Virus record (IMG/VR): IMGVR_UViG_3300017755_000030
From: a virus
Reading direction: 5' to 3' (one strand)
Length of the DNA stretch: 35,388 bases
Positions 1 to 35,388 of this stretch are shown piece by piece. The notes beneath the pieces are model-generated. The model worked only from the letters and a program-made list of their open reading frames with translations. It searched no databases and was not told the DNA's origin. Positions within the stretch are counted from its first letter, which is position 1. Each line of letters begins with the position of its first letter. The position numbers and the translations under genes were made by a program.

Positions 1-76
1 GATGCGCGTCTGGCCGTCACGCTTCCCCGACGAGGATAGCGCCAAGCCGTATGCCCGCAACGGCGCTAAGCTGGCC
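1..76. repeat. Terminal duplication: bases 1-76 are identical to 35313-35388 (circular-assembly overlap or terminal redundancy)
   Basis: Direct reading: GATGCGCGTCTGGCCGTCACGCTTCCCCGACGAGG... occurs at both window ends. The frame of the ORF starting at 35113 continues into ORF 2..415. Confidence 0.9.
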
Positions 77-415
77 AGCAAGGTGTATGTCGGGCGTATG
101 GGCAATGAGACGCCGGAAGACGCCGCCAACTTTATCGGGCGCGGGTTCCTACAGCTTACCGGCAAGGACAACTATAAATCGTTTGCGCATGACATGCGTT
201 TGCCGGAAGTGCTGACAGATCCATCGCTGGTCGAGGAAGATTACGCGTTTGAGACAGCCATGTGGTTCTTCGATAAAAACGGTTTGTTCAATATCGCTGC
301 AGGCGGCGTAAATGACGAAACGATCAAGCTTATCACCAAGCGCGTCAACGGCGGCTATCATGGTCTGGATGATCGGGCCGAGCGCACACGCCAAGCATTT
401 AACTGGCTAACCTAG
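2..415 (+). CDS. Endolysin, C-terminal part (glycoside hydrolase family 19 / chitinase-like muramidase domain). Same gene as 35113..35388 across the circular junction.
   Basis: GH19-type motifs FIGRGFLQLTGKDNY and NGGYHGLDDR. Follows two holin-like genes once the genome is circularised. Confidence 0.85.
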   Translation: MRVWPSRFPDEDSAKPYARNGAKLASKVYVGRMGNETPEDAANFIGRGFLQLTGKDNYKSFAHDMRLPEVLTDPSLVEEDYAFETAMWFFDKNGLFNIAAGGVNDETIKLITKRVNGGYHGLDDRAERTRQAFNWLT

Positions 416-769
416 CATAGCCTCAATGCTGTCATCCATGGCCTGCCGCGTAAAATCGGCAGGCTTTATGCGTACTGTTTTGCCACTTGGCGCGGTGCGC
501 AGTATAAACAATCGTATATCCAGAGCCACATACGCAAATATGTGCGCATCGCCGTTTGCGCGTGTGAACATGTAGCACGGTTTTCGCTTACGATCACCGC
601 GTGGCTCAAGGGTCGCCTTTACCTGCATCGTCAACAGCTCACCGCTGGCCGACTTAACCCAAAGGTCATCGTCCTGCATATCTACCCGATGGCAGCGTAT
701 CCCGCGCTGCTCAAGTTCGGCGGCGACGAGAAACTCGCCGGCACGTCCGACGTTGATGCTGTTGGCCAC
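407..769 (-). CDS. PD-(D/E)xK-fold (Hjc/endonuclease-like) protein, function unknown
   Basis: 120-aa ORF with N-terminal GRAGEFLVAAELEQRG, then DDDLWV ... MQVK, resembling a D...(E/Q)xK nuclease core. GTG start with no clear SD. Its 3' end overlaps the convergent endolysin gene by 9 nt. Confidence 0.55.
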   Translation of the reverse strand: MANSINVGRAGEFLVAAELEQRGIRCHRVDMQDDDLWVKSASGELLTMQVKATLEPRGDRKRKPCYMFTRANGDAHIFAYVALDIRLFILRTAPSGKTVRIKPADFTRQAMDDSIEAMLG

Positions 770-801
770 AGCCGGAATATACTATAAATATCATAATGTT
801 A

Positions 802-1308
802 CTACGGGCAAAGTTGCTCGCACTTATATGACCGCCAAAGCTCCTCAACGCCCCATAGCTGATCTTGCGGCATAACAAAGCATTTTCCCTTACCTAAATC
901 AGTTTGAATTGCTTTTTCGACAAATGCCTTACGTGATATGCAGCCAGCAACATCCATCACATTTTCGTCATCTGTCTTTGTCACAAGCACGGCGGCGCGT
1001 GACTTAAATGCTTCAAGAGATTTAAACAGAAGCTGGCCTGTCGGGTAGAACGTAGACTTAACGTCTATGCTTATTTCGCCAAGCCATAGATCAACGCCGT
1101 CATCCACGCCCAGCGTGTTGGGGTTATATGAAACGTCATAAAGCTTGGCGACAGCAACCTCTGAGCGTATGCCAAGGAAATCCAGATCAACGCCGCTGCG
1201 CACATCGCGCTGCTGATTTACAATGCCACCGGCCCGCGCAAGTGTTGAGCGCAAATTAGCGCTTTGGCGGCAATCAGCCATATCCTTATCTGTGAGCTTA
1301 ATTAGCAT
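802..1308 (-). CDS. Phage protein with a restriction-endonuclease-like (PD-(D/E)xK) motif, function unknown
   Basis: 168-aa ORF. GIRSEVAVAKLY ... DDGVDLWLGEISIDVKS resembles a G..E / D...DxK nuclease core. TAATG start/stop coupling with the upstream gene. Confidence 0.6.
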   Translation of the reverse strand: MLIKLTDKDMADCRQSANLRSTLARAGGIVNQQRDVRSGVDLDFLGIRSEVAVAKLYDVSYNPNTLGVDDGVDLWLGEISIDVKSTFYPTGQLLFKSLEAFKSRAAVLVTKTDDENVMDVAGCISRKAFVEKAIQTDLGKGKCFVMPQDQLWGVEELWRSYKCEQLCP

Positions 1309-1640
1309 TATAGCGCAAACTCTTTCTGAGTGCGCAGGCGGTACAGTTGCTGGCCCTCGATAAACGACGTCTTCACGATTGTGCGCCGCTCCCGCATGGT
1401 TTTTAAGCCAATGTCGATATGCACGGCGTCTTGCTCAATCATGCTGCACAAGTCGCCCACAGACAGCTCGTCATGCCTGCTCAGGCAGCGCTTGATCTCT
1501 TTGCGCAGCTTTTCAAGCGGCCACGGCTTATACGCATATGCGTGCATAACATCGCGCCCAATGAGCCTGCGCTTCATGCGCGCGTTCTCGATAATCGCCA
1601 ATTCTTTCCAGCGCTCCAGCGGTGTTAGGTTCTCCGTCAT
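1308..1640 (-). CDS. Hypothetical early protein (110 aa from MTENL...)
   Basis: ORF-track ORF 1308..1664 trimmed to the ATG at 1640, which forms an ATGA overlap with the upstream stop. Confidence 0.6.
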   Translation of the reverse strand: MTENLTPLERWKELAIIENARMKRRLIGRDVMHAYAYKPWPLEKLRKEIKRCLSRHDELSVGDLCSMIEQDAVHIDIGLKTMRERRTIVKTSFIEGQQLYRLRTQKEFAL

Positions 1641-1867
1641 AGCCGCCGCTCCAGCATATCGCACAGCGAAATGATTTCCTCGGCGCGCTGCTTCATTGTG
1701 CGGCGCTCCGGCTTGCGCGCAGCGTCCATGCGCATGATGTCTGCCTTGCGCCTGATCGACATAATAATCATCTGCGGCGTTGGCTGCGTCGGCGCGCTGC
1801 TATCCTCGTCGATATGCGCGCCAACGCTGGCGCTGTTTTCCAGCTTTGATAAATCCCATTTAGCCAT
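1637..1867 (-). CDS. Hypothetical early protein (76 aa from MAKWDL...)
   Basis: ORF 1637..1963 trimmed to the ATG at 1867, which is preceded by GGAGAA. Confidence 0.55.
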   Translation of the reverse strand: MAKWDLSKLENSASVGAHIDEDSSAPTQPTPQMIIMSIRRKADIMRMDAARKPERRTMKQRAEEIISLCDMLERRL

Positions 1868-2060
1868 TTTCGTTCTCCTGTGTTGGCCGTGGCTGTGGTC
1901 TGACGTCGGGCCACGGGCGGCGGTAGTCTGCCTCGCCGCCCATCTCAACGCATTGCGGCTCAAAGATCCGCGCTAAGTCGTAGTATTTCGCAAACGCTTT
2001 GCACTCGTCCGGCGACGAGAATATCACGAATGCCATGAAGACGGGTTCAGCTAGGGTCAT
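1860..2060 (-). CDS. Hypothetical early protein (66 aa from MTLAEP...)
   Basis: ATG at 2060 preceded by AGGAGG. ATGA overlap with the GIY-YIG gene stop. Confidence 0.55.
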   Translation of the reverse strand: MTLAEPVFMAFVIFSSPDECKAFAKYYDLARIFEPQCVEMGGEADYRRPWPDVRPQPRPTQENENG

Positions 2061-2653
2061 TGCGCTGCGCCTCCTGTGATCCACTTCAAGTGCGGGCAAG
2101 CGTAATCATCGCACCCATCTAAAAGCTCGCCCTGCACAAATTTAGCGCCGCATATCCTTTCAAATCTTCCGCTTGGGGTTTGACCTAATGCGATCAACTC
2201 TTCTTCAATCAAAGACAGGCAATCCTTAGCATCACAATCATAATTTGCAGCGTCAGGGTTTTCGTCTACTTCTTTGCACAAAAAAGAATTTACATTAATC
2301 CCAGTTTTTTTTGACATCTCCAGCGCACAAACTTTTACGGGAGCATCATGGGTTTCAATCATAAAAAGAAGCTTTTTTCTGGCTTTCCATAAATGCGATA
2401 AATCATATACCACTGGTCGGTTATGGATGACATTATATTTTGGCCGTTTTGATTTTATAAAGCTCTTTTCAATTTCTAAAGCCTCCACCCTTGTGTCGAA
2501 CCAATCAATTTCAATTTTCTTCACCTTCTTGAACCAATGCTTATCTATGGAATGCTGCGTGGTTCTAAACGCAGGGTTGTTTGAAATACCTATATACAAT
2601 ATTTCTCCATCACCTGATTTGTGTGTGTACACGGCGGTCGCATCATCAATCAT
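2057..2653 (-). CDS. GIY-YIG domain nuclease (free-standing, homing-endonuclease-like) with a Cys-rich C-terminal region
   Basis: VYTHKSGDGEILYIGISNNPAFRTTQH ... EALEIEKSFIKSKRPKYNV matches the GIY-YIG / R / E / N motif order. Start placed at the ATG at 2653 (GGAGC 7 nt upstream). The ATG at 2674 is an alternative. The region is visibly AT-richer than its flanks. Confidence 0.75.
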   Translation of the reverse strand: MIDDATAVYTHKSGDGEILYIGISNNPAFRTTQHSIDKHWFKKVKKIEIDWFDTRVEALEIEKSFIKSKRPKYNVIHNRPVVYDLSHLWKARKKLLFMIETHDAPVKVCALEMSKKTGINVNSFLCKEVDENPDAANYDCDAKDCLSLIEEELIALGQTPSGRFERICGAKFVQGELLDGCDDYACPHLKWITGGAAQ

Positions 2654-2969
2654 TAAATTGCTCCAATTTTTCATCTATAGCCCGACGCAATTTAATTAAA
2701 TGAAACTTATTGCTATCTTGAATAATCGAGCAGATGAGGTTGTGAACAACTCTGCCCGTCAGCTCGACAACGCAATTTTCTCCGTTGTAAACTGATATAA
2801 ACATTTCGTCTGCTAAGGGGTTGCTTGGCTGGTAAAATTTAGCCCCCTGCCACACGTTTCGCTTCCCTCGAAACGTGTGCCATTCGCCACCGTCCTTATC
2901 TCTCAAAACAGAAACACTTGCCGTTGATTTGTTGCCGTTCTCAAATGGCGAATACAAGTTTATAGTCAT
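2646..2969 (-). CDS. Hypothetical protein (107 aa from MTINLYSPF...)
   Basis: ORF 2646..3194 trimmed to the ATG at 2969. The long upstream extension overlaps two better-supported micro-ORFs. AT-rich like the GIY-YIG gene. Confidence 0.6.
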   Translation of the reverse strand: MTINLYSPFENGNKSTASVSVLRDKDGGEWHTFRGKRNVWQGAKFYQPSNPLADEMFISVYNGENCVVELTGRVVHNLICSIIQDSNKFHLIKLRRAIDEKLEQFND

Positions 2970-3061
2970 CACATCCACCCCATGCTTACAGCGCCGATCC
3001 AGCCCAGCACCGACGCAGCAATCGCTGCGGCGATGATGACGTCTTGCGTCAACTTGGTCAT
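2969..3061 (-). CDS. Micro-ORF, 30 aa, single predicted transmembrane helix (MTKLTQDVIIAAAIAASVLGWIGAVSMGWM)
   Basis: Hand translation. TGATG overlaps at both ends link it to the neighbouring genes. Below the ORF-track length cut-off. Confidence 0.4.
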   Translation of the reverse strand: MTKLTQDVIIAAAIAASVLGWIGAVSMGWM

Positions 3062-3210
3062 CACTCTTCCTCCTCTTCATTGCGCCAGTCGAAGTCATCT
3101 TCGTCTTGGCATTCTGGGCAGCGCACCGTTGTCCACGCATCGCTGTCCGGCGTGTTGACGAAACTCGGCAGATCGATGAAGCCGGTTCCGTCACAAGTCG
3201 TGCAGATCAT
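3061..3210 (-). CDS. Micro-ORF, 49 aa, CxxC...CxxC zinc-ribbon protein with an acidic tail (MICTTCDGTGFIDL...RCPECQDEDDFDWRNEEEEE)
   Basis: Hand translation. DnaJ-like CxxCxGxG plus a second CxxC. ATGA overlap with the upstream gene and TGATG overlap with the downstream micro-ORF. Confidence 0.5.
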   Translation of the reverse strand: MICTTCDGTGFIDLPSFVNTPDSDAWTTVRCPECQDEDDFDWRNEEEEE

Positions 3211-3749
3211 TTGTAAACATCCGCGTTAATGCTCCACAGCACTAAGGTTGCGCGCTGCTGTCCTGCACGCTGGTTTACGTGCGCTCGGCATATCTCGCCG
3301 CGTGAGTGCATGTTTTCCAGGTGCTGTGACAGCTTGCGCGGCTCAACGCCAACGACTTCGGCGATGTCTGCCGTTTCGCAGTAGGTGACGTCATCGCTCT
3401 GCAGCATCGAAAGGATCTTCCGCTGGACGTCAGCCCAATCAATCGGCTTAGGCTCCTCGGTGGGCGCTTGTACGGCCTCTGCTGGCACTTCATTCGCCGT
3501 ACCCAGAACGTCACGCGCAGCGCGGCGCTCCTGAACGTAGGCGGCAACCCACGGCGTGCGATGGCGCTGATCCTCGACGGAGTTTTGCACGATAATACCG
3601 ATGCAGATGTCATCAAGGTTTGCGTGGGCTTGTTGCAATAAACGCGGCGAAATATGCACGCTTTCACCGTTGTCAGTGCGCACACCAAACCCTGTGCCAG
3701 TGTCGGTGATGTGCGTAATCAAAAATTCATGTGTATGCGTCAAGTTCAT
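3207..3749 (-). CDS. First gene of the leftward operon. Hypothetical protein with a possible C-terminal winged-helix DNA-binding domain.
   Basis: 180-aa ORF with GGAGA RBS. The C-terminal segment ADIAEVVGVEPRKLSQHLENMHSRGEI resembles a wHTH. Confidence 0.7.
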   Translation of the reverse strand: MNLTHTHEFLITHITDTGTGFGVRTDNGESVHISPRLLQQAHANLDDICIGIIVQNSVEDQRHRTPWVAAYVQERRAARDVLGTANEVPAEAVQAPTEEPKPIDWADVQRKILSMLQSDDVTYCETADIAEVVGVEPRKLSQHLENMHSRGEICRAHVNQRAGQQRATLVLWSINADVYK

Positions 3750-3911
3750 TTTGGTTTCTCCTATTGAGATTAATTGTTCATTACTTGTTCGTAACCTGAC
3801 TATAATTTATCTAAAAGATAGCTGTCAACAATTAATTTATATCTGAGTGCTATTGACACGATATATATTTATCTGTAGCTGTTGCAATTGAGCTACAGAA
3901 GGAGAATGAAA
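3750..3911. promoter_or_regulatory. Divergent early promoter/operator region
   Basis: AT-rich. Leftward TTGACA (complement of 3823-3828), N18, TATAGT (complement of 3799-3804). Rightward TTGACA at 3853-3858 with a poor -10. A separate TATAAT at 3801-3806. Inverted 10-mers ATTAATTGTT (3769-3778) and AACAATTAAT (3827-3836). Hairpin/palindrome CTGTAGCT-N10-AGCTACAG (3873-3898) abuts the RBS of the RHH gene. Confidence 0.55.
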
Positions 3912-4076
3912 ATGGAGCTTCAACAGTTATTGGTTCGCGTGCGGCCAGAGGTGATTGCGGGATTGGACTTGTATAAAGACAAGACGCGTATGACGAAGGC
4001 GGCAACAGTAGAAATGGCGTTGCGTGACTTCTTAGCGAAGCACGATATTGTAGTTGAGCAACCTTTAACTGAATAA
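3912..4076 (+). CDS. Ribbon-helix-helix (CopG/Arc-like) DNA-binding protein, likely an early transcriptional regulator
   Basis: LLVRVRPEVIAGL (beta strand) followed by KAATVEMALRDFLAKH (helices). GGAG lies 7 nt upstream of the ATG at 3912. The ATG at 3906 is an alternative start. Confidence 0.65.
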   Translation: MELQQLLVRVRPEVIAGLDLYKDKTRMTKAATVEMALRDFLAKHDIVVEQPLTE

Positions 4077-4086
4077 GGACTCAACT

Positions 4087-4545
4087 ATGAACGACCCCGT
4101 AACCATTGGCATAGACTGCGGATATCGCACTGGCGGCGTGGCAATCATCACAGACACTTGGTCTGAGGTGCATGACTTGCCGGTGTATAGCGAGGGCGGC
4201 GTAGACGTCGTGGCGCTAAACGATATTATAATGAGCTGCGATGCTGTCGATCACATATGGATTGAGCGGCAACAAGCAATGCCAAAGCAGGGCGTCAGCT
4301 CGACGTTCAAGCTGGGGTATGCGTTTGGTCAGATCACATCTACTGTTGCGCTTTCTCGATCAAGGTTTACGCTGGTGGGTCCGGTCAATTGGAAGCGTGC
4401 GCTTAATTTGCCAAAAGACAAAGACGCAGCAAGACGTCTGGCGCAACAATGGTTTCCTGATCGGGCGTCGGAATTAAAATTAAAAAAGCATGAGCATCGC
4501 GCCGAGGCGCTGCTGATTGCATTATATGGAAGGGGAAGGGCGTAA
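4087..4545 (+). CDS. RuvC-like Holliday junction resolvase
   Basis: N-terminal IGIDCGYRTGGVAII, WIERQQ, and C-terminal HEHRAEALLIA fit the RuvC/RNase H-fold acidic residue order. Confidence 0.65.
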   Translation: MNDPVTIGIDCGYRTGGVAIITDTWSEVHDLPVYSEGGVDVVALNDIIMSCDAVDHIWIERQQAMPKQGVSSTFKLGYAFGQITSTVALSRSRFTLVGPVNWKRALNLPKDKDAARRLAQQWFPDRASELKLKKHEHRAEALLIALYGRGRA

Positions 4546-5009
4546 TGTCAGATTTTTTAAGCGATATTGTTTTGGAAAGATTGCAGCGCAGGGCGGTGCG
4601 GCATGGATTTCCTGAAGAAATATTTAAGATGGGCGAGTTGGATGAAGACTTAGATAAGTTTTTGGATAACTTTATCGGCAGTCGTAGCGAAAACGGTGTT
4701 AGGGTAAGGCTAAAAAATTCTCTTCTAAATTATGTGGAATGGAAGAAGCCATTTGCGGCGACCCTATTTTCTATAACTGATCATCAGCTAAAAGAAGCGC
4801 CTAACGTCGGGAAGGTGACAATAGAGCTGTTTCATAAAAGAAAACGGGAAATCTTTGGTAGCCGAGTTTATAAGCAAGACACCATAATTCAGTATGAAGA
4901 AAAACTTGAGAAGTTTTTGCATCAAATTGATTGCAGCTTAGGAAAAGAGGTTTCAAACAAATTACTGCAAGTCATCTTAGACGAACGTAAGCGAGGTATG
5001 GTGGAATAA
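4545..5009 (+). CDS. Hypothetical protein, possible helix-hairpin-helix element (LKEAPNVGKVTIELF)
   Basis: 154-aa ORF with ATGT/TAATG coupling on both sides. AT-richer than its neighbours. Confidence 0.6.
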   Translation: MSDFLSDIVLERLQRRAVRHGFPEEIFKMGELDEDLDKFLDNFIGSRSENGVRVRLKNSLLNYVEWKKPFAATLFSITDHQLKEAPNVGKVTIELFHKRKREIFGSRVYKQDTIIQYEEKLEKFLHQIDCSLGKEVSNKLLQVILDERKRGMVE

Positions 5010-5800
5010 TGGTTATGCGCAAAAACATGTCGAACGAGGCATATCATTTTGAACCGGCAATATCATCATCTGACGTAAAGACGGTTAGCAGCAAATCGCT
5101 GGCGCATTGGAAGGGTCAGGAGCGTAAAGAAAGCGTCGCATTTGATCTTGGCACGGCAGTCCATGCGCATTTGCTGGAGCCAGAAAAAAGCCTAGTCAGA
5201 TGCGGGCCAGAGACAAGGCGCGGCAAGGAATGGAAGCAAGCAAAAGAAGACGCTGATAAAGCTGGCGCTGTGCTTTTGCCGGAAGCCGAATACAAGCAAA
5301 GCATAGATATGGCGCAGTCCGTATTGCAGCACAGCGTTGCGCATCATTTGCTGACGCATTCTGATCTAATTGCAGAAGCGTCGTTCTTCGTGACAGATCC
5401 AGATTTAGATTTGCCGCTCAAAACACGCCCAGATGGTCTATTGGTCAAGCAGGGCATAGCGATAGATATAAAGACATGCGTTGATGCATCGCCAAAAGGA
5501 TTCGATAGATCGCTCAGAAATTTTGGCTACGATTTGCAGAGTTCATTTTATTTGCATTGCCTTAATTTAGAAGGATTACGCATAAAGCAGTTCATGTTTA
5601 TTTGCGTTGAAAAGGAAAAGCCATACGCCGTATGCGTTCACGAAATGAGCGAAATGTATCTGCGGCACGCGCATAATCGCATGATGGAAACGCTCTACAC
5701 CATCAAGCATGCGACAGATAACGAGGAATATGACACCGGCTGGGATGAAATAAACACCATTCACTTGCCGGACTGGATGAACGCGTCAGGCGCGTTCTAA
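5009..5800 (+). CDS. PD-(D/E)xK exonuclease of the RecB/Cas4/lambda-Exo type (DUF3799-like)
   Basis: RPDGLLVKQGIAIDIKT (D...DxK) followed by YDLQSSFYLH (QxxxY motif). Confidence 0.7.
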   Translation: MVMRKNMSNEAYHFEPAISSSDVKTVSSKSLAHWKGQERKESVAFDLGTAVHAHLLEPEKSLVRCGPETRRGKEWKQAKEDADKAGAVLLPEAEYKQSIDMAQSVLQHSVAHHLLTHSDLIAEASFFVTDPDLDLPLKTRPDGLLVKQGIAIDIKTCVDASPKGFDRSLRNFGYDLQSSFYLHCLNLEGLRIKQFMFICVEKEKPYAVCVHEMSEMYLRHAHNRMMETLYTIKHATDNEEYDTGWDEINTIHLPDWMNASGAF

Positions 5801-5858
5801 CAAATGTTACAACAGATCCCAGCGTGGGGGTGCCACGCAAACAACCAAGGAGTTGCAC

Positions 5859-6509
5859 ATGCAACATATTATCAGTAACGCCGTTGCGCGTTATCCTCGA
5901 CTAAACGGCACATATAAATTCGACAGCGGCGAAATGCGATCCGTGAAGTGCGATGCATTAGACGATGGGGCCGCCTATGATATGTCATTTATTATGACGC
6001 CAGATCAGGCAAAGCAGCTACATTCGCTCTGCATGGAAGCGTATAATAACGCCGCGTCGATGGACAGCAAAAAGAAATGGCCGGAAAAGCCGTCAAACCT
6101 GCCATATAAAAAAGGCGATGATGGCGAAATAATCGGCAAGGCAAAACTAAAAGGCGCGTATGGCATGGAAAAGACTAGCCCGCCGCGTCAGGTAGATGCC
6201 CAGCGCAATAAGCTGCCGGATGACTTTATGCTGACGTCAGGCAGCAAGGTAAACGTGGCCGTAACGCTTGTGCCGTATAACACTGGGTCGATTAACGGCA
6301 TCAGCTTGAGATTGCGTGCTGTTCAGGTGCTTGAGCTTGCCGAGCTTCAACATGGCGCTGATCCATTCGATGCTGTGAGCGGGGGCTACACAGCCGCAGC
6401 AAGCCCAGCGGTAGATGATCCGTTTGCATTGCCGCCAGCAAGCCCTGCGCCTGCCACGGCAGCGCCCCAATCGGCGTCGGATTCATTCGATGATGAAATA
6501 CCCTTTTAG
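5859..6509 (+). CDS. Single-stranded DNA-binding protein (T7 gp2.5-like / DUF2815-like)
   Basis: C-terminus SFDDEIPF is the classic acidic SSB tail. Sits in the replication module. AAGGAG RBS before the ATG at 5859. Confidence 0.65.
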   Translation: MQHIISNAVARYPRLNGTYKFDSGEMRSVKCDALDDGAAYDMSFIMTPDQAKQLHSLCMEAYNNAASMDSKKKWPEKPSNLPYKKGDDGEIIGKAKLKGAYGMEKTSPPRQVDAQRNKLPDDFMLTSGSKVNVAVTLVPYNTGSINGISLRLRAVQVLELAELQHGADPFDAVSGGYTAAASPAVDDPFALPPASPAPATAAPQSASDSFDDEIPF

Positions 6510-6520
6510 CATATAAAAAA

Positions 6521-6558
6521 GCCCCGCCCGAACAGTGCGAAACCTAATCGGGCGGGGC
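6521..6558. terminator. GC-rich hairpin (11-bp arms GCCCCGCCCGA / TCGGGCGGGGC, 16-nt loop). The U-tract is present only for the minus-strand orientation.
   Basis: Direct reading. AAAAAA lies immediately 5' on the plus strand, so it reads TTTTTT after the stem on the minus strand. There is no T-run 3' on the plus strand. Confidence 0.5.
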
Positions 6559-6584
6559 AACCAGAAGCAGAGGTATGCACGATT

Positions 6585-8534
6585 ATGTTAAGCAATTTAA
6601 GGCAGGATAGCAAGTTCCCCACCGCGCATTGGGCAGAATGGGGCAACGAGATAGTCAAGCTCCTTAACCTAAAACAAACCAGCAAGGGCGAGCATCATGG
6701 GGCATGCCCGAATTGCGGCGGCAAAGACAGGTTTTGGATAAAGGAATTTAACGGCGAGGTCATGGTTAATTGCAGGCAGTGCAATGATTTTAAGGCCATA
6801 CAGGAAGCATTGCGCAGCCAAGGATTATGGCCGGACGCAAATAAAATGCCGGATCTTGCAAGGCCGCAAAATAAAGCCATAGAATGGCCAGCGCAGGGGG
6901 AACAAATAATGCCGGAAACCGAGCAAGCGCAGGAAACTCCAGACGCGGAAACGCACCCGTATCTCGTACGCAAAAACGTACAGCGTCATAACGCTATTAT
7001 TGACGGGCCTGATCTGCAAATACCAATCATAGACGTGACAGGCAGACGCCAAGGTGTGCAGTTTATCGACGAGGACGGCAAAAAGAAATTTTCGTATAAG
7101 ATGCCGGTCAATGGTAATTTCTCCGTGATCGGCGGGCCAATCAGGGATTTTGCATATATTGCTGAAGGCTGGGCAACGGCGGCTTCGATCGCGCAGGCAA
7201 CAGGTAAGCCAGTCGTGTTCGCGCTAAACGCGGGCAATATACATAAGGTCGTGGCGGGGCTTAGGGAAGCCAAGCCAAACGCAACGCTGATTGTGGCAGG
7301 AGATAATGACGAGGCTGGCATAAAAGCAGCGGAGCAAGCATTTGCTGAGCATGGCGTTGAATATATTTTGCCGCCAAGCGAAGGCACAGATTTCAATGAT
7401 CTTTGGGTTACGCAAGGGCCGGAGGCCACGCGTAAAGCATTGACCGTGCATAACTTGCTGGACGAGGTGTTTTTCCCAGAAGATGCGCAGGCCCAGCTTT
7501 CAAGAAATTATCTGGTCAAAAAATGGCTGGGCGAAGGGCAAATGTCTGTCCTATATGGGCCAAGCAACACAGGAAAATCATTCTTTGCGCTAGATATGTC
7601 GTGGCATGTGGCGGCAAGTAAGCCGTGGAACGGATGCAAGGTGCAAGGCGGCAGCGTGTTATATTTAGCAACAGAAGGCGGCAATGCGTTTCATAATCGT
7701 ATTGTTGCGCTGCGCCAGAAATATCCTGAGCATAAAGACGTCAAGCTTGCTGTCAGACCGTCGCCGGTCAATTTACTTGACCCAAACGCGGATCTTGAAA
7801 AGCTGGCCAAGCTGGTGCGTGAAGTATCGCGCAAGCATGGGCCGGTGCGTATGATCGTGGTGGATACGCTATCGCGCAGCATGGCGGGCGGCAATGAAAA
7901 TGCGCCGGATGATATGACCAGATTTATCGGCAATGTGGATGCGCTGCGCCAAGTGACGCTGGCGCATATTATGATCGTGCATCATAGCGGCAAAGATAAA
8001 GCAGCGGGCGCTAGGGGGCATTCAAGTTTACGCAGCGCAACGGACGCAGAGATTGAGCTTGACCACGACGCGGAGACGGGCATTCGCTACGCGATAGCCA
8101 CAAAGCAACGCGACATGGAAACAGGCGCAAGGTTTGATTTTGTGCTGGACGTTGTTGAGCTAGGGCAAGACGAAGACGGCGATGCCGTCACAACTTGCAC
8201 AATATCAGAGGCCAGCGCAGAGCAAATCGAGGAAGCCAGCAAGCCAAAGATAAGCGGCAAAAATCAGCTATTGCTGAAGCGGTGTTTTACGCAGCTGCGC
8301 GGTGAACGCGTCGGGCAACCAAACCCAGCAGGTGCAGGATTTCCCGAAGCAAGCGCCTACTGGACGATTGACGAGGAAGTTTTGCGGGATCATTTCAAGG
8401 GCAAAATTACCGGCGCAAGTAATCCGTGGCAATCATATACAAGGGCGCTTGATGCGCTAATTGCAGGCGGTCATGCGGTGCAAAATGAAGGTTTGGTGTG
8501 GTTTACGGCAAAAGATGGGCGCGTGAGGGATTAG
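6585..8534 (+). CDS. Bifunctional DNA primase / replicative helicase (P4-alpha-type zinc ribbon + Toprim + RepA/AAA_25 P-loop)
   Basis: CPNCGGKDRFW...CRQC zinc ribbon. Toprim AEGWATAAS ... VAGDNDEAG. Walker A GPSNTGKS. Walker B MIVVDTLS. HHSGKD motif. Confidence 0.9.
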   Translation: MLSNLRQDSKFPTAHWAEWGNEIVKLLNLKQTSKGEHHGACPNCGGKDRFWIKEFNGEVMVNCRQCNDFKAIQEALRSQGLWPDANKMPDLARPQNKAIEWPAQGEQIMPETEQAQETPDAETHPYLVRKNVQRHNAIIDGPDLQIPIIDVTGRRQGVQFIDEDGKKKFSYKMPVNGNFSVIGGPIRDFAYIAEGWATAASIAQATGKPVVFALNAGNIHKVVAGLREAKPNATLIVAGDNDEAGIKAAEQAFAEHGVEYILPPSEGTDFNDLWVTQGPEATRKALTVHNLLDEVFFPEDAQAQLSRNYLVKKWLGEGQMSVLYGPSNTGKSFFALDMSWHVAASKPWNGCKVQGGSVLYLATEGGNAFHNRIVALRQKYPEHKDVKLAVRPSPVNLLDPNADLEKLAKLVREVSRKHGPVRMIVVDTLSRSMAGGNENAPDDMTRFIGNVDALRQVTLAHIMIVHHSGKDKAAGARGHSSLRSATDAEIELDHDAETGIRYAIATKQRDMETGARFDFVLDVVELGQDEDGDAVTTCTISEASAEQIEEASKPKISGKNQLLLKRCFTQLRGERVGQPNPAGAGFPEASAYWTIDEEVLRDHFKGKITGASNPWQSYTRALDALIAGGHAVQNEGLVWFTAKDGRVRD

Positions 8535-8752
8535 GCGGCAAAGATAAGCGGGCTAACACTTAGTAACGTTTTGCAGGTTCAATGAAATCAATAGGTTAGC
8601 TGTTAAAATGGTAGTGAATGTTAGTAAATGTTAAGTGTATGTTAATAACTTTGGCTAAATGCTCTGCTAACTACCATTCTTAACAAAACCCTATAGGGTT
8701 GTTAAGAATGGTAAGTGATGCATAGCTGCGGTTTTGCCAAGGTTGAATTTGG
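8535..8752. promoter_or_regulatory. Candidate replication origin: AT-rich iteron cluster plus a long imperfect palindrome
   Basis: Three adjacent ATGTTA(G/A)-type repeats at 8617-8647. AATGGTA(A)GTGA repeated at 8607-8617 and 8707-8718. 15-bp inverted arms TACCATTCTTAACAA (8672-8686) and TTGTTAAGAATGGTA (8699-8713) flank the CCCTATAGGG palindrome. Confidence 0.45.
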
Positions 8753-9013
8753 ATGGATAAAAAGGATTTGGAAAAATGGTTGGATCGTATGTTTGCCGTG
8801 GGTAAAGCGGTGACTTATCCTTGTGGGCATTTTGTCGGGCGTGAATGGTGCAGGTCATTTAATGAAAAGCTGGCAAGCTGTTTGACGCTTGCCGAATTGG
8901 AGGGTTTCGCCAACCGGCGCAGGTTTGATCCAAACTTGCCGCGCTGGACGGCAGCAGAGCGCGCAGAAATATTGAAGCGCAAAATTAAATTGGAAAAGGG
9001 AAAACGGAAATGA
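8753..9013 (+). CDS. Hypothetical protein (86 aa, basic C-terminus)
   Basis: ORF with an ATGA overlap to the next gene. Weak RBS. Confidence 0.55.
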   Translation: MDKKDLEKWLDRMFAVGKAVTYPCGHFVGREWCRSFNEKLASCLTLAELEGFANRRRFDPNLPRWTAAERAEILKRKIKLEKGKRK

Positions 9014-9327
9014 ACACAGATACGACACGCGGCAAGGTGCTGGCGAAAGCGGGAACGCTGGTGCATGGGTCAAGGAATCGGGATTACGGGCCACCGCAAG
9101 AAAACTTTCAGCGCATCGCGGTCATGTGGAATGCGTACATTGCAGGCAAAGAAACGCTAACCGCGTCGGACGTGTGTATGATGATGGGCTTACTTAAGAT
9201 TAGCCGCGTCTCGCATCAGGTGGATGCTGACGGGTTCGTGGATTTGGCGGGATATGCTGCGCTTGGCGCGGAGTGTGCTGGGATAGATCTGGAAGATGGC
9301 GAGTGGAAGCCCGTAGAGGGGCCATAG
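9010..9327 (+). CDS. Conserved phage protein, DUF6378-like
   Basis: RNRDYGPPQENFQRIAVMWNAY...LTASDVCMMMGLLKISRV...D..VDLAGYAAL matches my recollection of this phage family pattern. Confidence 0.6.
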   Translation: MNTDTTRGKVLAKAGTLVHGSRNRDYGPPQENFQRIAVMWNAYIAGKETLTASDVCMMMGLLKISRVSHQVDADGFVDLAGYAALGAECAGIDLEDGEWKPVEGP

Positions 9328-9509
9328 AGGCGCGAAACGATGCGTTGGGCTAGGGTGGGTGCTGAATTTGGTTTATGCGGCTCTGTTCGGGGTTTTATGG
9401 GGCTTGTCTGTTGGACATAACTGGCGTAGGTTTTGTCTAACGTAGTTTCCTCCCTGTCTACGTTGCGTCGCGCCTTGATTTGCTCTTACCTCATATCAGC
9501 GACACACTT

Positions 9510-9548
9510 GACCATGTGAAGCAATTAGCTTTGCATGGTCTTTTTTTT
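9510..9548 (+). terminator. Rho-independent terminator
   Basis: GACCATG..AAGC-AATTA-GCTT..CATGGTC stem followed by T8 (9541-9548). Confidence 0.75.
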
Positions 9549-9564
9549 GGGATAGCGTGGGCAA

Positions 9565-9750
9565 ATGATAAAGCTAACGCTGATAATGCCGGTAGAAGAT
9601 AGCGAAGACGCGGAAGCTGAATTGGACGCGCTTGCAGAATATATTGAAGAACGCCTGACTGATGGGTCAAGCGTTCAACAAATTGCGCAAAGCATGGTAG
9701 AGGCTTTGGCAGGCTTGGCTGACGATGATGTCAGCGCAATGCTACATTAA
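9565..9750 (+). CDS. Small, very acidic protein (61 aa), function unknown
   Basis: ORF after the terminator. D/E-rich (VEDSEDAEAELDALAEYIEE). Weak RBS. Its stop codon shares a TTAA with the convergent gene. Confidence 0.4.
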   Translation: MIKLTLIMPVEDSEDAEAELDALAEYIEERLTDGSSVQQIAQSMVEALAGLADDDVSAMLH

Positions 9751-10061
9751 TCAGATTTTGCCGGACGTCCACGCGGCGCAGGCGGCCATTTTACATCATG
9801 CTCGGCAAAGCGTTCAAGCTGCCAGTCGCTCGGTTCTATCTCGAAGAATATGTTTTGCAATTCATGATAAGCGCTTTGCAGCTTGGCAACGTCCGACACG
9901 TAAAGGTCATTGCATTCGTTAAGCATCCAAACGCAATTCTGAATTGCGTCGAATGATTTTTGCAGCGCGTCGCGTTGATCTTCCTGTAGCGCGTCAAGAA
10001 ACTTTTTACGCGCTGCCATGCGGTTGGCTTGGTTCTGAAAGGTTTGTTTTTCGCTAGTCAT
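9747..10061 (-). CDS. Hypothetical protein (104 aa)
   Basis: Last ORF of the leftward module. Helical, coiled-coil-like composition. Confidence 0.6.
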   Translation of the reverse strand: MTSEKQTFQNQANRMAARKKFLDALQEDQRDALQKSFDAIQNCVWMLNECNDLYVSDVAKLQSAYHELQNIFFEIEPSDWQLERFAEHDVKWPPAPRGRPAKSD

Positions 10062-10064
10062 TTT

Positions 10065-10307
10065 TTAAACTCCTGTTTTGGTTAGCTGATGTTCGTGGAT
10101 ATCGAACGTGGTGGGGTTGCCCGTTTTGCTTTCGCGGGCCGATACTTCGATAGACGCCGCGCCAGAAAGCGCAAGCTGGTCATCAAAGTTATCGTTCATG
10201 ATCGTATAGCATTGCAGCCAATCGATCTGGTGAGAATCATTGGCAAGCTCGTTCCATTGATTGGCAATGGCTTGCGCTTGCGCCGGTGTGTACTGGTAAG
10301 AAAACAT
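10065..10307 (-). CDS. Hypothetical acidic protein (80 aa)
   Basis: ORF preceded by an AGGAG RBS. Confidence 0.6.
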   Translation of the reverse strand: MFSYQYTPAQAQAIANQWNELANDSHQIDWLQCYTIMNDNFDDQLALSGAASIEVSARESKTGNPTTFDIHEHQLTKTGV

Positions 10308-10424
10308 TTAAAAAGCTCCTGATAATATTGCCGCAATGATTGGCGCGGCAAATAGGGTTACGCCGCCCGCGATGTCATGCGGGCGAATTGATTTAATAAT
10401 TGCGATAAGCTCGGGGCGGGTCAT
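10308..10424 (-). CDS. Micro-ORF, 38 aa, hydrophobic C-terminus (MTRPELIAIIKSIRPHDIAGGVTLFAAPIIAAILSGAF)
   Basis: Hand translation. Fills the gap between two genes, and its stop abuts the next ATG. Weak RBS. Confidence 0.3.
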   Translation of the reverse strand: MTRPELIAIIKSIRPHDIAGGVTLFAAPIIAAILSGAF

Positions 10425-10433
10425 GCGGCTGCC

Positions 10434-11195
10434 TTAAAAATCAAGGTAAGCGTCACCGGCGATGGTCACGCTGGGGTTGTCGAGTGAAGCGCCGCAAGCT
10501 GTGGCAAACGCTAATAGCTCGCTGTCATCCGCACAATTGCCGTGTTCGTTTATCCACTCGCCATGCCAATAAAGATATTTTGTATCTTCCGCGCTGCAAT
10601 CGTCACCAGAAAAGCCGCAATCTTCGGTAAGCGCATTGTAAACTTCTGCGTGATCGTCCAGCTTAAATAGCTTTGCGTCAGTATAACCGCCGCGGACATC
10701 CGCGCCGCCGTGGATTTGAAGCAATAAATACTTTTCCTCGCCGTACTCGCCTTCACGCGTCAATTCTGCGCCTTGCAAAACTTGGCTATGGTTCGCGCCC
10801 CAATTATATGTGTTGAAGCTTTCGCCGTTGGGTTTAAATCCAACCATTTCCAACCATTCATGGCCGTCTATTGAAACGCCGTAATACTCGCCGCCGTGCT
10901 TCCAATCTTCCATCATCACAGAATTGAAGTTGTGGCATAGATCATCCAGCTCCAACGCGCCGCCGGTCAATAGGTGAAATACGTTTACGCGAGGCAGGAT
11001 TTCCGCGACAGTTTCGCCGCCGTATTCGCGCACATATATTTCCGCTGTCGCGCTTGGCATGGCGCGGAAGTCTTCGACAGTTTTGCCCGCGTTGCGTTGC
11101 CAAGCGCGGCCATTTCCGCCGCCGCTATCTAAGAAATGGGTTCCGGTGCTTTGTGTCAGCATAGCGGCAATAGTTTGCTCTAAGGTAAGTTTCAT
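10434..11195 (-). CDS. Hypothetical acidic protein (253 aa from MKLTLEQT...), family not recognised
   Basis: ORF 10434..11351 trimmed to the ATG at 11195, which is preceded by AAGGAGAA. Distinctive motifs FLDSGGGNGRAW and LLLQIHGGADVRGGYTD. Confidence 0.7.
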   Translation of the reverse strand: MKLTLEQTIAAMLTQSTGTHFLDSGGGNGRAWQRNAGKTVEDFRAMPSATAEIYVREYGGETVAEILPRVNVFHLLTGGALELDDLCHNFNSVMMEDWKHGGEYYGVSIDGHEWLEMVGFKPNGESFNTYNWGANHSQVLQGAELTREGEYGEEKYLLLQIHGGADVRGGYTDAKLFKLDDHAEVYNALTEDCGFSGDDCSAEDTKYLYWHGEWINEHGNCADDSELLAFATACGASLDNPSVTIAGDAYLDF

Positions 11196-11692
11196 TATAT
11201 TATTCTCCTTGTTTTGCGTTGATATCCAAGAGATATCGCAAGGATATACAGAGCGCAAGCATAAAATGCAATCAAACGCAAAAAAAAGTGACGCGCAACA
11301 CAGTGAGGCGCCGCCACGCAGACGCGCGCGCGAATACGCATTTTTTACCAAATGGTCAAATTTTATAAGATGACCAACTGGTCAAGATGCACCTAAAATG
11401 CAGCCATGACACAACCATAGGTAGGCATAAAATGCTAAGGCATTGTTATCGTTACACAATAAATTTAACATAATAAACATTATGAGATAAAGGCCATGCA
11501 TTCAGCGCAACACGGCCAGCTTTTACAGCTTGCAGGCGCAAAAACCCCCCCCGCCAAAGCTTTTCGCCGGTAGTGTTATTATTATACCCTCACACACACA
11601 AATCCCACATGTTCAGCTATACCCCCCCCTGCACCCCCCTTGCCTTCTTACGCCGCCCCACGTAAAATTTTGCAAAATTTGGGGAAAAGCAA
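11196..11692. promoter_or_regulatory. Large divergent intergenic hub (promoters/operators, possible packaging signal)
   Basis: Three 11-bp tandem GATAT(C/A) repeats at 11221-11253. TGGTCA/TGACCA sites at 11353-11384. GCATAAAATGC-type motif three times (11259, 11392, 11425). C8/C8/C6 tracts at 11545-11552, 11622-11629 and 11634-11639. (CA)5 at 11591-11600. AAATTTTGCAAAATTT palindrome just before terS. Confidence 0.6.
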
Positions 11693-12154
11693 ATGGCGGG
11701 CAGAGCGTTAAAAAAGCGCATACTAAGCGATGTGGCCAAGCGCGGTGGCATAGATTACATAACGGACAAGGTTGCATCAGGCGTGACTTTGGCCAAGCTT
11801 GCGGAAGAATATAATTGCAGCAGGTCTTACCTAAGCGCGGCCATTAATTCTGTGTCGGACTACCGCGAGGCTTTGGAGCGCGCTAGGAAAGACAGCGCCG
11901 ATGCTTTTGTTGAGGAAGGCTTGGCCATATTGGACGACCTTACGCACAAGCCTGACCTGACATCGACTGACGTTAGCTTGGCGCGTGAGCGTGTTCATCA
12001 TCGCCGGTTTATGGCAGGCTCTGCGAACGCTGACAGGTACGGCACGAAGCCTTCGGCTCAGGTGACGATTAGCTTGGGCGACATGCATTTGGATGCGCTG
12101 CGTAAGAATAGGTCAAGCATTATTGACGTTACGCCGGAGCTAGACAATGAGTGA
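11693..12154 (+). CDS. terS: Terminase small subunit (putative)
   Basis: 153-aa protein with an N-terminal HTH-like segment (VTLAKLAEEYNCSRSYLSAAI). Overlaps the terminase large subunit gene by 8 nt. Confidence 0.6.
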   Translation: MAGRALKKRILSDVAKRGGIDYITDKVASGVTLAKLAEEYNCSRSYLSAAINSVSDYREALERARKDSADAFVEEGLAILDDLTHKPDLTSTDVSLARERVHHRRFMAGSANADRYGTKPSAQVTISLGDMHLDALRKNRSSIIDVTPELDNE

Positions 12155-13553
12155 AGCACAGGCAAAACTGATGAAGGATTTTGTGACGCGGTACGCGCAA
12201 GATCCTGTGCGTTTTGTTAGGGAGATGCTTGGCGCTGAGCCGCTGCCATATCAGGCAGAGTTTTTGCAAGCCATTGCGGCTGGCGAGCGCAAGATTAGCG
12301 TAAGGTCTGGTCATGGCACGGGAAAGTCCACATCCGCGTCTTGGGCCATGCTTTGGTTTTTGTTATTGCGGTTTCCGAATAAGGTTGTTGTGACTGCGCC
12401 AACCAGCGGCCAGCTTTTTGATGCGCTTTTTGCCGAGCTTAAGCGTTGGATAAATGAGCTACCCAAGGAAATATCGCAGTTACTTACTGTGAAGTCGGAT
12501 CGCGTTGAGCTTGCCGCCGCATCGTCAGAGGCGTTTATATCGGCCCGCACCAGCCGTGCAGAGACGCCGGAGGCGCTGGCTGGCGTTCACTCAGAGCATG
12601 TTTTGCTGGTTGTTGATGAAGCTAGTGGTGTGCCTGAGAAGGTGTTTGAGGCTGCTGCTGGATCAATGTCGGGCCACAACGCGACCACGATACTTTTGTC
12701 TAACCCGACCAGATCCAGCGGAACGTTTTACGAAAGCCAGACAAAGATGGCATCTAGCTGGTGGACGCGTCGGTGGTCATGCGTAGATAGCCCGCTTGTG
12801 TCGGAAGAGTTCGTTGACGAGATGCGCGCAAGATATGGCGAACAGTCTAACGCGTTTTTGATAAGGGTCATGGGGGATTTTCCTCTTGCCGACGATGATA
12901 CGATTGTGCCGTATCATTTGGTGGAGAGTGCCATGAAACGTGATATTGAGCTTGCGCCGAATGCAAAGACTGTGTGGGCCATAGATCCGGCAAGATTTGG
13001 TAGCGACAGGACGGCGTTTTGCAAACGTGAGTCTAACGTTATAACGGAAGTTAAGTCGTGGCAGGGCTTGGATCTGATGCAGACCGTGGGCAGGGTGATG
13101 GCTGAGTATGAGGCGTTGCCGCCCAGCCAGCAGCCTGATGAGATACTTGTAGATAGCATTGGCGTTGGCGCTGGTGTGGTTGATAGGTTGCGTGAGCTAG
13201 GCGCGCCTGTGCGTGGTGTGAATGTTGCCGAGGCTCCCAGCATGGGCGAGACGTATAATAATTTGCGTACTGAGCTGTGGTTTAAGACAAAGGCGTGGCT
13301 AGAGGATCGTTCGTGTAAGCTGCCGGAAGATGATGACTTGCGGGCTGATTTGACTGCCATACGGTATAGCTTTACCTCGTCCGGCAAGATGCAAGCCGAG
13401 AGTAAGGATAGCATGCGCAAGCGTGGCTTGCGTTCGCCGGATTTAGCTGATGCTGTTTGTTTGACTATGGCGTCAGAAGCAGCGACGGCGTTGTCAGGCC
13501 CGATGCTGTCTTGGCGTGGCGCGATACGCAGGAATTTGCGCGGTATAGCCTAA
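12147..13553 (+). CDS. terL: Terminase large subunit
   Basis: Walker A SGHGTGKST. Walker B LLVVDEASG. C-terminal RNase H-like nuclease region (AIDPARFGSDRTA). Confidence 0.9.
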   Translation: MSEAQAKLMKDFVTRYAQDPVRFVREMLGAEPLPYQAEFLQAIAAGERKISVRSGHGTGKSTSASWAMLWFLLLRFPNKVVVTAPTSGQLFDALFAELKRWINELPKEISQLLTVKSDRVELAAASSEAFISARTSRAETPEALAGVHSEHVLLVVDEASGVPEKVFEAAAGSMSGHNATTILLSNPTRSSGTFYESQTKMASSWWTRRWSCVDSPLVSEEFVDEMRARYGEQSNAFLIRVMGDFPLADDDTIVPYHLVESAMKRDIELAPNAKTVWAIDPARFGSDRTAFCKRESNVITEVKSWQGLDLMQTVGRVMAEYEALPPSQQPDEILVDSIGVGAGVVDRLRELGAPVRGVNVAEAPSMGETYNNLRTELWFKTKAWLEDRSCKLPEDDDLRADLTAIRYSFTSSGKMQAESKDSMRKRGLRSPDLADAVCLTMASEAATALSGPMLSWRGAIRRNLRGIA

Positions 13554-13594
13554 TCTCGCTCAATATGTTACGCTGCGCGTAATTTATGGAGATT

Positions 13595-13711
13595 ATGATG
13601 CCTAAAGTTGGATCAAAGCACTACGCATATACGCCTAAAGGTATGGCGAAAGCCAAGGCCGCTGCCAAGAAGTCTGGCAAGAAGGTGTCATACGCGAAGA
13701 AGAAGAAGTGA
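13595..13711 (+). CDS. Micro-ORF, 38 aa, lysine-rich (MMPKVGSKHYAYTPKGMAKAKAAAKKSGKKVSYAKKKK)
   Basis: Hand translation. TGGAGA RBS. TGATG coupling to the next ORF. Confidence 0.45.
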   Translation: MMPKVGSKHYAYTPKGMAKAKAAAKKSGKKVSYAKKKK

Positions 13712-13896
13712 TGTGGACGGCGCTGCTTTTGCTTTGCAGCGTTGAGGGTAATTGCTTTTCGTTTGGCAGCCCCGTGATGCAAAGCGAGAGCCAGTGCATA
13801 CAGTCCATACCAAGCGGTTTAGAATATGCGCGGCAGATGTTTCCTGCATATCGCGCAACAGATTACAAATGCGTCCAGTGGGGCGAAGGAGCATAG
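13711..13896 (+). CDS. Small Cys-containing protein with a signal-peptide-like N-terminus (MWTALLLLCSVEG...)
   Basis: ORF 13708..13896, with the ATG at 13711 overlapping the previous stop. Hydrophobic N-terminus and 5 Cys. Confidence 0.4.
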   Translation: MWTALLLLCSVEGNCFSFGSPVMQSESQCIQSIPSGLEYARQMFPAYRATDYKCVQWGEGA

Positions 13897-13897
13897 G

Positions 13898-14047
13898 ATG
13901 CCGAAGAAGGGTTTATACGCTAATATCCACGCAAAGCGTAAGCGCATTGCTGCTGGGTCTGGCGAAAGGATGCGCAAGGTAGGCAGCAAGGGCGCGCCTA
14001 CCGCAAAGGCATTTAAGAAATCAGCTAAGACAGCAAAGAAGAAGTAG
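13898..14047 (+). CDS. Small basic protein (49 aa, MPKKGLYANIHAKRKRIAAGSGE...), resembling a conserved phage/giant-virus small-protein family
   Basis: GAAGGAG RBS before the ATG at 13898. The GLYANIHAKRKR motif is one I recall from marine phage small proteins. Confidence 0.55.
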   Translation: MPKKGLYANIHAKRKRIAAGSGERMRKVGSKGAPTAKAFKKSAKTAKKK

Positions 14048-14048
14048 C

Positions 14049-14750
14049 ATGGCAGATAGATTTTTAGATTTTATTGATATGATTGACGGCGGTGGCGCTG
14101 GCACAATGGGCGATAAGTTTGAGGGCGGCGGTATATTCTCTATGCTGGCCAATGCTCTTGCAACTCCATATGGGTCAGAGGATGATGAGCGTAAGCGCCG
14201 CGTGCTTCAGATGCGTGGTTTGCTTGCGCCGGATGAAAGCATCGCGCCAAGCGCTGCCCCACGTCCTACAGTGACACGCGGTGGTGGCGCTGGTCAGGCA
14301 CAATCCGTTGCGGCTCCTGCGCCGAGTTATGCGAACATGCCGATGGGCGAGATGGGCCGTGGTGGTATGCCCGCCGCACCAAGCATGACGTTTGGTAATA
14401 TTCCTGTTGGCGGTGGTATGCCTGCTGCGCGCGCAGCAGCGCCAAGTGTTCAGTCGGAGATGGCACTTCCAGATCAAAATAATATTTTTAACGGTGTGAC
14501 GACGCAATTTGGAATGCCTATAATTCAAGATGAAACCATGCGTGATCCTTTCGGATATCGCTTGCCTTTTTCTGATGCAAATCAGGCTTCAGACATGGTT
14601 GCCCCGACTATGGTGACTCCGCGAACGGAGCGCGGTATAAGCTCTCCAGAAGGCACCGAAGCTTTACGGGCTAGGGCGGCTCTTAGATCACGTTTTCCGT
14701 TTGCTACTGAGCAAGAAATTGACCAAGCAATGAAAATGTCAGGTATGTAA
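14049..14750 (+). CDS. Hypothetical virion-module protein (Gly/Ala/Pro-rich middle region)
   Basis: 233-aa ORF coupled to its neighbours (TAGCATG upstream, TAATG downstream). Confidence 0.65.
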   Translation: MADRFLDFIDMIDGGGAGTMGDKFEGGGIFSMLANALATPYGSEDDERKRRVLQMRGLLAPDESIAPSAAPRPTVTRGGGAGQAQSVAAPAPSYANMPMGEMGRGGMPAAPSMTFGNIPVGGGMPAARAAAPSVQSEMALPDQNNIFNGVTTQFGMPIIQDETMRDPFGYRLPFSDANQASDMVAPTMVTPRTERGISSPEGTEALRARAALRSRFPFATEQEIDQAMKMSGM

Positions 14751-15025
14751 TGCCTCGCACCAAGTCAGAGAAAATAGCAGCAGCCAAGAAGCGCCACGGG
14801 TTTACAGCGGTGAATAAGCCTAGACGTGGCGGGCCAAAGAAGTTTGAGGTGCTTGCTGTTGAGGGTGACACGGTGAAGAAAATTAACTTTGGCGACCCAA
14901 ATATGTCTATCAAGAAGGATCAGCCCAAGCGCAAGGCATCATACTGCGCAAGGTCGGGCGGGATTAAGGGCAAGTCAAGCAAACTAAGCGCCAACTATTG
15001 GTCGCGCAAAGCATGGGATTGTTAG
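14750..15025 (+). CDS. Small basic conserved phage protein (91 aa)
   Basis: The pattern GDPNMSIKKDQPKRKASYCARSGG...KLSANYWSRKAW resembles a family seen in marine podoviruses. Function unknown. Confidence 0.6.
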   Translation: MPRTKSEKIAAAKKRHGFTAVNKPRRGGPKKFEVLAVEGDTVKKINFGDPNMSIKKDQPKRKASYCARSGGIKGKSSKLSANYWSRKAWDC

Positions 15026-15646
15026 ATGGCAATTACAACATACGCAGAGCTGCAATCCAGCATCGCTGACTTTCTGAACCGCGATGACTTAACCAGCACA
15101 ATCCCCACGTTTATTTCGCTGGCCGAGGCAAACTTTAATCGCACCGTGCGTCATTGGCGTATGGAAAAGCGCAGCACGGCGATTGTAAGCGCGCAATACA
15201 CCGGCCTGCCCTCTGATTTTTTAGAGCCGCTACGGTTTAGCATTACGAGCGGCACGACCAGACGCCTTGAGTTGCTTAGCCAAGCGCAAATGCTTGATCG
15301 CCGTCAGGATAGCCACAACGTTACGGGAGATCCTAGATATTACGCAATGACGGACGGCTCAATTGAATTGTTGCCGACCCCCGCTGCTGATCGCACGCTG
15401 GAGATGGTGTATTATGGCAGCCCGCCATCATTAAGCGGCAGCAATACAAGCAACTGGCTTTTAACTTACTACCCCGATGCGTATCTATACGGCGCATTGG
15501 TTCACAGCGCACCATATCTTGCCGATGATAATCGAATACAAGTTTGGGCGGCATTGCTGCAGAGTGCCATAGATGGTATAAACGCAGATAGCGAAAAGGC
15601 CACATATGGTGGAGTTGGCCATAAAATGAAGATTAGGAGTTACTAA
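15026..15646 (+). CDS. Head-tail adaptor-like protein (putative)
   Basis: N-terminus ITTYAELQSSIADFLNRDDLTSTIPTFISLAEANFNR matches my recollection of proteins annotated as phage adaptor. Lies directly upstream of the fibre genes. Confidence 0.5.
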   Translation: MAITTYAELQSSIADFLNRDDLTSTIPTFISLAEANFNRTVRHWRMEKRSTAIVSAQYTGLPSDFLEPLRFSITSGTTRRLELLSQAQMLDRRQDSHNVTGDPRYYAMTDGSIELLPTPAADRTLEMVYYGSPPSLSGSNTSNWLLTYYPDAYLYGALVHSAPYLADDNRIQVWAALLQSAIDGINADSEKATYGGVGHKMKIRSY

Positions 15647-16018
15647 ATGGCAACGTTAAACGATAGGGTACTAGATAACGGTTTGACCGTTTTGGACACC
15701 GAAGCAAATAGAGTTGATATTTGCTCTGCCGAGCCAACTACATACGCCGCTGCGACAAGCACGCTAACGCTTGGCAATGAAACCAGCATAAGCATATCAG
15801 CCCCCGCCGATGCTTCGCCAAACGGACGTAAGGTTACGCTGTCGGCTATCACTGGTGCATCTGTGACTGCTACCGGCACGGCAACGCACTATGCGATTAC
15901 TGATACTGGCAACAGCCGTTTGCTTGCTACCGGCGCATTATCATCATCACAGGCTGTGACTTCTGGAAACACATTTTCTCTGACAGCATCAGATATTCGC
16001 ATTCCAGATCCAGCATAA
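15647..16018 (+). CDS. Hypothetical structural protein (123 aa, Thr/Ser/Ala-rich)
   Basis: ORF with a TAAATG junction to the upstream gene. Located in the tail module. Confidence 0.65.
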   Translation: MATLNDRVLDNGLTVLDTEANRVDICSAEPTTYAAATSTLTLGNETSISISAPADASPNGRKVTLSAITGASVTATGTATHYAITDTGNSRLLATGALSSSQAVTSGNTFSLTASDIRIPDPA

Positions 16019-16029
16019 GGGGCTGAGCA

Positions 16030-17583
16030 ATGGCCGTTCTTAAAAATCGGGCAAAGATGTCCACCAGTACCACAGGCACTGGAACAATTACGCTTGGCTC
16101 TGTTGAGGATGGCTATCAGACTTTTGCTGATGCTGGCGTGGCAAACGCAGATGTGGTTCGCTACGTCATCGAGGATGGCAGCAACTTTGAGATAGGCACA
16201 GGCACCTATACAAGCTCTGGCACCACCCTGTCTCGCACCGTAAGCGAGAGCAGCAACTCAAACAATGCCATTAACCTTAGCGGCTCAGCTACGGTGTTTA
16301 TCGGGGCTACGGCTGAAGATATTCCTGCGCTTTATGCTGACAACGCTTCTGGAGCCACTACGCCGATAGCCAGTGGCACAAATGCAGTAGCACTAGGTTC
16401 TGGAGGCAGGGCATCAGGAACAGATACACTTGCTTTTAATAATAACTTTTCTTCTTACGGAGCCTCTGCAACAGGGGCGATTGCGCTAGGATATAAAACA
16501 AGAGCGCAAGGCAGCTATAGTTTAGCTATTGGGAAAAATGCAAACTCTTCAGGGAACGGCTGTATATCTCTGGGTGAAAATTCAAGTGCTACTTTTAATC
16601 ATGGTGTAGCGATTGGATATGGCAGTTACTCCCTTAATAATACTCATGCTGTAGCAATTGGGTATAATAGTGTTTCTACCGGCGGTGGGAGTTATTCTCT
16701 TGCCTTGATGAACAGTAACTCAAATGGGGCAAATAGCCTTGCTGCACAAATAGTCAACAACACCACAAGCTATGGCGCACAGGGTGCTAATAGTATTGCG
16801 ATGGGTTATCAGGCTAAAGCTTCTGTTCAAGGTGCTGTTGCTATAGGCTATGGAGCATTAGCAGAAAATAATACCCATGCAGTTGCAATCGGTAGATCAT
16901 ATGCAGATGGCGCAGACAGTTTTGCTGCGGCTATAGGTAATCCTCATAGTAGTCTAGGTGCTAAAGGCGATCAGTCCGTTGCTATAGGTAATGGAGCAAC
17001 AGCTAGTGGCGGCAATCACTCACTTGCATTAGGGGGTAATACTGTTGCTTCGGGAAGTTATGCGGCTGCAATCGGTGGGGGTAACACTGGGAACGAAGCA
17101 ACAAACCAAGGTAGTTTTGCCTTTGGCAGAGGCGCAAAATCAGATATACAAGGAAAATTTGCATTTGCTAGTGATAGATTTGCAGCAAATGGTGATGCTC
17201 AAGGGGGCATGTATATTCTTCGGGCAGATACTACAGATGCCACTGCAACGGTTTTAACAACTAACAATAGCAGCGCAGGGTCTAATGACCAAATCGTAGC
17301 TAACGCTGACACTTGCATCATGTTCTCAGGCACACTTGTGGCAATGCAGAATGGCGCACAGGATCAGGGTGGCTGGGAGATTAAAGGCTTACTGAAGAAT
17401 GACGGTGGTACAACTACCTTAGTAAGCAGCAATATACAAACATTTGATGACGGTAATGGTTGGACTGTAGCTTTGTCAGCCGACAACACAAACAACGCCT
17501 TAGCAATTACCTGTACAGGTGAAGCTGCACATAACATTCGTTGGGTTGCTAACATTCAGACCAGTGAGGTGACGTATGCTTAG
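16030..17583 (+). CDS. Tail fibre protein 1 with YadA/Hep_Hag-like head repeats
   Basis: N-terminal anchor-type domain (TGTGTITLGS...YVIEDGSNFEIGTGTY). Many repeats of the type AVALGSG / SLAIGKNA / AVAIGYNS / SIAMGYQAKAS. The C-terminal roughly 125 aa are shared with the next gene. Confidence 0.75.
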   Translation: MAVLKNRAKMSTSTTGTGTITLGSVEDGYQTFADAGVANADVVRYVIEDGSNFEIGTGTYTSSGTTLSRTVSESSNSNNAINLSGSATVFIGATAEDIPALYADNASGATTPIASGTNAVALGSGGRASGTDTLAFNNNFSSYGASATGAIALGYKTRAQGSYSLAIGKNANSSGNGCISLGENSSATFNHGVAIGYGSYSLNNTHAVAIGYNSVSTGGGSYSLALMNSNSNGANSLAAQIVNNTTSYGAQGANSIAMGYQAKASVQGAVAIGYGALAENNTHAVAIGRSYADGADSFAAAIGNPHSSLGAKGDQSVAIGNGATASGGNHSLALGGNTVASGSYAAAIGGGNTGNEATNQGSFAFGRGAKSDIQGKFAFASDRFAANGDAQGGMYILRADTTDATATVLTTNNSSAGSNDQIVANADTCIMFSGTLVAMQNGAQDQGGWEIKGLLKNDGGTTTLVSSNIQTFDDGNGWTVALSADNTNNALAITCTGEAAHNIRWVANIQTSEVTYA

Positions 17584-17595
17584 GAGTAATAAATA

Positions 17596-18777
17596 ATGGG
17601 TTCTATTAATATTGATAACACAGGCTCAGGTGGCGGTGTTACACTTAGCTCTGACGGTACTGACTTACTCTTAGATGGCAGCGCAATTGGCGGCGGTGGC
17701 GGTGGTGGTGCAGATCTTTATGCTGCTAATGAAAGTAGTCCATCAGCACAGCCAAGCGCCACTGGGGCTAATGCTGTAGCGATAGGAGACAGCGCTGTAG
17801 CAAGCGGTGCAGACGCTTTAGCATTTGGTGACGGGGCTACTTCATCAAGCACAAGATCTACTGCAATTGGTTATAACCCAACTGCGTCAGGTATTAACTC
17901 TGTTGCGATTGGCCCTAACGCAAATTCTAGTAACTTTTACACGGTTGCAATCGGTTCACCTTCTAATGGAGCTGGATCAGTTGCTACAAGTGCTTTTTCA
18001 GCTATAGCGATAAATGGTTACGCTTCTGGTACAGACAGCCTAGCAGCAGCTATAGCAAGCAACAGTTCAAGCTATGGGGCGAGCGGGGCGAACAGCATCG
18101 CGATGGGGCGACTATCGAAGACTAGTGGCGCTGACGGAATTAGTATTGGAGACAACAATATTGTCAGCAACTCTAAGGGGATTGCTTTAGGTTCATCCCA
18201 CTCTATATCCGGCGTTTCGGGTTATGCGATTGGCGATAGTCATACAGTTAGTGGGTTTGGCGCAGCTTGTATCGGCGGTTCTACATCTGCTGCAACTCAA
18301 ACCTACGCAATGACATTTGGGCCATATGCTAAAGCGGCTGTTCAAAACGCATTTATCTTTGGTTCTAAGGGGTGGTTTTCTGCGGGGTCAGCGCAAGGTG
18401 GTATGTATATTCTGTATGCAGACACCACAGATGCAACTGCTGAAGCACTAACCACAACTAACAGCACCGCTGGAAGCACAAACCAAATCGTAGCGGCCAA
18501 TGACACCTGCATCACCTTCGACGGCACCATAACCGCGATGCAGAACGGCGCACAAGCATATGCCTCATGGAAGATTGAGGGATTGCTGGTGAATGACGGC
18601 GGCACAACCACCCTCGCTAACTCCGCAACCACAGTCATCCAAAACTCATCTGGGTGGGGCATGGCTCTTTCAGCCGATAACACCAATAACGCGCTTGCCA
18701 TCACCTGCACTGGTGAGGCTGCGCACAATATACGTTGGGTGGCAAACATTAGAACCACCGAAGTAACTTACGCCTAA
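17596..18777 (+). CDS. Tail fibre protein 2 (paralog of fibre 1, without the N-terminal anchor domain)
   Basis: Gly-rich N-terminus and the same Hep_Hag-like repeats. The C-terminus GGMYIL.ADTTDATA...ALSADNTNNALAITCTGEAAHNIRWVANI.T.EVTYA is nearly identical in protein sequence to fibre 1. Confidence 0.75.
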   Translation: MGSINIDNTGSGGGVTLSSDGTDLLLDGSAIGGGGGGGADLYAANESSPSAQPSATGANAVAIGDSAVASGADALAFGDGATSSSTRSTAIGYNPTASGINSVAIGPNANSSNFYTVAIGSPSNGAGSVATSAFSAIAINGYASGTDSLAAAIASNSSSYGASGANSIAMGRLSKTSGADGISIGDNNIVSNSKGIALGSSHSISGVSGYAIGDSHTVSGFGAACIGGSTSAATQTYAMTFGPYAKAAVQNAFIFGSKGWFSAGSAQGGMYILYADTTDATAEALTTTNSTAGSTNQIVAANDTCITFDGTITAMQNGAQAYASWKIEGLLVNDGGTTTLANSATTVIQNSSGWGMALSADNTNNALAITCTGEAAHNIRWVANIRTTEVTYA

Positions 18778-18788
18778 AGGAGATACCA

Positions 18789-19094
18789 ATGGCTATACAA
18801 CACAACATTGCAGAAGGTGCCTCACAATATGGCATTAGCTTTAATAACGCATACTACCGCATCGTTACAGCGGCTGTCAGCCGTCAACGTGGGTCAGACC
18901 CCAAGTTTACCGTGATGATTGACCTCAGCGCATATGCAACAAGCTCGCCGACCGATGACACCCGCGAGGTGGACTTCAAGCGTTACAACGCAAATCTCAC
19001 AGATGTAGAAGCTGCGTCTGGCTCTACATTCTTGGATAAATGTTATGCGTGGGTGATGGCGCAAGCCGATATGGATGGCTCTTCAGCCGTATAG
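18789..19094 (+). CDS. Hypothetical protein (101 aa) in the fibre cluster
   Basis: ORF with AAGGAGA RBS. Confidence 0.65.
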   Translation: MAIQHNIAEGASQYGISFNNAYYRIVTAAVSRQRGSDPKFTVMIDLSAYATSSPTDDTREVDFKRYNANLTDVEAASGSTFLDKCYAWVMAQADMDGSSAV

Positions 19095-19103
19095 GAGTGA
19101 CTT

Positions 19104-19628
19104 ATGGCTTTAGTATTATCACACGTTTCAACCACAGACATAACGTCGTCTACTTCAAGTGTTAATCTGTCTTTGCCTAGTGATTTTTCTATATTTCAGT
19201 TGCTGGGGGAAGACATAACTGGCTCTGGTACGCTAACCTTCTATTTGAGGGTTAGCACAGATGGAGGCTCAACTTTTAAGTCAGGAAGCACAGACTATAA
19301 TACAGCTGGACGTTATAGATATGTCGCTAGCAATGGCTCTGGTTCAGTCAATATTGGAGTTATTGGTGGTTCAAATCACATTGAAATACTAAAAAACTCT
19401 GGATCTGTCAGCGATGGTTTTAATTTTAATTATCACTTGTATGGGGCGAACAATTCGGCGCTGCGGTTTTGTATGAATGGTGCATACACTGCGGTGGATA
19501 GTGTTAAACTTTTGGACACCAGTTTAAGCGGCAGTTATGACGCTACTACCGTCGTTACAGATATTCAAATCTCTATGGCTAGTGGAACTATCGAAAGCGG
19601 TAAAATTAGATTGTACGGAGTGGCATAA
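19104..19628 (+). CDS. Hypothetical beta-rich protein (174 aa), possible fibre/receptor-binding accessory
   Basis: ORF with AGGAG RBS. Ser/Thr/Gly/Asn-rich, ending GKIRLYGVA. AT-richer than its flanks. Confidence 0.6.
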   Translation: MALVLSHVSTTDITSSTSSVNLSLPSDFSIFQLLGEDITGSGTLTFYLRVSTDGGSTFKSGSTDYNTAGRYRYVASNGSGSVNIGVIGGSNHIEILKNSGSVSDGFNFNYHLYGANNSALRFCMNGAYTAVDSVKLLDTSLSGSYDATTVVTDIQISMASGTIESGKIRLYGVA

Positions 19629-19900
19629 TGAAAAAGTATGTAAACGGCGTTCTAACCGATATGACCGCAGATGAAATAGCTGCTCGCCAAGCTGAAGAAG
19701 CTGCATGGGCTGCAGGTGCTAACGACAGAGCGGCAGCGGAAGTCAGAGAAAAGCGCAACAGCTTAATCGCAGAAACCGATTATCTGGCACTGTCAGACAA
19801 CACGATGACATCAGATATGCAGACGTACAGACAGGCGCTGCGAGACATTCCAAGCCAATCTGGCTTCCCGACGAATGTCACTTGGCCGACGAAGCCATAA
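19628..19900 (+). CDS. Tail fibre assembly chaperone-like protein
   Basis: EKRNSLIAETDYLALSDNTMTSDMQTYRQALRDIPSQSGFPTNVTWP resembles the conserved C-terminal pattern of tail-fibre assembly proteins. Confidence 0.55.
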   Translation: MKKYVNGVLTDMTADEIAARQAEEAAWAAGANDRAAAEVREKRNSLIAETDYLALSDNTMTSDMQTYRQALRDIPSQSGFPTNVTWPTKP

Positions 19901-19910
19901 GGAGTAATAC

Positions 19911-20570
19911 ATGCTAGGTTTCAGCCCCTTAGCGTCTGCCCCATTAGCCGACACAGGGGCTGTTGCAGATGCAGCGTTTGGCCTCGATGACATTGTTACT
20001 GGCGCTCCCACGGTTGCCGCGTCAACAATCTCTCAGGCGCACGTTATTACGTCAGCCGACATCACTGCTGGTGCGCCAACAGTAGGAACGCCAAGCGTTT
20101 CGTCGGGTCAATCGCTCACAAGCACCGACATCACGGCTGGCACACCCACGGTGGCTGCCTCAACGATTAGCCAAGCACACACGCTCACAGCGGTTGATAT
20201 TACGTCTGGCGTTCCAACTGTCGGTACGCCGTCGATTGGCGCTGACACGCAGCTTACTGCCGCTGATATTACGGCTGGTGCGCCTACGGTTGGCAATGTC
20301 ACGCTTATCCCGAATGAGCAGCTAACGGCTGGTGATATTACGTCCGGCACCCCGACTGTCGCTGCCTCAACGATAACGCAAATCATCAGCTTAACGGCTG
20401 ACAGCATCACGGCTGGCGCTCCGACTGTCGGCGCTCCAAGCGTCACGCAGAGCCAAGCGCTGACAGCATCTGACATCGTGGCCGGTGTGCCAATTGTCGG
20501 CCCAGCACGGTTTAAGTGGCAAGTCGAAACTGTGCCAGCGGCGGTCTGGACAGAGCAGGAAGCAGCATAG
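19911..20570 (+). CDS. Tandem-repeat (8 x about 23 aa) tail/fibre-associated protein
   Basis: Repeats LTxxDITAGxPTV(AASTISQAH / GTPSV...) read directly from the translation. Confidence 0.7.
   Translation: MLGFSPLASAPLADTGAVADAAFGLDDIVTGAPTVAASTISQAHVITSADITAGAPTVGTPSVSSGQSLTSTDITAGTPTVAASTISQAHTLTAVDITSGVPTVGTPSIGADTQLTAADITAGAPTVGNVTLIPNEQLTAGDITSGTPTVAASTITQIISLTADSITAGAPTVGAPSVTQSQALTASDIVAGVPIVGPARFKWQVETVPAAVWTEQEAA
19983..20520 (+). repeat. Coding tandem repeats of about 69 bp, about 8 copies, in two alternating subtypes
   Basis: Periodicity is visible in protein and DNA (…ACGGCTGG(C/T)GC(G/T)CC(A/G)AC…). The copies are diverged at synonymous positions. Confidence 0.7.
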
Positions 20571-20620
20571 TGTTTGCTGGCAAAATGATATATAGTGCAA
20601 AAAAAGCGCGAGGCGATTAA

Positions 20621-21487
20621 ATGACGATCAGCATAACCAAACCCACAGTCGGCGGTTCAGAGAATACATGGGGAACCACGATCAACGCGGCACTTGATGA
20701 CGTTGTGGACGTTCTGAACGGTGATACCGCAAGCACCCCAGACTTAACTGCTGGATCATGGAAGGTCGGCGGCACGGCTGTTACTGCTGATGCTGCGGAG
20801 ATTAATAAGCTGGACGGCTTAACAGCCTCTACGAGTGAACTAAATAAACTGGACGGTGTGACGGCTACTACAGCAGAGTTGAACCATACTGACGGTGTGA
20901 CCAGCAACATCCAGACGCAGTTAAACGCCAAGGCTTCTACGTCAACAAGCATTTCCGCTGGCGGCGGTTTAACGGGTGGTGGGTCTTTAGCGTCCAACCG
21001 CACCATCAGCCACTCGGACACATCAAGCCAAGGCAGCGTAAACAACAGCGGCACGACGGTTATCCAAGACATCAGCCTTGACACATATGGTCACGTTACG
21101 TCTATCGGAAGCACAACAATTAGTATTCCGACTGGCGGCCCTAACTATGCAAGCCCTTCTTTTGGGTACAGAAGCTCTGACGGAACTGTCACAACCGCTG
21201 GCTCTGGGGGTATGTATGGGGAATATAAGTTTAATGTTCCACACAACGCGGGAAGTGGCACAATCAGTGTAACTGGCTCTGGCTCATTCATAACGTGTAC
21301 TTCTGGGGCCAGTGGCTACAACACTAGCGTAAGCCCAAGCAGCACGAGCGCAAGGACAACGAGTTTTTCCCTCTCCGCATATCAGGTTGCTGGAGGATCA
21401 TTTTACCTTGGCCCAAATGGCTCATTAAGTATTGATGTGAACTCTAGCGGCAGGGCAAATGTTTCAACCATTGGGTTTGCTTTATAA
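20621..21487 (+). CDS. Tail fibre-like protein
   Basis: N-terminus ITKPTVGGSENTWGTTINAALDDV, followed by the repeats EINKLDGLTASTSELNKLDGVTATTAELNHTDGVTS, which are typical of phage fibre shafts. Confidence 0.65.
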   Translation: MTISITKPTVGGSENTWGTTINAALDDVVDVLNGDTASTPDLTAGSWKVGGTAVTADAAEINKLDGLTASTSELNKLDGVTATTAELNHTDGVTSNIQTQLNAKASTSTSISAGGGLTGGGSLASNRTISHSDTSSQGSVNNSGTTVIQDISLDTYGHVTSIGSTTISIPTGGPNYASPSFGYRSSDGTVTTAGSGGMYGEYKFNVPHNAGSGTISVTGSGSFITCTSGASGYNTSVSPSSTSARTTSFSLSAYQVAGGSFYLGPNGSLSIDVNSSGRANVSTIGFAL

Positions 21488-23305
21488 ATGACGCTCGTAC
21501 CCCTCGACATCCCCGCAGGATTTTACCGAAACGGAACTGATTTAGAGCAGTCTGGCCGCTGGCGCGATGGCAGCTTGGTCAGGTGGCGGGATAACAGCTT
21601 GCGCCCAATCGGCGGGTGGCAAGAGCGCAAAGCGTCATTCAGCACAAACCCTGTGCGCGGAATGCACACATGGGAGTCAAATACCGGCACGGCCTATGCG
21701 GCTGGCGGTTCATATAATGAACTTAAAGCCATGACCGGCGGTGGCACTGTGTACGACATTGCTCCAACAGACCTAGCGACAGGCCGCGAAAATGCGGAAG
21801 TCGAAACGGGTTACGGATACGGATTTTATGGTGACGGGTTTTATGGTACTCCGATCCAGCAAAACGCCAATGCTGTTCCAGAAGAAGCCACCCAATGGAA
21901 TTTAGATAATTGGGGCGAGTATTTGGTTGCTTGCAATAAGGATGACGGGCGCTTGTTGGAGTGGCAGTTAAACCCAGCAGTTAAAGCGGCTCCGATTGCA
22001 AATGCCCCTACGGGCAATCTTGGTTTAGTTGTAACGGAAGAGCGTTTTATCTTTGCCTTGGGTAGTGGCAACAACCCGCGTAAAATCTCATGGTGTGATC
22101 GTGAAAACAACACAGTATGGACGCCAGCAGCTACAAACGAGGCTGGCGATATTGAGCTTGCCGACAGCGGGCAGATCATGCAGGGCGTTAGAACGCGAGG
22201 CCAGACGCTTATTCTGACGGATACATCAGCCCACACAGCGCGATACCTTGGCCCGCCTTATGTGTATGGCTTTGAGCGCGTTGGTACATCGTGTGGGGCA
22301 ATATCCCGCAAGGCTGCGTCTGACGTTGATATGGGCGTATTCTGGATGGGCCAGCGTGGTTTCTTTAGGTTTGATGGTAACAGCGTTCAAGAAATACCCT
22401 GCGATGTCTTCGACTATGTTTTTGGCGACTTCAACCCAGCGCAGCAATCAAAGGTTTGGTCGTTTGCCAACGGCCAGTACGGCGAGGTGTGGTGGTTCTA
22501 TTGCTCTGAAGGCGCTACTGAAATAGACCGCTACGTTGCTTATGATTACAAGGAAGGCCATTGGCTAATCGGCAACCTATCACGCACGGCTGGCGTCCAG
22601 CGCGGCGTCTTTCGTTATCCGTTCATGGCAGGAGAAAATCCCGAAACGGTAAATTATACAGTCACAGTGGTTAATGACGGTGGCAATAAATATGCAATCG
22701 GAGGCATTTCTGGATCTGCGCCAGCTTTGACCTTTGTGCGGGGCAACACATATGTGTTTGACCTCTCAGACGCGTCAAACTCTGGGCATCCTTTTGCATT
22801 TAGGACAAGCGCAGATGCGTCATACACTACCGGCGTAACGACAACAGGAACGGCTGGGCAAGCTGGAGCCAAGGTTACTATAGTGGTGGCGAGCGATGCG
22901 CCAGATAGTTTAAAATATTACTGCACCGTTCACGGCAATTCTATGGGCAACACAATTTCTGTTGGCGGGCCGGTCAGTATTTATGAGCATGAAGTGGGCC
23001 TTAATGTAGATAGCTCATCAATCTTTGCCGAAAGCGGGCCAATATCTATTGGCGCAGGAGATCAAGTTGCGCGTGTTACTGAGCTTATCCCTGACGAAAA
23101 AACGCAGGGAGATGTCAACGTCACGTTTAAGACACGGCTTTACCCAAATGGCGCTGAGACAAGTCATGGTCCATTCACAACTGCAAACCCAACGTCAGTA
23201 AGGTTTACTGGTCGGCAAGTTCGTATGCGGGTTGATGGAGTAATCTTGTCTGACTTTAGGGTTGGCAACATGCGAATTGACATGAAGGCTGGGGGCCGTA
23301 GGTAA
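21488..23305 (+). CDS. Major tail (nozzle/tubular-type) structural protein with an inserted cupredoxin-like domain
   Basis: 605-aa ORF. The N-terminus LDIPAGFYRNGTDLEQSGRWRDGSLVRW is typical of a conserved podovirus tail protein. Insert at 22652-22970 (see findings). Confidence 0.65.
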   Translation: MTLVPLDIPAGFYRNGTDLEQSGRWRDGSLVRWRDNSLRPIGGWQERKASFSTNPVRGMHTWESNTGTAYAAGGSYNELKAMTGGGTVYDIAPTDLATGRENAEVETGYGYGFYGDGFYGTPIQQNANAVPEEATQWNLDNWGEYLVACNKDDGRLLEWQLNPAVKAAPIANAPTGNLGLVVTEERFIFALGSGNNPRKISWCDRENNTVWTPAATNEAGDIELADSGQIMQGVRTRGQTLILTDTSAHTARYLGPPYVYGFERVGTSCGAISRKAASDVDMGVFWMGQRGFFRFDGNSVQEIPCDVFDYVFGDFNPAQQSKVWSFANGQYGEVWWFYCSEGATEIDRYVAYDYKEGHWLIGNLSRTAGVQRGVFRYPFMAGENPETVNYTVTVVNDGGNKYAIGGISGSAPALTFVRGNTYVFDLSDASNSGHPFAFRTSADASYTTGVTTTGTAGQAGAKVTIVVASDAPDSLKYYCTVHGNSMGNTISVGGPVSIYEHEVGLNVDSSSIFAESGPISIGAGDQVARVTELIPDEKTQGDVNVTFKTRLYPNGAETSHGPFTTANPTSVRFTGRQVRMRVDGVILSDFRVGNMRIDMKAGGRR

Positions 23306-23961
23306 TGCCGGTTCCAGTATTACCCCCCATTGGCCCCGACTTACGCCAGTGGGGGCGTCAGCTAACAATATACTTGCAGCAAAACCTAGCAAAGCTTGGT
23401 TTTAAAACATCAACGGATAACCCGTCTGAAAACGGCGTCATCTTATGGGATAACGTAAACGGCTACCCTGTCGTATCTAAGAATGGCGAGTTTCGGCAGA
23501 TTGTTCTGGAAGATGGTCACGCTGACTTTATGAAGACGTCTGACGTCGTGCCGGTAGCAGCAAACACAGCGTACAAGCTGACTTACGATGCTCCCACCGG
23601 CAACGACGGAATAACACAGGGAACGCCAGCTTCAAGGATTGTTTTTGAAGAAGCGGGCCAATACGTCATATCGTTTTCGGCGCAAATATCATCCACATCA
23701 GCCAGCACGGTTCACTTCTACTTCTGGCCCAGCGTGAACGGCACAAACGTAGCGAACAGCGGCATGACAACAGCGCTGCACCGGAATAACGCCACACTGG
23801 TCACGTCACGCACGCAAATATTTACCGTTGCGGCGAATGACTACTTGGAAGTGAACTACATGATAGACAGCACAAGCGGCTTCTTAAACTACACCGCAGC
23901 GTCTTCGCCTGTGCCAGCAATACCCGCCTCAACCTTAGCGATTACGAGGCTTCATGGATAA
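23305..23961 (+). CDS. Tail-associated protein with a beta-sandwich-like C-terminal domain (possible receptor-binding protein)
   Basis: 218-aa ORF with an ATG/TAATG junction. The C-terminal half has jelly-roll-like alternation (YVISFSAQISS...YLEVNYMID). Confidence 0.5.
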   Translation: MPVPVLPPIGPDLRQWGRQLTIYLQQNLAKLGFKTSTDNPSENGVILWDNVNGYPVVSKNGEFRQIVLEDGHADFMKTSDVVPVAANTAYKLTYDAPTGNDGITQGTPASRIVFEEAGQYVISFSAQISSTSASTVHFYFWPSVNGTNVANSGMTTALHRNNATLVTSRTQIFTVAANDYLEVNYMIDSTSGFLNYTAASSPVPAIPASTLAITRLHG

Positions 23962-24316
23962 AGAGCTTGAAAGATGCCGTGATTGGATTGAGGCCGCTCT
24001 GGAATACTCAGGCGGCACGCATGACTTTATCGACGTTGCCGAGGGTATATACAAAGGTAGCATGCAGCTCTGGCCAACGCCGAGGGGGTGTATAGTAACT
24101 GAAATCGTGGTATATCCTAAGAAGAAGGTTTTAAACGTATTTCTTGGCGGCGGTGAATTGGGTCAGATTTTAGATATGCACGAAGATGTGGTAGCATGGG
24201 CAAAATCTCAAGGATGCTCTGCATTGACGATGACAGGCCGGTTTGGCTGGAAGAAACCATTGAAGGCGCATGGATGGGTTCCATTGCACGCCTCATACTT
24301 GAAGGAGTTTGAATAA
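23954..24316 (+). CDS. Hypothetical conserved virion-module protein (120 aa)
   Basis: ORF overlapping the upstream gene by 8 nt, with a TAATG junction downstream. Confidence 0.6.
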   Translation: MDKELERCRDWIEAALEYSGGTHDFIDVAEGIYKGSMQLWPTPRGCIVTEIVVYPKKKVLNVFLGGGELGQILDMHEDVVAWAKSQGCSALTMTGRFGWKKPLKAHGWVPLHASYLKEFE

Positions 24317-25008
24317 TGGCAGGCGGCAAGGGCGGCACACAGACGTCAGAGATTAAGATTCCAAAATACATCGAGGATGCGGCTCGCCGCAACTTGGCTA
24401 AAGCAGAGGACATCAGCCAGATTGGCTATGTGCCTTATTACGGGCCAGACGTTGCAGCATTCACGCCAATGCAAGAGGCATCATTCCAGCAAGCTGCTGA
24501 TGTGGCATCTGCGTTTGGCCTTGCCGCGCCTACGACACAAACGGACATTATGGGCGGTATGCCTGCCCCCACCCAATACGCTGGCGGGGTAAGGGGCTAC
24601 AGCGCAGCGCCAATATATGAGCAGGCTGTGTCTGAGCTTGCCGCACAGCGCCCAGCGCAAGCTGAATATCTGCAAAGCTTTTTCATTGATCCAATGACCG
24701 GCGAAGCCATACGGGATTACGGCCAGCCAGCGGTATCTCCCGTTGCGCCTATGGCATCTCCCGTTGCGGGTGGCGGGGGAGGGTCTGATGACCCCATATA
24801 CACTGCGCCAACCGGCAACCCATACGCAGATGATTATTTTGGCGAAAGTATTGTGAACTTTGTATCTGGCGGCGGCATACTCGGCGCGGCGAAGGATGCT
24901 TTTGCTGGCCTAAGCGATACCCCATCGCAGTCGGTGGCAAGAGACTTGCGCCGTCAAGGAATTGAAGCAAGTGGCGGCGGCGGCGTCTACACTGGCGGGA
25001 ATAGATAA
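24316..25008 (+). CDS. Internal virion / ejection-type protein (putative)
   Basis: 230-aa Gly/Ala-rich ORF located between the tail genes and the portal gene. Confidence 0.5.
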   Translation: MAGGKGGTQTSEIKIPKYIEDAARRNLAKAEDISQIGYVPYYGPDVAAFTPMQEASFQQAADVASAFGLAAPTTQTDIMGGMPAPTQYAGGVRGYSAAPIYEQAVSELAAQRPAQAEYLQSFFIDPMTGEAIRDYGQPAVSPVAPMASPVAGGGGGSDDPIYTAPTGNPYADDYFGESIVNFVSGGGILGAAKDAFAGLSDTPSQSVARDLRRQGIEASGGGGVYTGGNR

Positions 25009-25019
25009 AGGATAAGATA

Positions 25020-25697
25020 ATGGCTGGACAAGGTGGAAAAGGCGGCGGTCAGGTAGCGCAGCCATTTAACGTGAACCAAGCGGCGGCTGGCGCATTGCAA
25101 GGCGCGCTTGGTGGCACGCAGGCAGCAATGACAGGCCCGCTGCAAGTTGGCGCGTTTATGAACCCATACACGCAGCAAGTGATTGATCGCACGCAGCAGG
25201 ACATTGCTAGGCAGCAAGAGATGGCAATGAACCAGCTTGGCGCTCAGGCATCAGCAGCGCGTGCGTTTGGTGGATCTCGCCAAGGTGTTGCCGAGGGCGT
25301 TGCTGCTGGGGAATACGGGCGCATGGCAGGCGATATTGCAGCTCAGCAGCGCCAAACCGGATATACCACAGCAATGCAGCAGGCGATGGCCGACAGGCAA
25401 GCACGCCTTGGCGCAGCATCACAGCTTGGCGCATTGGGCCAGCAAGCATTTGGCACGGGCCAAGCGATCCAGCAGCAAACTGCGCAGCAAGGCTTATTGC
25501 AGCAAGGATTGCAGCAGGCGCTCATCGATGCAGCAAAAGGCCAATACGCTGGATACACAGGCGCACCACAGGCAGCTCTTGCCGCGCCATTGGCTGCGCT
25601 TGGGGCAGCGCCAGTGCCACAGGCAACAACGCAATCACGTCAGCCCGGTCTGTTTGATTACTTAATGGGCGCGGCCTCAATTTACTCTATGAGCTAA
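25020..25697 (+). CDS. Gln/Ala-rich internal virion-type protein (putative)
   Basis: 225-aa ORF. FMNPYTQQVID...GGSRQGV and Q-rich repeats. Confidence 0.5.
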   Translation: MAGQGGKGGGQVAQPFNVNQAAAGALQGALGGTQAAMTGPLQVGAFMNPYTQQVIDRTQQDIARQQEMAMNQLGAQASAARAFGGSRQGVAEGVAAGEYGRMAGDIAAQQRQTGYTTAMQQAMADRQARLGAASQLGALGQQAFGTGQAIQQQTAQQGLLQQGLQQALIDAAKGQYAGYTGAPQAALAAPLAALGAAPVPQATTQSRQPGLFDYLMGAASIYSMS

Positions 25698-25709
25698 GGA
25701 ACGTAAGGC

Positions 25710-26819
25710 ATGGAAAACCAAGGTTTAAGCTTCACAGAGCAAGACTTTATCGGTCAGGAAAAAACAGACCGCCGCAAGAATATGGCTGGCGCGCTTGCTG
25801 GATGGTTAAACAGCATGTCGATCAATCCTGACCCAAACTTGCCGCAAGTCTTGCAGGCAGCGCAATCAAGGCGCGCAGACAAGATTAAAGGCAACCGCAC
25901 GGTGAATATGCTTGAGCAGGCTGGTCGCACTGATCTTGCCGACATGGTAAAAGCAGGAACGCTAGACCCGAAGCAAGCAGCAGCGCAGCTATTTGCAGAA
26001 GCTGGTGAGCGCCGTGCGTTTGAGCGGCAGAAGGAATTGGCAAGGTTCCAAGCGGGGCTGAAGGGGCCAGCGAAGCCAACAGCGTTTGAGTCTAAAGTGG
26101 CTCTGTACAGGGCATCATATCCTGACCTTACAGACGCACAGGTACTTGAGAAAATTGAATCTGTAGAAAAAGCGCCTAAAACTGTTGTTAGCGTTGATTA
26201 CGGCAAAGAGGGCGGCCCACCTAAGTCATTCGAGTTTGTTGATAAGGCGTTTGCGAAAGATGTTGTGCAATGGAGTTCCGGCGGCGCTACTGATGCGGTC
26301 AAAAACATCAACCAGATCAGAGATGTTGTTCAAGACATTGATATGGCCGTGTCTGAAGGTAGAACTACATCAGGGCCGCTAATAGGAGTTCAGAACGACT
26401 TAGTCCAATCGTTTGTGAACCCCGAGGCAACAGATATCCGAAACCGAGTCCAAGAGGTTGTTCAGCGTAACCTTAGAGAAATACTTGGCGCTCAGTTTAC
26501 TCAGGCTGAAGGCATGGCGCTGATTGAGCGGGCTTACAACCAAAGGCTGTCCCCTGAGATGAATTTGCGCAGACTTAACGCTTTGCTGGAGCAAATGTCT
26601 ACCGCCGCAACGGCAAAGCAGCAGATGTATGAGCATTTTATGAAAGAAGGAACTCTATACGGGTATAGAGCTGGCGCAACTCTCCCAACCTTAGATCAAC
26701 TTCATGGCGTTATGGATGTGTTTGACCGGCAGCAGGGCCGTGACACAAGCGATTTGCGGCCAAAACCCTCTGGGTCCAGCGCTATACAAGCAGCCGACAA
26801 AATAGTTGGGATAGAATAG
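25710..26819 (+). CDS. Internal virion-type protein (putative)
   Basis: 369-aa ORF in the same block. Assigned by position only. Confidence 0.45.
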   Translation: MENQGLSFTEQDFIGQEKTDRRKNMAGALAGWLNSMSINPDPNLPQVLQAAQSRRADKIKGNRTVNMLEQAGRTDLADMVKAGTLDPKQAAAQLFAEAGERRAFERQKELARFQAGLKGPAKPTAFESKVALYRASYPDLTDAQVLEKIESVEKAPKTVVSVDYGKEGGPPKSFEFVDKAFAKDVVQWSSGGATDAVKNINQIRDVVQDIDMAVSEGRTTSGPLIGVQNDLVQSFVNPEATDIRNRVQEVVQRNLREILGAQFTQAEGMALIERAYNQRLSPEMNLRRLNALLEQMSTAATAKQQMYEHFMKEGTLYGYRAGATLPTLDQLHGVMDVFDRQQGRDTSDLRPKPSGSSAIQAADKIVGIE

Positions 26820-26830
26820 GGTTAAGCGGA

Positions 26831-28600
26831 ATGGCGACATCACAAGAAAAAGCTGAAAAATACGCTAATTGGCTTGTTAATAACCAAGACAAAAAAGGCA
26901 CTTCCGAATGGGATACTGTCTCAAGCGCTTACCGCGAAATTCGGCAGCAAGCAGCAGCTCCCGCCCCTGCGGCCCAAGAAGGTGGCGCAATGGAGACATT
27001 GGCAGATGTCGGAGCTGGCTTAGGCTCTGGCGTTGTCAGGGGCATTGAGGCAGCGGCAAGCCTCCCCGATTTAGCGGGAAGAGGAATAAGCGCAGCACTT
27101 CAATACCCTATGGGCCTTTTGGGAATAGAAAGAATAACCCCAGAAGAAAAAGAAAAAGCACAAATTCTGGACATCCAGAAAGACATAATACAGCCGACAG
27201 CTACAGCCGCTGGCGCAAGATACGAGCCAGAAACAGTATATGGGGAGCTTGCGCAAAGAACTGGCGAGCTTCTTCCTTTTGCCGCAGCAAAGCCTGTTAA
27301 GTTTGCCTTAGCGCCAGCGGCGGCTGGTTACGCAGCAGAAGAGGCGGCAGAAGAAGCGGGAGCCGGTGAGGGCTTGCAGCTTGCGGCACGACTTGCCGGA
27401 GAGATTGCTGCGCCTTTGCCCGCAGGGAAGGCAATCGACACAGTTAGGGCGATAGCTGATTTAAGAAAAACAAAGGATCTAAGCGATCTTGCGAAGTCTC
27501 CAAGCCTGACTGAAGCGCAATCTAAGAGAATGCAGCGAGCGGCAAGGCTTGAGGATCAGGGCATCAAGGTCAGCGCGGCGCAAGCTGTGGGGGATGATGC
27601 TGCATTGAGGGCAGAGGCCCAAACATCAGGCGCAGCGGAGTTTATGCAGTCTCAGCTTGAAAACTTCACATCTGCTGTCATGCAAAAAATAGGATCTAGC
27701 TCAAAGTTTGCTGACAGTGCGGCGCTGACTGAGGCCCAAGGCCGCATTGGCGGCGTGATGAATGAGGTTTTATCCGGCACTAACACAAAATTATCCGCTG
27801 GTGATGCAAGGAAGTTTTCCAAAGCTTTGCAAAAGTTTAAAAACTTGAAGCCATCAGGCGTAGAAATCGAAAGCATGAATAATTATTTTGCAAACGTTAA
27901 CAGGCGTATTGCAAATGCTGCTGTCGGAAAGCCTTTGACGCCGGATGAATATATTTCCTTTAGAGGCGAACTAAGCAAGCTTACTATGCGTAGCGAGAAA
28001 GCAGTTAGAGATACAGCAACAGACATGCTGAACGTGCTGGACGGCGCAATGGATAAGACTTTGAGCGATCTAGGAAGGCCGGAAGACTTTGAGCGCCTTA
28101 AAGATGCAAGAAGGATGTACCGCGATTATATCGCAGTCGAGGATGCCGCTTTGCGGGCGGGGGCCGCCCAAGCTAATGACCTTATAAGCCCAAGCGCCAT
28201 GTCATCAGCCTTGAAAAAGCAAAGCAAGCGTCAGTACGGGCAGGCTAAGCGCGGGGATCTGGGTGATTTAGCATCAGACGCCGATGCTGTATTGAGGTTC
28301 CCTAAAACGTCTGGAACCGCTGAAAATCTTGTGGCAGCAATCGGGCCTGCCGTCGCCAAATATGGCTCAAGAGGCTTGGTTGGATCTGGGGTGGCTAGCG
28401 TAGTAGGGATTGATCCCAGAATCGGTGCCGCCATTGCCACTATCGGCCCAGCAACATTTGACAGATTGGCCCTTACAGAAAAGGGCGTCCAGTACCTAAC
28501 CAATCAGATGGTTAAAAGCGATCCAACTTTCTTTACCAAAGATAACGCCAGAATGATTGTTGGCGCTATTGCAAATGCGATCAAGGAACAGGAACAATAA
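26831..28600 (+). CDS. Large internal virion / DNA-ejection-type protein (putative)
   Basis: 589-aa Ala-rich ORF immediately upstream of the portal gene. No enzymatic motif recognised. Confidence 0.45.
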   Translation: MATSQEKAEKYANWLVNNQDKKGTSEWDTVSSAYREIRQQAAAPAPAAQEGGAMETLADVGAGLGSGVVRGIEAAASLPDLAGRGISAALQYPMGLLGIERITPEEKEKAQILDIQKDIIQPTATAAGARYEPETVYGELAQRTGELLPFAAAKPVKFALAPAAAGYAAEEAAEEAGAGEGLQLAARLAGEIAAPLPAGKAIDTVRAIADLRKTKDLSDLAKSPSLTEAQSKRMQRAARLEDQGIKVSAAQAVGDDAALRAEAQTSGAAEFMQSQLENFTSAVMQKIGSSSKFADSAALTEAQGRIGGVMNEVLSGTNTKLSAGDARKFSKALQKFKNLKPSGVEIESMNNYFANVNRRIANAAVGKPLTPDEYISFRGELSKLTMRSEKAVRDTATDMLNVLDGAMDKTLSDLGRPEDFERLKDARRMYRDYIAVEDAALRAGAAQANDLISPSAMSSALKKQSKRQYGQAKRGDLGDLASDADAVLRFPKTSGTAENLVAAIGPAVAKYGSRGLVGSGVASVVGIDPRIGAAIATIGPATFDRLALTEKGVQYLTNQMVKSDPTFFTKDNARMIVGAIANAIKEQEQ

Positions 28601-28601
28601 C

Positions 28602-30692
28602 ATGCAACCACAACCAAAAGATCGCCGCGAGATAGAAAGCATTGTTCAGAATGCGATCAGCGAGGCAGTTGACTTCGTTGAAAGCGAAATCAGCCAAGAC
28701 CGCATCAAGGCGCAGCGCTATTACGATGGCGAGGTTGATATTGGATATGAAGACGGGCGCAGCAAGGTTGTGGCGACTAAGGTGCGAGATACCATACGCT
28801 CAATCAAGCCGAGCCTTATGCGGATCTTCATGTCAAGCGCAAGGCCGGTAGAGTTTATCCCGAAAGGCCCAGAGGATGTTGCATTGGCCGAGCAGGCCAC
28901 CAGCTACGTCCAGCATGAGTTTACGCGTCTCGATGGATACAGCGTGCTGAATGATGCGTTCCAAGATGCAATGGTCAAGAAGCAGGGCATCGTAAAGGCA
29001 TATTGGCAGGATTACCCTGTTGCCGAGATATACACTTACACCGACTTATCGGACGATGAATATACGTTCTTGCTGGACGCTGATGACGTTGAGGTGCTTG
29101 AGCATACGATGGAGATGTCTATCTCTATGGATGAAATGGGCATGGAGGTTGAGCTTCCCATTCATTCGGTCAAGATCAGCCGCACAGAGATGAAGGGCGA
29201 GCTGCGCATGGAAAGCGTGCCGCCAGAAGAGTTCTTCGTTAATCGTGATTGCCGCTCATTTGACGATGCCTATGTCGTAGCGCACCGCACAGATATGCGT
29301 GTTGGCGACCTAGTTGAAATGGGCTTTGACTTTGATGTCATATCCAACCTGACGCCAATCGACGGCACAAACGACATGACCGGCGCAGAAGTACTTGAGC
29401 GGCAAGGATATGAAGAAGACTTGTCAGACGAGGACGAGCTAGATCCAGCCATGAAGCTTGTAGGAATTACAGAAGCTTACATGCGTATGGACATAGATGG
29501 CACAGGCGTTCCGGTGCTTTATAAGTTCCTATGCGGCGGCACGGCATACGAGCTGCTGGATTACATGCCATGCGACGAGATCCCGTTTGCCAAGTTTGAG
29601 GTCGATCCAGAGCCGCATAGTTGGTATGGCCATAGCGTATCTGAGCTGATTGAGAATGACCAAGACGCGGCAACATCAATCTTGCGGGGGATCTTGGATA
29701 ACGTAGCCATGACCAACAACCCACGCATTGGGATTGTGGACGGCGCGGTAAATATTGATGATGTGCTTAACAACGAGATCGGTGCTTTGGTCAGGATGCG
29801 CCAAGCCGGAGCCGTGCAGGATCTGAGCGTACCATTTGTTGCGGGCCAAACCCTATCTGCGCTGACATATATGGATCAGCTTACAGAGCAGAAGACAGGC
29901 GTTACAAGCGCCTCTGTGGGGCTGAACCCAGACGCATTGCAGTCTACAACCAAAGCAGCCGTTCAAGCCTCTGTGCAGGCTGCTGCGGGCCAGACAGAGG
30001 TAATGGTGCGTAATCTTGCTGGCGGTATGCGTGAGCTATTCGGCATTATGCTGCGCTTGATGAATAAGAACGTAGACGAAGAAAAGATGATGCGTATGAA
30101 CGGCCAGTTTGTGCCGATTGATCCGCGTGTCTGGGATACGTCTATGGACATTAGCATCAACGTCGGGCTTGGCACAGGCCGCGAAGAAGAAAAGCAGATG
30201 GCATTGCAGCAAGCCTTGCAGATGCAGACTATGGTTTACCAAAACTATGGCCCAATGAATGGCTTGGTGAGCTTAACCAATATCCGCAACAACTTGGCTG
30301 ACCAGTTGGCCTTATCCGGCGTGCGCAATGCTGATCGCTACTTCGCGCCAATCACGCCAGAGATTGAGATGCAGATGCTACAGATGCAGCAGCAACAGCA
30401 GGCGGCAATGGCGCAACAGGGTCAGGCGCAAGACCCGAATGCTGCATTCTTGCAGGCTGAGCAGATGAAGGCGCAGACTAAAGCGCAGACTGACATGATG
30501 AAGCTTCAGTTAGATGCTCAGAAAGCAGCGGCAGATGATGATCTCAAGCGCGATAAGATGGCTCAGGATCTGATGGTAGATGCCGCCAAGATATATGGCC
30601 AATACGGAACCGCAGTGGACACGGCTCGCATCAAGGCAGAGCAGGATAAAGTTCGCATGATCGGCGGCATTGCTCAGGGTACACCACAGTGA
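28602..30692 (+). CDS. Portal protein
   Basis: 696 aa from the ATG at 28602 (RBS AAGGAACAGGAA). Size, the position upstream of scaffold and capsid, and a Q-rich helical C-terminal barrel-like tail support the call. Confidence 0.75.
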   Translation: MQPQPKDRREIESIVQNAISEAVDFVESEISQDRIKAQRYYDGEVDIGYEDGRSKVVATKVRDTIRSIKPSLMRIFMSSARPVEFIPKGPEDVALAEQATSYVQHEFTRLDGYSVLNDAFQDAMVKKQGIVKAYWQDYPVAEIYTYTDLSDDEYTFLLDADDVEVLEHTMEMSISMDEMGMEVELPIHSVKISRTEMKGELRMESVPPEEFFVNRDCRSFDDAYVVAHRTDMRVGDLVEMGFDFDVISNLTPIDGTNDMTGAEVLERQGYEEDLSDEDELDPAMKLVGITEAYMRMDIDGTGVPVLYKFLCGGTAYELLDYMPCDEIPFAKFEVDPEPHSWYGHSVSELIENDQDAATSILRGILDNVAMTNNPRIGIVDGAVNIDDVLNNEIGALVRMRQAGAVQDLSVPFVAGQTLSALTYMDQLTEQKTGVTSASVGLNPDALQSTTKAAVQASVQAAAGQTEVMVRNLAGGMRELFGIMLRLMNKNVDEEKMMRMNGQFVPIDPRVWDTSMDISINVGLGTGREEEKQMALQQALQMQTMVYQNYGPMNGLVSLTNIRNNLADQLALSGVRNADRYFAPITPEIEMQMLQMQQQQQAAMAQQGQAQDPNAAFLQAEQMKAQTKAQTDMMKLQLDAQKAAADDDLKRDKMAQDLMVDAAKIYGQYGTAVDTARIKAEQDKVRMIGGIAQGTPQ

Positions 30693-30931
30693 GCGCCGAC
30701 ATCCGCATACAAGCCGATGACGCAAAGCGGCTAAAGAATGACACGGCGTTTCAGGCGTTCGTGGACGATGTTCGTGAAGAGCAAATGCGCCTCTTCGCCA
30801 ACAGCGCAGCCTCTGACATAGAGATGCGCGAAGAAGCACACGCAATACTGCGTGCGTTAAACAAGATCGGTGACGCACTCGACGCTGCGATTGCAGCAGA
30901 GGTCATTTTAGATCGCAAACGAAGGAACTAG
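30689..30931 (+). CDS. Hypothetical head-module protein (80 aa)
   Basis: GTG-start ORF overlapping the portal stop codon. Confidence 0.5.
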   Translation: MSADIRIQADDAKRLKNDTAFQAFVDDVREEQMRLFANSAASDIEMREEAHAILRALNKIGDALDAAIAAEVILDRKRRN

Positions 30932-30935
30932 CACC

Positions 30936-31928
30936 GTGGAAGCGACTAGCCTAAATAATGCCGTAGAGGCAATGTTGGCCCCAGAGCCAACAGAAGAAAA
31001 TCAAAGCGAAGCAGTGGAAGCAACTGAAGCGCCAACTCAAGACGTTGAGAGCGAAGTGGTTGATGATATTGCCGAAAGCGATGATGACGTCGAGGCATCC
31101 GACGAAGACATGGAAGGCATAGAAGATGTCGAATATGTCGAAGATGACCAAATTGATGACGACGACCTAGTAGAGGCGGCTGAAGACACCAGTTTCATCC
31201 CCGTTAAAATTAACGGCAAAGAAGAAAACTGGACACTGGATCAGTTAAAGCAATCTGCGGCGGGTCAGGGTTACATCAATCAAAAGATGCAAGAGAATGC
31301 AGCCTTGGAAAAACAACTCAAGGAACAGTCTCAAGCATTAGCCCAGCAGCAGCAAGAAATCTTGGCTATGTACCAAAACGCACAGCAAGGTGGTCTGCAA
31401 GCCCCAACCCCACCGACTAAAGAGCTTTTCGACCAAGACCCTATTGGGTACATGGAAGCGAAGCTGCAATATGACGAGGCAAAGGCAACGCATGACCAGC
31501 GGCTAACTGAACTTCATGGAATGCAGCAGCAGCAAGCGAAGCAACAGCAAGAGGCTCAACAAGCCTACCTTGCCGAGCAAGCGCAAGTGCTGACCCAGCA
31601 TATCCCTGAGCTTGCAGACCCAGAGAAAGGCGAGAAGTTAAAATCAAGCCTTATCGAAACTGGGGTTTACTACGGCTGGACGCCAGAAGAAATGTCCAAA
31701 GTCGCAGATGCAAGGTATGTGCGGGCATTGAATGATGCGCGTAAGTACAGACAGTTGGTAGCGAATAAGCAGAAGTCACAGGCAAAGGCTAAAGGCGTGC
31801 GCCCTGTGGTGAAAGCTGGTGCAAAGAAGCGCCCAGATGGGCAGGCTGCTACCCGTAAAAAAGCGCAACAGCGCTTGCAGAAGTCAGGTTCAATCGATGA
31901 CGCATTGAGCTTGATGTTAAAAAGCTAA
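30936..31928 (+). CDS. Scaffolding protein
   Basis: Extremely acidic N-terminus, Q-rich coiled-coil centre and basic C-terminus. Lies between portal and major capsid. GTG start with GAAGGAA RBS. Confidence 0.7.
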   Translation: MEATSLNNAVEAMLAPEPTEENQSEAVEATEAPTQDVESEVVDDIAESDDDVEASDEDMEGIEDVEYVEDDQIDDDDLVEAAEDTSFIPVKINGKEENWTLDQLKQSAAGQGYINQKMQENAALEKQLKEQSQALAQQQQEILAMYQNAQQGGLQAPTPPTKELFDQDPIGYMEAKLQYDEAKATHDQRLTELHGMQQQQAKQQQEAQQAYLAEQAQVLTQHIPELADPEKGEKLKSSLIETGVYYGWTPEEMSKVADARYVRALNDARKYRQLVANKQKSQAKAKGVRPVVKAGAKKRPDGQAATRKKAQQRLQKSGSIDDALSLMLKS

Positions 31929-31949
31929 CTCCTTGAAAGGATTAAGGAA

Positions 31950-32906
31950 ATGACACAGCCGACTAACACATTCGACACATATGATGCCATTGGCATCCGT
32001 GAAGATTTATCTGATGTGATCTACAATGTAGATCCTGACGAAACACCGTTTTACTCAAAGTCGGGTAAAACAAAAGCCAAAAACACTTTGGTTGAGTGGC
32101 AAACACAAGCGTTGCGCGCATCTGCGGTAAACGCTCACATTGAAGGTGACGCAACATCTGCCGATGCCGTTACCCCAACTGTACGTCTCGGCGCACGCAC
32201 ACAGATCTTTAAAAACGCTGTGGTTATTTCAGATACGGACGAAGCGGTAGACAATGCCGGTCGTGCAAAGGAAATGGCTTACCAGACTTTGCTTATCGCT
32301 AAAGAGCAAAAACTGGACATCGAAAAAGCGCTTTTTGCCAACCAAGGTAACGTAGTTGGCTCCTCAACTGCTGCACGTAAAACTGGTGGTGTACCATCAT
32401 GGTTGATTACTAACGTAAACTTTGTTTCAGCAAGCTCTGGCGCAAACCCAACCGGCGACGGCACAAATGCACGTACAGACAGTGGCGCTCCAACTGCGTT
32501 TACGCAGGCCAAGTTTGACGACGTTATGCAGTCAATCTGGGAAGAAGGCGGCAAGCCAGATACTTGCTATCTGTCAGCCTTCCAGATGAATGTTGCTCTG
32601 GGCTTCACCGGTAACAACAACCAGCGTTCAGCGGTACAAGCTGGTGACGAGACTGTGGTCAAATCACTTGCAGTCTACGTGACTCCTTGGGGTACAGTGC
32701 AGTTCATGCCATCACGCGAAAACCGCAGCCGTGACGTGTTCATTTTGCAAGACAACATGTGGGAATGCGCAGTATTGCGTGGAACCAAAAACGTTGCCTT
32801 GGCCAAAAATGGCGACAACACCACACGTCAGGTTACAACAGAGCTGGCGCTTTGCTCGAAAAACGAGAAAGCATCTGGCGCGATTTACGACAACACCACA
32901 TCGTAA
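31950..32906 (+). CDS. Major capsid protein (HK97-fold, DUF5309/SU10-like family)
   Basis: N-terminus NTFDTYDAIGIREDLSDVIYNVDPDETPFYS...NTLVEWQTQAL is a signature I recognise for this capsid family. A strong hairpin follows the gene. Confidence 0.85.
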   Translation: MTQPTNTFDTYDAIGIREDLSDVIYNVDPDETPFYSKSGKTKAKNTLVEWQTQALRASAVNAHIEGDATSADAVTPTVRLGARTQIFKNAVVISDTDEAVDNAGRAKEMAYQTLLIAKEQKLDIEKALFANQGNVVGSSTAARKTGGVPSWLITNVNFVSASSGANPTGDGTNARTDSGAPTAFTQAKFDDVMQSIWEEGGKPDTCYLSAFQMNVALGFTGNNNQRSAVQAGDETVVKSLAVYVTPWGTVQFMPSRENRSRDVFILQDNMWECAVLRGTKNVALAKNGDNTTRQVTTELALCSKNEKASGAIYDNTTS

Positions 32907-32915
32907 TATAATACA

Positions 32916-32940
32916 AGAAGGGGCGGTTTGCGCCCCTTCT
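32916..32940 (+). terminator. Stem-loop after the capsid gene (10-bp stem AGAAGGGGCG / CGCCCCTTCT, 5-nt loop)
   Basis: Direct reading. Weak T-tract (CTGCTT), so it may be an attenuating or partial terminator. Confidence 0.55.
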
Positions 32941-32959
32941 GCTTAACTGAGGGAATGAC

Positions 32960-33157
32960 ATGAAAAAAGTTTTAGTTGTAGGTCACAAGATCCACACATC
33001 AATCGGCAAGCTTGTCAAAGGCGACAGCGCTGAGCTGCCGACAGCAGAGGTTGAGACGCTTATGCGCGTTCGCCCAGATGCTATGAAAGTGATGGGGGAT
33101 GTTGCCCCAGCGCCTGCACCCGCACCAACTAAGCGAGCCAAGAAGAATAATGCCTAA
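32960..33157 (+). CDS. Small head-associated protein (65 aa, basic Pro/Ala tail)
   Basis: ORF with a GAGGGAA RBS. Confidence 0.55.
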   Translation: MKKVLVVGHKIHTSIGKLVKGDSAELPTAEVETLMRVRPDAMKVMGDVAPAPAPAPTKRAKKNNA

Positions 33158-33437
33158 AGTTTCCGAAATAATTGACTTTGAGCATGACCACATGGTCATC
33201 AAAAAGAAGCATGACGTCAGCCAAGCGCTAAACGACGTGCAGAAAGCCAAAGACGCTGGCATAGGCATGTCGGGCGAGAATAGGCTTGTTGGGTTCTTAG
33301 ACGGCGCTGTGCTGGCTCAGTGGCTCAAGGAAGCTGGTGTATCATGGTCTGACACAGAAGCGGCCAAGGAAGTTGTCAAACGCAAGATGATGTCCGGCGA
33401 GTTTTCTAAGTTCCGCGTTTGGGAAGGGTCTTACTAA
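33150..33437 (+). CDS. Hypothetical protein (95 aa from MPKVSEII...)
   Basis: ORF 33099..33437 trimmed to the ATG at 33150, which overlaps the previous gene by 8 nt. Confidence 0.55.
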   Translation: MPKVSEIIDFEHDHMVIKKKHDVSQALNDVQKAKDAGIGMSGENRLVGFLDGAVLAQWLKEAGVSWSDTEAAKEVVKRKMMSGEFSKFRVWEGSY

Positions 33438-33670
33438 TGGACGCTGACATGCTTTGGACGGCGGCTCTTACTGCTGGATTGGGCCTGATCGGCTGGGTGC
33501 TGAAAAGCGCTGTGGACGAGATGCAGCGCCTCAATATTCTGCTGAACAAGACCCGCGAAGAAATGGCGCGCGATTACGTCACCAAGGCAGACAGCACAGC
33601 CGTCATGGGTCAGATCGTTTCGCGCTTTGATCGCATCGAAGAGAAAATAGACCGCCTGATGGAGCGGTGA
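33437..33670 (+). CDS. N-terminal transmembrane + coiled-coil protein (77 aa), i-spanin-like architecture
   Basis: MLWTAALTAGLGLIGWVL helix followed by a charged helical segment. TAATG coupling to the upstream gene. Confidence 0.4.
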   Translation: MDADMLWTAALTAGLGLIGWVLKSAVDEMQRLNILLNKTREEMARDYVTKADSTAVMGQIVSRFDRIEEKIDRLMER

Positions 33671-33843
33671 TTTGCTCGCTCGCCAGCGTAGCCGTTGGCG
33701 TGCTTGCTTATGGGCAGATTTACACCGCGTGTATATACAGATGCCCATATCCATCCTTCTGGTATCACTACCCATATGTTATAAGGGTGGAGTATAATAG
33801 TGGATGCCCGCGTTTCGCTGACGTGGGTAAAGATGCCAAATGA
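33667..33843 (+). CDS. Unlisted 58-aa ORF (MICSLASVAVGVLAYGQIYTAC IYRCPYPSFWYHYPYV...), weak o-spanin / small secreted protein candidate
   Basis: Hand translation. The GTG start overlaps the upstream stop (GTGA) and its stop overlaps the next ATG (ATGA). Hydrophobic N-terminus followed by a Cys/Pro/aromatic-rich segment. No basic n-region. Confidence 0.3.
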   Translation: MICSLASVAVGVLAYGQIYTACIYRCPYPSFWYHYPYVIRVEYNSGCPRFADVGKDAK

Positions 33844-34283
33844 TAGACCCTTTTACAGCATTGGCGGCGGTAAAATCTGCGGTTTCTGCGGGCAAGGAGA
33901 TTGTCAACGTAACCAAGCAAATTGGTGAGTTTTTTGACGGCGTAGATGATTTGCGCGCAGCACATGAGCGAAAGAAGAACAGTCTTTTTTCTGGGTCAGA
34001 TGAAAACGCGATGGAAACCTTCGTGAACTTGCAAAGGGCCAAGGACGCAGAAGAAGAATTGCGCCAAATCGTAATTGCAACCAGAGGCTTTAGCGCTTGG
34101 GGTGAGTTGCAAGCCATCAGGGTACAAGCAAGGAAGGATCGCAAGGCAAAAGCAGAAGCGGAAAGAAAGCGGAAAGCTAAAATTGTTGAGCGTATATTTA
34201 TATGGGGCGGCGTGATTATCTGCTTATCAATAATGCTTGGAATATCTGTTGTTGTTATTTTGGGGTTGCAGGGGCGGCTATGA
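33840..34283 (+). CDS. C-terminally membrane-anchored coiled-coil protein (147 aa)
   Basis: Lys/Glu-rich helix followed by IFIWGGVIICLSIMLGISVVVILGL. Confidence 0.6.
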   Translation: MIDPFTALAAVKSAVSAGKEIVNVTKQIGEFFDGVDDLRAAHERKKNSLFSGSDENAMETFVNLQRAKDAEEELRQIVIATRGFSAWGELQAIRVQARKDRKAKAEAERKRKAKIVERIFIWGGVIICLSIMLGISVVVILGLQGRL

Positions 34284-34534
34284 GCGACGGCGTGTCAGGC
34301 ATAGGCAGCGCGCCGTTTAACGTAGGCAGCGACATACACCAGCAAACGCAGACGCGTGAGCGCATAGAGGCGCATCTAGCTGAGCAGATGGTGGCTAAGC
34401 AGCACAGGGCCAACCACAGCCACTTAGAGGCTCTGGCAAAGCAGCGATTTGATTTGCAGGAAACGTATGATAGGTTTGGCCGCAAGACAAATGCTGACAG
34501 GCCGCAAGGAACAAACATCAACATAGAGGTGTAA
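34280..34534 (+). CDS. Hypothetical protein (84 aa from MSDGVSG...)
   Basis: ORF 34202..34534 trimmed to the ATG at 34280 (ATGA overlap). Confidence 0.5.
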   Translation: MSDGVSGIGSAPFNVGSDIHQQTQTRERIEAHLAEQMVAKQHRANHSHLEALAKQRFDLQETYDRFGRKTNADRPQGTNINIEV

Positions 34535-34535
34535 G

Positions 34536-34730
34536 ATGGAAAAGCTTTTGGAATATAAGATCATGCCGCGTCTTATGATGCTGGTAATGACGGTGATGTA
34601 TATACGCGTCATAGAGTGGTTTATGTCTTTGCCGCAGGATGTGGTCAGCACGCAGGCTACAGCGCTCACGGCGACCGTCACAGGTGCTATGACAGGTGCT
34701 TTTGCCGTGTGGCTGGGGTCTGAAAAATGA
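34536..34730 (+). CDS. Two-TM holin/antiholin-like protein (64 aa)
   Basis: Two hydrophobic segments (RLMMLVMTVMYIRVIEWFM and ALTATVTGAMTGAFAVWLG). Lies directly upstream of the 3TM holin-like gene and the endolysin gene. Confidence 0.5.
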   Translation: MEKLLEYKIMPRLMMLVMTVMYIRVIEWFMSLPQDVVSTQATALTATVTGAMTGAFAVWLGSEK

Positions 34731-35116
34731 TACAAGCATTCATAGGCCCAATCGCAAATCTCGCGGGTAGCTGGTTGCAGGGTAAAGCGGATAAGACCGC
34801 AGCAGAAGCTAAGTTGAAGCTTACTGAGGCAGAAACAAAATCCAAGATCCTTCTCAGCGAAAAGACAAGCGTTGCGGATTGGGAACGGATTATGGCGCAG
34901 GGAACTCAAAGCTCATGGAAGGATGAATATTTAGTTTTGCTTTTCTCAATACCTTTGGTGCTTTCATTTTGTGGGGAGTTTGGAAGAAGCGCTGTCGCAA
35001 ATGGTTTTGCTGCGTTGGAATCCATGCCAGAATGGTATCAGTACACATTAGGCGTAATCGTAGCGAGTAGCTTCGCGGTAAGGTCAGCAACTAAGTTTTT
35101 TGGGGGTAGGAAATGA
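34727..35116 (+). CDS. Holin-like protein (3TM GTA-holin / DUF3154-like)
   Basis: N-terminal amphipathic segment, AEAKLKLTEAE helix, SWKDEYLVLLFSIPLVL and two further hydrophobic segments. ATGA overlap with the endolysin start. Confidence 0.55.
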   Translation: MIQAFIGPIANLAGSWLQGKADKTAAEAKLKLTEAETKSKILLSEKTSVADWERIMAQGTQSSWKDEYLVLLFSIPLVLSFCGEFGRSAVANGFAALESMPEWYQYTLGVIVASSFAVRSATKFFGGRK

Positions 35117-35388
35117 GCGTCGCATTAAAGCTTCTGCAGGAAAAGGTTGGCGTTGAGCCAGATGGCGCGTACGGGCCAAATACAGCGCGTGCAATCACCA
35201 AGCACTACGGGCTTGACCGCGTTAAGGCTGCGCACCTTTTGGGGCAGGCGGGCCACGAAAGCGGTGGGTTTAAGCTGACACGCGAAAACCTAAACTATTC
35301 GGTGGAAGCCATGATGCGCGTCTGGCCGTCACGCTTCCCCGACGAGGATAGCGCCAAGCCGTATGCCCGCAACGGCGCTAAGCTGGCC
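35113..35388 (+). CDS. Endolysin, N-terminal part (PG_binding_1-like peptidoglycan-binding domain and start of the GH19 domain). Continues at 2..415.
   Basis: LLQEKVGVEPDGAYGPNTARAI is a peptidoglycan-binding repeat signature. The ORF runs open to the window end and is in frame with 2..415 through the 76-bp overlap. Confidence 0.85.
   Translation, partial: MSVALKLLQEKVGVEPDGAYGPNTARAITKHYGLDRVKAAHLLGQAGHESGGFKLTRENLNYSVEAMMRVWPSRFPDEDSAKPYARNGAKLA

Follow-up and report, generated by a model that had tools for sequence, protein, structure and literature searches.

A mobile cupredoxin-type domain with a predicted type-1 copper ligand set in the tail hub of a podovirus

Introduction

Cupredoxins are familiar as electron carriers that cells export and as domains of enzymes, and their classical local signature, of the PROSITE type, has an Asn after the first His ligand and a Pro or Gly just before the second. 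Type-1 sites can also take zinc when copper is absent, as in the zinc-azurin obtained by expression in E. coli. The cytoplasm, where virion proteins are made, holds essentially no free copper. Since canonical cupredoxins are exported and virion proteins are cytoplasmic, copper loading of a cupredoxin built into a virion would need a different route. Cyanophages carry petE, a plastocyanin gene regarded as an auxiliary metabolic gene, whose product is a soluble electron carrier of host type, made in the course of infection.

Small accessory domains and bound metals are both familiar from phage virions. Phage Ig-like domains (e.g. T4 Hoc) are small, optional beta-sandwiches on the virion surface, often in tandem and thought to be weakly adhesive; Fraser and colleagues are said to have described such accessory modules on structural proteins of phages in 2006. 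Structural metals occur in phage fibres, with iron in T4 gp37 and zinc in T4 gp12; in T4 these metals are held by clusters of His along the axis of the trimer. The ‘Ferrojan Horse’ hypothesis in the literature concerns the iron in T4-like tail fibres. A full-text search of the literature found no record of a cupredoxin or type-1 copper domain built into a phage virion; a mycobacteriophage preprint with a cupredoxin-like fold is about membrane proteins, not tails. Here we describe a tail protein gene in which such a domain appears to have been inserted.

Results

A tail hub gene and its insert

The gene lies on the plus strand of the window, by which we mean the whole 35,388-nucleotide stretch of viral DNA analysed, at 21488–23305, and encodes 605 amino acids. 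Judged from its sequence, the product is a hexameric podovirus tail hub (nozzle), homologous to gp59 of Pseudomonas phage Pa223. The protein matches the Pa223 tail hub (9nwi_Y, E 1e-12) and also the VP1 nozzle (8zkm/8zkk, with 8zkm_E at E 5.7e-5) by phmmer, and hhalign aligns it to Pa223 gp59 with a probability of 96.3% over 299 columns (Pa223 residues 26–346). PHROG 3287 covers residues 6–390 (E 1.4e-83). The full-length AF2 model is poor (mean pLDDT 62.8, with 70–88 in the presumed propeller region) and served solely to judge the fold class and how the linkers behave; its Foldseek neighbours are the tail proteins of Pa223, VP1, SU10, A4, Pan3, P22 (gp10), Sf6 and T7, phage hubs and nozzles ranking highest (E 1e-19 to 1e-8) and kelch and WD propellers following. 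Directly upstream, at 20621–21487 on the same strand, a 288-aa gene encodes a probable tail fibre (weak PHROG tail matches; gene order). The same order of fibre then hub is seen in Pa223, where gp60 (tail fibre) precedes gp59, and in Octadecabacter virus DB2, where gp12 (‘tail fiber protein’) immediately precedes gp13, the homologue of the hub. An earlier reading of the window from its sequence alone had seen an ordinary podovirus tail protein in the regions flanking the insert, and the homology to Pa223 gp59 and VP1 bears this out.

Comparison with insert-less relatives divides the gene, all on the plus strand, into three parts. The N-terminal part with the putative beta-propeller (21488–22629, residues ~1–381; BLASTN, PHROG and hhalign) and the C-terminal part (22979–23305, residues 498–605; BLASTN against the relative L001 and identity to P0068) are common to these relatives, and between them lies an inserted cassette of 349 nt, linkers included (22630–22978, residues 383–497; BLASTN and MAFFT against L001, and protein alignment A2). 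In the insert-less relatives these 349 nt are represented by 22 nt encoding six residues, HNSDSD. By BLASTN the N-terminal DNA is 89.8% identical to L001 539–2620 and the C-terminal DNA 94.8% identical to L001 from 2643 onward, and the C-terminal protein is 99% identical to that of P0068. The domain proper occupies 22646–22963 (residues 387–492), as delimited by the domain HMM (162 bits) and supported by AF2, Foldseek and hhalign; this profile match, like the interval of 22652–22970 proposed from the sequence alone, falls within the inserted DNA. The domain is internal to a virion protein that has no N-terminal signal sequence.

Several observations portray the insert as a cassette. Homologues of 496 aa with flanks 97–99% identical in protein to the window hub exist without it, so that the domain insertion originally suspected stands, and it is absent from 36 of 120 close hub homologues. 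The identities of hub backbone and domain are decoupled across relatives, and P0111-type hubs have a second insertion point for the domain. In the full-length model the insert reaches a pLDDT of 85–93 and the flanking linkers fall below 50, which suggests, as far as the model goes, an independent folding unit. The sequence-only reading had raised the question of a lineage-specific insert; it is not confined to one lineage and is instead a mobile, widely shared module. Its G+C content (~0.49) shows no compositional anomaly, so neither the direction nor the age of transfer can be read from composition.

In Pa223, residues 354–387 form an outward fibre-attachment loop (preprint 10.1101/2025.06.11.659172). 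The alignment pairs window residue 366 with Pa223 residue 346 and stops 15–20 residues short of the insert; from this position we infer that the loop hosting the insert is probably the equivalent of the Pa223 loop.

A cupredoxin fold of a distinct branch

The AF2 model of the isolated domain is an all-beta sandwich of nine strands (pLDDT 93.4), and nearly all of its top 50 Foldseek matches in the PDB are cupredoxins or the cupredoxin domains of multicopper oxidases (probability ~1.0, E ~1e-3, TMq 0.45–0.63). The best match is 2dv6 (TMq 0.63), followed by rusticyanin, AcoP, plastocyanin 1baw and pseudoazurin; the cupredoxin domain of nitrite reductase and laccases are also among the neighbours. 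The beta-sandwich of plastocyanin type read from the sequence is therefore predicted with confidence, with cupredoxins as its PDB neighbours.

Sequence profiles reach the same family by a less direct way. The window domain has no cupredoxin match in Pfam at E<=10 and so lies below the gathering scores of PF00127 and PF13473; an NCBIfam scan of the window protein and domain likewise gave no cupredoxin match. Sub-threshold PF00127 matches occur in 6 of 32 family members scanned (best E 0.013), and neither Pfam (window domain and 32 members) nor NCBIfam (window domain) holds a model that detects the family. Aligned by hhalign, the phage domain profile meets classical cupredoxins with a probability of 66–77% (score 32.7), placing the window His, Cys, His and Met on plastocyanin H37, C84, H87 and M92, and 21 reversed or shuffled controls gave probabilities of at most 0.9%. 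Of the seven classical reference sequences, only two, those of rusticyanin and azurin, were seen to agree with PDB entries. A bridge that is independent of these seven sequences is offered by the database relative P0395, which passes Pfam PF00127 (Copper-bind) at 35.9 bits (cut-off 21.2), scores 27.4 bits with the HMM of the phage domain profile A3, and aligns to A3 by hhalign with a probability of 94.4% (E 9.5e-8) and all four ligands in register. The profile search advised by the sequence-only reading thus failed in its direct form, in Pfam and NCBIfam, and succeeded by profile–profile alignment to cupredoxins and by the bridge from P0395 to PF00127.

The classical local signature is absent from the window. 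Where the seven aligned classical cupredoxins read H-N (H-S in rusticyanin), the window reads G-H-P-F; where they read P-H or G-H, it reads C-T-V-H, and the family C-[TSV]-[VN]-H. We conclude that the window domain is a plastocyanin-like cupredoxin of a distinct branch, defined by G-H-P-[FLI]-x-F and Y-Y-C-x2-H-x(2,3)-M-G.

Searches of the PDB returned some other matches. TAL-effector repeats (phmmer, E ~1e-5, with no single significant stretch) and antibody V-domains (phmmer) were judged spurious, the NDGGNK/ASN(S)G and Y-Y-C strings lying behind them. In a profile search, antibody and SUMO matches were noise, and plastocyanin 1b3i appeared only at E 0.45.

Predicted copper ligands

The ORF, its 605 aa, the quoted peptide and the four ligand codons were all found at the positions given in the sequence-only reading. 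On the plus strand, His434 (CAT, 22787–22789) is predicted to be the first copper ligand from the N-terminus, lies within G-H-P-F-x-F and aligns to plastocyanin His37; Cys479 (TGC, 22922–22924), the sole Cys of the domain and the predicted thiolate ligand, aligns to Cys84; His482 (CAC, 22931–22933), the second predicted His ligand, lies in the loop that joins the final pair of strands and aligns to His87; and Met486 (ATG, 22943–22945), the predicted axial ligand, is followed by an invariant Gly and aligns to Met92. The order is thus His434, then Cys479-x2-His482-x3-Met486. In the predicted secondary structure His434 stands just ahead of a strand, Cys479 closes the last strand but one, His482 falls in the loop and Met486 belongs to the final strand. 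From the homology alignment, the four side chains of the window domain are expected to converge on one point. The sequence retains, as far as such an assignment can be read from it, the complete type-1 copper ligand set of His434, Cys479, His482 and Met486.

In 20,000 shuffles of the 605-aa protein, C-x2-H-x(2-4)-M arose in 0.4%, and in 0.125% when a His 25–70 residues upstream was also demanded. Conservation is the stronger argument for the pattern being real. Among 115 distinct close domains, 113 have all four ligands (His434 in 113, Cys479 and His482 in 114 each, Met486 in all 115), and the four residues are kept, in the order first proposed, down to ~30–35% identity, in the tail fibres of cyanophages, pelagiphages and OM43 phages in culture. 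An aromatic residue before the Cys had been taken as a likeness to blue copper proteins, and rightly so; the Gly directly after the Met had been taken in the same way, but the corresponding strings are M-V-G in plastocyanin and M-R-G in amicyanin, and this Gly is a trait of the phage family (239 of the 242 copies described below).

A large family on the host-contact structures of marine phages

Matches to the domain profile at E<=1e-3 number 8,849 cluster representatives. Some proteins have tandem copies of the domain, up to ~25 of them. The carriers span podoviruses and myoviruses and infect Prochlorococcus, Synechococcus, SAR11 and OM43, the ocean's most abundant bacteria; members occur in the tail fibres of phages cultured on Prochlorococcus, Pelagibacter and OM43. 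P-SSM2 (PSSM2_028), Melnitz (gp187) and Baldr (tail fibre) each have ligand-complete copies. Every one of the 31 phage records, cultured or deposited, that carry the domain is marine, and the phage copies are confined to the parts that touch the host, namely hub, fibres and baseplate.

A broader count of ligands covered 242 copies from the best 150 of the 8,849 cluster representatives. The full His, Cys, His and Met set is present in 175 and incomplete in 67 (~28%), mostly in long tandem arrays, and whole arrays without the set occur in P0183, P0185, P0188 and P0189; the ligand-less copies imply that the scaffold can work without metal. His, Cys and His are kept or lost together, with all three in 180 copies, none in 47 and a partial set in 15, and exactly one Cys is present in 189.

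Relatives outside phages were also recovered. Exported bacterial lipoproteins with the G-H-P-F motif are matched by the A3 HMM (E 1e-9 to 1e-22), and several of these relatives bear the JGI name ‘plastocyanin’. A genome scan with a single sequence found one locus, in a Flavobacteriaceae MAG (L006 3146–4306, tblastn, 41% identity).

Discussion

Overall, these observations are best explained by a metal-stabilised, surface-exposed accessory host-contact module on the tail hub, an explanation that we consider probable though well short of firm. If the loop of the hexameric hub that hosts the mobile cassette is indeed the outward one, six copies of the domain would form a ring around the tail exterior, and each would most probably bind one copper ion, or another soft metal if copper is absent. 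Because virion proteins fold in a copper-poor cytoplasm, we propose that the metal may be loaded after lysis, in oxic seawater. Once bound, it would lock the ligand loop and stiffen the exposed module, which may aid the contact of the tail with the host surface, either directly or via fibre docking. The mode of action might then be like that of the Ig-like accessory domains of other phages, with a metal centre added. Gain, loss and swapping of the cassette between near-identical hubs agree with a role in host-range adaptation.

Other readings have to be weighed against this one. The idea that a fold of another kind shows the ligand pattern by coincidence can practically be dismissed: in its favour, searching Pfam, NCBIfam and the PDB directly with the window domain sequence gave negative results, but the shuffle frequency of 0.1–0.4%, the cupredoxin fold found by Foldseek, the profile alignment by hhalign in true register, the family-wide conservation of the ligands and the P0395/PF00127 bridge rule it out. 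A metal-free structural or decorative beta-sandwich, serving as a spacer or in weak adhesion and carrying the ligand residues as an inherited relic, is unlikely in our view. The fold evidently works without ligands, since 67 of 242 copies, whole tandem arrays included, have no full set; virion proteins fold where copper is scarce; and the domain is dispensable, being missing from 36 of 120 close hub homologues. A relic, however, should decay residue by residue, and the counts are 180 copies with all three residues, 47 with none and 15 partial; the ligands are moreover among the most conserved columns down to ~30–35% identity across podoviruses and myoviruses, and a single Cys conserved in a protein outside the cell is otherwise hard to account for.

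Two further readings accept a bound metal. A metal other than copper, e.g. Zn(II) taken up in the cytoplasm, could act as a purely structural clamp, and cytoplasmic assembly, the acceptance of zinc by type-1 sites and the metals of T4 fibres all speak for it; we nevertheless regard it as improbable, as a Cys, two His and a Met, with C-x2-H-x(2,3)-M on the last loop, typify type-1 copper sites, the cellular relatives, like true cupredoxins, are exported as lipoproteins or have a signal peptide, and one of them passes Pfam Copper-bind. At the other extreme, a working redox or copper-presenting centre might dock on host copper-uptake or cupredoxin-partner proteins, or sense or transfer electrons at the cell surface. 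The type-1 ligand set is intact and conserved, the domain is found on host-contact structures only and in marine phages in 31 of 31 records, and an iron analogue has been proposed in the ‘Ferrojan Horse’; set against these are the ligand-free copies in the same kinds of protein and the very diverse hosts (cyanobacteria, SAR11, OM43 and probably roseobacters), which argue against one specific receptor, and we hold such a centre to be very unlikely.

If the sites are metallated, as in the metal-stabilised module that we favour, a metal cofactor would be added to the biology of phage adsorption, and viruses would be tied to marine copper chemistry, beside the iron-in-tail-fibre proposal. Copper sites on the host-contact machinery may be common among ocean viruses. 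That marine phage hubs and fibres bear working blue-copper centres, active in infection through docking or redox sensing, seems quite unlikely to us; were it true, the abundance of the family would mean that the virions in seawater form an overlooked store of strongly bound copper. Even if the site is purely structural, a new domain family becomes available with which thousands of phage tail proteins now called ‘hypothetical’ can be annotated. The proposal lends itself to direct testing, since the carriers P-SSM2, Melnitz and Baldr are in culture, the domain is small and its prediction is of high confidence.

With the small blue copper proteins (plastocyanin, amicyanin and pseudoazurin; PF00127) the phage domain shares the beta-sandwich, the order His...Cys-Xn-His-Xm-Met, the aromatic residue before the Cys and the location of the last three ligands on the loop between the last strands. 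The C-x2-H-x2-M variant of the family has the spacing of amicyanin, and the C-x2-H-x3-M of the window stands between amicyanin and plastocyanin. Unlike these proteins, the phage domain is internal to a virion protein and has no signal peptide, follows the first His with Pro instead of Asn and shows neither Pro nor Gly ahead of the second, has an invariant Met-Gly and an extra Thr/Gly-rich segment (YTTGVTTTGTAG), and scores below the Pfam threshold. The exported, plastocyanin-like G-H-P-F lipoproteins of marine bacteria (P0395, P0350, P0356 and P0365) have the same motifs and ligands. These, however, are cellular proteins, either stand-alone (120–185 aa) or with the domain at the C-terminus after CHRD-like repeats, with lipoprotein or Sec signals and housekeeping genes around them, whereas the phage domain is part of a virion. 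The petE plastocyanin of cyanophages is likewise a cupredoxin of marine phages, but it is neither a virion component nor of the G-H-P-F branch.

The solved hubs (Pa223 gp59, VP1, SU10, P22 gp10 and T7 gp12) have a homologous backbone and none has a cupredoxin domain, the 354–387 loop of Pa223 gp59 being a simple fibre-attachment loop without one. Ig-like accessory domains share the pattern of presence and absence and the tandem arrays with the cupredoxin-type domain, but they form a different superfamily, and of the two only the cupredoxin-type domain has a conserved set of metal ligands. No I-set, FN3 or Big_2 Pfam match was found in the window domain or in 32 family members; the likeness is one of function (exposed, optional and tandem-prone), not of family membership. 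The ‘Ferrojan Horse’ proposal and the structural metals of phage fibres likewise concern a metal on the host-contact apparatus, as is proposed for the cupredoxin-type domain in marine phages; the T4 sites lie on the trimer axis, whereas the predicted type-1 copper-type site of the phage domain would lie within a single domain.

Fold and ligand set of the inserted domain

The 605-aa tail protein of this virus, encoded on the + strand (21488..23305), carries a cupredoxin domain that forms a cassette insertion in the tail hub and whose type-1 ligand set is intact and conserved. The peptide and the four ligand codons named in the sequence-only reading were all found in place: His434 (CAT, 22787-22789), Cys479 (TGC, 22922-22924), His482 (CAC, 22931-22933) and Met486 (ATG, 22943-22945), all on the + strand. 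The C-x2-H-x(2-4)-M motif occurs once in the protein and in 0.4% of 20,000 shuffled versions of it, a share that drops to 0.125% with the added requirement of a His 25-70 residues upstream; the case for a cupredoxin is carried by fold, homology and conservation, and not by this frequency.

The proposed cupredoxin-like fold was upheld by structure prediction. AlphaFold2, given the 117-aa segment and 32 homologues, returned an all-beta model of nine strands (pLDDT 93.4, pTM 0.86), for which Foldseek matches in the PDB were almost exclusively cupredoxins (E ~1e-3, probability ~1.0, TM 0.45-0.63). These included the cupredoxin domain of Hyphomicrobium nitrite reductase (2dv6, TMq 0.63), rusticyanin, AcoP, Phormidium plastocyanin, pseudoazurin, and laccase and nitrite-reductase domains, so that the modelled segment has a clear, though not close, match to the fold class. 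Profile searches bore out the reading in part: direct Pfam and NCBIfam scans of the whole protein and of the segment returned no cupredoxin family, whereas hhalign aligned a trimmed 32-sequence profile of the domain with seven classical cupredoxins (score 32.7, probability 66-77%), placing His/Cys/His/Met on plastocyanin His37/Cys84/His87/Met92. Controls with one reversed and 20 column-shuffled templates gave probabilities of ≤0.9%. As only rusticyanin and azurin among the seven reference sequences were visibly confirmed against the PDB, an independent bridge was sought and found in P0395, a cellular relative. It passes PF00127 (35.9 bits, cut-off 21.2), and its alignment with the phage domain profile (probability 94.4%, E 9.5e-8) keeps G-H-P-F and Y-Y-C-x2-H-x2-M in register. 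Fold, ligand pattern and transitive homology together place the segment in a divergent branch of the cupredoxins.

Weak sub-threshold matches to PF25489 (At5g54830-like domain) recur in 5 of the 32 phage domains and in several cellular relatives (P0356, P0365, P0369, P0379), and may reflect a distant beta-sandwich relationship. Within window 22640-22990, at the protein level, the domain's N-terminal third (VTVVNDGGNKYAIGG...SDASNSGHPFAF) gave summed phmmer matches to TAL-effector repeats (E ~1e-5), with no single stretch significant, and this kinship was judged a compositional coincidence.

Insertion into the tail hub

The backbone of the protein is a podovirus tail hub/nozzle. It matches Pa223 gp59 (9nwi_Y; phmmer E 1e-12, hhalign probability 96.3%) and the Vibrio phage VP1 nozzle, and its full-length model, although weak overall (pLDDT 62.8), has as first Foldseek matches the tail proteins of Pa223, VP1, SU10, A4, Pan3, P22 (gp10), Sf6 and T7. 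A shuffled module was first indicated by PHROGs, in which residues 6-390 match a virion structural family (E 1.4e-83) and residues ~385-493 are matched by parts of several tail-fibre and baseplate families. Confidence in the full-length model is high over the insert (pLDDT 85-93) and under 50 at residues 365-384 and 495-510, the pattern that a domain tethered by flexible linkers should give. Residues 354-387 of the Pa223 hexamer form an outward-projecting fibre-attachment loop (preprint 10.1101/2025.06.11.659172). Pa223 residue 346 pairs with window residue 366 in the hhalign alignment to gp59, which ends short of the loop; by this pairing the insert (383-497) would fall at the loop's equivalent.

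That the domain is an insertion, as first proposed, is confirmed by comparison with relatives. Among the 120 closest hub homologues, 36 (496-497 aa) lack the domain, 79 have one copy and five have two; P0068 has no insert, yet its flanks are 97-99% identical to the window protein. In the DNA, 349 nt of the window (22630-22978) stand in place of 22 nt in L001, a related locus, and the sequences on either side are 89.8% and 94.8% identical. The nearest cultured relative, Octadecabacter virus DB2 (gp13, 492 aa), is also without the insert. Judged from sequence identity to the window protein, domain and backbone are decoupled (94% against 74-77% in P0067; 56% against 64-75% in P0081), and in P0111-type hubs the domain follows the H-E-V-G-L motif that it otherwise precedes, all of which suggests that it has been gained or exchanged repeatedly in the same hub loop.

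Some hub homologues have a second insertion of ~430 aa, at a site that follows the equivalent of window residue 167 (alignment columns ~187-645). In P0083, P0093, P0094, P0100 and P0106 (~1035 aa) it includes a further ligand-complete copy of the cupredoxin domain, then repeats with the motifs TFxNGD-V-Y and GLxxxTxYF-V, and lastly a C-terminal block; P0178 (1012 aa) has the repeats without the extra domain.

The window (1-35388) appears to be an almost full-length podovirus genome (~35 kb), also encoding a primase-helicase, an exonuclease and a large terminase. Its relatives come from contigs of 35-37 kb and include 'uncultured Mediterranean phage uvMED' and Tara records, and the L001 portal and major capsid proteins are of SU10 type (precomputed Pfam). 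DNA similarity to L001 ends at 23461 (window 23305-23961 vs L001 2969-3325) and the gene downstream of the hub differs (218 aa vs 118 aa in L001), which marks a mosaic boundary just after the hub gene.

Distribution and conservation of the domain

Ligand-complete copies with ~35-51% identity to the window domain occur in cultured phages, namely Prochlorococcus phage P-SSM2 (PSSM2_028, aa 143-240, directly after collagen repeats), Methylophilales phage Melnitz (gp187, aa 62-172) and Pelagibacter phage Baldr (tail fibre, aa 604-706). In the GenBank phage collection, 31 records bear the domain, and the hosts are marine in every case. A Foldseek search of predicted viral structures gave 70 matches at E ≤ 1e-3 (best TM above 0.8), those with names being mostly cyanophage tail-fibre, baseplate and structural proteins. 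The collagen triple-helix repeats of PSSM2_028 (L003, the P-SSM2 locus, 3578-5257) match PF01391 (E 1.6e-19), and a nearby gene labelled piuC has the product 'ferrochelatase', an annotation that looks inconsistent.

A genome scan also found the domain at the C-terminus of a predicted 386-aa lipoprotein on a Flavobacteriaceae MAG contig (CALJFB010000015.1; L006 3146-4306), ligand-complete and, since its neighbours are housekeeping genes (ABC transporter, peptidase, dihydroorotate dehydrogenase), cellular rather than prophage. Two repeats precede it, the first weakly matching CHRD (PF07452, E 0.002). Searching from this domain retrieved small exported proteins of 120-185 aa, P0395 among them, several named 'plastocyanin' in JGI.

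Conservation of the ligands among insert-bearing homologues held, with all four present in 113 of 115 distinct close domains and their columns among the most conserved; the invariant columns of the 32-sequence profile are one Phe, both His, Cys, Met and the Gly after Met. Across 1.84 billion cluster representatives, 8,849 proteins matched at E ≤ 1e-3, a number that falls to 5,595 at E ≤ 1e-10; some have ~25 tandem copies. Of the 242 complete copies carried by the 150 best-matching representatives, His/Cys/His/Met is complete in 175 and exactly one Cys occurs in 189. His/Cys/His alone is kept whole in 180, wholly lost in 47 and partial in 15. A single functional site would be expected to keep or lose its residues jointly in this way, although the phylogenetic relatedness of the copies means that Fisher P-values on this co-occurrence overstate independence. 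In the giant proteins (P0183, 3815 aa; P0185, 2758 aa; P0188; P0189), with up to ~25 tandem domains, His/Cys/His is mostly substituted (e.g. Y-E-N, N-S-N) and Met-Gly retained, and these ligand-free copies in long arrays show that the scaffold has a use independent of metal.

Proposed role and metal loading

Each virion would expose six copies of the domain, each binding one metal ion, most likely copper, and serving as a stiff accessory module for host contact or fibre docking. The main difficulty is how the metal would be loaded, since the cytoplasm is where virion proteins fold and the domain's cellular relatives carry export signals. Copper might instead be acquired after lysis, in seawater; alternatively, zinc would occupy the site.

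Comparison with known cupredoxins

Full-text literature searches turned up no description of a phage tail or virion that carries a cupredoxin, and the names of domain members looked up in databases were all 'hypothetical protein'. We rate the domain as a known fold and site in a new setting, the host-contact proteins of virions, within a large unannotated family; specialists would not expect it there or in such numbers, and the idea lends itself readily to testing. The family has two loop lengths, C-x2-H-x3-M, as in the window, and C-x2-H-x2-M, the latter being the spacing of amicyanin. Compared with classical cupredoxins, the window domain lies below direct Pfam membership and lacks the classical Asn and Pro signatures.
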